A DNA stretch of 63,514 bases, the filler included, from Pelomyxa schiedti (Eukaryota; Protista; Evosea): NCBI GenBank assembly GCA_020536535.1. It is 15 parts of 15 records of this genome, joined end to end, with 100 filler letters (N's around TTAATTAATTAA, not from the genome) between each part and the next. Parts side by side here need not be neighbours in the genome. Positions count along the whole stretch, not along the records: positions 43,259 to 45,168 come from JAHLWZ010000610.1; 14 more parts are not named here. One strand, 5' to 3'. The position numbers and the translations under genes are program-made. Of this stretch, positions 1 through 63,514 are shown piece by piece. Numbering within the stretch: position 1 is the stretch's first letter; each line of letters opens with the position of its first letter. The notes beneath the pieces are model-generated. The model ran no database searches. It was not told where the DNA came from and worked only from the letters and a program-made list of their open reading frames with translations.

Positions 1-1786
1 GAGGGAGCCAATAGTGGCACATTGCCTTCACTGTGGGATGGGAGGTGTGTTGTGGGGTGGGGACACGTATGCGGTGAGCTGGGAACCACGGGCATGTTAA
101 GGAAAAAGGTGGTAGAGCATCTGAAAACCTCCTTCTCCCCTCTTCAGTTCATGTTTAAGGGTCTTGGCATTGATGCTGTGAAGTGGCTGTTGTCTGTACT
201 ACAAATCAGGAGGGAGGACATACCTTGGGCTTTGTATCTACCAGTGCTGAACGATTTGAATGGTGGCTTGATGGAGCCCTTCGAGTGGATCTTTGATGAG
301 TTCAACCTTGGAAAGCGGTTACCTGATTTCGCCCTTCGGGAAATGGTTAATTGGTGTGCATTTGGCCACTCACCAAGTAATATCAAGTGGTGCATTGATA
401 AATTCCTAAGAGTGCCAGTGGATCTATCAGAACTTCTGTTTGGGATGGTGGCTAATAACCACGCTACCGTTGAAGCTTTCCAACAGGTGGAAGCTTATAT
501 CACTGGAGATGCGGTTTCAATACACCTTCTGCCAATAGCCACAAACGAAGATACTGTAAAGTGGGTGCTATCGAAGTTGCAACAAGCTCCAAATGAGGGG
601 ATACTGAACTCTGTCTGCCAGCACATTGGGGATGTGTCATTTGTTGAGTGGCTTATCACAGAGAGGCATTTTACTCCCACTCTAGCAACGTTTGCCTCAG
701 CGTGCTCCACACCAAAGAGAAATGGTGCATCTCTTGCCAAGTGGCTTTCAACCAGGCTCACTATTACACTACCTGTTGTAATCAATTCTCTGAAGAAAGC
801 CCTCATTTATAACAACACTGATGTTGCTGATTGGCTGGAAGCAACATTCCATGTGATGGATGCTGTAAACTCCAGCACCGTGGAAGACGCTGGAAGCGTG
901 CTTGTTGACATCTGTCAGGAATACGGCGACTTTGAGGATAAATGTCTGGGCCTGAGGTGGTTCCTTCAGCATATCTCACAGCCTGCAAACATCAGTGACA
1001 CCGCAATCCATCGTGCAATTGAAGAGGAACTTCTCCACCACCGTGGAGAGGCACCAATGGTGTTGTTGAGCCACTTCCCTGCATTCGACCCTCAGAGAGA
1101 CCCAAATCTATTTGCTGGTATCTTCACCAGTGTCATGGGACGCATGAAGCTGAGGGAGCAGTTCCTTACCACCTTTGGTTCCTCACCACTTCTGACTCCT
1201 GAGTTTGTGGCAAATTGCTTGACCCCAAAGAACTTGGCTGCGCTATCAAGCAAAACAGTAAAGTGGGCCATTTCCAGATTCAATCTTCAGTACAGCCACA
1301 TCAAGCTCAACAACAATTCCCTCCTACTCAAGCTTCTATGCATAAGAAAGAACAGGTGTGTTCAGTGGCTCCTTGACTCCTTTGACATCCCTCTAAATGA
1401 TGTGTGTCTTTATCCCAACCAACCAAAACCATCTCACCTCAACACAGATTTTTGAGATGACAAAGGCCCTGCTGAATCCCACAATGGAACAAGTAGGCCA
1501 ATATGTTCAAATAGAACTGTCTGGGTGGAGAATTCTGCTCAACAAGTATCCCACAATCGACAGGGCGGCAATTATCGAGCACCTGATGCCGATGGTGGTA
1601 CAGTCGCCCCACACAGCAGAATTCACGATTCGCGAGTACGGAATCACACCGGAACAGGTGCGTCAGTGGCTGGAGGCCAACCAAAATGACCAAGATGGTG
1701 GCTTTGGGTTGCTGGCGGCTGGTTGTCATCCCAACACTGACATGAAGATTTGGATTTCTTTGCTTGGTCCCAACAGCACCCCCTGA
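1..1786 (+). CDS. Hypothetical helical-repeat protein of an expanded family (5'-partial; intron 1402-1447)
   Basis: The 477-aa ORF joins ORF 1397..1786 in frame through a 46-nt GT-AG intron (ND|IFEM). Its C-terminal motif SKTVKW.I..F.L...HI...NN..L.KLL recurs at 13143-13427. Confidence 0.7.
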
Positions 1787-2107
1787 TTGTTCAACAACAA
1801 AATCATTTTCTTTCTTGTTTCCAAGCATAGCACCTGGCAGAAACTCTTGTTTTTTTGGGAGATCCATTGCAGAGAAACAATCTGACATCGAGGTGCCTCA
1901 GGTGGCCTAAAAGGAATGGCCACGTGTCTCAGTTGTTTTTAAATGCCAGATTTACCCTTTCGCCTAAAACGGTACGTATCTGTGCGAGGAGATTCGATGG
2001 TCGTTTCGGCTTTCAAGGCGGTGGTGAGGTTCATTGTATCGTCAACCGTTGTAGTTTGTGGTGTGCCTCCCACCCAACCCCCATAACAAACTAACACACA
2101 CACAACA

Positions 2108-2995
2108 GTGGTGCTCGCAGTGTGCTACGTCGAGCTGTGGCTCTGCTGCCTCGCCCACGAGTACGGCCACGCGGCGGCCGACCTCGCCCTGTTCGGGGCC
2201 CCTCCCCAGGTCCACGTGGGCTGCCTCCCCGACGACTGCGAGTGCCTCCTGGGGCGCCCCTCGCTGCTGCCCGCCCCGCTGCGCTGGGCCACCCGCGGCT
2301 CCCTCGTCGTCCACAGGGCCCTCCCCGGCGTCGCATTTTCCGGGGGCCTGGGGGCCTGCGACCCCGCCGGCGGGGGCGGCGCCCCGTGCCGCACCCAGAA
2401 GTGGGTGTATCAGGCGCCCATGGGGGCCCTGGATGCTTTGGTGTATCTCGCTGGGCCTGTGGCCGGCGCCCTGCAGTGGTGCTGCTTCACTGCCTGCTTC
2501 TGGTTCTTTGTGGCCAGGCGTGTGGCGCCTCACTCTGGGCCTTGGTCGGTGGCTGCGAGAGGCCTGGTATCGCCGTTCCGGGTGATACAGAGCATGGCCA
2601 GAGACCCTCTTTCTCGGTTCCCCTGCCCAGACACTGTGTTCTGTGGGGCGTTGTCATGTGCCTCAGCTGTGAGCCTGGCACTGTTTCTGAACCGGGCAAT
2701 GTATGGTCTTTTCCCGGGCAGCCAGGAACTCCTGAACAACATGGAGTTTGGGGACTGCATCCTTCTCAGCGGCTCCATGAGTTCTTTGTGCCTTGGAGAT
2801 GGAATTGAGATTTGGAGAAGGTTCTTTGGCGCCAGCCGTAATGCAATGTGGCTCATGTGGGTGGCTACTTACTTAGCAGATTGGGTCATACGCATTGTGC
2901 TCGCTCGGAAAGTCATCCAGGTTGTGTGGAGCACTGCAAGAACGCAAAGAACCTCTTTGTTTGAGAATGTGTTAATACTTTCAAAAGTTGAGTGA
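2108..2995 (+). CDS. Peptidase M50 (site-2 protease clan)-like membrane zinc metalloprotease; first exon uncertain
   Basis: HEYGH zinc motif in a hydrophobic segment, downstream YLAGPVAG (M50 AGP motif), and a late GDGIEIW as the candidate third ligand. Several hydrophobic segments. Confidence 0.6.
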   Translation: MVLAVCYVELWLCCLAHEYGHAAADLALFGAPPQVHVGCLPDDCECLLGRPSLLPAPLRWATRGSLVVHRALPGVAFSGGLGACDPAGGGGAPCRTQKWVYQAPMGALDALVYLAGPVAGALQWCCFTACFWFFVARRVAPHSGPWSVAARGLVSPFRVIQSMARDPLSRFPCPDTVFCGALSCASAVSLALFLNRAMYGLFPGSQELLNNMEFGDCILLSGSMSSLCLGDGIEIWRRFFGASRNAMWLMWVATYLADWVIRIVLARKVIQVVWSTARTQRTSLFENVLILSKVE

Positions 2996-3130
2996 TAGAC
3001 TAATTAAGAACTAATGTGCAAATACAAGCTCTTTTCTGTACTCTTTTATTTCGTACGAGAGCTGTGGCCGCATCACTCGTTATTTTGTTTTTTCCTCGGT
3101 GATCACTGTTCTCATAATACTGACTGGGTG

Positions 3131-6100
3131 ATGCAGACCCTCAAGATTGTTGCTGTAGGTGATGGAGCCGTGGGAAAAGTGTGTAGGTATATAACGAGCC
3201 CGTCCCACAATTAACATTGCCCCGGTTTTCTTTTCAAGACGTGCATGCTCGTACGATACGCCAGGGGTTCATTTCCAAGCAAATATGTGCCAACTGTACG
3301 CTTGCATTTATTTATTTACTTTTTCCCTCCTGTTGTTTTGTTCTGACCAGTGACACAACAAAAAGGTGTTTGAGAATTACACGTAATTACCAAAAAGACT
3401 CTGCTTTAACTTATTGAAATTGTATTAAGTGTGAATGTCATGCTCGAGGACAAGCCGTACAACTTGGACTTGTGGGACACTGCCGGTAATAACAAACTCC
3501 TTTTTTTTTTGTTTTTCTCAACTTGTTTGTCTGCCATTTGTTTGTGGGTGCTTGATTGGTTGGTTTTGTCATGAGTTGTTCTTTGTTGACTGAAATGCCA
3601 TCAGGTGAGGAGGAGTATGACAGACTGAGACCTCTAAGCTATCCCGACACAAGTATTTTCGCGGTATGACTTGAATATAATGTTTTCATTTTGTCATCAC
3701 AAACTCACAAGGTGTGCTTTTCAGTGTTCTCTCCTATCTCTTTGGAGAATGTTCGAAACAAGGTACAAAATATCTCTTGGTTTTTTTTCTTGTTACTCAC
3801 TGGGAATATGAAACAGTGGGCTCCTGAGGTGAGTTGTATCTCTCAGTTGACCCACCCCATTGTGAACCCTGATTATTGTTATTGTTTGGTTAGATTTCGC
3901 ATTTTTGTCCTGAAACCCCATTCATCCTTGTGGGAACAAAACGTGATCTGAGGACCGACCCTGTTGCCCTCAAGCGTATGATCGATTATGAGTACAATGT
4001 GGCTCCTGTTTCTTTTGAACAGGCCTCTGAGGTAAACCTGATTTCTTAAGACAAATCATCATTCAGTTGACTTGTTCATCTTCAGATGGCACGGGAGATT
4101 CATGCGTCAGCATACATTGAGATCAGTTCATTGTCTGGAGAGCACGTTCAAGATCTTTTCACACACGCAATCAGAATCGCCACAACGGGATCAACTGGAA
4201 TGCCACCCTTGAGAAGAAAGCAATCCGTTTCATCTTTTTCATGGGTAGCACTCATCCTTCTGAGATAAATTCATTCTCAGAAAAAAAGGGAACTCTGTGG
4301 AACGCAGTTGTTCCTCGCATTGGAACATCGAGGCCTTCTTCCACTGTTCCTCGGCCCTCATGGTCACCACTTTTCATTAATGTTGATGTAGCTGCAAGGT
4401 AATCTCTCATTATTTAATTCAGGGAGAGTGTCTCACGAAACTACACAGGTACGGTCACACGCAATCACGATGCGGAAGCGTTCTGTTCACTGTCGGTGGA
4501 ATATGTGCCGAGGGTGCACCGCCCGCACCCGAGGTACTGAGATTCGAATATTCGAGCGGAAGTTGGTTGCAACCAATCCCTCTTGGGGTCACAGCTTGCA
4601 ACGAGAACCCGCGGCACTCTGTTGTTTACAAAGGAATGACTTTCGCTGCTTCCGCGTATGTCTCTTGGGATAACTTCCCCCGCTCACAAAAAAAAGGTTC
4701 GTTGACAACCTGATGTTCCTCTTTGGAGGTTTTTATGCCATTCATTTTATCTTCACTGATTGGGTTCACACCACACAGGGAGAAGCAACAGTTACACAAA
4801 CTCGTTGCATTGCCTGAATGTGACCACAGGTGAGTGGTCACTTCTCCCAGAAGGAAATCCCTCAGCATCACCATCTCCTCGATATGGTTCATCAATGATT
4901 GCATTCGCGAGGCGATTATTTGTTTTTGGCGGGTATCTCGAGCATTCATTTTCCAACCTGTGCTCAAATTGATGCAGATATGACTGCAACGCGATTGAAG
5001 GTGAGGATGTTACTTGTTATGACTTGACTGCACAAAGTTGGATTCCGGTGTGTGTTATCTCACATTGTTGAGCACTTTACCATAACTTATGTTCCTATGA
5101 GATAGAAATAATTACGCTCTCTTTTCACTCGACGCACACAGGTGGCAATCAAACCGGGAGGACAAGCACCAAGCGGGAGATTCCATCACACCGCTGTTCG
5201 CCACAACGGAACCATGATTATCTTTGGTGAACCTCTCAAACTCACCCACAAGAACTCACCGGGTTACCCCACACAGGTGGAACAATGAACGGGAAGAGGC
5301 TCAACGATGTGTGGATTTTTGGTGAACAATTATATTAATCCTGATTGTAACATGACAACACACCCAGATATTTCCTCAAAGGTGTGGTTAAAACCAGCGA
5401 CGCAAGGGATCGCACCACCACCGATGCGAGGCCACGCAGCCGCTGTGATTGGTGATGAAATGTTTGTGTGCTCTTGTGATCCCCCTACAAGTTCTTCTTC
5501 AATGGCTTTGTTCAAGTATTTCTCTCTTCTTTCTCAAACAAATTGACACGCTAACATTCAAATTACGCACAGACTCACATTGGGATCAACAACCTTCGAG
5601 TGGTCACGAGTTGAAATTGGGAACACACCACCGGTTCGTGAATTCCACACTCTTCTTTCATCAGATACCGGTTCGTTGATCCTGGCAGGTGGTCGTGCTC
5701 TCACACCATCAGGTTCTTTCTTTCACAATCAATTCATTGACAACAATTGAACGGCCAATACTCCCAAACAAAGGAAAGATGCACGGCGATGCGTGGTGGA
5801 TTCAGCTTTTCAGCAACGTTTTCGGGATGCTTCCGCACGAACTGTGGATGAACATTTTCTCGTACTGTGATCCAAAGGATCTCTTCAGGCTTTCCGCTGT
5901 ATGTGTAAACCATAATGAACATGACATTCGCACTGACACACCATGCACACACAGGTTTGCCGGGATTTCCGGGCACTTGCATCAACAGACGGACTGTGGA
6001 CGCGGTTCATTCCGACGAGCATCATCAGTTCGTCATCAAACAAGGGTGCTCCCCTCAAGTCCCTGTTCAGGTCATCTGCTGCGTTTTACATTTATGCCAG

Positions 6101-6133
6101 TGGAACAAACCTCGCTGGTGATTGGTATGTGTG
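3131..6133 (+). CDS. Rho/Rac-family GTPase - six Kelch repeats - F-box fusion protein (multi-exon, 3'-truncated at contig end)
   Basis: Spliced motifs GDGAVGKT, YVPTVFENY, LWDTAGEEEYDRLRPLSYP and LVGTKRDLR. Then in-frame GT-AG introns (4245-4288, 4382-4422) lead into Kelch blades RYGHT..VGG, LFGG, RYGSS..VFGG, RFHHT..IFGG, MRGHA and REFHT..LAG, followed by the F-box LPHELWMNIFSYCDPKDLFRLSAVCRDFRALASTDGLW. Confidence 0.8.
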
Positions 6134-6233
6134 NNNNNNNNNNNNNNNNNNNNNNNNNNNNNNNNNNNNNNNNNNNNTTAATTAATTAANNNNNNNNNNN
6201 NNNNNNNNNNNNNNNNNNNNNNNNNNNNNNNNN
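6134..6233. other. Artificial contig linker, 44N-TTAATTAATTAA-44N. It recurs at 9276, 12969, 15876, 17078, 41658, 43159, 45169, 47446, 49981, 53340, 58130, 60399 and 61935.
   Basis: Identical 100-nt structure 14 times; the 12-mer gives a stop in all six frames. Confidence 0.99.
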
Positions 6234-6344
6234 CAGGAGAGGGACCCCTTCTTCTTTGTCAATGTGGAACAACTGGCTGCAAAAACCAGGGAACTGGTGG
6301 GTGCTAAAAAAGCCCCCCTCCTGTACTAATAAAACATTGTTTGC

Positions 6345-7030
6345 TCAATTTTCAAGTGACTCCTGTATTGATTTCACCAAATGAAACACATCAACAAAAA
6401 CAACATGAAACATTGGTACGGTTGTAGAACTTGGAGTGGTAGTAGAAGTTGAACTTGATTCTGAGGAAGATATTGCTACCAGATCCAATATCGTCAGAGA
6501 ATCAGAATCCACATTCTGGGTAACCTATTTGGTATGATTACTTCCAAAGTCAGTCCTCTTTGCTAACATACATTTCCTTGGTATAGCAGACTGTTTTCAT
6601 CTGCAACCAGGTTCTCCATTGACAGTATGATTTCTTCCGTGGAGTAATCCCCATAGAACAGTATAATTCACTTGTACTTCAGTAAGTATCACAGTTATAT
6701 CCCTGTCCACCACTTTGTTGCATCAAAGTGTGATGGAGTTCACGTAAACACTGTCTGAGCTAATTGCCTGGCTCCACGCTGTCACATATATCAGACCAAA
6801 ATAATCCATCAAAACTAGGGAAGCATCCTCTTGTGCTATCGCGACAAGGAGGGGGAATGCCAGGCCCATAGCATACTGTGTTTATGTAACATGACCCTGC
6901 GCTCACACAAGAACATAGTGCTGGGGTTTTTGTAAAAAGATCGTCACACAGACAATTGGGAGGTGCTGTACTACAATCTACACAAGAATCGCTGAAGTAA
7001 CTGTTTTGGTGTTGGGAACTACATGGAAAA
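6345..7030 (-). CDS. Hypothetical protein, C-terminal exons: Cys-rich segment, then an S/T-rich stalk and hydrophobic tail (cell-surface-like)
   Basis: Minus-strand reading CVDCSTAPPNCLCDD...CSCVSAGSCYINTVCYGPG...; later exons FYGDYSTEEIILSMENLVADENSLLYQGN|VTQNVDS...SSSTSTTTPSS, ending in TGA at 6345. Start not resolved. Confidence 0.45.
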
Positions 7031-7509
7031 GCAGATTGAAGAACAACAAGTCAGAAAGAACAGAAAAGATGCTTGTATCACCATACACATATGTATCTTC
7101 TAGATGTCTTACAGGTTTTCAGTGCCTGTAGTGAACAAAAAGAAGTGGGAATGTAACCAGTAAAACTATTCTCTCCAAGCAATCTTAAGATTGAAGAGTA
7201 AGAAATTCCCAATACAGAGATGCACACAAAGATGAAAGGAGCTTTACACTTCCCAGCGAATATGGGAGTGAGCCGGAAAACTCATTTACCATCGGGTTTT
7301 TTTAAAATAAAATATTCAACAATCGTTTTTCGCCTCAAAGTTTTAATGATGGATATCCCGGTCCAGAGTGGTTGGACTAGGTTGTATCCAAGAAACACGC
7401 TCCACTGCAAGGGGAAAGAAAAGAGCCTGCTTTGGTCCTCCTGGAGATTCCGAATCTGTCTCACAGGCCAGTTCTTTCCCGGGGGCTTTAGGCTAAACAC
7501 GAGGAGACG

Positions 7510-9275
7510 ATGAGCGGGGCGACAGCAGAGCCGTGCGCGGGGCCGACGAGGGTCAAGTTGGTGTTCGGTGGGGGGCTGGGGAGGTGCGGCGGTGCGCGAC
7601 AGATCTCGTCGGGGCGGTGCCTGTGGTCGCCCCCGGCCAACTTGGTCACGGTAGCAGATCTGTCGTCGGCCATCGTGCGTGCTTTTGGGTTGCAAAAGGC
7701 CACGTACGTTGTTGTTGTTGTAACCCATAACTCACTTCACTTTTTTTTTTTTTTTTACATTAAACATAATTAAATTATTTAATATTATTGATTTTGACTG
7801 CACTCACGCGCTATTTATATTTGCAGGGGGAATGGAGTTTTATTGTCTGTTGATGGGTTTACTGTGCCAGCTAATTCTCCTATTTCTATCCTGTCTTCTA
7901 CTGACGTGATAACGTACCTCTTATTTGTTTCCCCTTTTTTACCACTTACACGTGTAGTATTACTCCTGTTCCAGAGGATGCTGATTGGAGCATTCCTATT
8001 CCCGAAGTAGTTTGCACCACAGGAGAGGAAACAGGAGAACCTGAAGAAGATACACCGCCAGAGGCCCCTCAACATGTGCCGAAAAACCCCAAGTCTTCCC
8101 TGCATACCAAAGAACCGGAAATCAAAGAAATCCATGTAGGAAAAACGAACCTCAAGGGAAAGTCTACTGTCAGCGTGCCTGCAGAGAAAAAGGAGGAACC
8201 TTCACGGAAGAGACAACCATCAAGACCGATTGTGCAAGAAACAGTCGGCGAGGAAATGCTTGAAGTTGATTCGAAGGCAAGTCCCATGGAGTCACCCCAC
8301 GAACATCCACCTGCCCCTGCAAGTAAGAAGATAAGAGTCAGTCATATCCAAGTCCCGCCACAACAACCCGAAGCTGCTAAGAAACCCAACCAGAAACCAA
8401 AGCAACCGGAACCTGAGAAAAATGTCCTGAAAAAGTCAAGCACCAAGGTACCAATTGTCATTTGTGAGAATTACTAAAGTTTCCCTAGGCAATAATTACT
8501 CCCTCCATCAAACCAACCACGACATCACCAGCCCTGCCCATTAAGCCAAGTCCACCAACTGACTCACCATCAAACACACCTCCCATAATTTCAAAAAGCG
8601 AACTCAGGCACGTTTCAGCAGCTCAGTTTGGAAAGAAGATAAAATTTGGGGACGATGGAGAAAGTACACTCTACCCTTATTACTTGATTATCTCACTTGA
8701 CTGTTATCAGTTGAATCACAGGAACAAATACAGCCCGCTTTCATTGTGCAAGGAAAGAAAGGAAGAAAGGGCAGAAGAATTGCTCAAGAGCCAAGTACGG
8801 AAAAGAAAGAAGTCACAGAAGCACCTGCAAATAGAGCACTGGACAGCAGCAGTGTGACGGGCGGGACAGATGACATTCAAACAAATAAAAGTTTTATTAT
8901 AAGGCAAGGGGATACATTACCAGACAGTATGACATCCTATTAAACACTCAAACACTCATTTGTTTACCATATTTCAGTTGCCAGCCAGCTTGGTAAGACT
9001 AATAAACGAAAGCAACTTCAACAACCTCAACCTCCAGCACCCACGCCCACACCTGCACAGGAGAAAAATGAAGAGAGAGTAGAAGAGCCCGAGGAAGACT
9101 ACAATTCTGTCCCACCTTTTACTGGCCCGCCAATGGTATTTCCTCTTGTTATGATAATACTAGATTACACACTATTTCCAAGGTTGGAGATGTAATCGCA
9201 TTCAAGATGGCAGAACTTTCGCTTGCTACCTGGTCTCCAGAAATATCTGGCTGGAAGGTTTTCATCTTTCATCTC
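7510..9275 (+). CDS. COIL: Coilin-like protein (multi-exon, 3'-truncated)
   Basis: N-terminal RVKLVF...RCLW...TVADL...I.RAFGL plus LSVDGFTVPANSPISILSSTDVI (Coilin_N pattern), a K/E/P-rich middle, and C-terminal YNSVPPFTGPP|..GDVIAFKMAELSLATWSPEISGWK (coilin Tudor-like pattern). Confidence 0.7.
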
Positions 9276-9375
9276 NNNNNNNNNNNNNNNNNNNNNNNNN
9301 NNNNNNNNNNNNNNNNNNNTTAATTAATTAANNNNNNNNNNNNNNNNNNNNNNNNNNNNNNNNNNNNNNNNNNNN

Positions 9376-9747
9376 TGCGGAACCCCTTTGGATTGTGTGG
9401 CACTCTCTCTGAGATATTGTTATGGAATTACTTTGTCGCAATGTGCTGACCTCAACCACACCCAACAGTTCCCTCACCACGTCCTCTCTGCCGTTGCTGC
9501 ATGCACACGACAGTGGTGTGAACCAGAAGACCTCCCTGTTGACGTCACTGTATGGTCGGTGAGGTGACGTCAGCAGCAGGCGTGCAACTGCGGCGCTGCC
9601 CGCCTCGTGCAGCAGCGTTGTCGAGCCTTGATACCTGGCGTTGATGTCGATTGTGGGGTTGCGTGCGAGGATGTCACGGGTGACCTCGGCGTTGCCAAGA
9701 ACAGCCGCCAACAGCAACTCGATCGCTTCATGTGTCGTGCGAGACAT
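9376..9747 (-). CDS. Ankyrin-repeat protein, N-terminal fragment
   Basis: LLLAAVLGNAEVTRDILA, TLLHEA and FTPLSCACSNGREDVVRELL ankyrin motifs; truncated at contig end. Confidence 0.75.
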
Positions 9748-9980
9748 TTTCCTGCCGTTGATTTTGATCTTTTTCACAGAAACTCAGACGGGAGGGTGCC
9801 ACACCTGTGATTATGTTTTGGTCTTAATTCTTACTAGCACCCACAATTTACTCATCATCTCAGCACAACACCACGTTGTATCCCAGTTGACGTTACTGTG
9901 TTGTCAATGGGTGGTGGTGACGTCAGCAGCAGGCGTGCCACTCTTATTTGTAGTTTCCCATGTGTTAGTTGTTGTGTGGG

Positions 9981-12226
9981 TCAGTGTTGCAGGCGCTGAA
10001 TGGCATCAGAGCATGACATCCTTGTGTGCTTGTCAGGTGACATCATCCCAACCATCACCTCCTTCATGATGATGCTTGTTGCAGTTCTGTGAGGTGGTGG
10101 TGATGTGGAGGTAGCAGGAGGAGGGATGACCGTGAAGAATGTAAGGGGGTCAGGGAACGAGGCTGCAAGCTTGGCTGGTGTGAACGCGGCCATGTTGGCG
10201 TTGAGTGTGCTCCCAATGAACTTGTGTTGCGGTGGCAGGAGTGCATCCCAGAACGCGACTGCCAGTGCAAACGAATCGCACTTGGAATAAGAGAACACCG
10301 TTGGACCAGTTGCCCTGAGTGTCCTCAGGAGTGCACTCAGCTCTGGTGGCATCGTGCCTGTGTTCCCCCACAGTTGCATCTCGGACGAGACTGTTACTTC
10401 CAGGTCAGGCTTGAGGCACCTTGTTGCCTCACCAAAGTCGATAAGAGACAGTGTGTTTGTCTCTGGGTCAACCAACAAGTTGTCTTCCTTGATGTCCCTT
10501 TTTGGGAGGAGCATGTTTAATAGATGGGAAGCCATTAATATGGAGAAAACCTGTGAATGACCTTGTTGGTTTCAATATGGTTCACTGCCTTGAGTGCCTG
10601 TTGGAACAGGTTTACCGTCGCATCCCATGTCCACTCAAGGACAAGAGGAGGAAGGGAATGGAGAAAGCTTGAAAGGGGGATTCCACCAAAGGGCATGATG
10701 AATGCAAGTGACTTGNNNNNNNNNNNNNNNNNNNNNNNNNNNNNNNNNNNNNNNNNNNNNNNNNNNNNNNNNNNNNNNNNNNNNNNNNNNNNNNNNNNNN
10801 NNNNNNNNNNNNNNNTGCCTGTTGGAACAGGTTTACCGTCGCATCCCATGTCCACTCAAGGACAAGAGGAGGAAGGGAATGGAGAAAGCTTGAAAGGGGG
10901 ATTCCACCAAAGGGCATGATGAATGCAAGTGACTTGCTCAATGCCATTTCTCGGAACATTGGTTGGCTTGCTGGAATCTCCTCAATGAATTCATCTGGCA
11001 TTCTTGTTTTTTGTTTGTGTGAGTGAAAACCTAAAGGTTGCCCTACAGCTTGTAACACCTGGGAATCACGAGGGCACCAAGGGGATGAATCACATTTGGG
11101 TGAGGAGGGATTGAAGAGAGTATCACACACTCGGTCATGTACTTCTGCCTGAGCCTAGTGTGCCTTGGTGTGCTCTCCCAGTTGAACAGTACCTTCATCA
11201 CCATGCTTGACTTGCTCTCAGATGACTGGGTTGTTGCAATCCTCGTTTTGTTTGAAGTTGTTGCTGTGGTAGTTCCAGAAGAAGAAGAAGGGCAGTTGGA
11301 AAACTGTACTTTGAATGCTGCAGCACTGGCACCAGTGCCAAGGAACTTCTCCAACATGAAGTCTGAAATATCTGCTGGAATCAATGATAGCATTTTCTCA
11401 ACAGTTTTCTGAGATAGGGTCAGCATGAGCAACCATGGTTTCTTTATCCATTTTAAAAAAATTTCAAAGGTGAAACCATCTCTTTCTGGATTTCATCTGT
11501 GAGGGACTGAACTCTTCCTTGCAGATTCAGATTTTCCTTTTTCCCTTTGGGGGAAAGTTGTTGCTGATCAGAAAACGATTTGGGGGTGTGGAAACACACA
11601 GTGTAAAACTTCTGCTTGTGACACAGCATTCTGTGCTGTGAGACTGCTGACTTTTTCTTAGTTTTTGTGTTATGTTTTCTTTCTTTCTAAAGAAGATGTT
11701 TTTAAACCTCTCAAAGTTGCACACTCTGCCTCCAGTTGACTGATTCTGATACTGTCCTTGACCTGAATGTGTTTTCATTTGGGATTTGTTGTGAGGAATG
11801 GTCTAGGCACACAAGATTTTCCTTTGGCCGCTGCTCACTGTTGTTGTGCCCACCCATCACCATGGGGGTGCACACAAAATCTTCCTTTGGCTGATGCTTG
11901 CTATTGTTATGCCCACCCATGTCCAAAGGCGTCTGTGTTGGCGTTGGTGTTTGTGTTTGAAGCATGATTGTTGTTGGATGTGGTGTGGTGTTGGTTGTGC
12001 CCTGAGGTGCAGGCTGGGGCTGAAGCTGTGGCAACCTGTAGGGACTCCACACGGGGTGGTTGTTGGCCTTAGTTGTGGAGTTCCCACTTGTGGCCGTGCT
12101 GCTGGACCCCACCATTGGGGGCGACTGGGTGGGAGTTGGTGTGGGGGTGGGTGAGGAGGTAGGAGGGGAGGGTTTGTGACTTGTGGGTATATCCTCGCCA
12201 CACATGAGGACCAGGTAGTTTGCCAT
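9981..12226 (-). CDS. Ser/Thr protein kinase (PINK1-like signature) with a P/T-rich N-terminus; start uncertain
   Basis: FLGTGASAAAFKV, MVMKVLFNW, IPPHPNVIHP, HR|DIKEDN, LIDFGEA, WGNTGTMPPEL and YSKCDSFA. The gap at 10716-10815 is a false gap with a 121-bp overlap. Confidence 0.85.
10595..10936. other. Assembly artefact: exact 121-bp duplication (10595-10715 = 10816-10936) around a 100-N gap
   Basis: Direct sequence identity; the same 121-bp pattern occurs at 57339-57680. Confidence 0.95.
11806..11918 (-). repeat. Two imperfect 63-bp coding repeats (MGGHNNS.....E..VC) in the kinase N-terminus
   Basis: MGGHNNSKHQPKEDFVC and MGGHNNSEQRPKENLVC, 21 aa apart. Confidence 0.75.
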
Positions 12227-12492
12227 GATCTGCTCCGTGCTGGCTGAGGATGTGCATGCTATCTGCGCGGGGATTGGACGTTGTGGGATGGAGAAATTAA
12301 AAATTGAAATGAGAGAATGAATGTACGTTGAAGAACTCTTTGTTAAATGATGGATCGCGTCTAAGTATGGTCTCAGCCTCGGCCTTCGGCTGCTTGCTCT
12401 CATACCACGATGGTCTCATGCCTAACGTTTCCCCGCTTCTCGTTTTTCCCAGAAAAGATAAACTTTTGCCGTTAAGAGGAAGAGCACTTTTT

Positions 12493-12968
12493 TTAGGGGT
12501 GGTTTGTGTTGAGGAAAGTGAGCACGGTGTGGGCGAGTGTTGTCACGTTGTCAGGGGGTGAGAACATTGTCCAGTGGTCACCCGGAGTCGTCGCGCTGCT
12601 GAGTGACAGCGTTGCCCTGCCCTTGTCCTCCGGCTGCGCCGGCCTGTTAGACAGCCTGGTCAGCGTGTTGGTCCACGACTTGGGTGCAGTGTCGAGCTGC
12701 AGCAGTGACTTCACGAACTCGTCGTTGTTGGAGGCCCACACTGTAAGAACCGGAACATTCCACGGTTCAAGGCTGGAAGCCGATTCCGGAGTTCCAGCTG
12801 ATGATGATGATTCTGATGATTGGAAGAGCAGGCTGTCGACTAGGGGTAGTGCTTGGTCGGTGAGGTGGATGTCCTGCATGAGGTTCTTCACGAGGTCCTG
12901 GGCTACCTGGCGCTCCTGGGCGGTCTCGTACTTGCACGCCGCGAAGAAGTGGTCCCACTTGGCTTTCT
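12493..12968 (-). CDS. Hypothetical protein, C-terminal fragment
   Basis: Frame is open from the contig edge to the stop at 12493; coding-like GC3. Confidence 0.5.
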
Positions 12969-13068
12969 NNNNNNNNNNNNNNNNNNNNNNNNNNNNNNNN
13001 NNNNNNNNNNNNTTAATTAATTAANNNNNNNNNNNNNNNNNNNNNNNNNNNNNNNNNNNNNNNNNNNN

Positions 13069-13669
13069 AATTCCTCACACTTGTCCTCAGGGAAATCATT
13101 CAACGTGAATCTCTCCCACAAGTAAAAGGAATTGTATCCCTGATGAGGGAATGCGGCCCTGATGTGTTCACCAAGCACTACGTTGCTGATTGCCTTTCAG
13201 GTGCAACTAAGGCGGTATCAAGCAAAACAGTGAAGTGGCTGATCACACACTTCCAACTTGAACGGGAACACATCACAGCCGACAACAACAACATCCTGTG
13301 CAAACTGCTTTCATGGGGAGAAGAGTGCTGTGCAGAGTGGCTCATCAACAAGTTCCACATCACCTTCAATGAGGTAAAAACCATTCCAATAACATTCTAT
13401 TTGCTGATCTGTTTTCTCAGGTGTTGATGCTGTCATCAGAGTTGTACTTTGTTGACTTGGCGACATGGCAGATGCTTGTCCAGGTGTTCCCAGGCATCAC
13501 AGCCACACACATAAAGGAGAAGTTACTGAAGCTCGTGAGCTATTCACCTGTCATTGCACAGTTCACACTGAGGCACTTCCCTGATGTCATAATGCAGGAC
13601 ATTGTTGTCTTCTGCAATGCTTCTGGAGGACGTTTCTCACGGTGCTGGCTCATTGACAACAACCTCTAA
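13069..13669 (+). CDS. C-terminal fragment of a paralog of the 1..1786 family
   Basis: SKTVKWLITHFQLEREHITADNNNILCKLL..AEWLINKFHITFNEV aligns by eye with the ORF 22..1455 C-terminus, with an intron at the equivalent position. Confidence 0.7.
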
Positions 13670-13827
13670 CAGTAAACCAAATGATACATCCTTAATGAAA
13701 AGGTAAAGGGATAAAAAGGGAGTGGCGGTGGAGCAAGTGGGTCATCCTCAGGAGTGCTTTTTGCACAGAACAAGATTCTGACGGATCATCAAAAAACTCC
13801 ACAACTTCAAAAAACGACCAACCAACG

Positions 13828-15303
13828 TTGGGAATGGGCAACACAATCAGCACAAACAGCAAGTCGACTCCCGCTGCCTCGTCATCACCCACAGCAGCAG
13901 TATTTCCGCCTTCCGCACACAGCACACCCACAATCACCCTCGACGTCGCCCTGTCTGCCGCGGACCAGTTCGTCGCGTTCGCGTGCGGGTCGGCCGTGGC
14001 CAGGACCAGCCAGGCGTCGCCAGCCCGGCTCCTCGCCACGTCGCCGTCGGTGCTCGCGCAGCTCGGGCGGGACTGGGTGGTGTGCGGGTGCAGGGACGTG
14101 GCGGGGACCGTGTCGGTGGAGATCACGCGGCCCGGCGACTGGTGGAGGAGCTACGCCAAGGCGCACTTGTGGCTGTGCCTGTCCCCGACTCTGGGCGTCG
14201 TGAGGTCCGCGCAGTTCGTGACCGAGTATGACCAGGACTGCGGCCAGCTGATTGGCCACATTGGGCGCGTGTCACCACCACCACCACAACCACCATCGTC
14301 GTCGTCGTCTTCATCATCATCATCATCATCATCATCGCCGGCGGGAGAGGTAGGGGCCTCGGATGCGACAATGATGCAAAGTACAAGCAGGACTGAAAGT
14401 GAGAGTGAGAGGCTGGTTGTGGTGAAGAAGGGCCCTGGGGTAGTTGGGGCTGCCATGGAGATTGTCAGTGGCCGTGGGCGCGCGGTGTCTGTGCACGTGG
14501 GCTATACAACGGATTGGTCCCCTGATGTTGTGAACCACGAGTTGTGCAACAGGAGGTGGATTGTGTTGACCGAGGGAACAGGGATTGCATTGTGGAGACT
14601 GGGTGGTCCTGACGACGTTCTGCTGGGTGGAAAAGCCACAAAAATCAGTGTGACTCAGCACCCTATCGATGTTGCATTCTATGAGGATGATCCTGACGTG
14701 TTGCTCGTGACAGCTTCAAACCCAACAGATGGAGGGTTGACCTCTTTCCTGTGGCACATTGACTTGAAGGAGAGCTTCAACCAGAGGGAGCTTGTGCTCA
14801 AGAGTGACCCGTTGCCTCTCCCAATGGACCTCAGATGGTGGCATCACATTGGCATTCTGGGTTGTGATCCCATTCGTATTGTTTCTGTTGGGAAGCATGG
14901 TGCAGGTTTCAACATCTTCGACACCACCACCAAACATACCAACACCTTTCATGGCTTGCCGTGGCAAATCAGTTGCACCCTTTTTGGTGCAGCACCATCA
15001 GATGATGTTTTCCAGGTGTTCCACACCAGAAACCTCTCAACACCATGCTGCACCGTCCACTGTGAGAGAGTAATACCAGGTATGTAATCACTGATGCTGA
15101 GACCGACACTCTTCTGGCTTTCCTCAGCTACTCCTACTCCTCCTGAGCTTAGTCTAATCACAAGAAAACGTGGAAATGAGTTCCCGAAGTGGCTGTCCAA
15201 GTGGGAATCTGTGCTCCAATCCACATTTCGAAAAAACGTTGGCTTGTTGTTCCGTCCATCATCCTCACTGTATTTTGTGCGTTCTTCTCCACCACCAAGT
15301 TGA
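13828..15303 (+). CDS. Hypothetical expanded-family protein (possible N-myristoylation MG(MG)NTIS; beta-strand-rich, propeller-like C-terminus)
   Basis: 419-aa ORF plus a final exon ending at 15303; similar in layout to 60499-61654 and 62035-62983. Confidence 0.65.
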
Positions 15304-15975
15304 AAAAAACAGTTGAATACTTGGAAGGTTTGTGAGTACATCACCCACCTTTTTAAAAAACCTAAGTCCATCTTGTGAGGAATGTCAAGGATACATAGGC
15401 AGATCTCTGTCAACAACAAATTGCAGTTGAGGAAAGACAGCACAGAAGGTTCTGCATAACCTCCCCTGTGGAAATGGTGTGTTCGATTTCATCAAGAGTG
15501 CAAGTTAGTGGCAAAACCAGAGAACACACGCTCCTCCTTCTTGAGATCTGAGATCAGTTCTTCTGAAAAATCGAAAACGAAAAGTGGTGCTACGGTGTTC
15601 CGTTCACTGTGTGTTGTATTGTTTCCTTCAGTGGGGTGGGAAGGAAGGAAACTGCACCAAAAGAGAACAAAGAGGCACAAAGTATTTTATTCATCTTGGA
15701 ATGGATGGATACATTTGGGTGTGTTTGTGTTGAGGTGTTTTTGTATATTTGTATAGAAATGAGGTGAACTCGGTGTGCATTTATAAAGGATTCCAAAGTC
15801 AAAGGAAAGGTCTTGGGTATCTCGATGATCTTTCTGTGAACTTGATTTCCGAACTTGGTAAGTGATGACTCAGCCNNNNNNNNNNNNNNNNNNNNNNNNN
15901 NNNNNNNNNNNNNNNNNNNTTAATTAATTAANNNNNNNNNNNNNNNNNNNNNNNNNNNNNNNNNNNNNNNNNNNN

Positions 15976-17077
15976 CGACACGGACATCTTCCTCTGGAAA
16001 CAGTTCACAAATCGGCTCGTCAGATTTTTCCCAACCGTCGCAGCGTTCCGGGTCTTCTCAAAATGAAACCAAATTCAGGCCCGATGGGTCCCCGCAGTCT
16101 CGCACAGCCTTTGGAGATGACCCTCTGAGTGCTGACATAGACAACGACCCCGCGTATAATTTCGCGTATGGCAGCAAATTGACATCAACGTCATCATCAC
16201 CATCAAGAAAGAGGCCCCCGCCAGACCAACAAGCCACATTCTCTGGTATAATTATAGAACGTATAATAGATAAGTGTGATATTCATGAATCATTAAGGTT
16301 CCGGGCTGGGGGTAGAGTCTTCTTCTCAAGTGGAAGGAGGGGACATTGATGTGGGAACAGGTTCTTACTACGGGATTAGTAGAGGAAGCAAGAGGAGGAG
16401 ACCTCAAGCTTCCATTCCTATCCTTTTCGGATTAAAAGGTGACATATCTGTAGAAACTGTTATTTTTGTTTTACTTTTATTCCATTGGTTTGCGGGTTAT
16501 TTGTTGCTGTGTGCCCCTTTCTTTTTATTCTATTTTAACGTACATCCAAAGAACGTGAACAGTATAGCGCTCAATCAACTGGAAAAGTTATTTGGGACCA
16601 TACCGCTATCAGCGATGAACAAAGTAATATTTTACAATATTTACCTGGCTCATTCTTACCTTAATTTCAGTGGATTCGTACCTTTTGCAGTGCCAGACAA
16701 AGCCGGGAATGCTTGAAGCACATCTCGAGAATTTGCATCAATCCTCTTATCAGGTTGACGTGGCACTAAAAGCATTAGAATCCCCTAACTGTTGTATGTG
16801 CCACCTAAGGTTGATTTCAACACTAATTCTTCCTCCCAGATACTCTTGCGGATAGTTGGACACCAATGGAACATGAAGTTTTCAAGTCTGCTCTAATGCA
16901 GTACGGGAAAAAGTTTGATTCCATAGCCGAGCATGTAAGTGCTTTCTCTTTCTTCTCCGAATTTTCCAACCACATTCCCAGTGCCACATAAATCAGGAGA
17001 AGTGTGTAAGACACTATTACCTCTGGCGCCACACACCGGACTTCAAGAGTTTTAAGCATGCTTTAGCAAGCCGAAAC
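15976..17077 (+). CDS. SANT/Myb-domain (ELM2-SANT/MIER-like) chromatin protein, internal fragment
   Basis: Spliced SWTPMEHEVFKSALMQYGKKFDSIAEH|...EKCVRHYYLWR. Confidence 0.75.
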
Positions 17078-17177
17078 NNNNNNNNNNNNNNNNNNNNNNN
17101 NNNNNNNNNNNNNNNNNNNNNTTAATTAATTAANNNNNNNNNNNNNNNNNNNNNNNNNNNNNNNNNNNNNNNNNNNN

Positions 17178-18797
17178 GACTGTTTGTACCCCTGGAGGCG
17201 GTGTTGTTGCTCTTGTGGGTGTTGAGGATGGTATCTGCTGCGGCGCTTGAGGAGAGCCCGGCAGTGGAGGGGTAACAGATTGAGTAATGGGAGTTGAACT
17301 GGAACCAGAGGGTGGAACGGCAGGAAGAGGGTGAGAGGGCCTCGCAGGAAGTGCATGGGTGGGGCGGGCAGCTTTCAGGGATGCAGTTTTTGGAGTGTCT
17401 GCCTTAGTAGGGTCAGTTGGAGTGGATTCGCTAGGTTGACTTGTGGTAGACGTTACAACACTGACATTTGCAGTGGGTGGGGTACTTTGGGTTGCATTGG
17501 CTGAGGAATTGCCAGTCTCCGACTTGGGTGATTCAGAGTCCGGCCAGGACTTGGCAGAGGATTTGGTGGGCTCGGATTTTCTATGAGCGTGCCTTATCAA
17601 GCGCAAGGGAAGAGCAGAGGGAAGCTTCTTTGGTGGTGGAGGTGGAGGGACTGGCGCAACCGGTACCTGGGTAGCAGGTGGAGATGCCGTCGCATGTGTT
17701 GCAGCATGCGATGGCAGAGTGCGAGCAGTATATTTCTTGGGCGGGGGTGGGGGTGGCGGAGGCTGTGGGGGCACCACCCTCCTTGCACGCAGAGGTGTTC
17801 GAGAGGAAAGAGTCAGTGGAGGAGGGGGAGGCGGTGGAGGTGGTGGTACACTGTCCTTGGGTGTACCTGGAGCTTCTTTAGAAGCCGAAGATTCCGCCAC
17901 AGCACTTGGACTTTCCGGCGTCACAGGCACCGATACAGACGCCGCCCTCTCTTTGATGGCGTTTTCCTTTTGAGACACAGGAACAGCAGCAGAAGCATCC
18001 CCAGGAGAATTTTGTGAAGAATCGGATGAATCAGAATGTCTTCGAGGGTGCTCCTGCGATACACTGGAGCTTTGAGAATGAGAACCAGAACCGGAGCCAG
18101 AGCCAGAAGCAGAAGCAGAGCCAGAACCAGATATCTGAGCTGACTCCTGCCTCGGCTGAGCAGCCAAAACAGAAACGAAGGACGCGGACATGTGCTGCGG
18201 CTGGGACGCGGAGGGCGACGGCGACGGCGACGAGGGCGACGAGGTGATCAGGGACAGGAGCGCCGGCGACGACACGGAGAAGGACTGGGACAGGGACGCG
18301 GGCACGGGCTTGCGGCAGGAGCCGCAGAACTTGGCCCTGGGGAACAGCGGCGCGTCGCAGTAGCGGCAGTTGGCCGGCGGCGGCGGGGGCGGCGGCGGCG
18401 GGGGCTTCTGCACCGCCTGCCCGCACGACGTGCAGAACCGCGAGGGCGCGGGGACCCCGTACTTGCACCTGATGCACGGGGTGATCGTCGCCGGCCTCGA
18501 CGGCGGCGGCGGCGGCGAGGGGATCGGGGCTCCTCCCCCTGTTGATGGGGACGAGGGCGAGGCCGGCGTCGATGTTGTTGTTGCTGATGATGATGACGAC
18601 GATGGTGATGATGACGATGGTTGTTGTGGGGTGGTGCTATCGGTCCCGAGTGTGCCGCACTTGGGGCAGTACCTGGGAGACTGGAGTTAAGGGGGAAGGG
18701 GTGCGGCGGGGAGGGGAAGGGAGGAAAAAAAAAAGTTATGGGAAGTGGTGGTGGTTGGGTACTTGAGGACTTTGATACGACATCGAGTGCACTCCAT
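17178..18797 (-). CDS. Proline-rich protein with three N-terminal double-zinc-ribbon-like CxxC pairs (3'-truncated)
   Basis: MECTRC..K|YCPKCG, CIRC..FCTSCG and CRYC..FCGSC, followed by repeated poly-Pro tracts. Confidence 0.75.
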
Positions 18798-19043
18798 CAC
18801 GGCCGGGCGTGCCTATTGGATGGATAAATTTTTTTTGCTTCTCGGCGAAAAACCAAAAGCGGCAGGGGGTTTGTTTTCCGTGCACGGTGCTGGCCGAAAA
18901 AACGAACCAAAGGGTTGTGTTTGTGTCGTTGGGCTTTAAAGTCCCGGACTATCTGAAACAAAAGGGTACAGCAACAGGAAAGACAGACAAATTTAGTGTC
19001 TATTTGGTGGGCACCAAACACTGGAAGGTGTTGAAGTGGTGGT

Positions 19044-20298
19044 TCAGGGCTGTGAAATGAAGGATTGGTGCCTTATCGTAAGTTCCCGCATTAGAGGGAC
19101 TTCAATATCGTCAGTGTCCGGCTTTAGAATGGGGGCGCCATTGGGAGTTGAGGGATCGTAAAGTAACACGCGGGCTCGTATTTCGTTGAGCAAGTTGCCC
19201 ACAACAATGTTGCTGCCACTGTTGGCAAGAGATGTGGTTGCTTTGTACTTGAGGATAGACTCATCTGTTTCCAGCTGGTGGTTCGTTCGTTGGTGAGTTT
19301 TATAATAGAGGGGAGAATGGCAGGCACACTTTAAAAGAAACAATATAAGCCCCGGGGCACCATATGGAACGAATCGCCGGCAGGAGTTTTGGCACATTTT
19401 TCAAGTCTAATCTGAGGCCATCGACATTGGACTAATTGGCAAGAAGTTAGAATGGTGTATTGTGAACTTTTCGTCAACGTTAAATTTACCTGGATTTTGT
19501 GAGATGGTAATTGATCAAAAGGGATAAAAAAATCGGAAACAGCTGCAGATGCGTAGACTACAGAAGAAAGAATTGTCAATAAGCTAAAAAGAAATTGTAA
19601 CTAACTGAATGCATTCTTTCCAACTCGACTCATGATCGAGCACGAAGCTTTGAGCAGATGCAGATACTGATCCACAGTCGTGAATGGAACAAAAAGTATG
19701 CGTCCCTCAGATTTTGCCGCGTGATATTGTCGTGCCACTTGCTTCACTTTGGGGGGCACTGAAGGTAACCATGTAAAGGTTAGACTTATCACGCTCCAAT
19801 TTCAACTCACATATCACTTCCCCGTTTGGGTCCACCTGCATGTGATCAAACATGTTTCCAAGGAATTGTCTGCGAAAATCATTAAGAGTTGTGAATCCTG
19901 GCCACGCAAGATTTGATGCTGCTGGCACACCGGCTGTATGGCAACTTGGAATGTGCTCGATGCAAATAAACAACAGCGTAGCCACTCTCCAACAAGCATT
20001 CTGTAGATGCAGCACCACGCCCACCGGAACTGAAATTATCGATGAATCTCACCGTATTTCTCTCCAAAGGTACAGTCGTCCCACCAGACTGTGCTGTTAT
20101 TTAGCAACGAAGGGGAAAAAAGGAAAACAGTTTGATTCGTACAGTAACAAGGGCAATCAGGTGGTGCTGCGCGACGTGCGTGTCAACGAACGCCGAGATC
20201 TCTGCTGTTTCTTTAGCTACGTCTGGACCGGGCAGGGCAAAGTACTCCCTCTCCGTCGCCGAAATGTCAACCGCTGCGTGTGACCTGTCCGTTGCCAT
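19044..20298 (-). CDS. PPCS: Phosphopantothenate-cysteine ligase
   Basis: LVT|[48 protein letters not shown]|LETDE and VVGNLL; canonical introns. Confidence 0.95.
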
Positions 20299-20565
20299 CG
20301 TACGATCGTTTGAGAAATCTCAAAAACCTGTGAGATCTTAACACTATGAACCTACAGAGTTTTTACTCCCCGTAGGGTTCGTCCGGGCTGTATTGTTGTG
20401 TTGCTGTGAGGGGCTTTTACGAGGGAAATCTGAGAGCAACAAAGGTCCGAAGAGATTAATTGGCGTTTGCAACTGTCCCAAATTGTTGATTGGAAATCTC
20501 GCCACTTTAATAAACAAGCGAACTAGCGCGAAGGCACGTGCGGATTTGCGACAGCAACAGGGACA

Positions 20566-22481
<1,916 letters not shown>

Positions 22482-22560
22482 TTTGAAAATAAAAAAAAAA
22501 AAAACAAAAACATTCTCCCCTCATTAGGCGTTTTTTGTGCCGATTCGAACCGACGCACAA

Positions 22561-23740
22561 ATGGATTCCTTTGGTGCTATTCCTTTGAACCGCAGTGTGT
22601 GCATACAGTTTCGCCATCATGTCACTAACATAGCATCTATGCCAGTTTCGGGGCTGCGGGGTGGTGGAATGTGTTGGAGTGTTGTATGCAACTTGCAAAC
22701 CAAAGCACAACTTGCCTAACTGATGGAAAAAAGGCTTCTCTGGTGCATTTACTGTACTGGGACACGAATACGAGGCAAGCAATAATGGGTTGCATGCCAA
22801 AGGATCACCCAGATAACGAGACGTTACCTGCAATGCAGCAAGTTTTTTTTTTATCACTTTTTTTGAGTGTTATTACCATACCCATTGAATGCAGCTTTTT
22901 GAAAGTATGAAAACAGTTGATCCAATGCCAACTGTCACAAATCTCCCTGGTTTGAACCAAATCGACCCATACGAGTCTTTCTGCAACATTGCATTTGCTG
23001 TGCTGTCGCTGCTCCCGCCGCAAATTATGCAACCCCTAGAGTATCAGTCTCTAAAGAAAATTATCCCGCTATCTGGAGCAAAGGACAAAGAGGATGGCGT
23101 AAAGGAATGCCGGCAAAAATTTCTATCCCTTGACGCATGTCCATCTCACGCCAGCATGGGGCAGCCCTCCCTGGTCATTCCAGATGGCACACCATATGAA
23201 ATTGCATACCAGCAAAAGGTTGATTGGCAGAGATCAAATCAGTATAACCTCTGGGACTTGATTTGCTTGGAATTGCGGGATGAGGTTATTCCAGCAGATA
23301 GTTACCTGCTGGAGTATTATATGAATAAACCCACTCTCTCCTTACTGGTTGACATCAAGCAATTCGTTTTAGACTTCCCGGATATGAGAATAAGCGTAAC
23401 AAATTTCACAATAAACCTCCCGCATACACTGGACCTGAAAAAAATTGCTTCCAGCAGTCTGGCGAACAAACCTGGGTCCTTGGAATACAGCCTTTTTGGA
23501 GTTGTAGGGCACTGGGGAGGACCTTCATCAGGCTGTTTTGAGGTTTATATCCTCTTTCCTCAACACGGCTGGGTGGCTTTTCCTGATGGCAGGTATGATT
23601 TCTTTTGCATCACTTGTAAGTGAGTATGAGTACTCAGTACTAAACTCACATCCTGCACTCTTAAGAATACTAGAAAACGATAAGAACTGTTCTACCAGTA
23701 CAATTAATTAAATTTGTCTACATCCAACAAGCGCAATAAC
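22561..23740 (+). CDS. Compact USP (ubiquitin-specific protease)-like protein with a degenerate His box; 3' end uncertain
   Basis: Cys-box-like LANQSTTC and His-box-like YSLFGVVGHWGGPSSGCFEVYI...WVAFPDG. Confidence 0.55.
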
Positions 23741-24113
23741 AAAAAAAACAAACAAATAAACAAACAAACAAAAAAAGGCCACCACAGAAGATTGCACAGC
23801 CGGAAACGCCTGGCCACCCTGTGAGATTTGTTGCAGCTTGGTATAGATTGAGCAGCCCATGGTCACCAGCAGCACACATGGCATTCCCGCCGAAATTCCG
23901 TATCTGCGTGCCTACTGTGTTGCACGTCGCGCGATGCCTGCACATCTCGTATAATCTGCCCATGTTCTTTTGGTACGGTGTTCTTTCTGCGTGCCCTCCT
24001 TATTGGTTCGGCTGCTGAATCGTCTGAAGAACCCCTAATTATGCCAAAATAGACTGTTCCGTGATGCAGATCTTTCGTTTTTCATAATTGCAATATTATT
24101 TCCGTAGAGCGAG

Positions 24114-26220
24114 ATGGGCGACGTGCACGAGGGCCGTGTGTCGGCTACGCCACCGACAGATATTGGACCAACGACTTCTACGACTACGACTTCTTCTTCT
24201 TCAGAGCACTCTACTACAAGTGTGAGCGCCGCATCTGCGGCGAGTAGTAGTGCCGTAACTTCGATCAAGTTCGATAAGACGTCGTTCACCAAGAAAGCCA
24301 ACGTAATGGCGCTGCGAGTACCTACGCACTTGTGTGGCGAGGTTGTGCGTCAATTCAGGGGATACTTGCTTTCTGGTAGAAAGGTGCGCTCTATACTGGA
24401 TGATCCGTTTCCCTCGAACACAGCTCCTTCTGATTCTGTGCCTTCTTTGCCAGCTACTACATCGGATGTTACCCAGGCTTGTGACTTAGCAAATGGCGCA
24501 GAGAAAACTGTTGACACCAATGAGTCCACTTGTGTGGCAACAACGACCGCAGCAGCAGCAACGCCGGCACCGGAAACAACCACTGCAGCAGCAAGAGAAC
24601 AAGTGCACGAAGTTACTCCTGCAGCCCGAAAGAAGGGAGGCAAGAAGTCTAGAAAGGCTGCGCAGGCAACTAAAGTGAAACCCCCGACGAGTGGAAGTGA
24701 ATCCCACAAGTTGGTTCTCCTGTCACCTGATGTTCATTCACTGGATGACTTACCTGACATCTGCCGGAAGCTTGTGGCTGGGTGTGATGTAATCCCGAGT
24801 TACGAAGTTCAGTTTGACCATACTCACTGCACTGTTGGTATACAACCACCACTGTGGATGTCTATTATATTTTCACATTCTATTATATAACCTCAAGGTG
24901 TACTTACGTATATTTATCTTTCTCTTTGCCTATTCCAGAGGAAATTTTGAAAACTCTCCTTCCTAGTACTATAAGTGCTATACCGTCCTCATTTGAGACA
25001 GTTGGTATGTAAAAATTTACTGCTAACTTCTTTCACATATATTTAGGCCACATTGCCCACTTAAATTTACGGGACGAGCAACTTCCTTACCGATATCTGA
25101 TAGGCGAAGTTATTTTAGCGGTGACCATCTAGTTCAATATGTATAATACTTAAATATGAAAATCCAACAGCAAAATCCCAATCTACGAACTGTTGTAACG
25201 AAAGTAGGGAGCATACATGCAGTGTTTCGCACGTTTGATATGGAGGTGTGTCTTCCTATGCACTTTAGTGCACCAATTAACCCTTAAAGATTATAGCTGG
25301 CGAGGATAACTTTGAAACGGAAGTGGTACCGCAACTTCTTCCCCTTGTCAAACCAATTTAACTGGTTTTCCAGAGAGAAGGCACTTGTAAGTTTCGATTC
25401 AATTACAAAGAAGTCTACTGGAACTCTCGGTTACAAACCGAGCACACACGTCTTGTCTCTCTCTTCAAGCAGGAAGATGTCATATGTACAGTTCTTCTCG
25501 GATCCGAGCAATCTTCTCAATCTTCTACACTGGAAATAGGTGATGTCTTCGCCGGAGTGGGACCTTTTGCAGTACCAGCAGCCAAATTTGGATGTGTTGT
25601 CCATGCTAACGATCTCAATCCCTCCTCGGTCAAGTACTTGACCCAAAATGCCGCTATCAACAAAGAAAGCACAACTGTAATACCTTGTCTTCTCACTTAC
25701 TGTAATCCTAGGTTTCAAAATTTGTTCAATGTTACAACATGGATGGTAGGGACTTCATGCGCGACATGGTAGCAAAGGGTGTGAAATTCAATCATGTAGT
25801 AATGAATCTCCCTGCTTCGGCAATCACCTTCGTTGGTAACTCCCAAAATTGCATGTGCATTCCAACACATTTTACAGATGTGATACGTGACTTTTGCTTA
25901 AGCACACCATGCAAATGGCCCTCTGATGCGTGGGTGCACTGTTATACATTCTCAAAAAAAGCTGTGAATCCAAAAACAGATGCACGTGAAGTACGAACTC
26001 TTCCCTTGTGATTCTCCTAATTATTATGAACACAGCAACTTCTCACCGCTTTGCATCCTGTCGTACCCTATGAACTAAAGATTCATGATGTTCGCAATGT
26101 TTCCCCACACAAAGAAATGCTCTGTGTGAGTTTCAGAGTGTCTGGTGCCAATGCCACAAGTGTTACTGGTAGTGTTGAGGAACAACCAAATCAACCCTCC
26201 AACAAACGCTGTAAATGCTA
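24114..26220 (+). CDS. TRM5: tRNA (guanine-N1)-methyltransferase Trm5
   Basis: [87 protein letters not shown] and [19 protein letters not shown]. Confidence 0.96.
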
Positions 26221-26309
26221 ACAACAAAGAACTCATTTTTTGGCACCTCCCAACTCCATTTTTTCGTGATACAAAATGGCACCACTCCTTGGACATTTAT
26301 ATACACAGG

Positions 26310-27299
26310 TTACGATGTAGCCCAGGACGCAAAGTGCTCCAGGAGATAGGTGACAGCCTGTCAACAGTTAGTGTGGACTGCATGAGGTGAATTGTGTAAT
26401 ACCTGCGGATGTAGGAATCTAGAAAGGCTTGCTACGTCGTTATCATGCATTGCTTGGCGAATGAGGGTTGAGCTGATGTCCTCAAGTTCGGGTAACAAAA
26501 TGATACCTGTGGAAATGAGGGTACTTGAGAGAATGTTGGGCAAAAGAAGGGCATACCACAACATGGCCTCCTTTTGATATTTTCGGCAACTGCTTCAGTG
26601 TATCCTGGTCTTCCAGGAACGACATAGTCAATGTCATCTTCCCAAGCATCGTACTTGGCAATGAAGTCCGCCCCATACATCAGGCGTACATGAAAATTAA
26701 ACTCTGTAACACCTTACGGAAATGAAAGACCCTAAGTAGATTAACCTGGAAACTCTGCAGACAACAATTGCTCCACGACTTGCCCAGTTTGGTACCCATT
26801 GGGCCACCCCCAAGGAATAGTCGTTATCCAATTTGTTTCGGCTGCGTAGATATCACAGATTGCACAACGGTGATTCAATGGAATGAAATCAGCACCTAAT
26901 TTCTAGAACTTTTTCAATGGGTGGGAATGACTTTGCCTGTTTTGCAAATGTATTGTTTTCTCTGGATTGAAACTTACACCATGCACGTAGCGGTCACTTG
27001 ATGGGGAAATAAACCCTCCAACAACAACCTGGGCTCTTTTTTCCAATTCTTCTTTACCCATCACAAACATGGCGTAGTGCTAAAAAGGCAAACTTAGAAA
27101 GGGATCCAAAAATACGCCTGTTTCTGCACTACAACGTACTAACCATTTTGTGGAATGGTGCAAATGCACCAGGGCCAAGTAATATCTGCAGCGCCTCCTT
27201 GGAACCACCACGCGCAAACCGGCTACGTTGCTGCGCGTTCAATGTAGCCAGTACCGCCCCCACCTTACTCATATCCAATTGTATGTGGCTCTTGCTCAT
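26310..27299 (-). CDS. NMNAT: Nicotinamide/nicotinate mononucleotide adenylyltransferase-like (cytidylyltransferase fold)
   Basis: GAFAPFHKM|H (HxxH-type motif), GGFISPSSDRYV, HR..C, YGADF and ISSTLIR. Confidence 0.8.
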
Positions 27300-27605
27300 T
27301 TGTGTTGGGTAACCGTTCCGGTTACTTTCGGTTCTTTTGTTCCCGTTCACCCGAAAACTCAGAGCCTCTGGCCCAAGTTGGACCTCAGTAATGTCAGGGA
27401 CTGACGCCTCAGGCTCCTCCAACTCAGGGATAGATGAGTGGGCACGTGGCTCGTGGCTCCTTGGTGCTGGGTGATTTCGTCGTCCAGAAACCAAACCAAG
27501 AACGTTTCAAAAGTGCAATTTTTTGATTCCGAAAGGGAAGACAAACAAGAACACAAAAAAGCAAAAGGAAAACCCCCCTCCACCCCCATCGTGACCGCTA
27601 CCGAG

Positions 27606-28840
27606 ATGTCAAGCACCACCACCACGTCCTCGACATCGTCGTCTTCGTCGTCGTCTGCGGCGGCCGCTCCTGCTTCGTCGTCGTCCGTTGCGTCCTCTGC
27701 CCCGGCCGCCGCGTCGTCCAAGTGGCCCACACCAAAGTTGATGAAGAAGCTGATGATTCGCAACAACATCACTCCGTTGGCTGTTGAACAACGCGAGGTG
27801 TGTGAGACGCAAGCCAAAACTAAAACTAAACAAAATTAAAATTAAAACAAAAGTAAAAGTCATTATGCATATGTTTGCTTTACTTGATCCATCCAAGCAA
27901 ACTCTAAAAAAAAACAAGGCCCTCAAGGGACAAATTAGGGCTCAAGCAGAGAAAATCAGGCTTATGAAAGCTGCTGGGGAGGCAAAGCGAGCCCCACTCA
28001 TGTTTTGGGAACAAGTCTTCAATCTACTGGAACTGAAATTCACCTACGATGTATGTGAGTGTTGCCCGGCCTTGATTTAAAAAGACCTGCACAGATTAAC
28101 AGTCCTGTACCGGTTGTGGACCGAGAATTCCTTGTTCCAACGCAGGTAATGCTGTGCCCATTTCCTGTATGCTGAGCACTCACCCCTTTTAGCTGGATTC
28201 CCTTGAAATAGAATTCAAAATCAGATGGAGCGTTGTTCTTCCAAATGGAAAGATTGAGCGGCTTCAGAGGTCAATACAATCAACAATCGTCTTCCCTTAT
28301 GCCCAACTGTGCATTATAGACCATTCCAGTACCGCACCACAGTGACAGGAGCTGAAATACGAAATATCATTCAAAGTTACACTGCCACCAAATATCCTGA
28401 GCTTGCTGGCTTCCTCAAAGTAAGATTGATGAAAATAAGATTAAACAACTTAATTGTCATTAGATTGAATTTCCTGAAGAGTTGACACACATTCAAATTC
28501 TCACAAACCCTGAAACCACAACTGTTAGTACAACTACCACCGCAAGCACGCCAGCAGCACCAACACGCCCGTCAGCAGCTGTTGAGGAAGAGCACCAAGC
28601 CACATCTGCAAAGCCACCTTGCGTTTGGCGGGCTCTTACAGACCAGGTGACGGTTTTAATGCCACGATACTCTGTAATGATACATTAGGATATCTTCCGT
28701 ATCCCGTTGTGGTTCCCTGGACCTCGTCTTGCCAACACAGCTGTTGTCCAATGCCGCGTAACGTATAACTTTTTTTTCACCTCTGCCCTTTTTTAAGGAA
28801 AAATCAACCAAAGGTTTCCTGAGCCATACTGCAATATAAG
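27606..28840 (+). CDS. Hypothetical multi-exon protein (S/A-rich N-terminus, coiled segment, possible ubiquitin-like domain); 3' end ambiguous
   Basis: Consistent GT-AG exon chain; LEIEFKIRWSVVLPNG..R|PFQYRTTVTGAEIRNIIQ is a beta-grasp-like pattern. Confidence 0.5.
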
Positions 28841-30754
28841 CCACCCCGTATCTTATCCTGCTAATTGCATTCCTCAACTCATTGACACTGGTTCCTTCAA
28901 ACAAAAATACCCCGTTTTCTAACATTGTTTAGGAGTCAATTTGTTTGACCCTGCCTTTAACAATGATTTAACTCTACTTCACCGAGCTGCTGTGGCTGGT
29001 GTTAGCCAAATGATTGCTTTGTCCGTGGTGTGTAGTTTATCTTGTATGGGAGTGACCATTAGGGGTTCACCGTTCCTGTGCACAGGATGTGGAAACAAGC
29101 AACATCTCTCGCAAGATAGCCCAGATGAATCCAAATTCTGTGTTCGCCAGTGTTGGTATTCATCCTCACTACGCAGAGAAAACGCCAGTGGATCCAAGTA
29201 CCCTTCTATGAATACTGCAAATTTCTCCTTATTTTTGTTTACCCGCAGATATACTCCTGAAGTTGATTGAAGGTGGTGGGTTTATTGCTGTGGGTGAATG
29301 TGGTCTCTCTTATGAGGCAGAATGGTACTTTCATCACCTTTGAGGAGATCTCACTATTTTTTTTAGTCCGGCAAGCAAAGTAAGCCAGAAAGCTTGGCTT
29401 AAATGTCAGCTGGAAATTGCGGCGGCCAAAAAGATGCCCGTCATCTTTCACGAGCGAGGTATTTGTGTTATCTCTACCACTTCTCACTGTACAACAGAAG
29501 CACATAAGGACTTTGTTGAAGCATTCACCCCTTTTGAAACTCAGGTATCTCTCACTTCTCTTTGAGTTATTTAACAGTGTCAAGATAACCCGCAAAGTAA
29601 TAAATTGCTTCAATGGCACAGAAGCAGAGCTTCAGTGGTATATCAAGCACGATTTCTATATTAGTATTGCTGGTATATAAACTTGGTGTGCCAAAAATGT
29701 GACGGTACACAGGAATTCTTTGTAATGATGCCAGAGGGGAGCCTTTGCGCAAAATTGTCAACCAAATACCCCTCGATAAATTGGTATGCCATACTTTTTT
29801 TTCCTGTCATGTAACACGTGAAGGTTCTTGGCACGGATGCACCATACGTCACCCCATTTAACATGGAGAAGCCTTATCCCGTTCACAATGAACCAAGCAC
29901 ACTTCCACACATTCTTGTGAAAGTGGCCGAGTACTTCCACCCCTTACCACTTGTGGAACTTGCTGCAGCCTGTGTTAGGGTATGTTAATCACTTCAACAT
30001 AACTCTTTAGTATCAACAACTCATGCAAATTACGTCTCCCTAAAGAACGCCCGTAAACTCTTCGGAATTCCTGATTTGTGCTACTGTGGGACAGTGAACG
30101 TACCGCCTATTTACAATCCAAATATCCGAACCTCAACTCGCGCTTTGATAACGTAACTTCCTGTTACAACCTTTTTTAAACATAACTTAAAACGCAAAAC
30201 AGATGGACACCGGCTGAAATAGCTGCAGCATTACAACCAGGGCATGTTGCCTTCATGTTTGAAGGTGTTGTCTTTGAATGCACAGAAAAGGGTACCCAGT
30301 CAATAACTTTTTCCTCTGTCCTAATTGGCACAACATAGAAAAAGAGACACTTGAGCAACAACAAGCCAAGCTGGGATTGGAAGCTTTCAGACAACTGCTT
30401 GCAGACATGAAGCTCAAGCAGCTACAGAAGAAGAAGGAAGCAGCGCCCAAAGCACCCAAGGAGCGGAAGCCCAGGAAAGAAGGCGCCTCGGGCCGAGGCG
30501 GGCGCGGCAGAGGCAGAGGCAGGGGAAGAGGCCGGGGAGGCAGAGGTGGCCGAGGCGGGCGCGGCCGAGGAGCACCAAGGGGAGCCCGAGGAGGCCGCGG
30601 CAGGGCGGCGCCGGCCCCGACGCCCGTGGCCGTGCACGCGCCTCCCACCGTGGCCGTCACCCCCGCGCCCCCCACGGCGGCGGCCCCCCGCGGCCGCGGC
30701 GCCGCTGCCCCTCCTCCACGTGGGGCTCGTGGGGCCTGGCGTGCGAGGTCCTAG
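28750..30754 (+). CDS. tatD: TatD-family nuclease with a C-terminal extension and RGG/GAR-rich tail; start uncertain
   Basis: LIDTG|VNL, VGIHPH, AVGECGL, PVIFHER, NCFNG, IPLDKL|VLGTDAPY, NEP and NARKLF. In-frame introns 29980-30045, 30153-30202 and 30292-30338 connect to the RGRGGRGG tail. Confidence 0.85.
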
Positions 30755-31094
30755 GCGGTTCTAGTGAAAACTACAACTATTACAACAGATATGGCCACAA
30801 CGCCTTTCCTCTCTTTAATGGACCTTTATTCCTTTCTGCCCGATGGCATCTTTTTTTCTCCGCGGCTGGTGCAGTGAATGACAGTGGACACTCGTTGTTT
30901 TTTTTTTCTGCGATGTTGAGAAGAGACGGAACGGAAGCGATGATGATAAAAACAAAAAGGATAAAAACCAAAAGTTAAAAGATCAAATCACAAGTTCCAT
31001 CAGTAACACGCTACCCAACGACTTCCTTACCCACACCCCTTTACTTTTGCAATAGCCCAAAAAACCCCCAAACACTACCCACACAACAAGCAAC

Positions 31095-32603
31095 ATGGGC
31101 AACAGCGCCAGCAGCAAGAGCAAGTCCAAGACACCAACCTCCACGTCGCCAACTTCGCAGCAGCACCGCCCACACTCTCACTCCACAGCCGCTACCACCA
31201 CCACTACCGCCACACCACAACCGCGTACGTCGTCAACACAGCCACAACACGGCACCTCGACAACCACAGCAACAACGAACACAGGAGGGGTTGGCAGGCC
31301 CGCGTCGACGTCGATATCGGGTCCTCCTTCCTCGTCTGGCACGGCCAAGACCACTACGACGTCATCAAATGCAACTGCGACACCTACACCTACCGCGGCT
31401 GCATCTGCTACAACGGCGGGGCCTGATGGCAAAATGGAAGAGGTGTGGTCGCGTTCTATTATGGGACTTGTATTTTACGATAATGTAAAAAAGCAATACT
31501 AAACCAGAACAATAAACCTGGCACTGACAAAAAGGAATAGTTTTCTATGCGGCTGTCAGACGCTGATGTAAAGAAACTATCTGACCTATGGCTGGAACTT
31601 GTTGGATCCAAGACTGAATCGGTGACTCCCTCCACATTTTAACTTTGGTTCGACGTTCAACTCATCGAGCATTACATTACAAGGTCTCCTTTGAAAAGTT
31701 CACTGATATTGTAAAGCAAGCTTCAAAGCTCTTCCCAGACTTACTTGCCTTGAAAGAGGCAGAATTCGCACAACAGCTATTTACTCTACTTGACGTAGAT
31801 CACAGCAACTCTATAAGCTACCAGGAACTGTTTGGAGGGGTTGAGTTCCAATTTAACTATAATATGTACTCATGAAATTCCTCTCTTTTCTGTATTACAG
31901 TTAGCTGTTATGGCAAAAGGAAATATGAAAGATAAGGCTGCCCTTGTATTCTATGCATGTGACGCCAATGGTTGTGTTACCTTGGCATTAGAATGTGTTA
32001 ATCGTGGTTAAACCAGGTGATGGGACATTGACTAGACAGGAACTGACACAAGCATTCGAAAATGCTCTGTATAATGCGCAAATGCTAGTAACTATTCAAA
32101 CTGGCAGGTCAATGATCCCCACCTTCCCGGGATTTGACGGAATGGCGATTCTCCGGAAAAATGCTGGTACAGGGTGAAACAACTTTAAAACTCCCCTAAT
32201 ACTTTCTAGCTGAAGGAGCTGCCAGATCAGTTGAACTTCATAGGCCCCACATTCAACAAGCAATAGATAAGGTAACCCAGTGAGCTACCGTCGAAAATAC
32301 TCACTTTTTTGAACAACTCTATAGATCTTTGAGGCTGACGACAATGATGATGGCGTTTTGTCCTTAGAAGAATGGTGCCGACACTGCGAAACAGTACCGG
32401 AGCTTAGGGCATTCTTTAAATTCTCCACGGGTTCTTCCCTTCCCATCCCTAACACGGGGATTCTAACCCGGAAAAAAAAAGGTGGAAAGCTTATTAACAC
32501 CGACGCTGCAGCAGTTGTTGAACTGGCATCACAAAACCCATTTGCCTCTGAGGCTGACCTAGACGATGCCACGGCAGCAGCTGGGGGATCAGGCGGCCTG
32601 TGA
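31095..32603 (+). CDS. N-myristoylated EF-hand calcium sensor (NCS-1/calcineurin-B-like)
   Basis: MGNSASS start; EF loops DVDHSNSISYQE, DANG|DGTLTRQE and DDNDDGVLSLEE; T/S-rich insert after the N-terminus. Confidence 0.88.
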
Positions 32604-32898
32604 TAGCACTTTCGTTTTACCTCCATGGCCCAACATGTATGCTTATACAACTACTATTACTACAACGTGAGGCATGTTGTGCTGGCTGTACATGGAGTGT
32701 ATGAGTGTAAGATACACTTTTCCCACCTCTTTGAAGGCTGACTGATTTATGAGGTTTTTTAGACCCCACCCCCCCATTAAAAAAGGGGTGGTGGTATTTA
32801 AAAAAAAAAAGTTTAAAAAAACACTCATATCTCTTTTATTTTGCTGTGGTATAAACAAGCGGAGCCTTCGTGGTGAAGACTGAGGACTTCCTAAAAGG

Positions 32899-35800
32899 CT
32901 ACAAAAAATCTACAATGGGGGGGTGTGAACTGGGGTCCTGCTGAAGAAATTCCGCAAAGCGTTCCACGTGCTGTGACCACTCGATTTGGGCAAGTGGAAC
33001 ATAGACTTCGTGGTGGCCAGGCTGTAGCCTGGTGTTGTTATTGTTGTGACTGATAGTGCTGGTGACTGCTTTGGTAGGAGGAGGAGGGCCGGGGCTACTG
33101 GGAGGAGGTACGGGATCAGGTTGTACCACTAGATTGAGATAGACTTCAATTTGTGTGTTTATTTTCCTGCGAGTTGATGTGCCAACGGCATTGAATAGAG
33201 TCAAGCTCTTTACCTGTTCATTTGGTCGATCTCATTAAGTGTTGGGTCTGCATAGCGTGAGGAACTGCTAACCCTCTTCCTGGAGCGCTGTTTGGATGTT
33301 GGATTTTTGAAATGAAGTTACAAGGTAGCCAGACCTGAAGAAGTAAAACTTGGTAAAAAGCGGAGCGGACGAGGTGGCTCTTCATACTTTGAGAAAAAAG
33401 GCAAGAAAGGTAGTTGCATACCCAATGTAAAAAGAAAAACAGAAACCAGCGATTTAGCAGAAATTCGAGAAACAAAAACTAATGTGAAAAGTTAACAAAA
33501 ACCGGAAGAAATAGAGTGATAAGAACCATTCGAGATTCGAAAAGGAACAAATCCGCGTGCGTGTATAGAAAATTGAGAACCTGTTTTCGTTTAGAAAGCA
33601 AAAAAAGAGAGCAACCTGCTCACACGGACTAATAATGTATGGTGGTCAATATCAATTATCACTATGCCTTTCTTAGCAGTATAAACTTCAAGGAAAAAAT
33701 GCTAACCCTCGAAACCCTTGCACATGAAGGGCATGTCAAAATCCCGACCTAGAACTTGTTTATGCTGAGAAATGCAACTAAGCCAACGGTCCAGGAATGT
33801 AAATGTATCTAAAAGCCAATAAGCCAGAAGAGAGTATCCACAGGACACACCAAGAACAGCGACTGTATCTGACGCGCAAGTCTTGGCATAGAATATACTT
33901 GAAAGAAAACGTAAGTTGCAGGAAAAAACAAAAATGGAGAAAGCCACCTTATCATGCCATTTAGTACTTTTTCAGGAGCCACACCAAGCAATAAATCCTC
34001 GATCTCAACGAAGTAAATGTTATCGCATGGTTTGGGGTTTGTATAGGCAAATAAGTACGCCTGCAAGAGGCTATGGAATGCCGGAATCGAGTACCACTCA
34101 AAGTCACTTCGTATTCTTAGACAATTGAAGAATAAATAGTGGCTTACCGGTTGCCAACAAGTAATTTAACATACACCAAGAGCTCCTTGAAGAAAACAAG
34201 GAAATGATTCTTCATAACCTCTAGCCACTAAAAAAAAAAATTGATATCTGATGTAACTAACTTCAGATATTCATACAGGTCTTTCAATTTCGAGGACTAT
34301 CTTTGCTTCTAAATCTGGCATCATCTGCATAAAAGAGACATAAAAAAAGTTGGAAAGGAAAAAATTAGTGGTACCTGGTCCAGATAAGCATGGAAGGCAT
34401 CCCATTGAGAAAAAGATGGAAAAGGTGACAGCTTGTTGCAAACTATTGATATCAGGATTAAGAAATACTGGAAGGAATCGGGACCTGGTTCAATGGGATC
34501 TAAAGCACCGGAAGGTACTGTTGGTAGAGAACAAGATAAGAGTTTGCGGAAGCCTTGGGGCATAACTCTTTAGTGTATGTTATGGAATTTGGAGAACGCA
34601 CATGGAATGCGGAAGAAAAGAATAGCCAGTAATCGGCTGAGTGCCCGCCAGTACATTGTTGGGAGGTTGAGTTGAAAGGTTATTGCTACCGATTCCTAAA
34701 GAGCACTAAGGAACAGTTGAATATTAGGCTGAATACCTTAGGTGTAGTAGTTCCGTGGGAATTATATTTGGAATCTTGGGAGGAAGTTGAACTCTCAACA
34801 TGAGACTCTGCACCGCAAGTTGAGGTTGTACAAGAGACACTCATTGGCACAGTGATACCTAGTCCTGGGTGGGTGGAACCAAACGGCAGACCAGCAAATG
34901 ATGTTGTAGTATCAGCTTTTGGGATGGATATATCGATATTCTTCAGTGATGCCAGAATGACATCAAGCTCATCTTCTCTTTCAGAGTCAAACTCAGAATC
35001 TGAGCTGGAGTATTGTTCACGTTCCGGAGAGCATGGGGCTGTGCGTGAGGTAGTTATAGAATCTAGAGAGTCTTTGGATAATGTGCCGTTATCCTCCAGC
35101 TGAAAGATCATGGGGGGAGGACTGTCTGGAGATGACTGGAGAGGGGGTGATTTCCTGGATTCATCAACTTCGGAATTACAATGAATCATAGTAGTCTGGA
35201 CGAGAGCTTGTTGTGAGGCTCTGTTGGAGGGTGGAAGTGGGAGTGGATGTGAAGGTGGTACGTGCGACAAACTCTCTCTACAAGAAGGAGTTGCACAAGA
35301 ATTTTCTATTAAGAAGGCATCTGGGGGTTCAGATTCGGGTGATGGGGGAGAAAGGTGCATATTAGACAAAACAGAAGGTTGGGGGGCACATGGCGAGTAC
35401 GCCTGGGTGGATGACTGAATTGGCTGGCGAGGTGACTGAATTGCCAAAGGAAACGAGACATGAGATAGAGGGATTGCTATGTCTGGTTCCCAGGGCAAAT
35501 CTGAATTATCACTAGGTAATCTAGGTAATTCCCGTTTTTCAACTGGCACCGCGGTAGTTGAGTGATTGATGGTGATCATAAGCAACTGAAGAGTTGCATA
35601 CAGCAATTTCCGATAGCGAATTGACAAAACTAAATCCAGTGGAAGTTCAGACTGAGATGACCGCTTGGGCAGTGGAAAGTGCACCAGCTCTGGGCTTAGA
35701 TTCTGATTGAGTTATTTACTGATAGTGAGAAAGCTTTACCGTGTTAATATTGTTGCTAAAGTACTGAAAAAAATCAGAGGGGTATCAGCTCCCGGCAAAC

Positions 35801-36417
35801 TTTGCATTGCTCTCAGTATTTGTGCCCACATTTGAAACAAACACTGGTCCACAACAGGTTCATACTCACTACAAGGATTTTCAGTGTGAAACAAATCAAT
35901 GGGAGGCTTACGGTGGCTTTTCCAATGAGTAGACAAAGTTCAGGGATCCGGAGAGTTTCTCAAGCTGGGTCGTTAGTTGTGAAATTGCTGCCTAGTGTTT
36001 GGCTCAGAGGGAAATAGAGCCAAGGAAGTAAAGTACTTGTGCCTTGTCTGGATCCGATAATTTCAGACACTGGCTTTCAAACTTGGGTATTATTTCGTTC
36101 GTAACGAGTGCATGTAAGGAGATGGCCCTAAAAGCGAAGGGGAAAGAAAGAAAGAAAAAAAAAAAATTAGGCACCCCACATAACTTTAAAAAAAATCAGA
36201 AATAAGGGACATAGTGGCACCAGGTTTTGTACTTGGTTGCCTCAGAAGATTGCTTGGAGAATGTTGGGAGCCGGAAATGCCTAAATACACCTCTCCTCTT
36301 CTTCCTCTCAATTGCCTCCCACGCCTCGTCATCGGATCTTACCGTTGGGGAAGTTGCTCCCTCGTCTTTTCTCTTTGTTTTACGGGGCGAGGTCGACAAA
36401 GGCGAAGTAGGGAGCAT
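32899..36417 (-). CDS. Large multi-exon hypothetical protein (helical, S/P-rich centre); tentatively DUF1765-like
   Basis: Exon chain with RLLAILFFRIP, WDAFHAYL and AKTCASDTVAV...LDRWL...DFDMPF, which I recall as resembling DUF1765 (unverified). Confidence 0.5.
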
Positions 36418-36759
36418 GCCCGGCAATTTGCGTCAAATCGAAAAAAAAAAGGGAAGAAAGAAATCACACGAACAAAATTTCGACTTGGCGTGACAAATTA
36501 AGAAGAAGATCGAAGATCTAGACAGGAGAGCCGCAGCAAATCAGCTTTTTTTGCCACTGAAGACCCCAGAGTAAATCGACACCATCTGGCAGATAAAAGC
36601 AAGTGCTAAGGGGGAACGCCAATCAAGCAACCCACGTTCTGAATCTGTTCAAACAACAAAAAAGTAAAACCAAGATCGTAGGACTATAACAGGGAAGTTT
36701 TGATTTTATCAAACAGAGGAAGTATTAGGGGGTACTAGGTAAAGCCTTCTAACTGTAGA

Positions 36760-38257
36760 CTAGGAATCAACCTTGTCGTCCTCCAGCTGTTGGCTCTGCT
36801 TGTTTTCAAGTCCTTCGCCAGTCTCAGCACTATTATTGGTGGTGTTCTGGTCGTGATCGGCAGTTTCTTCGGCACTGGTATCAACAGGCTCTTGATCATG
36901 TACATCCTCGAAGGCTGACTTGTGGCTGGGAGCGTCCTCATCGCTCGAGGCCGAGGCGTCGTGATCGTTGTGGGCGTCGTGATCGTCGTTGTGATCTTCG
37001 GGCAGTATTTCCTTCTTGGAATTGTCAACTGGGATTTCAGTGGGAGTCTCGGGAAGGAATACACCCAAGGGTTTGGATTCTACAAGGTGAAGCCACTTGG
37101 CCAAAAGGAACATCCTCCGGTAGCGCATCAGGTCTGTGTTTTGTTAGTGGATCCAATAACGGAAAAAGTGCAGGGAAATGTAATGTAGAAGGAAAGGAGA
37201 ATTTACATCGGAAAAGCTTAGTTTGGTGGATCCTGACTAGCAAGCCTGAAATCATCCTGGATGCTGTTGAGTGGAGCTTGGCGTGGAACTTGGTACAAGC
37301 GGACTTTGTTTCAACAGTCACCTTGGTTACCGCGTGAGTTGGGGTGGCTGAAGCTGCTGTGGCTGCTAATGTGGTTGTTACGGAGGCAATAGTTGGTCTA
37401 ACTTGGAGCTTGGAAATGACGAAGGCTCTGGCACGTGCGAGTTTGGTATGTACACCATTTAACAATTCTATAGCAATCTCCAGAGAGCGTTGGGCGAGAC
37501 CAGACACGCGAGATACAAGTTTCGCGAAAAGGGCCTTGACGCCGCACAGGAAGGTCGCCACGTGCAAAAGCACATTTCGTACACAAGATACAGCAGAATG
37601 TATACAAGAAGAAACCACGCAACAAGGAGCACCAGTCTTCACAGGAGTCCTAGAACCTTCAGTCTCCGCAGCCGTCCTCGAGCCATAATCAGAATCAGAA
37701 TCAGGAGCAGGAGCATGAGCATGAGCAGAAGAAACTTCAACAGCAGCAGGTTTCGCAGAAGCCGAACAGCGGCGAACGCTGGGCAGCAGCGGCAGCACGC
37801 GGGAGCTCACAAAGGCCCACGGCGCGCAGACGACGGCGAGCAGGGCGGCGACGCAGTGGACGAGCAGGCGGCGGGCGGCGGCGCAGGCGGCGAGGCAGCG
37901 CGAGGCCACGGGCTCGCGCAGGGGCTCCACCCACCCGCGGGTCGTCGCGGCGGCCGCGGGCACGACCTTGGCGAGGCGCGGGGGGTGGGGCAGCGACTCC
38001 AAGATCGACGAGGCGGAGGGCAGCTGGTACGGCGCCGAGGGCAGCACGCCGGCCAGGGCGACGTGGGCGCGCTCGGCGGTGCCGGCCACGCGGGGCTTGG
38101 CGAGTTCGACGGCGGGCTTCCCGTAGGCCTGGTAGGTCGCGGCGAGGAGCGCGGCGCCGGGCAGCCTGGCGCCGAGGCGGAAGAGCCCGGTGAAGAGCGA
38201 GCTGATGCAACTGCTGGTCGCAACGGGGTGGGGAACTACTGTCGCTTCGGTTGTCAT
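36760..38257 (-). CDS. Hypothetical protein with hydrophobic/amphipathic A/V-rich segments and an acidic C-terminus
   Basis: 406-aa ORF spliced in frame (LFR|Y-LMRYRRMFL) to ORF 36760..37128. Confidence 0.65.
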
Positions 38258-39229
38258 ATTGTTTGTTGGTTGGCTGTCAGAGATGCTTGTTACTGTTGGT
38301 TTTTTTTTTAATTATGATTTTATAAATCTAAATAAAGTTCACTAAAATTTGGCGTTTCGGAAAAGCCTTCGAGAGAAGAAAAATTAAGTTGGTGACAAAC
38401 GCGTTGTGGTGGACACAGACCACCTCATTTTCGCCAGATTTTTTTTTTAATTTTCAAAAAAGGAGGACTGCTATGAGGCAGTGACTCCAAGAAAAAAGTG
38501 AGGGGAACATTGAAGGAACAGACAAGCCCGAGTACACGAGCAAGCCCGTTAACCGACTCGTGCTCACCCTGTGAGTTTTTTTTTGGTTGTGTTGAAGAAC
38601 AGACAGGCACGCTTCCGCGAATAAATACGGCCCTGAGAGCTCTGTTATTGTGGGAGAGATTTGGACCCACAATTCGGACCGCGGGACGCCCAAAAAAGCC
38701 GCAGCGATGGAGTGGAAGGAAATCAGTTCTTGCGCTTGGGGTATTTCTACAGCTGATGACCGTAAGGGATGGCGTAGATTTTTTGCTGATTGCAAACTAA
38801 CTCCAATGCCTCGTGGACTCAGGCCACCGGCCAGTCCCAATTTTTGTAGCCTCACTCTTCAGTGAGCATTTAAAAAACCAAAATTCCCACCATTTAGCTC
38901 ACGTCTGTATCCTTTGTCCCTCAAACTCCCCAAACTGTTCGGGGTTAGTTCAGCGTAATCCACATACCCCGCTGGCTTCAGATATTGGTAAAGTGTTGAG
39001 TTGAATCAGCTTCCAAACAAACACAGCACAGATAAAAAACTAAGAATAAAACCTCACTAGTGTTTATTTTTCTTTATGAAAGCTTGTCCGGTAGAATTGA
39101 TACCAAGAATTATTGTGTTGCCTTGTACGTTTTGTTGTTTTGTTGTTGTGTTTGTTGCTCTTTATTTTTTACGCCATCAGCCGAGATCTCGGGCTCCAAG
39201 AGAGGCAATTTTGGCCGCGAATTGGAGTG

Positions 39230-39237
39230 TTTCCCGC
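39230..39237 (+). promoter_or_regulatory. E2F-type site TTTCCCGC, 14 nt upstream of the POLD2 start
   Basis: Exact E2F consensus directly upstream of a DNA-replication gene. Confidence 0.45.
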
Positions 39238-39250
39238 GGGCAGGGCAGTA

Positions 39251-41199
39251 ATGTAAGTGTCGTACATACGGCAGTGTGGTTGTGTTGGACTGGAGACATA
39301 GTGATAAACAATGTGCATGTAGGGAGAAGTTGACACGACCCGTCTGCCCCTACAAAAGCAAAAATGATCGCTTTCTGGTCCCCGTTAAGGACTACAACAG
39401 AGAGGTACGAATTAGAATCGTTCTTAGTTAAACACGTGCTTTTTTTGTACACATGACTGCTTGCAGTTTGCTTCGATATATTACCACAGACTTCATAGAA
39501 TGAGACCTTGGGCCGATCAAAGGGCTAGGGAACAGTGGCATGGTCTCTGCAAGGTTTTTTTTTTGTTGTCCACTCTGACTGTTTCTCCACAGATGATATC
39601 TTGTATGTAAACCGAATCATCGAACTACGTTCTGGTGTGGAATGTGTGGTAGGTGGGACTGTGTGCAAAGAAATGCCTTTAATACCAAATCTCCTTAAAG
39701 AATACACTGCAGAGGTGGGTACCACTCTTTTTAAATTTGTGGTCTTCCTATATTGATCATTCTGTACAGCGAGTTGTAGTTGGCATCAAGTGGAACAATG
39801 AAATAACATATACGAGTGAAAAGGATACTATTACATTGGAAGATGATACCAGTCGTGTCAGACTAGCACTTCCTGCCAGTATCCCTGTTTCATCCCTTGT
39901 AACAGGTGCACTACTTGTCCATCCACAAGGACTTACTCATCTGATGAAGGTACGGTTTTATGTGCAAGAGGAACACTTTCAGAAGAAGGAAATGAATTTG
40001 TTGTCACAGATTTCTGTGTCCCTGGCATCCCAATTCAGCCTGATATTCCACTAAGTATGATACTTCTCACAAGATCTTGTGTAACTCACACGTGAAATAA
40101 GCAATCAACGGGGACTGTTATGTTGCCCTTGTATCAGGATTAAGCATTGGCGCACCAAACAACTCTCTCTTTCCACAACTGTTTTGTGACTTTATTGCAG
40201 GAATTTTGGGAACACCTGAGGTTTTTCTCTGTGGGGACCATAACAGTATTTAACCATTCTAAAGGATCAACAGCTTAGCTCAAGTATTGTGCACATCATC
40301 GAAGCAGGAAATAGTATATACTCACCCCCCGATTCCTTGATCAGTGGAACCCTGCTTGAGAAGGTGATTCTCCTGCAATTTGCATACTGAAACGTGCAAC
40401 AGGAAAGTCACATGGCATCCCAAATTGATATCTTCTCTGAGGCTGATGCCTTCTTCTGCCAGCTTGCGTCTATGATCCCAGTGGAGATGATGCCAGGTGA
40501 AACCGACCCCAGCTCTTTGACACTGCCACAACAACCTATGAAACCGTATGGCACAATTGCTTTTTTCCTGTAAAATTTAGGTGTTCATCAGGTTTCTATT
40601 TCCCCTTTCCAGCCAGATGAGTACTTTCCATCTTGTCACAAATCCCCACGAATGTGAAATTGCTGGTCGAATGTAAATTTCAGTTTTGTACTTACTCAGT
40701 TAACGCCACACAAGATTCATTGGAACATCGGGCCAAAATATAGAAAATATGCGGCGACTCTGCAAGGAAGAGGGAATTACTCTCATGCAGAAGACTCTGG
40801 AGTGGAGGCACCTTGCTCCCACAGCTCCCGACACTCTCGGTTCCATCTTGTGTACGACTTGGTAGTATTGACCCAATTGCAACGCAGGGTGCTTCCCTTT
40901 TGTAGAGGACGATCCTTTTATTCTTGACCAGTGCCCTCACATCTACTTTGCGGGAAACCAACATGAATTTGCCACAAATACCATCAATGGTTTGTACAGG
41001 TTTCCCTTCCTTCCGGCCTGCCAATCACACCACCAGGCTTTCTTCTTTACTAACTAGTTGAAATGAAACCACCAACACCACAGGAGAGAGCGGCCAACGT
41101 GTTGTGACCGTGCTCGTTCCAGATTTTGCCACCACACAGACAATCGCACTTGTAAACCTCAGGACTCTAGCCGTCACTCCCTTTTACTTCCGGCTGTAA
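39251..41199 (+). CDS. POLD2: DNA polymerase delta small subunit
   Basis: AT|G start split by intron 39253-39322; FASIYYHRLHRMRP, GTVCKEMPLIPNLLKE, ITLEDDTSRV..LVTG, MPGETDPSSLTLPQQPM, LVTNPH, GTSGQN, WRHLAPTAPDTL, CFPFVEDDPFILDQCPHIYFAGNQ and LVPDF. Confidence 0.96.
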
Positions 41200-41287
41200 A
41201 CAAAGCACAGCACAGCACAACACAACGCCGCAGTTCGCCCACCCTCTCGAAAGGGAGAAGAAAAACAGAAACACAAGTTGTCCCGAT

Positions 41288-41657
41288 ATGGGCACATTCA
41301 CACATCTCAAACCGCGCCGTGCGCGAAACACATCGACCCCCCAAATGTCCGGCGAAGCGTCGTCAGCGCCAACAACGGCACCAGGCAGCGGCGGCCCGCC
41401 CCGCCGGCCCCCGCCGATCCCCCCGCCGCAGCGGCCCCTGCCCGCGTCGCCGCCCACCCCGCCGTCGCACCCGCACCCGCCGGCCAGCGCCCCCCCTGGG
41501 GCTAGTGGCTCCAGCCACAAGCAGTCCTCGTCCACGTCCTCGCTGCTCACCCCCGCTCCCCCGGCCAGCCCGCCGTCGCAGCACTCCCACTCGCTCTCGT
41601 CGTCCGCCGCGCTGTCCAGCGGCGCCCCCCACCCCCTGTCTTCATCCTCCACGACTC
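41288..41657 (+). CDS. Pro/Ser-rich N-terminus of a gene truncated at the contig end
   Basis: Frame is open to the contig edge; GC-rich first-exon composition. Confidence 0.55.
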
Positions 41658-41989
41658 NNNNNNNNNNNNNNNNNNNNNNNNNNNNNNNNNNNNNNNNNNN
41701 NTTAATTAATTAANNNNNNNNNNNNNNNNNNNNNNNNNNNNNNNNNNNNNNNNNNNNCTAAAAACAGCCTGGCTTCTACTACAACATTGAGAGCAACCTC
41801 TGCTTATGCATCATCAACATCAACTACAACATTGAGAGCCACTGCTACAACTGGTGGTTTGAAGAGATGATTGTGTTGTGCATTGAACATGTACAGAGAA
41901 ATGGAATCTAAATATGGATGGCGTGCACAAGAAAAAAGATTTTCACTTTTCTTTTGTGAGTTGTGTACAAAAACAGAGGAAATGCTAAT

Positions 41990-43107
41990 TTGTGTTTGAG
42001 CTATGTCCCAGCACACCAAGAGCCTTTTCTGCCTCTCTGTCGATTTGTTAAGTTCGCAGTTTATATTGTGTGTTATCTACTTGTAGTGTAAGTTGGCTGC
42101 CCGTTGAAGCCACTTAACTGCTTTGTCGCGATTTTGCTTCCTTCCTATCCCCCTGCCAAAGCATATCTTGATTGTTTAGAAAGTGGGATCCAGTGAAAGT
42201 TACTTACCCCGACATTGAAAATAGCAATTTTATCATTAGTAGACGCACCCTTCTTGTAATATTCAAATGCCAATACAGGATCAGGTGTTACGCCCCAGCC
42301 TGGGAAATTTAAGTGCAGGTTAATACAACCCTCCGGAGGGTTTACCGCGTTCATAGCAGCAACCAAGTTGAATCATGGCAGAGACATGCCTTTATGTTGA
42401 TTATCTCCAATTAAAAAAGTTAGGAAGATTTACTTACCCCCTCTCCGCGGCGTCTTTAAACAGTTGCAGTGCGCGTTGTTTATTTTCCGCAACTCCTTGA
42501 CCCTGCAAGTAGCACAACTTTGAACGTTGAGTGAAAGGCATGAAAGAAGGAAATTACCCCAAGGTTATGAATCGCAGCTGCAATTTACGTCAACCACATA
42601 AAGAATATTAAGAAAAAGAATACCAGCATGTCCTTTTTCTGCTGCTTGGGACAGAAGTTGCACAGCCCAGGATTCTGACTCATTAGGAAGGGTCTCTTCA
42701 CTCATACAAGCACCATAGATGTTCAAAGCCCAACAGTTCCCTTGGTTCACATTAAGTTCGGAAACCTTGTTCCCTAGAGGCGAAACCTTGCTTTGAAGCT
42801 GTGGCCCAGAAAGAACGCGCCAAGTCAACATTGGACTATGGACAAAGGAAGAATTTCAATTTACTGAGGTTGCATAAGAAATTGGAGTACCTCTACAAAA
42901 TAGGAATATGAGCCATGTATGCAAGTGAGGTAAGAGCTCCTGTGCCCAAAACGAACTAAATACTCCTTTGCCTTATCCTTGTTCCTCGAGAGTTTTGCTT
43001 TCTTTTTCAACTGGCGCTGTTTTGTAATTAGCGACGTTATTTGCCACTTGGCTGCAATAAGAAGAGAAGCATAATCCCACCTCCCAAGGCCACAAAAGTT
43101 TCGGCAT
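41990..43107 (-). CDS. Sel1-like repeat protein (multi-exon; ends approximate)
   Basis: AVQLLSQAAEKGHAG, GQGVAENKQRALQLFKDAAERG, GWGVTPDPVLAFEYYKKGA and DKAVKWLQRAA. Confidence 0.8.
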
Positions 43108-43133
43108 GGCTCGCTGGAAATGGCGCAAGAAAA
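43106..43133 (+). CDS. Possible first exon of ribosomal protein eL41 (MARWKWRKK|gtaatg)
   Basis: Basic W-containing micro-exon followed by a GT donor, resembling the eL41 N-terminus MRAKWRKKR; the rest is lost at the contig end. Confidence 0.3.
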
Positions 43134-43728
43134 GTAATGCCGGGCCGAAATGAGGGTCNNNNNNNNNNNNNNNNNNNNNNNNNNNNNNNNNNNNNNNNNN
43201 NNTTAATTAATTAANNNNNNNNNNNNNNNNNNNNNNNNNNNNNNNNNNNNNNNNNNNNCAGCAACTACAGTACGAAAAAAAAATTATGGGTTACCGCCTA
43301 TGGTGGCCGTATCCACCCTCGTTGTTTTGTTGGATCTCTCATGCGACAACACATCGTCCTTTGGGTCTCGTGGTCGTTTGGACATGGGGTAATGAAAAAA
43401 ATCAAAAATTGGGAAGAATACAATCAAAAAAGTGAGGTGGTCTCCTTAATGGACCCCACACTCAGGGTGCTCTGTCAACGGCATTTCTATTTTCCGACAT
43501 GACAAACACATTCTGCACAGAAACCATTGAGGCAATTGTTACAATCTCACCAACTGCAAGAACTTTACCTTGTGAATGATCTGTTAGGAGGTTGTGACCC
43601 TTGTCTCACAACAATATCAGCCTGCAGTTGGCATCCAAGGCACCAAGAGCCGCTTGGAGCTAACACAGTAAGACGAAACTTAAGTCACTGAGAGTAGGTT
43701 ATTCAGGAAACTTCAAATTCTTTGCAGC

Positions 43729-44545
43729 ATGCGTTCGGTGGTTATTCGAGCTCCGGGTGCCTACACCCACGGGTGTGTCAATGTCGAACTGGCATGCAGT
43801 TTTGACAACTGGAAGCGACACCGTATGTTTCATCGGTGGTACACCGACCCGACACCATCTTTGCGACTGTCAATGCCGCCAGGCCAACACCATTACAAGT
43901 TCTTTCTGGACACCGACGAATCGCGTCCGTACGTCGATGGTGTGTGTTTGTTTTCCCCTAAAAAAAAACAGCGTTTTTCGGGGTATCTGAAACAACAACC
44001 ATAATGGTGTAGCGGCCAGGCCACACGTGGTTTTAGGGCCGCGAGATTACAAAAATATCCTGGATGTACCTTATGGCGGTGTTGAGCGAGTCACTTGTGG
44101 ACCCCTGGCGGACCCAAGTGAGAAACCAGCACAGGAGTGGTTGGATACCTGGGCCGACCAACCTGCCGCTATTGTCGCTGATATTGGCGCCGCACGGTCC
44201 CGTATTGGATTCAGCTATGATATGATGCCTCCGTTTAATGTTGAGTCGGTCAGGTCTTGCCCACACCACCAAGGGTACCTGCCTGAGAATACAGTTTACT
44301 GGGGCAAGCGCGTTGGCATCAACGGCCGGTTATTTGAAGACCCAGATATAATACACCTCGATCGTATTTCAGAGGTAAGTGGGAGGAGGGTTCTACCAGT
44401 GCATGCTTCGATTATTGATATGAAAACAACAACAAAAAAAAAAGATGCTCCAGCATGGTATCACATTCCTTGATTCAGAGCGTTCAAGATTCCCAATCAT
44501 CTTCGCTGAACCAGAGGAACTAGAAGACAAAAAGCGTGCAGAGTT
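43729..44545 (+). CDS. CBM48 (AMPK-beta-type glycogen-binding) domain fused to a divergent actin-like domain (partial)
   Basis: VELACSFDNWKRH..M......LRLSMPPGQHHYKFFLD; intron 43940-44012; then AAIVADIGAARSRIGFSYDMMP, PHHQG, VYWG and |HGITFLDSERSRFPIIFAEP, matching actin [27 protein letters not shown], SYVG and HPVLLTEAP. Confidence 0.7.
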
Positions 44546-44645
44546 NNNNNNNNNNNNNNNNNNNNNNNNNNNNNNNNNNNNNNNNNNNNNNNNNNNNNNN
44601 NNNNNNNNNNNNNNNNNNNNNNNNNNNNNNNNNNNNNNNNNNNNN

Positions 44646-45168
44646 GGCCAGGCCACACGTGGTTTTAGGGCCGCGAGATTACAAAAATATCCTGGATGTA
44701 CCTTATGGCGGTGTTGAGCGAGTCACTTGTGGACCCCTGGCGGACCCAAGTGAGAAACCAGCACAGAAGTGGTTGGATACCTGGGCCGATCAACCTGCTG
44801 CTATTGTCGCTGATATTGGCGCCGGACGGTCCCGTATTGGATTCAGCTATGATATGATGCCTCCGTTTAATGTTGAGTCGGTCAGGTCTTGCCCACACCA
44901 CCAAGAGAATACAGTTTACTGGGGCAAGCGTGTTGGCCTCAACGGCTGGTTATTTCAAGACCCAGATATAATATACCTCGATCGTATTTCAGAGGTAAGT
45001 GGGAGGAGGGTTCTACCAGTGCATGCTTCGATTATTGATATGAAAACAACAACAACAAAAAAAAAAGATGCTCCAGCATGGTATCACATTCCTTGATTCA
45101 GAGCGTTCAAGATTCCCAATCATCTTCGCTGAACCAGAGGAACTAGAAGACAAAAAGCGTGCAGAGTT
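44646..45168 (+). repeat. Second, slightly diverged copy (allele or paralog) of the 44016-44545 actin-like exons
   Basis: Near-identical, with several substitutions and a 12-nt in-frame deletion (GYLP). Confidence 0.9.
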
Positions 45169-45268
45169 NNNNNNNNNNNNNNNNNNNNNNNNNNNNNNNN
45201 NNNNNNNNNNNNTTAATTAATTAANNNNNNNNNNNNNNNNNNNNNNNNNNNNNNNNNNNNNNNNNNNN

Positions 45269-46801
45269 AGCAACTAAAAGAAAAAACCCAGAAACTGAAG
45301 GAGGAACACAACAGAGAGAGGGAAATTGAAAGAAATCAATGGAACACTGAAAGAACACAATTGCAGAACCTGCTGAACATTGCAGAAAATAAGATAAAGG
45401 CATGCTTTTGAAATTTAAAATATAACATTTAGATAGTAACCTCTCGTTTCACTCAAGCAAAATGAAGAAGCTGATGGAGTGCTTGGTGTGAATGAAACAA
45501 ACCAGCAACAGCAAATGCGGTCAGAGGCACTTTGTGAGTTGTCCACGGCATTCAAGGTGGCAACCAAGTTACGATCACAGTTGCAAAAAGCAGCACCTCT
45601 GTTGGTCTCACTTGAGCATTCGGTTTCAGTGCTGAAGCAGTTCCTTGAAAGTGCCACAGAAAGGAACCTATCACTTGAGGATCACTTGAAAGACCTGTCA
45701 ACTCTGAGGAAGGAACTTGAAAAAGCAGTTGATGAGTCAGACTCAAGGTGCAAACAAGTTCTTGGGCAAACACTGACAGTGGAGAGCAGCGAGTCAGAGA
45801 TACAGCAGTGCTCCAGGAGCCTCTCGTCATTGATGAAGAAGCTTCTGGAAATCAAGACATTGTCATCATCGTCAGGGAACAATGAAGAAAAAGAACAAGG
45901 AACACGAGCAGTTCCAACCAAAGGTAAATTCCAGCCACATATTTACCCAGTCTTCAGCTTATGCACCCATACAGGCATCAACAACTTGATGGCTCTCAAA
46001 CCGTGGTTGCTTCTGAAACCTCTGGAACCTCCTCCACCCTCCTCTTCCTCCACCTGTGTCCCTTTCAGCTTGCTGTTGAGAGAGATCACAACTGACACAG
46101 TGCTGTCGACTCAAGGGGGGGGATGCAACGACTTTTACAGGTGCCACACGGTCATTGACCAACACACAGTGTTACACAAGGAGTGCACCTCCCAGGCAGC
46201 ACTTGGTCAGAGGCTCCACAAGGAAATCGAGGATCTCCTTTCAACGTGTCAGGGGCTCACCGAGGCGCACAATCGCAAGTACATGCTCATGCGTGGACTC
46301 GAGGGTGACGAGCAGTTCATGTCACACCCTGATGTGTGGTCTCAGCTCTCTGACTTGCTCCCTCGTTCACTTCAGTCGGTCGTGGATGTGATGGTTTCCA
46401 AGAGCGCTTCAGCAGCCAGCATGAATTCAACAACAACAACCACAATGCCGACACAGCCAGGGTGCACTGCCTCTGTCGTTCCAACAGCAGGTCGTTACAC
46501 ACAACACGCCCCCCAGCAACAACAACAAACAGGGATGATTAGCAGTGTCAATAGCAGCAGCCAAACAGGAGGAGGTAACGTGGTGATGATGTGCATTGAG
46601 TGTGATGAGAGGCCACCAAACGTGCAGTTCCAGCCTTGTGGTCACATGGTGCTGTGCTCTCAGGTCTGTGGCTTTCTTTCTTTGGTGGGTTCTGACAACA
46701 CACACACACACAAAACAAAAAAACCTGTGCAGTGTGCAGCAACTGTGAGGAAGTGCACTCACTCCCGGGCACCAATCAAAACTAAAACAGAGATACCTTG
46801 A
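45269..46801 (+). CDS. Coiled-coil protein with a C-terminal C3HC4-type RING finger (5'-partial)
   Basis: CIECDERPPNVQFQPCGHMVLCSQ|CAATVRKCTHSRAPI; intron near 46664-46731. Confidence 0.8.
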
Positions 46802-46884
46802 ACCACTGCCACAATCAATCACAGCCAACGCCCAACAAACCACAACTGGCAATAAAAAGTGGGTGGCAGCAATACAAACATGTT

Positions 46885-46939
46885 GTGTACTTCCACAAAG
46901 TGTGTACTTCCACAAAGTGTGTACTTCCACAAAGTACAC
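46885..46939. repeat. Three perfect 17-bp tandem units GTGTACTTCCACAAAGT; the last unit closes a hairpin (GTGTACTT-CCACA-AAGTACAC)
   Basis: Read directly; an imperfect inverted copy lies at 47212-47232. Confidence 0.9.
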
Positions 46940-47545
46940 GAACTCGGCCTTGCTCGCGAGGCTCTGAAGTCTGGCGCACTTTAGCGGGATTGGAGAGACT
47001 GAGGACTGAGCCGAATCTGGACTATTACCAGAATGTGACAGCGAAGGTAATGATCAGCGCACAGCGCAGCTGGGCACACAAATACAGCAACAAGAACGCG
47101 GCAGGCGGTTTTGATTACATGCACACTTGTCTGAGAATCCATTTGACCAGACTACATTTTATTCCTGAAGAATTGGACAAGCACATTTGCAGCAGTTAAA
47201 ATAAGACAAAAACTTTTGTGGAAGTGTACATGATCTTCAGCTTTGATTAGATTGTGGCAAGAAGAGTCACAATGGCAATGGGTTGGCCTGTTATTTCGTC
47301 ATGAACTGACAGCTGCAGTGAGGGGGGTCCTACTGTTCTGGGGAAATTAACAGGCACAGCAAAGATTCGTTTATCTGTGGATCGTACCTTCCTAGCAGAC
47401 CATTCCGAGTGCCAGAGGTATTGGTGTGTGGGGTGACTCACATCANNNNNNNNNNNNNNNNNNNNNNNNNNNNNNNNNNNNNNNNNNNNTTAATTAATTA
47501 ANNNNNNNNNNNNNNNNNNNNNNNNNNNNNNNNNNNNNNNNNNNN

Positions 47546-47622
47546 GAGCGTACTTGTACTGCTTTACATCTCATCCATTCTTTTCCTGTAGAGCAGTGAG
47601 TCTGAAATAGAAGTTTGCACAG
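47546..47622. other. 77-bp exact inverted copy of 49624-49700 at the contig start (assembly-graph or amplification chimera)
   Basis: Reverse-complement identity; the sequence is an ordinary intron-exon junction of the minus-strand gene. Confidence 0.85.
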
Positions 47623-48232
47623 CCACCGCTGTGCCCTGTCGCTGCTGCACCGGTCGCCGCGCCTGTTGCTGCCCCACTGGAATCACTTGCACCCATCGCC
47701 GCCACACAACCAATTTTTTTTTCTTTTTATTTATAATAGTAGGGGCACAAGGATATACCCAGCAACTAAATAACCCCATCGTGTTTGTCTGGGACAAATA
47801 AGCAAGACCTGGCCTTTTGCTGTGAGGAATAATGAGTAAATAATCGATGTTCTGGCAGATTCCTTGACACAAAATTCGAACAAAAATAGGTTTGAATTTC
47901 TTTTCACTTTCCCTCACTTCCTGATGGGAGTCCCTGCCCCTGCTGTGTTTGATGAGAATGTGCCCACCTTGTGGGGTGCATGTGATTTATGAAGATGCCC
48001 AGCAGATAGAAAAATCGCTGGCAGCGCCAGCAAGTGATCACCGCCAAAAATTGAGTTTTAGACAAAGTCTAACAGAACCTTATGTGGGCTGGAATCTTGG
48101 AAGAGGAATCTTGGTTTCTCCAAGGGATTCCAAAAGGGTTTAAACCAGGTTTGAATCTGTTTTGAAACACTTTTGAATGCAATTCGTTTAAACAGTGTCA
48201 TAGGTGCAGTGGTCTGTTGTAGTGCCTTCTCC

Positions 48233-49980
48233 TCAGGATTTGTTCCACTGAGGCAGTGGATACCTTATTATGTGTTCAGTAATTGTGATACTCAAGTTGT
48301 GCACTGAAACCTGGTTTTTATCTGCAAGGTCTTGTAGTGCAGGATTGTCTGTAACAAATATTAAGTTTCTGACTTTGGTGATCTTGTTGAAGGCTAGGAG
48401 TATGCAGGACTTGATAAGTTCCCTGTGCTTGATTGGGGGCATTGTGCCCTGACACAGTAAATCCGATATAACCAGACCTTTCTCAGCGGTAGAGATTTCA
48501 TAGGGTGGCAAGTGGGTGAATTTATGCTGGTTTTCTACAGTGGGGTTAGGCCAGTGTGATGTGCCAATGTAATTAAAGATATACCAGGATTGACTCGCTT
48601 CATAATTTCAGCCTTAAGGGGTGGTGCTGAGAAAATTGTATCATATTCCTGGAGGATTTCAGTGAATACCTTTATGGCAGTTTATTTTTAGAACCTGAAA
48701 CAGAGTATCTAGATTGGCACACAGTTCACTGTTGGAAGCCAAATCTGGGTCTAAAATAAGACCCTTAAGACCTGACATATTAATATTAGAAAGTGAATAT
48801 TAGGAAGTCATCTCTTTGTAAGAACCTTTTTGTGGAAACAGCTCGTTCGGTATAGTTGTACTCATGTCCTTGCATAGCTTCTTTAAGTCGTCGCGACTAC
48901 TGACAAAACGGATTGTGCTGTCATGTAGGCATAATGGAAGATTGATCTCATTGGAGTATTGTGATGGACAGTTCCAAAATTGTTTCCTCAGCTAACCAGA
49001 TTTAATATTGGCCAATGAGGATACTACTAGACATACAACAATAACATCAACTAATGGTGGTTGTGCCCTTTCTTTGACATAGTTGCCATATATCTTTGGC
49101 CATTTTGTCTGTTCCCCCTTTTCTTTGGCGCAAATCAACAACAGAAAAATTGGGGGTTCCTTACCTTGTTCAGTGTATCCAACAAGTGCATAGTTCACTT
49201 GTGATCTTGGTTTACTGAGCGTTGTGGCTTCACTAGATGCAGAACAGGTACTTGTGTGTGGTGAGGGGTGAGGGGGATAGTTGGGTTTTTGTGGGTCAAC
49301 TCGATTTTTCTTGGCAGGTGGTACAATGACAGAACTTTCATTCGAGGCAGGTCCAGGAAGGGGATGCTTTTTCCCAGTTACTCTAGGCTCGAATGTAGAA
49401 TTTACAGAAGGTTTGTGCTTTGTAAGTTTTCTTGAACTGAGAGTCGATGCTTGGATGGTCGTTGTTGAGTTGTCTAAAGGTGGGCCATCTGCTGGAATTT
49501 CTGGCAAGAGTTTGGAAGTATTGTTGGGTGGGGATTTTATGGAAGTCTCCTTTCGTTTCGATTTTGGTGACCGTTTTGTAATCTTTGGACTAGATGGCTT
49601 TGTGGGCAGCTTTGGTGGGTTGACTGTGCAAACTTCTATTTCAGACTCACTGCTCTACAGGAAAAGAATGGATGAGATGTAAAGCAGTACAAGTACGCTC
49701 ACCATCTCTGCACTGCAAATGTTTCTGGATTGCTCAGGCAGGAGAGGGGAAGAAGTTAGGAGTGGGGCTTCTTTGCTTGGAGGTTCAGCTGTGTGGCCTT
49801 CAAGTAAACAGGTTGGCGGCTTGGGTGATGTAATTGTTGTGCACGAAATACTCTGACTATCCGGTGACAGATCTTCAACTCCACTATCAAGTTGTACCCT
49901 CATGCCTAACGTTACCTTGAGACCATCTTGTGATTCATTTTTCACAGTAACAATCCCAATGATATCGTTGTGCTTGACAC
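48233..49980 (-). CDS. Hypothetical multi-exon protein with an S/P/K-rich region and a PIN-like C-terminus (5'-partial)
   Basis: Exon chain ending ELIKSCILLAFNKITKVRNLIFVTDNPALQDLADKNQ, which resembles the last strand-helix of a PIN domain (VT.D..L...A). Confidence 0.5.
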
Positions 49981-50080
49981 NNNNNNNNNNNNNNNNNNNN
50001 NNNNNNNNNNNNNNNNNNNNNNNNTTAATTAATTAANNNNNNNNNNNNNNNNNNNNNNNNNNNNNNNNNNNNNNNNNNNN

Positions 50081-52852
50081 GAAAAGTGTGTTTGTTGGAA
50101 TTGAGATATTGGAGATAATAACACGCGTTTGGTTTACTCTTATAACGGTAATATAGTTAGCGACACAACAACTAACATCACAGTGTGGGTGTTTGGGTGG
50201 GGTTGGTTTGTTTTGAATTGCACAGACTTGTTTGTTGATGCAGTACACATCGGGGACGTGTCCAACGGGAGATGGTGAGTGGGTCCCTCCAGTGCGTTTT
50301 TTGTTGTTTTTTCTTTCTTCGTTTTTCTCACGACAAAAAGGCGTTTCGTAGCTCCAGGTAAGAGTGAGTTATATTTAGTTTTACTCTCCGTAAAATTTAC
50401 CAACGGTAAGAGCCAACGTTATGATCGAAGAGAAGCCATACAGCGTGGAATTGTGGGACACTGCAGGTTTGACACCCTTCCCTCTGTGAATGCTACTGAG
50501 GAATTCCTTCAGGTGGCGAAGATTATGACAGGCTAAGACCCTGTTCCTATCCTAGAACAGATATTTTCTTGGTATTCCGTGCAATCTGTCATGATACATT
50601 ATGATAAATAAATCACAAGCTCTGCTTTTCTCTTGTCAACCGTTGCACTTTTGAGAATGTTCAGTCAAAGGTTGCAACCACTAAATCTCTTTTGATTCAC
50701 TGACTGAACAAATAAAATATATTCAAGTATTACTGTGAGGTGAGTGTTTCCTGATGAGTTCCCACAATGTGCGTTGGCCAATATTCTGTCAGATTTCTCA
50801 CCATTGCCCCCAAACCCCGTTTGTCATTGTGGGTACAAAACTTGATCTGAGGACTGATTCCGTTTTCCTTCTTTCGATTTGACTCAACCTCAAAAAAGGT
50901 TTTTTGACAACTTGATGTTCCTCTTTGGAGGTTTATTTCATACCTTCACGTGTGGGTGTTGAGCTGAACACAGGGAGGAGCAACAATTGCAACAACTTGT
51001 TGCATTGCCTGAACATGAGCACAGGGGAGTGTTCACTTCTCCCAGAAGGAAATCATGCAGAGTCACCTTCTCCTCGATACGGTTCATCGATGATCGCGTT
51101 CGCGAAGCGCTTGTTTGTGTTTGGAGGGTGTGTGATACCCTCTCAGAGTGTTGTATTGTTCTTCTCCTCACAAAGAGTTGCAGTTCTGACTGCAACAGCA
51201 TTGAATGTGAAGACTTGAGGTGTTAGGACTTGACTGTCCAAAGTTGGAATCCGGTGTGTTATTCACTCCGGTTTCACATCAATGACTCATTAACTCAATG
51301 CACACAGGTGCTGAAAATCAAACCAGGAATACCAGCACCAAGTGGGAGATTCCACCACACTGCTGTTTTCCACAATGGAACCATGATTATCTTTGGTAAA
51401 ACAAATCAACACTCCATAACTCAACATACACCAACAAAAGCACTCACACACATTCCCGCACACCCTCTCACACACAAACACAGGTGGAATGTTGAATGGC
51501 AAGAAGCTCCACGATGTGTGGATTTTTGGTGCGAAAGCTCTCCCCAACCCCAATCCCGATGATTTCCTGTTCGGAACACACACCAGCTATTTCCACGAAA
51601 GTGTGGGTGAAACCACCAACACGAGGGACCGAACCACCAGGCATGCGAGGCCACGCAGCGGCAGTGATTGGCGATGACATGTTTGTGTGCACTTGTGACT
51701 CCCCTTCGTCGCCTTCCTCCATGGCTTTGTTCAAGTATATTCTCTCTCTTTCACCATTCCCCCTCCCGATTGACTTGCACACCACACACAGACTCACATT
51801 GGGATCATCAACCTTCGAGTGGTCACGTGTTGAGATCGGGAACACCCCACCGGTTCGTGAATTCCACACTCTTATTTCATCGGACACTAGTTCATTGATA
51901 CTGGCAGGTGGCCGCGAACAACCGGAACACCCTCGGGTGTGTGCTGTACCGCTTTTTCCTCAATTCTCTCCTACTACTCAACAAACCACAGGAAAGACGC
52001 ATGGAGATGGGCTTTTCAGCAACGTTTTTAGAATTCTTCCGCACGACATGTGGATGGTCATATTCTCATTCTGTACTCTGAAAGACCTCTTCCGGCTTTC
52101 CGCTGTGTGTGCACATCCCCTTCCTCCCCTCAAATCAGTTCCGCACTCAATTCCCGCTTTACAATTAATCGCACCGCACCGCACCGCACCGCACACAAAC
52201 TGTAAGTTCAACAAATAATTCACATTTCGCACACAGGTGTGCCATGATTTCAGAACACTTGCGTCATCTGACGTTCTTTGGAACCGATTCGTTTCTACGA
52301 ACAGGATGATCCACCCATCACCAGCATCAGTCAAGAAGCGTGCTCTCAAGTCCTTGTTCACATCACCAGCTCAGTTCCACGTTTATGTTTACCCTGCTGA
52401 ATCAATTTGCATCACTGATCGCGATGGTGTGTCCCTTTCCCGTTGGTTTTTTTGCTGACAATCGATCTTCAGAATTTATGTCCGCTGAGACAGTACTACA
52501 TTCATAAATTTCTCGAAATGTCCTTCCCACTCTTTGAAGTTTGCGGTGTCTCGTGTGTCCTTTTCTGGCGTGTGCGTCCTGGTCCATCACCTGCAACTGA
52601 TGGTGAAGCCTGTGGCACACCAACAAGGAACACCAGAAGGCACTTCCAATGAGCCCGTGGCTGTCATTGACGAACAGACGGGTGTGATCCTGTGCTTGTG
52701 CTCTGAGCCACATCAAGAAGGCATAAAGTCCACATCATCTTACATTGTGTTTCTTTGATGGTTTGAACTGGGAAAAGATTTTAATTCAGTGTAACACATT
52801 GCCCCAGTCGGCACGGTGCACACTGGAATCACCATTCTGCTATGGTGGTTGC
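50081..52852 (+). pseudogene. Decayed paralog of the Rho-Kelch-F-box gene
   Basis: Same exon series as 3131-6133 (ELWDTAG, FVIVGTKLDLR, Kelch blades, F-box LPHDMWMVIFSFC). It has an internal deletion from G4 to Kelch 2 with an out-of-phase splice, an in-frame TAG at 51224-51226 (TAT in the paralog) and a 3' LINE insertion. Confidence 0.75.
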
Positions 52853-53339
52853 TTTTTTTTTAATCTGTTTTTTTTAATTGGTTCACTGGTGAGTTACAAT
52901 AATCTAAAGGATGATGCCTGAATCCATCATCCCCTAGGGTGCAGTGTTGGTGGTGACTCTGCGGAGGTGTGCGGCAGTGTTGTTGACAATGCTGGTGTAG
53001 AGCTTGTCCCACCAGAAGGCCTTTTGGGTTCTACAGGCCCAGTTGGGGGGTTCAAACTCTGTATCATCCAGCACTGAGGTTAAGTCATTGACAAGGGAGC
53101 AGGTTAACTCTGTGGGTGCTCCTGTCGACTCCCAACAAATGGGAGAGAACAAGTACTTATCTTTACATCGTGGCAACCACTTGGATCTCTTCCGCTGTTC
53201 CTGCTTAGCGGCATTGTCTAGGGATTTGGGGATTTTGTTGGCTGGGGAGATATTGGGGCACACAATTGAGATGTCAAGTATGTGAGGAGGAGGGCTGTCC
53301 TCTAGGAGCAGGTCGATTCTTCCATCTGTCTCATTGGAC
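52853..53339 (-). mobile_element. 3' end of an RLE-type non-LTR retrotransposon (restriction-like endonuclease, ORF end 52934, 3' UTR, A-rich tail)
   Basis: GRIDLLLED...ILDISIVCP...AAKQEQRKRSKW...FSPICWESTG matches the R2/CRE/NeSL-type RLE motif (RxD..D..K.KY..F.P...E..G). Intronless, with A9/A8 tracts at the 3' end. Confidence 0.8.
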
Positions 53340-53507
53340 NNNNNNNNNNNNNNNNNNNNNNNNNNNNNNNNNNNNNNNNNNNNTTAATTAATTAANNNNN
53401 NNNNNNNNNNNNNNNNNNNNNNNNNNNNNNNNNNNNNNNGTTGTCCGTGCTTTTTGTAGCCTCGTTCGTTTTCGTGTAAGAATCTCAAAAACAAAAACCG
53501 CCTCGAC

Positions 53508-55710
53508 ATGAAGAACTCGTCCTGCATCGTCCTCCTCCCATTGATTCTACTTGGCATCCTGCTCCCCATTTGCGGTTCCGTACGAGTCTCCCATAATGAC
53601 GACGGCGGGACATACTACAACGCTGGTGGTGCTGTTATGATGCCCCGAGGTAGCAAGGAAAACCCAGCCTCAGCGAACATACGGCTCAATCTGGATCTAT
53701 ACGGTTTAGTTTTGTTTCTTTCTGTTTTGCTGGTGTACATTGTAAAACTGTTTTACCATTTACAAATCACTTATTCTTTACTTACTTGCCTTCATTTTTG
53801 CTCTAAACCGAGCTTTATTAACTACTGTTAAACCCTTCTTTAGGGGAGTTCATGGACCAAGTGGGAGGCAAAGTGGACTTGTTTGTGTTTCCAGAAAGCT
53901 CCATGGGGCTACTTCAATTCCCAGATGACAGGTTCTTATCTCCATGGCACCCTCTATGCACAAAATACTAATAGATAACAGAGACCAGATGCTTCCATAT
54001 TGCGAGACTTTGCCACCTCTTCCAATTGATGGCACTGTTGTTCCTTGTACTGATCCGCACTACGCTGGGGATGATCACGTCCAGACCAGAGAAGTTTCTT
54101 GCCTTGCGGCCAAGTACTCTAGCATCATTGTAGTGAACATGTGCGAAGTACAGGTGATTGACGGTAGCTCCAAAACTTTCACTGTTTCTGATTCGCCTCT
54201 TAGTACTGTAACCCCGCTAATGACAGCAATTGCCCTTCTGATGGAAGGTACCAATGGACTACAGATGCCGGTATGTTCTCCTATATTTTCCTCTTTCAAT
54301 AACTGTGTTCAAGTATTTTCTGAGACCGGTGCTATTTTAGCCAAGTACCACAAATCTCACCTTGCTGGTGAGGTATTTACTGCTGCTTCCACTTACTTTT
54401 CTTAATCCAAATAAGGCCCAGTTCTTTGAACAACCACCTGTTCCTGAGGTGGTCACATTCACTTCTTGGTTTGGAGTCACTTTTGGGATTCAGATCTGCT
54501 ATGACGGTAACTTCCTGGAGCCCACACAAAGCACTTGGAATATGGGAGTGCGCAATATGATCTGGAATATGTGTAAGCCACCTCTTGTACTGTGCCAAAA
54601 CTGAACAAATTTAGATATGAACGACGAAGTTCCTGTGTGGTCAAATAACATGTTGCAGTGTGGAGTGGCCAATTTCTGGGAAAGTAATTTAGTTGTATCC
54701 AATGGTCTATCTAGTGGTACTGGCATTTACTCTGGAGGAATGCCTCTTGCAACAGTAGGGCCTCTTCCTCTGGGAAATGTTACAACAGGTTTACTTCTTC
54801 ATTTCAACCAGGTTATCTAAATGTTCTTGGCAGCTGTCATAGCTTCTGTTCCGCTAATGCCATTTGCCTATGAAATGCCTCCAGAGAAGCCTCAAATTAT
54901 CGACATTGTATCGAAGGACCCTGCTGCAAGTGTCAGTAATCATCGTGATGGCTCCCATTCAATTTTAAGTGACCTTGAACTGTCTGATGATATAGAAACA
55001 TGTTATTTCGCCCAGCTCAAAGTCCCATGCGTTTCATTTACCGCCGAACCTGGGTTTTCTGGCACCTTTTCTCTCCCAGTCACATCCAAGCTTTTTGGTA
55101 CAACTTGGTATCCCCTTCTTAATGAGAGTCGGAGGTAATATATTTTCCAGGTGCAATGGTGAAGCTTCAGTTTATTCTCTGGTGAACTCTAGAAATGCTA
55201 CTTACGCTTTTGGGGGTGTTATGGTACACCAATCCTCTTTTAATGAATTGTCGAATAATCTTATCTTATTTGGTAGTTCTCTGTTCCAGGAGACCCAAAA
55301 ACCCCGACAGGGTATACTTCATTGTATTAATTCACTAATTTAACCAAGAGTAGAATCTCTCGTGCTGCATGCCAACTTCTTTGGTGTCCTCAATACCCCC
55401 AGTGCAAGCCCGTTTGTCCTGAAGATGACAGTGAGTGTGCCTATCACCCCCCAGCCATATTCCAGTCTTTTTCTGGTTATTCTCTTTATTCTTCTCATCA
55501 ACATCCTCACGATGCACAGTGACTGCGAAATTCCCGTCCTCCTACACTTCTGACAAAACTTTGATGCTCGGATTTGCTGGCGGGGAAGCTGGAGACCCCC
55601 TTACAAACAATGAACTAATAATCTCACTCAACAAGGATCCCACACAACCACAAGTAAGAATAAAATCCCTCTCTTCCTATCCCCTCACTCATTCCTTTCC
55701 CAGACTGTAA
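53508..55710 (+). CDS. Secreted vanin/biotinidase-like carbon-nitrogen hydrolase (nitrilase superfamily)
   Basis: Signal peptide; FVFPE (catalytic E), CPSDGRYQW, AKYHKSHL (K) and QICYDGNF (C). Confidence 0.88.
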
Positions 55711-55854
55711 CACTACGTCAACCGGTGTACCAGCCTCTTCTCAGTGCCGGAATAGAAGCTGAGCAAGAGTGGTTCACATACTCCCCAAACAAATAACTTA
55801 TTTATTCTTCCCAAAAAAAAACAAATTTCGGGACAAAAAAACCTTGTTTTACTA

Positions 55855-57728
55855 TCACTTTTGCTTAGTGGGAGTCTGAAGGTGTGGTTGGGGTTGTTGC
55901 TGGTTTTGGATCCCACGGGAAAACATAGGAAGTAAGGCCAAGGTCACGGCGAAGTTGTTCCATCTCAGGACGAAGGCCTTGTGGAATAGCAACTGCAAAA
56001 AAACGGGATGTTAGAATTGCGTGGGGTAAAGGGCTCAGGGAGATATCTTCCTACCTCCACGTGCGGTGCGGTCCAGAGTGGTGTAATGCTCCTTTTCTCC
56101 ACAGGTCCAAATTCTATTCGTTTTGTTATCGCGTGGATGTATAAAGGGTTTGGTGGAAGGAATATACCTGGTAGCTCCAGGTGCCTTTCGGGCAGCACGA
56201 AGCTCTCTGTTGATGTCACCTACTTGCTTCCTGAATTCATCCAGAGGACGGAAGCACTCGATGTTGACAGCAATGAAAAAGTGACCCAATTCGATTGGTA
56301 TTTTCTTACCATCCTGTCTCCCGGATTAATTGGCAAGTAATAGCTGACGACACTTACCCTAACACCAGTAAGTGCCAGCATAAAGTTTCCTGCCTGAAGG
56401 CAAGAAGAGAGAATCTCGACAATGGTGGCAAATCCATAACCCTTGTAACCACCGGTGTCTTCACCTGAGCCACCAATTGGCAGGCATGCAGCATCTCCCG
56501 TCACCTTTGTCAGCTGTTAGCAACATGCCGATACAACGAGGGATAAATACGAGGTCCTTGAGGATTTGTGGTGTGTCAGTCACAAAATGACCCTCCTGGT
56601 TGATAACCCATCCTTCAGGGCATGGCTTGCCTTCACGTTCATACATCTCGATCTTTCCACGCTGCACAACTGAAGTGGCACAATCGAGGCACCATGGGAA
56701 GCCTATTTGAGGATTGTTAAGCACCTTGCTATTCTGTGTTGTTAAAAAAAACCTTCATCAGTTGGGAAGGCAAAGACAAGGGGATTTGTGCCAAGCATTG
56801 GTTGCACACTCCAGGTGGGAGCAACAGAGGGGCGCGCATTAGTGCCATTGATACCAATGCATCCCTGTTCCGCAGCCATTGTGGAGTAGAAACCAGCAAT
56901 GCCATAGTGGGTTGAATTGCGAGCTACAACCATGCCCATTCCGAATTTCTTTAATATCCATTGGTACTGCAGATAGAGGCAGTAGAAAGTACCTTGGCTT
57001 TGTCAATAGCCATCTGCATGCACCTGTTGGCAATGACCATGCCCATTCCTTTTCGAAGTCAGTCTTACACTATAAATTCAATATGAAAACACACCGTTGT
57101 GGCCGTCAACAACGGCCGTTGTGGGTGTTTCACGAACAATTTCGAAGTTCGTGATAGGGTTCAATTGTTTTGCCTTGATTCGATCGTAGTAAATGAGTTT
57201 AAGCCTGATGAAAAGACCCCACTTAGAACAGAAAAGAAAGAAAGACCTTGTGGGAGAAAAAAAAAACCAAAAAAAAAAAGAATAGAAACCTCTGGATGCC
57301 GTGGGTGTCCATGCCCTTCCTATCGGCGGCAATTAGGACCTTTCCGCAAACTTGCGCGTCTTCGCGGGGCACCCCAACCGATGCCAGTACGTCCACCATG
57401 AACCTCTCCAACACATCGAGAGGCATTCTAGGATCATCATCGTGCGACGTGGTTGTGGCNNNNNNNNNNNNNNNNNNNNNNNNNNNNNNNNNNNNNNNNN
57501 NNNNNNNNNNNNNNNNNNNNNNNNNNNNNNNNNNNNNNNNNNNNNNNNNNNNNNNNNNNCCTTTCCGCAAACTTGCGCGTCTTCGCGGGGCACCCCAACC
57601 GATGCCAGTACGTCCACCATGAACCTCTCCAACACATCGAGAGGCATTCTAGGATCATCATCGTGCGACGTGGTTGTGGCAGCTGTCGCAGTTGCCGGTG
57701 TCGCTGTAGCGGCTGTTGTGGTGGCCAT
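55855..57728 (-). CDS. Ldh_2-family (type-2 malate/L-lactate) dehydrogenase with spliceosomal introns
   Basis: AADRKGMDTHG, VVDGHNG|MGMV, RNSTHYGIAGFY, LGTNPLVFAFP, LDCATSVVQRGK, GGYKGYG and GHFFIAVNIECF. The N-terminus is duplicated artefactually around the gap. Confidence 0.93.
57339..57680. other. Assembly artefact: exact 121-bp duplication (57339-57459 = 57560-57680) around a 100-N gap
   Basis: Direct identity. Confidence 0.95.
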
Positions 57729-58270
57729 TCAACAGGGAGAAGGTTTTTTCTTTTTGTTTTGCTTTTGCGTTGATGTTCGGCTGGTTGATTTTTGTTTTCC
57801 TTTGTGGCCTTCTAGAACTCCATTGGCCTCGGATCTGCAGCGTCATTCCACAATCCAATCTACACTTACAACTTTGGGACTCACACTTTTTGGCATCAAC
57901 GGGGCAGAAAAGGTCCTGGTTCTCTCTGTACGCTGTGAAGGGAAAATTCTGAAATGTCTGGACCACATCGGGACCAGACACGTTCTACAGTTTCGTGGTC
58001 TGTACCCGGTGAAGGGAAAATTGCCACCCCCAAACATGTTCACTACAAACACGTTCCTTTGCACCAACACTAGAAAGAAGTCTTGGTGCCAAAGGAAGAA
58101 AACAATTTCCTTTTTTTTTTCCTCTCACANNNNNNNNNNNNNNNNNNNNNNNNNNNNNNNNNNNNNNNNNNNNTTAATTAATTAANNNNNNNNNNNNNNN
58201 NNNNNNNNNNNNNNNNNNNNNNNNNNNNNTGCCGAGTCAGCAGCACCGCGGCACCGGAAAAGCGACAACA

Positions 58271-60398
58271 GTGGGTCGCGTACTTGTAGTCGCGATGCTG
58301 GTTGTGGGCACTTGCCTCGCTGTGGACAGGGGCAAGTTCAGGACGTGCTCCCAGAGCGCCTTTTGCGCGAGGAACAGGCCTACGGCGACACCTCCACCAC
58401 AGGATCAACAGCAAGAACAGGCGCAAGCGGAATCGCCTCAAGGAGTGGAGAAAAACGCGGGGCTGACAGCGCCGTACGCGCTGGGTGAAGTGGTTGAGAA
58501 GTCTGGAGAAGGCGGGAGCAGGGCGGTGTGGGCGTCGCTGGTGGGGAAGACCGAGAGACCCTTGGTGCTGGGGATGAACGTAGCGGCTTATGGGACTACG
58601 GGGGAAGCGGAAATACTGAGGCTTACTATGTCTGAGGAGAGGGACGACTTTGCACCTGTTGGAGCGAAGAGGTTCGGTGTGGGTTTCGACTCACAACTCG
58701 CTTCTTCGTTCTTAACCCTGAAAGAGGACTTAGCTGTATGCAGTTTTACTCAAAAACTTATCTTCTCACTCCTTTGTACAGGTACCACTATCTGTTGTTA
58801 ACGACAAGGGAGTGTTTAGAATTATGGCTGGCGGTAACACTGTGGCCACACTCGAGGCTACTCTCAAAAGTGGCGGATTTACTCTCAATGTTACTGGTGC
58901 CAAGAACGACCCTGTAGTCAGTTTGAACTCTAAAGGTCAATTTGTCTTCGAGCATTTGCGTGAGAAACTGGAGGAACCCCAAAAGCCTTTAGAACAGCCG
59001 GAACAGAAGGAGCCAGAGCCCGAAAAGCCCGCCGAGGACATAGCGGGGGAAGTTGTAGACGAACTTGGAGTAATGTTCGAGAATGAGGAAGTAAGGCCAG
59101 AGGATGAAGCAGGAATGCTGTCAAGTGACAACAAACAACCTGCACCAACTGGGACTAATGAGGGGTTGTGGTCTGAATACTTTGGTGGGCATACTGACAG
59201 CAAGCCACATGGTACAAAGTAATTAATGTATCCCCTTAGTTAAACACCTGCAGGACCAACAGCTGTGGGCATGGACATTAGTTTCCCAGGTGCAAAACAC
59301 GTGTATGGAATTCCAGAGCACGCTGCAGAATTTGATCTAAAAACAACCACGTATATTCCGCCTCTAGCCACGCTACTTCTAATATCGTTGTAGGGGAACA
59401 GGCTCTGTGTATAAAGACCCCTACCGCATGTTCAACCTTGATGTGTTCGAATACATTGTAGATGACCCAATGGCACTATATGGCAGTATTCCTCTCATGA
59501 TTGCACACTCACCAACACATTCTGTTGGTGTGTTGTGGTTGAATCCGAGTGAGACTTGGGTTGACGTAGCAGATGGCAGCTCGGGCGTAAACTCCAATGG
59601 TGCTTCTATGAGTGTCTAATTTGAACAAAAGAAAGAAACTTGGTGGATAAGTGAATCTGGAATTGTGGATGTCTTTATCTTACGTGGACCTACACCCAAG
59701 GATATTTTCGAACAAGTAGCTGCACTATTAGGAACCACCCCCATTCCTCCTCTCTTTGCCCTTGGATATCATCAGTGCCGATGGAACTACAAGGATGAAC
59801 CAGATGTCAAGGTAACATAACGATATACGAGCAATTTTCTTACAACCCTTGTATATAGCAAGTTGACAACGACTTTGATAAATACTACATACCTTATGAT
59901 GTCATATGGCTCGATATTGAGCACACGAACGGGAAGCGGTACTTCACGTGGGACGAGCATAAATTCCCCACACCCGAACTAATGCAAGACCACTTGGCAT
60001 CGAAGGGGAGAAAGGTATGTCTTCTTCTTGTAGGATTTTGTTGTTAAGACTCGATCACCACAGCTTGTTACCATTGTTGATCCTCACATCAAGGTATGCG
60101 CCTATTTCGTTAAATCCTTCCGGATGCCTAAAATATTTTCAGCGTGATTCTAACTATTGGATCCATACTGAAGCCACCGAGAAGGACCTTTATGTAAAAG
60201 ACTATCATGATAATTCCTTTGACGGTCACTGCTGGCCAGGTAAGCCGTACCAGGAAATTAAAACAATTAACCGACTCCAGGGTCCAGCTCATGGCCGGAC
60301 TTCATTAACCCAACTGTTAGGAAATGGTGGGGGGACAAGTTCTCTCTGACCCAATATAAGGTAGGAAATCCCTTTCATTCCACCTCTAAAGAATCCAG
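58271..60398 (+). CDS. GANAB: Glucosidase II alpha subunit (GH31), 3'-truncated
   Basis: Signal peptide + [34 protein letters not shown]|[47 protein letters not shown] and VTIVDPHIK. Confidence 0.96.
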
Positions 60399-60498
60399 NN
60401 NNNNNNNNNNNNNNNNNNNNNNNNNNNNNNNNNNNNNNNNNNTTAATTAATTAANNNNNNNNNNNNNNNNNNNNNNNNNNNNNNNNNNNNNNNNNNNN

Positions 60499-61654
60499 CG
60501 AGAATCTTCCCACGAGACACTGCAAACAGGAATCCCCTGCCACCAACAACCTGATCAAACCCATCGTCGCAGTGAATGCCCCTCAGTGGTCGTGCCAAGT
60601 TGTTGCAGTCCCACAATTGATACGACCTGGCAGGCTGGCACCACGCACAAAACACGGATGTGCTGACCTGGGTGAGCTCGCTGCACTCGCCTGTGAGATG
60701 TGTCACTTCTCCCGTTGTTGATTCAACTGCAACCAGATCGGAATCAGTGACGTAAAAGGACCGGATGTCGTGCAAAATGAACACAACGAGACCACTCTTT
60801 CTCCTGGTCACCAGTGCATCACCATATGAGAAGCCGGGAGGCAATGTGGACACTGTAGCCGAGGCCACCTCCGCAATTCCCTTTGATTTGTGTGTGATGC
60901 CAACATCAATCAGAGTCAACTTAATCTCTGCAGAGCCGTTCGTGGATGAGATCAGAAGCGCCTCGTCAGGAACCATCTTGTTGAAAGCCATTCTGCAGTA
61001 TGAACCCTCATCCTCACATCCAGGAATCAGCACTCTCACGGGGTCAGAAATCACACCCAGATCCCCGGTGCGTATTGGGCAATGCTGCTGCTGCCGCGAA
61101 TTTGAGTTTATGCGAGTCCAAGACGCAATGCTATCTATGACCAAAGGTCTGCCTCGCGTCAACTCATAATAGAGGACCCACTTGGCGTTGATATAATACT
61201 CGGCGCAAAAGGCGATGCAAGTATCCAGCGAGCAGTACGCCGTGCCGTCGTCGCGCACTTTCTTGAGAGCCACATCCCCGTCCAACACAGAGCCGGCGGA
61301 CACAACATCTGGCGCGAGCCACTCGCTCAGCATGCCGAACAGACGCACGGCCCGCACCGCCGGCTCGCGGGTGACGCACCCAAGCGCGCCGCAGCGCAGA
61401 GAAAACGAGAGCCCGAACGATTGGGCCCGGCCAGGGGCGGCCGCCTCGTCAGCGACGACCAGCACGAAGTCGGTGGGGGCGGGGGCCCCGAAGAAGGAGT
61501 CCCAGAACAGGCGAGCGAGGGACGGGCACGAGAACATCGGCCGCGCCGCGCTGCCGGCCCCGCACCTAACATGCCACGACGCCGCGATGGCCACGAACGC
61601 GGCAGTTGCGGGCGGTGGTGTCGTGCTCGACACCACCACGTTAGGCAGCGACAT
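60499..61654 (-). CDS. Hypothetical expanded-family protein (propeller-like); its C-terminus reappears at 61729-61934
   Basis: Intronless ORF from MSLPNVV; the contig has a 111-bp terminal direct repeat that closes the reading frame. Confidence 0.7.
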
Positions 61655-61934
61655 CGCTTGACACTTTTCAATCAAAATCAAAAATCATGAACGAAGTTCG
61701 TCAGGGATTGACCAAAATCATGATTATTCTAAGAAAGGAGGCAGCAACGGGTGGTGATCGACAAACTCCCAGAGGAAGACACATCAAACGTGGACACCAC
61801 GACACCAGAGAGTGCCTCAATCACGAGAATCTTCCCACGAGACACTGCAAACAGGAATCCCCTGCCACCAACAACCTGATCAAACCCATCGTCGCAGTGA
61901 ATGCCCCTCAGTGGTCGTGCCAAGTTGTTGCAGT
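60499..61934. repeat. 111-bp terminal direct repeat (60499-60609 = 61824-61934) defining a 1325-bp unit
   Basis: Direct identity of the two contig ends. Confidence 0.9.
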
Positions 61935-62034
61935 NNNNNNNNNNNNNNNNNNNNNNNNNNNNNNNNNNNNNNNNNNNNTTAATTAATTAANNNNNNNNNN
62001 NNNNNNNNNNNNNNNNNNNNNNNNNNNNNNNNNN

Positions 62035-62983
62035 ATAAGCTCGGGTGTTGGGCGTGCAACGGCGTTTGTGCTTGGGCTGCTCCCATAAGCCCGAACCTCG
62101 AAGTGGTGTCCATAACAACCATGACCACTGGCACACTTTCACTGTTCAATGTTGCAACGCAGAAGATGGAGGAGTTGATCAGATCAAGCTCTTGCCATTT
62201 TTGTGGTGGAAATGAAAAGTGGTGGTTGCACTTCGATGACCTCAGGACACTCACAATCGCAAACCTGATTGTGGGTGTGGAAGAAGGAGCCATCAGCGTG
62301 ATCAGCAGTAGATTTGAGATTCAACCCTTACTAATTCACAACGAGGCAACTGCAAATGTTCTCAAGTGTCAGGGAATTTTCTTCAACACTAAAATCACTG
62401 ATGAAGCCATGCTTCTGATGCATGACTCTGTGGCTGAGCTTGATTTAATTGTGCTGATTGATATCAAGAATACCTTGTGACCAAAAAGCTGTTGTTGTTG
62501 AGCTTCACAAAGTGCCTTGGCCAGATTGTTGCTGGAATCTTCATGATTAAATCCACTGGACAGCACATATTTTTTGTTCTGATCCGCCTGGCACCGAGGG
62601 AGTACTCTGACCTCAACTGGGGCATGGGCACTGCTGTGTATGAAGTTGCAGAGGGCACTGGCACCATGAAGTCACTTTCCAATGGCGTTGAGAGCTTGTC
62701 ACAGCTGAGCTCCTTCCTGTTTTGCATCTTAAAGTGTGATACATCTGCTGAAATCTGGGATTGCAACAACGCATCAGCAGCACTGAGAGTGATTGACATC
62801 TCCAGGCTGGATGTCCAATCCTGGCCACCAGTGGTGGCAGGCCCTTTCATCATTGCCACAAGGCACGACCACACAGGAAATGACAGCCACTTTGAGGTTG
62901 TGGAAGCTTCCACAGGTGCAAAAATCACCACCATTTCACTTGGCTCAATGATTGGTTTGTTTGATGCTGTGGCTTTCATGTGA
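62035..62983 (+). CDS. Hypothetical expanded-family protein, C-terminal part
   Basis: NEKWWLHFDD and AEIWDCNNASAALRVID...FEVVEASTGAKI parallel YQLWDCNNLARPLRGIH...ILVIEALSGVVV of the 60499 gene. Confidence 0.65.
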
Positions 62984-63251
62984 CAGATTAAAAAATTCAG
63001 GTCTCCCCAGCCTCAGACCTTCCAGCTGTTGGCCTAATGTATCCCTCGGACCTGCAGCAGGACGTCCGAACCTGAGTTGACCCTCCTCTCCAAAGATGAT
63101 CCACCAGGCCACACCTCTTCTGCTCACTCAGAAAGGCTGACAGGGACTTATGGGAAATCACACATTTCTCTTTACCGGAAAACAAAAGTTTCTCGCGACG
63201 TAATGACACTATGTGTTGTGCAGGTGTTTATTTTCTTTGTTAATCATGATG

Positions 63252-63514
63252 TCATGATGAGGACTTGGACTTTGTTGACTTGGACTTGGGTGACTTTGAC
63301 TTGGATGATTTCGAGGACTTCTTCTTGTTCTTCTTTGGTGCCTTGGGCTTTTCCTTTTCCGAGGAGGATGACGTCGCGGTCGTGGTGGTTGATGTGGTTG
63401 CCGATGCCGATTTGGGTGTTGGATTGGATTCGGAGGAAGAACCAGACGGAGGAGCATCCTTCTCAGGTGCCGCCGGTTTTGGCTTGGGCTTTGGTGGCTT
63501 GTAGTTCTTGAAGG
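63252..63514 (-). CDS. Lys/Ser-rich C-terminal tail of an unidentified gene
   Basis: Open frame ...KPKPKP...KKNKKKSSKSSKSKSPKSKSTKSKSSS ending in TGA at 63252. Confidence 0.55.
   Translation of the reverse strand, partial: FKNYKPPKPKPKPAAPEKDAPPSGSSSESNPTPKSASATTSTTTTATSSSSEKEKPKAPKKNKKKSSKSSKSKSPKSKSTKSKSSS

Follow-up and report, generated by a model that had tools for sequence, protein, structure and literature searches.

The gene analysed here occupies 3131-6124 on the plus strand of JAHLWZ010001452.1, a 6133-nt contig from Pelomyxa schiedti (Archamoebae) that forms the first part of the window, i.e. the whole stretch of 63,514 nt that was studied. From the ATG at 3131 the gene model runs through 20 exons to the contig end without a stop, reading 627 codons across introns of 41-119 nt, all GT-AG. 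The contig stops before the reading frame does (6124/6133), with a donor GT at 6125. An RNA contig at the 3' end of the gene runs on past this point (GATTG followed by GATTTTTGTTCC) and, judged by full-length paralogs ending in ..GDWIFVP, about five codons and a stop lie beyond. The upstream ORFs 22-1455, 1457-1786 and 2108-2995 gave no significant match to Pfam. The gene is composed as follows.

3131..6124, plus strand: whole gene to contig end (own GT-AG model without stops; equal to KAH3731453.1 from exon 9; RNA joints)
3131-3178, 3239-3295, 3366-3382, 3430-3485, 3605-3663, 3712-3762, 3817-3828, 3894-4031, 4086-4244, 4289-4398, plus strand: exons 1-10
4449-4655, 4697-4728, 4779-4932, 4978-5047, 5142-5226, 5277-5321, 5368-5515, 5573-5712, 5774-5898, 5955-6124, plus strand: exons 11-20
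3131..4181, plus strand: Rac-like G domain, aa 1-178, nine exons (Rac motif alignment, identity, Pfam and structure match of a paralog)
3607..3609, plus strand: Glu61 codon GAG in place of the catalytic Gln, switch II DTAGEEEY (read from the sequence)
4182..4357, plus strand: linker of about 44 aa, holding intron 4245-4288 (pLDDT below 50 at the matching residues 180-218 of paralog P0093, AlphaFold2)
4358..5808, plus strand: six-blade Kelch beta-propeller, aa 223-541 (Pfam, AlphaFold2, structure matches)
4399..4448, plus strand: intron 10, 50 nt, GT..AG (an RNA contig joins 4396/4398 to 4447/4449)
5818..6017, plus strand: F-box, aa 545-592, LPHELWMNIFSY..VCRDFRALASTDGLW, split by intron 5899-5954 (Pfam, phmmer)
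6018..6124, plus strand: C-terminal tail of about 40 aa, truncated where the contig stops (AlphaFold2 models it as disordered in P0093)

The fusion of three domains corresponds to a genuine gene that is expressed. The stop-free GT-AG path from Rho through Kelch into an F-box, as described in the sequence-only reading, is upheld by the 20 exons, by RNA joints and by an independent NCBI model, KAH3731453.1 (P0095), which was located via a database search with exon 11 and is identical to our model from exon 9 onward. This entry, named "Kelch-type beta propeller, partial", begins at Met147 within the Rho domain, lacks Rho exons 1-8 and continues into the Kelch part. Among the joints listed, 11 junctions are supported by spliced RNA contigs, including the Rho-to-Kelch joint 4244/4289. 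The corresponding intron, 4245-4288, had been predicted beforehand and is spliced in a 305-nt RNA contig spanning 4158-4562; in this contig 33 variant letters replace 4205-4244, in-frame and two codons shorter, so that its source is an allele or a near-identical paralog. A further predicted intron, 4382-4422, was wrong and is rejected for 4399-4448, which both the RNA contig and the NCBI model use, the frame being kept either way. At this exon 10/11 joint (4398, 4449) the protein reads ..FINVDVAAR/YGHTQSR.., and KAH3731453.1 reads ..FINVDVAARYGHT.. around intron 10. Two micro-exons, 3366-3382 (17 nt) and 3817-3828 (12 nt), both appear between joints in RNA contigs, the joint 3485/3605 inside the switch II motif is likewise seen in RNA, and the joint within the F-box (5898/5955) is found in three RNA runs. 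Exon 1 was without RNA cover in the runs examined, none of the RNA joints listed corresponds to 3178/3239, 4031/4086, 4932/4978 or 5321/5368, and template-switch primer sequence in the RNA contigs marks a cDNA end at 3277.

At the N-terminus, aligned to canonical Rac, the G1-G5 motifs are complete (GDGAVGKT, YVPTVFENY with T35, DTAG, TKRD and SSL), and the Rho insert is present at aa 121-137. The domain is 51-54% identical to animal Rac; in the full-length paralog P0093 it scores 155.8 bits against Pfam Ras, is 62% identical to Rac1, and its model superposes on Rac1/Rac3 with a TM of 0.96 and an rmsd of 1.1-1.3. No CAAX box follows the G domain, its place being taken by linker and Kelch, nor does one occur at the ..GDWIFVP ends of the paralogs, the C-terminus of the locus itself lying past the contig end. 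Hence, the earlier description of a complete Rho domain without CAAX stands, as does that of a Q61E exchange in DTAGEEEY, a motif split by intron 3486-3604. Across the family, residue 61 is E, D, G or N among Archamoebae and almost always P elsewhere, in contrast to the Q of canonical Rac, and the protein therefore counts as an atypical Rho; three Kelch-linked members have Gln or Met at this residue. That almost every member has exchanged Gln61 for Pro or Glu suggests a common non-classical nucleotide cycle. A constitutively active state, as suggested in the sequence-only reading, need not follow from Q61E, since in HRAS, where both Q61E and Q61P lower the rate of hydrolysis by about 8-fold, Q61P nevertheless lacks transforming activity (PMC6813200). 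By extrapolation from these HRAS data, Glu61 and Pro61 would alter the Rho nucleotide cycle in a comparable manner.

The linker retains a Pro- and basic-rich remnant (..PPLRRKQS..) at the site of the classical Rho hypervariable tail and CAAX. Six Kelch blades had been counted at the outset, in agreement with the motif count and with the AlphaFold2 model of P0093, a member of the same 90% cluster, which shows about 24 strands across 221-541 at a pLDDT near 90. On P0095 the Kelch part matches Pfam Kelch_KLHDC2_KLHL20_DRC7 with 298.7 bits, Kelch_1/3/4/6 above cut-offs and Beta-prop_ATRN-LZTR1 with 116 bits, and the top solved structures for the propeller are KLHDC10 (9d8p_A) and KLHDC3 (9d1i_A), at TM 0.73-0.75 and 20-22% identity. 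The F-box, whose absence from profile searches had been set beforehand as refuting, is found on P0095 above the Pfam cut-offs as F-box-like PF12937 (53.9 bits, cut-off 24.3) and F-box PF00646 (43.7 bits, cut-off 20.5); when single exons were searched, the F-box was matched while the Rho and Kelch pieces were weak. Its position C-terminal to the propeller, the reverse of the usual order, is confirmed and recurs in all of the about 20 relatives scanned. Compared by phmmer to solved F-boxes, it is closest to FBXW7 (5ibk_B, E 2.5e-5), followed by FBXW8, SKP2, FBXL5 and KDM2B; on this likeness to the Skp1-bound F-boxes of FBXW7, SKP2, FBXL5 and KDM2B, docking to Skp1 is predicted. In the P0093 model the F-box helices (552-583) reach a moderate pLDDT of about 58 and the overall pTM is 0.56, so that no inter-domain contact is predicted with confidence. 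Domain matches beyond the curated Pfam cut-offs were obtained on full-length paralogs as well. No BTB was detected on P0095 or P0093 by Pfam at E up to 1e-4, BTB being confined to the Arcella-type relatives (P0031, P0034).

The locus belongs to a family, as the presence of more than one copy had suggested: P. schiedti carries 15 or more paralogs, some of them arranged as tandem triplets, and relatives occur elsewhere. To the nearest paralogs, identity is 74-77% in Rho, 90-91% in Kelch and 94-98% in the F-box. Pairwise dN/dS between the locus and six paralog genes lies at 0.21-0.38 in the Rho part, 0.12-0.30 in the Kelch part and 0-0.24 in the F-box, and the fusion gene is under purifying selection. 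Outside Pelomyxa the same three domains are found in Mastigella, Physarum, Balamuthia, Stenamoeba, Naegleria, Willaertia and Acrasis. Database entries from Pelomyxa and these genera include the following.

P. schiedti KAH3766537.1 (633 aa, full length) and KAH3766708.1: Ras, Kelch and F-box, non-Gln61
Mastigella eilhardi EP01105_P020558 and Physarum EP00026_P006344: Ras, Kelch and F-box, non-Gln61
Balamuthia KAL6059648.1 and Stenamoeba EP01102_P022805: Ras, Kelch and F-box, non-Gln61
Naegleria fowleri A0A6A5CFS0 and N. lovaniensis A0AA88GTK2: Ras, Kelch and F-box, non-Gln61
Acrasis A0AAW2Z8U0: listed as a same-trio entry, non-Gln61; Ras and Kelch, no F-box match in the Pfam scan

In Willaertia KAL9653727.1, too, the Pfam scan matched Ras and Kelch and did not match the F-box. 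Many of these relatives, namely those of Balamuthia, Naegleria, Willaertia, Acrasis and Stenamoeba, are arranged as Kelch-F-box-Rho-CAAX, most Kelch-F-box-Rho proteins ending in a CAAX terminus (CLVM, CLLQ, CFVQ, CYLQ and others). Database relatives of this order often carry Pro61, whereas the archamoebal group including the locus is Rho-Kelch-F-box with Glu61 and without CAAX. Transcript ORFs with the same fusion are complete in Mastigella and Arcella and N-terminally truncated in Physarum. In addition, Rho-Kelch-BTB proteins, with a BTB where the locus has its F-box, were identified (Arcella A0A6B2KXY3 and Arcella P0031; also P0034 and P0114). The claim that no such architecture had been described holds in part: a full-text literature search, with subscription-only papers outside its reach, found no paper describing Rho-Kelch-F-box, but the Pfam trio is already catalogued by automatic annotation under generic names in NCBI, UniProt and EukProt, in at least 10 genera.

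The Rho-domain tree leaves 39 of 68 inner branches open and, being without resolution, allows a single origin at most; a grouping of all 29 Kelch-linked Rho domains in a single clade was not rejected by the AU test (p-AU 0.77). In the Kelch tree, unrooted with one outgroup past the length filter, architecture types cluster (5 changes vs 15.3 when shuffled), and Rho-Kelch-BTB forms one starred clade. We tentatively raise the possibility that these proteins represent an old, not yet described subfamily of atypical Rho GTPases with Pro/Glu61, in permanent fusion with a propeller like that of KLHDC proteins and with a cullin adaptor (F-box or BTB) and common to Amoebozoa and Heterolobosea, which might act as cullin-RING receptors that read the GTP state and link Rho signalling to degradation in amoeboid cells.

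To our knowledge, no Rho GTPase other than RhoBTB has so far been recognised as an integral part of a cullin-RING ligase. BTB is a Cul3 adaptor and the F-box a Skp1/Cul1 adaptor, and the likeness to RhoBTB drawn in the sequence-only reading, in that an atypical Rho is coupled with a cullin adaptor, is well chosen and gains strength from the relatives that have BTB in the place of the F-box (Arcella A0A6B2KXY3). RhoBTB1-3 and Dictyostelium RacA share with the locus an N-terminal atypical Rho, a linker and a cullin-adaptor domain, without classical switch regulation. However, RhoBTB has two BTB domains and BACK, binds Cul3 and lacks a propeller, where the locus has a six-blade Kelch and an F-box, and the G domain of the locus is much nearer to canonical Rac than that of RhoBTB. 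The propeller is, by structure and Pfam, most like those of the CRL2 C-degron receptors KLHDC2, KLHDC3 and KLHDC10, in which the propeller likewise comes first and the cullin-adaptor element stands at the C-terminal end; there, this element is a BC-box/Cul2-box binding Elongin B/C, no GTPase is present, and in the locus an F-box stands at this end. The plant FBK family, ZTL/FKF1 and animal FBXO42 also combine F-box and Kelch in SCF substrate receptors, yet with the F-box before the propeller and without a GTPase. LZTR1 (Kelch-BTB-BTB), a Kelch-BTB adaptor targeting RAS-family GTPases, has a propeller that fits the same Beta-prop_ATRN-LZTR1 model and is joined to a cullin adaptor, but its GTPase is a distinct protein that serves as substrate, and its adaptor belongs to the BTB/Cul3 type, in contrast to the fused GTPase and F-box of the locus. 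RhoBTB3 ends in CAAX (PMC4931677), as do the Arcella-type Rho-Kelch-BTB relatives.

We propose that the gene product probably serves an SCF (Skp1-Cullin1-Rbx1) ubiquitin ligase as its substrate receptor and has an atypical Rac-like GTPase of its own. The C-terminal F-box would dock on Skp1, and the KLHDC2/3/10-type propeller directly before it would hold the substrate. With G1-G5 intact, the N-terminal G domain likely still binds guanine nucleotide, and Q61E would be expected to slow hydrolysis and probably to allow escape from RhoGAPs. As it carries no lipid and is attached through a disordered stretch of about 40 residues, the G domain may serve as the input, through nucleotide-dependent recruitment of partners or to a cellular location. 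Alternatively, it could gate the receptor by intramolecular contact, as proposed for RhoBTB, whose G domain contacts the first of the two BTB domains and keeps Cul3 from binding (PMC4931677). The near-constant Kelch-F-box part and the variable G domain suggest that the Pelomyxa paralogs differ in what their G domain reads, and the related Rho-Kelch proteins with BTB in the F-box place lend independent support to a cullin link. Next to RhoBTB, these proteins would constitute a second, larger group, in which a near-canonical Rac is combined with a substrate-receptor propeller and a Skp1/Cul1 adaptor, or a Cul3 adaptor in the sister proteins. The group is spread over many amoeboid protists, Naegleria fowleri and Balamuthia among them, and, if the proposed function is true, would offer a natural system for how GTPase state gates ubiquitylation.

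Some F-box proteins act with Skp1 outside SCF complexes. Yeast Rcy1, which has an F-box and a CAAX and works with Skp1 without Cul1 in endosome recycling, is a precedent for a cullin-independent F-box/Skp1 complex, in which Rho and Kelch would serve membrane or cytoskeleton traffic instead of degradation. With their CAAX termini, most Kelch-F-box-Rho relatives would be membrane-anchored F-box proteins, in line with such a role. We nevertheless consider it unlikely here: the locus and its archamoebal kin are without CAAX, the propeller is nearest to true cullin-RING substrate receptors (KLHDC10, KLHDC3), and the BTB of the sister proteins, an unrelated second cullin adaptor in the same position, makes little sense unless a cullin is involved. 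The SCF receptor assignment could also be turned inwards, such that the Kelch-F-box half mainly determines how stable its own G domain is, acting in cis or from one copy on another, and gives a short-lived Rho signal, not a receptor for foreign substrates, from the fusion of an older receptor-substrate pair. The match of the P0095 propeller to the Attractin/LZTR1 model is compatible with this, LZTR1 being directed at RAS-family GTPases, as is the placement of the G domain on either side of Kelch-F-box, expected if nearness alone is needed. RhoBTB proteins, moreover, serve as substrates for the very Cul3 complexes that they form (PMC4931677). On the other hand, AlphaFold2 docks no G domain on the propeller with confidence (pTM 0.56, disordered linker), and the propeller is far better conserved than the G domain among paralogs, opposite to a co-evolving receptor-ligand pair, making self-targeting improbable in our view.

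Finally, neighbouring Rho and Kelch-F-box genes might have been merged by a permissive splice model, or the locus might be a decaying copy, as the absence of exons 1-8 from KAH3731453.1, its naming as a Kelch protein only, and the bare exon 1 with a cDNA end at 3277 could indicate. This reading, to which we give hardly any credence, is already contradicted by the RNA contig 4158-4562 crossing the Rho-Kelch junction, by 20 of 20 exons being stop-free, by the dN/dS of the Rho part and by fusion transcripts in Mastigella, Arcella and Physarum. Further, KAH3731453.1 itself starts in Rho and continues into Kelch, and unannotated P-loop exons lie upstream of other N-truncated public models, whose truncations thus stem from annotation.

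Loss of the P-loop by decay was also considered for P0024, P0022 and P0023 and rejected as mostly an annotation artefact, given such exons upstream of the models; P0003, P0001, P0008 and P0027 might represent real decay. In these genomes, the exons of 12 and 17 nt are missed by gene finders, leaving the GTPase half truncated in public models and the family under-counted.

Positions 1-6133 of the window are an entire contig of Pelomyxa schiedti (assembly GCA_020536535.1), an anaerobic, free-living amoeba (Archamoebae, Amoebozoa). The gene model at 3131-6124 (+), established by seeking GT/AG sites near hand-placed exons followed by refinement with RNA evidence, comprises 20 exons with no stop codon and exclusively GT-AG introns of 41-119 nt. 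At the 3' end, 627 codons are read up to base 6124, directly followed by a GT donor. As full-length paralogs extend five residues further, ending in GDWIFVP, and as one RNA contig runs on beyond this donor into a matching next exon, the protein is essentially complete at ~632 aa. Splicing is supported by contigs from three single-cell RNA runs of one study, covering at least ten junctions.

RNA-supported junctions (last exon base/first base of the next exon)
3485/3605, + strand, within switch II
3663/3712, + strand
4244/4289, + strand, Rho-to-Kelch
4398/4449, + strand
4655/4697, + strand
4728/4779, + strand
5047/5142, + strand
5226/5277, + strand
5515/5573, + strand
5898/5955, + strand, within the F-box, seen in three runs

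Both micro-exons of the gene (17 and 12 nt) are represented in the RNA contigs as "letters between". Two introns proposed from sequence alone fared differently: that at 4245-4288 is indeed spliced out, whereas 4382-4422 is wrong, the true intron being 4399-4448 according to both RNA and the NCBI model. The contig spanning 4244/4289 is free of mismatches to the window over 4158-4204 and 4288-4562, and carries 33 different, in-frame, paralog-like letters in place of 4205-4244, and hence derives from an allele or near-identical copy. None of the contigs of the three single-cell runs ends at the TAA at 4266-4268, and exon 1 has no cover in these runs. At the locus, one contig bears a loose end, ATCAACGCAGAGTACATGGG, immediately before 3277; this is a template-switch oligo tail, placing a cDNA 5' end within exon 2, which could reflect an internal start or a truncated cDNA. 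In sequencing run X4, likely the genomic source run, a contig differs from the window over 3744-4936 by 18 substitutions and 2 indels in 1.2 kb, with a further 5 nt inserted at 3500. Either alleles or nuclei vary here, or there is a very recent duplicate.

Close relatives were found by a HMMER search with exon 11, and a cluster look-up then gave the NCBI protein of the locus, KAH3731453.1 (P0095; 484 aa, "Kelch-type beta propeller protein, partial"). Its sequence equals our translation from exon 9 onward. The NCBI model begins at Met147 (4086), so that 146 G-domain residues are lost; exons 1-8 (3131-4085), including both micro-exons, are absent, which explains why the protein carries a Kelch name only. 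Public models of paralogs show the same N-terminal loss, and P-loop exons were located just upstream of three N-truncated models (P0024, P0022 and P0023) on two other P. schiedti contigs. The GTPase half of the family is systematically under-annotated.

P-loop exons absent from the annotation (VGDGAVGK, then GT), 5' of P0024, P0022 and P0023
L002, ~3677
L001, ~13368
L001, ~16661

The G domain (aa 1-178) retains all five G motifs and the Rho insert, with 51-54% identity to animal Rac. Switch II reads DTAGEEEY, bearing out the proposed Q61E replacement (Glu61 at 3607-3609), and in place of a CAAX box, rightly reported as missing, a Pro-/basic-rich linker follows, disordered according to AlphaFold2. 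The six-bladed propeller (aa 223-541) has Kelch_KLHDC2_KLHL20_DRC7 as its top Pfam model in P0095 (298.7 bits); in P0093, a paralog of the same 90% cluster, it is predicted with pLDDT near 90, and the solved structures that match it best are those of KLHDC10 and KLHDC3, which serve Cul2 ligases as substrate receptors. The F-box recognized by the sequence-only reading (aa 545-592) scores well above both Pfam cut-offs and aligns directly to the Skp1-bound F-boxes of FBXW7, FBXW8, SKP2, FBXL5 and KDM2B. It does follow the propeller, in contrast to plant and animal F-box-Kelch proteins, where it precedes it.

What had been called a family from two copies numbers at least 15 P. schiedti loci, including head-to-tail triplets on JAHLWZ010000712.1 and JAHLWZ010000135.1.

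Locus against nearest paralogs (identity) and six paralog genes (dN/dS)
G domain: identity 74-77%, dN/dS 0.21-0.38
Propeller: identity 90-91%, dN/dS 0.12-0.30
F-box: identity 94-98%, dN/dS 0-0.24

Purifying selection acts on each of the three domains, and the diversifying part is the G domain. Against the closest paralogs (L002 genes), dS drops from 5' to 3' (Rho, 3131-4181, 0.42-0.64; Kelch, ~0.33; F-box, 5818-6017, 0.09-0.13), which could stem from gene conversion of the 3' part between tandem copies. In a side branch (P0117 and P0123 from P. schiedti, P0033 from Pelomyxa sp. JSP), a Vint (Hint-like) domain follows the F-box, giving Rho-Kelch-F-box-Vint, and one of these proteins retains Gln61. 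The 826-aa P. schiedti protein P0001 (KAH37..) repeats a ~190-residue block of Kelch blades almost exactly, likely a mis-assembly or mis-predicted gene.

Beyond Pelomyxa, the Rho, Kelch and F-box trio occurs in two orders in Pfam scans, and related proteins carry BTB.

Domain orders outside Pelomyxa
Rho-Kelch-F-box: Mastigella eilhardi (also Glu61), Physarum polycephalum, one EukProt transcript
Kelch-F-box-Rho, usually with a CAAX end: Balamuthia, Stenamoeba, Naegleria fowleri, N. lovaniensis, several metagenomic eukaryotes
Rho-Kelch-BTB-CAAX: Arcella intermedia and related metagenomic proteins

In proteins from Willaertia and Acrasis, Kelch is followed by Rho and a CAAX end, with no F-box found in the Pfam scan. 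At position 61, nearly every family member outside Archamoebae has Pro and those in Archamoebae have Glu, Asp, Gly or Asn; canonical Rac controls have Gln. The Rho tree is poorly resolved, and an arrangement with all 29 Kelch-linked Rho domains in one clade was not rejected by the AU test (p-AU 0.77), the constrained tree having beaten the quick free tree. In the Kelch tree, architecture types cluster, with Rho-Kelch-BTB as one starred clade. Three Rho-Kelch-BTB proteins (P0031, P0034, P0114) have an N-terminal G domain, yet end in the CAAX motifs CSIQ, CIVQ and CVLQ, which gives the impression of a Kelch-BTB insertion between G domain and lipid tail. Rho is also fused to other ubiquitin parts, namely BTB + U-box, RING and ubiquitin (P0113, P0129, P0148, P0163, P0165, P0174, P0202), in amoebozoan and metagenomic proteins, the BTB + U-box set including a Mastigamoeba-style 'm51a1' gene and the ubiquitin fusion being from Physarum; such fusions seem common in amoebae.

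The domains and their order, the splicing, expression, selection and distribution are observed, whereas any activity is inferred, most economically that of an SCF substrate receptor. In this reading, Skp1 binding would fall to the F-box and substrate presentation to the KLHDC-like propeller immediately before it, and the tethered Rac-like domain would serve as input. This domain keeps the requirements for nucleotide binding and lacks the catalytic Gln, and is therefore unlikely to be under RhoGAP-controlled cycling. Less likely alternatives are a Skp1-dependent role without cullin and a self-degrading GTPase; an artefact is contradicted by the evidence. A link to cullins is supported by sister proteins with BTB, the other cullin adaptor, at the F-box position, and by the retention of the three domains together despite differing order. 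The family would be a further case of a cullin-RING ligase with an atypical Rho as a built-in part, as known from RhoBTB. There, binding of the G domain to the first of the BTB domains blocks Cul3, and a ligand relieves the block by opening the molecule (PMC4931677), a precedent for G-domain gating of a cullin adaptor. The suggested label "constitutively active" is unsafe, since HRAS Q61E and Q61P both lower hydrolysis about 8-fold and Q61P is non-transforming (PMC6813200).

The architecture had been thought undescribed. It is in part already catalogued, since its proteins are present in NCBI, UniProt and EukProt under generic names such as "rac gtpase", "rho family protein" or "F-box domain-containing protein"; no publication on the fusion or the Pro/Glu61 signature was found in full-text searches of the open-access literature.

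Upstream of the gene, GC reaches 60-70% at 2001-2800, compared to 44-50% elsewhere in 1-6133. The jump falls inside an ORF at 2108-2995 (+, 295 aa) without a Pfam match, whose stop precedes the start codon of the Rho gene by just 135 nt. Further 5', in 22-1786, where Pfam gave nothing significant, a + strand ORF at 22-1455 (477 aa) overlaps another at 1397-1786, and the two are probably a single intron-containing gene.

Follow-up and report, generated by a model that had tools for sequence, protein, structure and literature searches.

Actin-family proteins usually reach their cargo through adaptor proteins, and Pelomyxa species contain conspicuous glycogen deposits. One Pelomyxa species was described under a title that speaks of "an unusual nucleus-glycogen association" (cited in PMC10579272). 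An amoebozoan precedent for an actin domain that carries a long N-terminal extension is filactin (PMC2441452). For glycogen recognition by a CBM the reference is AMPK beta-1, in which the substitutions W100G and K126Q abolish glycogen binding while W133L disrupts it partly (PMC6274970).

Here we compare with these systems a locus of Pelomyxa schiedti in which an earlier note had read a glycogen-binding CBM48 domain fused to a divergent actin. The note had also stated that it knew of no such described fusion. This fits the outcome of our literature and database searches, though the proteins concerned are already public in GenBank under actin names. Specifically, a full-text literature search yielded no description of a CBM48-actin fusion, and neither the P. 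schiedti genome paper (PMC8887013) nor a paper on amoebozoan actin-binding proteins mentions one.

Gene layout and state of the source scaffold

The window, by which we mean the whole stretch of 63,514 nucleotides that was analysed, carries the locus on a piece (43259-45168) that is an entire 1910-bp scaffold of P. schiedti assembly GCA_020536535.1. Direct reading of the sequence showed eukaryotic coding DNA with short introns (Table 1). The coordinates in the earlier note were correct, and the in-frame GT-AG intron that it had placed between the CBM48 and actin parts was confirmed. What it had overlooked were the second intron, the gap that cuts exon 3, the repeat of exons 2 and 3, and the extension of the CBM48 domain across the first intron.

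Table 1. Features of the P. schiedti locus and its GenBank model, in window coordinates
Feature	Coordinates	Strand	Description
Exon 1, CBM48 start	43729..43939	+	ATG at 43729; N-terminal two thirds of AMPK-beta-type CBM48
Intron 1	43940..44012	+	73 nt, GT-AG, phase 1, GTGTGTG donor
Exon 2	44013..44374	+	last CBM48 strands (by paralogue alignment), linker, actin phosphate-1 loop, D-loop region
Intron 2	44375..44444	+	70 nt, GTAAGT...AG, phase 0
Exon 3, incomplete	44445..44545	+	actin subdomain-1 helix and strand FPIIFAEP; ends at gap
Scaffold gap	44546..44645	.	100 N
Second copy of exons 2-3	44646..45168	+	exon 2 without its first base, intron 2, partial exon 3
GenBank model KAH3760415.1 (P0001)	43729-45096		hypothetical protein Pelo_7761, 283 aa; model of the window scaffold

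In the vicinity of YKNILDV, exon 2 can be aligned with the final CBM48 strands of the paralogues described below, and it further contains the conserved linker helix W-x-D-x-W, the actin phosphate-1 loop (ADIGAARSR) and, in the D-loop region, PHHQGYLPE. Since no in-frame ATG precedes the actin-like part and the reading frame is closed until 44006, just 7 nt ahead of the acceptor, exon 2 requires an upstream exon. The splice over intron 1 is also used by the GenBank model of this scaffold, and the predicted spliced product is supported by this model and by conservation. An acceptor-like site (ttctttgcag, window 43714-43728) stops two bases short of the start ATG and may belong to a 5'-UTR intron or to an additional upstream exon; the frame upstream of this ATG is open back to 43684. 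The 470 bases before the gene (43259-43728) contain short ORFs only, and this segment showed no similarity to the sequences that precede the gene at the other three loci.

The repeat beyond the gap is ~98% identical to exons 2 and 3 of the first copy and ends on the same base. All nine substitutions between the copies are located in exon 2 (six of them non-synonymous, the other three synonymous), the second copy has lost GYLP through an in-frame 12-nt deletion (window 44273-44284 against 44905), and intron 2 differs by a 3-nt indel. The ratio of non-synonymous to synonymous changes suggests relaxed constraint, with the small numbers to be kept in mind. The deletion falls in the actin D-loop region, where the paralogue P0003 also lacks five residues, and this region seems free to vary in length.

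The P. schiedti assembly was obtained from whole-genome-amplified DNA of seven single cells, and genes of this species have a mean of 7.4 introns, 98% of which are GT-AG (PMC8887013); the small introns and the odd scaffold observed here are both in line with these properties. The repeated exons most likely represent a second allele or a near-identical paralogue that was misjoined in the amplified single-cell assembly. Because the scaffold breaks within exon 3, the window copy is an incomplete 5' part, partly duplicated and situated on a problem scaffold.

These features raise the question of whether this particular locus, as a dead or partial copy or a pure assembly product within an otherwise real family, makes no functional protein. 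The scaffold ends twice within exon 3, at the same base on both sides of the 100-N gap, and the genome derives from amplified single-cell DNA; a broken scaffold is, however, uninformative on the gene in the cell. The substitutions and the in-frame deletion that separate the copies would fit decay as well, but in both copies the frames are open, the GT-AG sites are intact and all family-conserved motifs are present, and the deletion sits in a region that also varies in length among intact paralogues. Two further observations agree with a fragment or pseudogene, namely that the window copy lacks the equivalent of AMPK beta-1 W133 and that its actin-like part alone scores below the Pfam cut-off, with the remainder of the gene missing. 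Overall we consider a non-functional locus unlikely, and a dead or partial window locus is compatible with a functional family.

Four P. schiedti loci with one architecture

An exhaustive HMMER search of 1.84 billion representative proteins with exon 2 as query returned three real relatives (P0001-P0003), all from P. schiedti GCA_020536535.1. The further matches P0004-P0007 (E 1e-6 to 2e-4), which are repeat proteins, were taken as chance. P0001, the model listed in Table 1, is a chimeric gene prediction: from an internal Met start it treats intron 2 as coding, continues over the 100-N gap and merges the two copies. P0002 (KAH3743839.1, 448 aa, locus L001) is named "actin, cytoplasmic 2" and is 50% identical to exon 2, while P0003 (KAH3743398.1, 415 aa, locus L002) is named "actin 2" and is 48% identical. 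A word search with P0002 as query retrieved a fourth member that is annotated at full length, P0008 (483 aa), named "actin, flagellar inner arm intermediate chain".

The same architecture was observed at four loci, of which the three beside the window locus lie on other contigs, in agreement with the claim that CBM48 and a divergent actin fold are encoded in one gene. P0008 passed the cut-offs of both Pfam models, with 38.8 bits for AMPK1_CBM (residues 21-91, profile positions 13-81 of 85) and 183.8 bits for Actin (residues 123-462), and the corresponding values for P0002 were 34.1 and 181 bits. Unannotated CBM48 exons are present upstream of the annotated starts of P0002 (L001 about 2673-2909, 50.9 bits) and P0003 (L002 about 3811-4019, 26.8 bits), and both splice in phase 1 to the annotated gene bodies. 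The L002 exon opens with MKRSVSFRAP, its window counterpart with MRSVVIRAP. The models KAH3743398.1 and KAH3743839.1 thus appear to begin too far downstream and to have wrong N-termini. At the other end of P0002, residues 423-448 (L001:4390-4515) comprise ~25 residues that could not be aligned with P0003 and P0008, both of which end in the actin-like GGxxxASLSTF, and the last intron was likely missed in this model. In total, three GenBank models of the CBM48-actin family need correction.

Intron 1 interrupts the same codon in phase 1 at all four loci (window, L001, L002 and L003; DNA reading). As a position and phase common to all four loci, this indicates a real gene family and not an accident of gene models. 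Between exons 1 and 3 the DNA of the window locus runs collinear with that of L002 and L003 at ~65% identity, the position of intron 2 is common to the window and L002 (VLE/MVKHG against ISE/MLQHG, the slash marking the intron), and the start Met of exon 1 aligns with the starts of P0008 and of the L002 exon. The GTGTGTG donor of intron 1 is found at three of the four loci (window 43940-43946, L002:4020-4026 and L003:4211-4217), although the coding DNA of those paralogues is only ~65% identical.

For two paralogues the GenBank model begins only after the CBM48 or within it, as might be expected if the fusion were a gene-prediction artefact in which a separate small CBM48 gene, for instance an AMPK beta fragment, lies beside an independent actin-like gene. 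However, the CBM48 profile match in P0008 crosses intron 1, which means that the domain needs exon 2 and rules out a reading as two neighbouring genes. Moreover, the identical arrangement and intron phase recur at four unlinked loci, and a start codon is lacking in the part of exon 2 that precedes the actin core. An AMPK beta C-terminal domain, which binds the alpha and gamma subunits, was not found in any of the paralogues, for which Pfam gave AMPK1_CBM and actin-superfamily models only. An artefact is extremely improbable on this evidence and is close to excluded. We conclude with good confidence that the window piece carries the 5' portion of a genuine Archamoebae gene, which belongs to a family of CBM48-linker-actin-fold proteins known so far only from P. 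schiedti. The linker between the CBM48 and the actin domain measures ~35 residues.

No CBM48-actin protein from outside P. schiedti was found among the 1.84 billion representative proteins, by word searches or in the ESM Atlas, a result to be read with the small number of sequenced archamoebae in mind. A word search with the CBM-plus-linker region of P0008 returned P. schiedti proteins only, the ESM Atlas gave no usable match and NCBIfam nothing relevant, and a word-indexed search with exon 2 alone among proteins of 66-210 aa gave no match. The family can be described as orphan actin-like proteins that carry a new accessory domain.

Properties of the CBM48 and actin-fold modules

Exon 1 alone (70 full codons) matched Pfam AMPK1_CBM (PF16561, cut-off 26.8 bits) with 34.1 bits and E 3e-8, and its best PDB sequence matches were the CBMs of AMPK beta-1 and beta-2, which bears out the AMPK-beta-like exon proposed earlier. 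Among families as well as among PDB sequences, exon 1 and the N-termini of the paralogues were matched best by the AMPK/SNF1 beta CBM (PF16561; CAZy CBM48). More distant CBM48 chains, from GH13 type II pullulanase and the SEX4 glucan phosphatase, were matched as well. The 25-residue start of exon 2, when searched alone, had no PDB match.

With respect to AMPK beta-1, exon 1 has kept the equivalents of W100 (in SFDNW) and K126 (in HHYKF), as has every other copy in the family. The W133 equivalent is present in P0002 only; the window copy, P0008 and the L002 exon are without it. At the N150 position P0002 has an AMPK-like VNN motif, and the other copies have K or R for the first N. Judged from these residues, P0002 likely binds glycan. 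Glycan binding by the window copy is plausible; it may be weaker or altered there, as in P0008 and the L002 exon, because of the loss of the W133 equivalent and the K or R at N150. None of the family proteins has a hydrophobic N-terminus, and they are probably cytosolic.

The CBM of AMPK beta docks on the kinase domain, and this offers a model for a CBM48 that makes protein-protein contacts without binding glycogen, for example by regulating the actin-fold domain or recruiting a partner. Such a role would be in concordance with the state of three of the four paralogues, the window copy among them, in which the W133 equivalent is missing and K or R occupies the N150 position; a fixed intramolecular contact is suggested by the conservation of the linker helix (W-x-D/E-x-W) and of a Cys. 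Nevertheless, no copy has lost W100 or K126, the pair of residues at which mutation abolishes glycogen binding, and P0002 retains both the W133 equivalent and VNN at the N150 position. We regard a purely protein-binding CBM48 as unlikely, and a glycan-binding module is the reading followed below.

Turning to the actin-like part, all of the actin motifs that the earlier note had listed were found in place. Exon 2 carries ADIGAARSRIGF and PHHQG and gave a weak match to the first 40 positions of Pfam Actin; it also carries the motif AAIVADIGAARSRIGF, while FPIIFAEP in exon 3 corresponds to actin HPVLLTEAP. The scores against Pfam Actin (PF00022) were 11.5 bits for copy 1 and 13.4 bits for copy 2 (cut-off 27), as only ~100 of ~375 residues are present. 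Matches of exon 2 to PDB actins had E 0.2-0.4. The best actin-like PDB match of exon 2 was 9e5c_6i, a 421-aa "Actin, putative" that has D-I-G-A in its phosphate-1 loop too, so that at least one more divergent actin, itself of solved structure, shares this motif.

The weak match of the window is validated by its paralogues, which are 48-50% identical to exon 2 and are full actin-fold proteins with Pfam Actin scores of 181-190 bits. P0002 matched PDB actins with 135-141 bits, Asgard archaeal and animal actins about equally, and among its best 60 PDB sequence matches all were named actin and none was an Arp. Outside Pelomyxa, the best-matching proteins of the large database had 28-30% identity. 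A special kinship with Asgard archaeal actins, which were the top non-Pelomyxa matches, was rejected since eukaryotic actins did equally well against P0002. A weak Pfam INTAP match was below the cut-off and was disregarded.

The AlphaFold model of P0008, which is based on a 38-sequence alignment, has a pLDDT of mostly 70-94 in the actin part. In its CBM part the pLDDT is below 50, as just three sequences of the alignment cover the CBM. When this model was compared with actin structures by Foldseek, matches with E ~1e-30 and a target TM-score of 0.77-0.86 were obtained. The actin-fold match on which the earlier reading depended was therefore found in the paralogues, where the fold is established by sequence profile and, for P0008, additionally by the predicted structure. 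The linker motif W-x-D/E-x-W (EWLDTWAD, window 44132-44155) occurs in all paralogues and is predicted to be helical in the P0008 model (residues 110-119).

Alignments with the paralogues and PDB actins revealed which residues of the nucleotide site have been kept. The DxG core of the phosphate-1 loop is retained, with D-I-G at the position of actin D11-G13 in both window copies. In and around it N12 is replaced by I and K18 by R, while the positions of S14 and G15 hold A/S and A/G. The phosphate-2 loop reads D-C-G-E-H/N, in which D154 and G156 are kept, E stands for D157, and G158 has given way to H or N. Also kept are YxLPDG, the GG adenosine motif and, at the C-terminus, WIGG, and the D-loop region is short and variable in length among the paralogues.

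In the paralogue alignments, in a region that lies beyond the gap in the window, Q137 is replaced by S and H161 by R. Actin Q137 and H161 position the attacking water, and from their replacement we infer that nucleotide binding is retained and actin-like hydrolysis is not. Hence, the actin-fold module probably binds nucleotide and is probably a poor hydrolase. The earlier note had drawn attention to the change of actin DNGSG into DIGAA as a sign of altered nucleotide binding. The change itself was read correctly, but the DxG core remains in place and the clearer catalytic changes are these two substitutions further on.

A possible link between glycogen and actin, and related systems

How might the two modules work together? 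In the mechanism that we propose, the CBM48 would anchor the protein on cytosolic alpha-glucan (glycogen) particles, and the linker with its conserved W-x-D/E-x-W helix would hold the actin-fold module. The fused N-terminus would then lie at subdomain 1, on its outer face, a place at which tags on actin are tolerated. Being nucleotide-bound and hydrolysis-poor, the actin-fold module could bind, cap or seed actin filaments, or it could self-associate on the particle surface. The result would be that glycogen bodies are coupled to the actin cytoskeleton or that a scaffold is formed on them. Docking of the CBM48 on glycogen, with a hydrolysis-poor actin-fold unit that couples glycogen bodies to actin or scaffolds them, is put forward tentatively, and we give it somewhat less than an even chance of being right.

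The wider idea of a glycogen-anchored actin-like system in Pelomyxa is rather improbable at present. Here the family would coat glycogen bodies or seed filaments on them and position these bodies, for instance around nuclei, or would couple the stores to cytoplasmic streaming. If true, such a system would add to the actin family a new class of proteins that are bound to cargo. Joined directly to an actin fold, a glycan-binding module would, if it acts in this way, be a built-in link between energy store and cytoskeleton. The family is a concrete molecular candidate for the organisation of Pelomyxa glycogen bodies.

Compared with AMPK beta, the Pelomyxa module sits at the extreme N-terminus of an actin-fold protein and has lost the W133 equivalent in three of four copies. 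The mammalian ACTL7A/B proteins likewise combine a divergent actin fold with an N-terminal domain that is specific to their lineage. They gave weak matches at 25% identity, their N-terminal domain is unrelated (PF16840 on the ACTL7A match), and there is no close kinship with the Pelomyxa family.

The actin domain of filactin is described as having extreme homology with conventional actin (PMC2441452), whereas that of the Pelomyxa family is very divergent. The two were compared by description, in which no glycan-binding module is reported for the filactin extension. With conventional and Asgard actins, finally, the Pelomyxa proteins share the full fold, the DxG loops, YxLPDG, the GG adenosine motif and WIGG, while they differ in their ~28-30% identity, the replaced Q137 and H161, a shorter and variable D-loop and the N-terminal CBM48. 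The family is in this sense an amoebozoan addition to the short list of actin-domain fusions.
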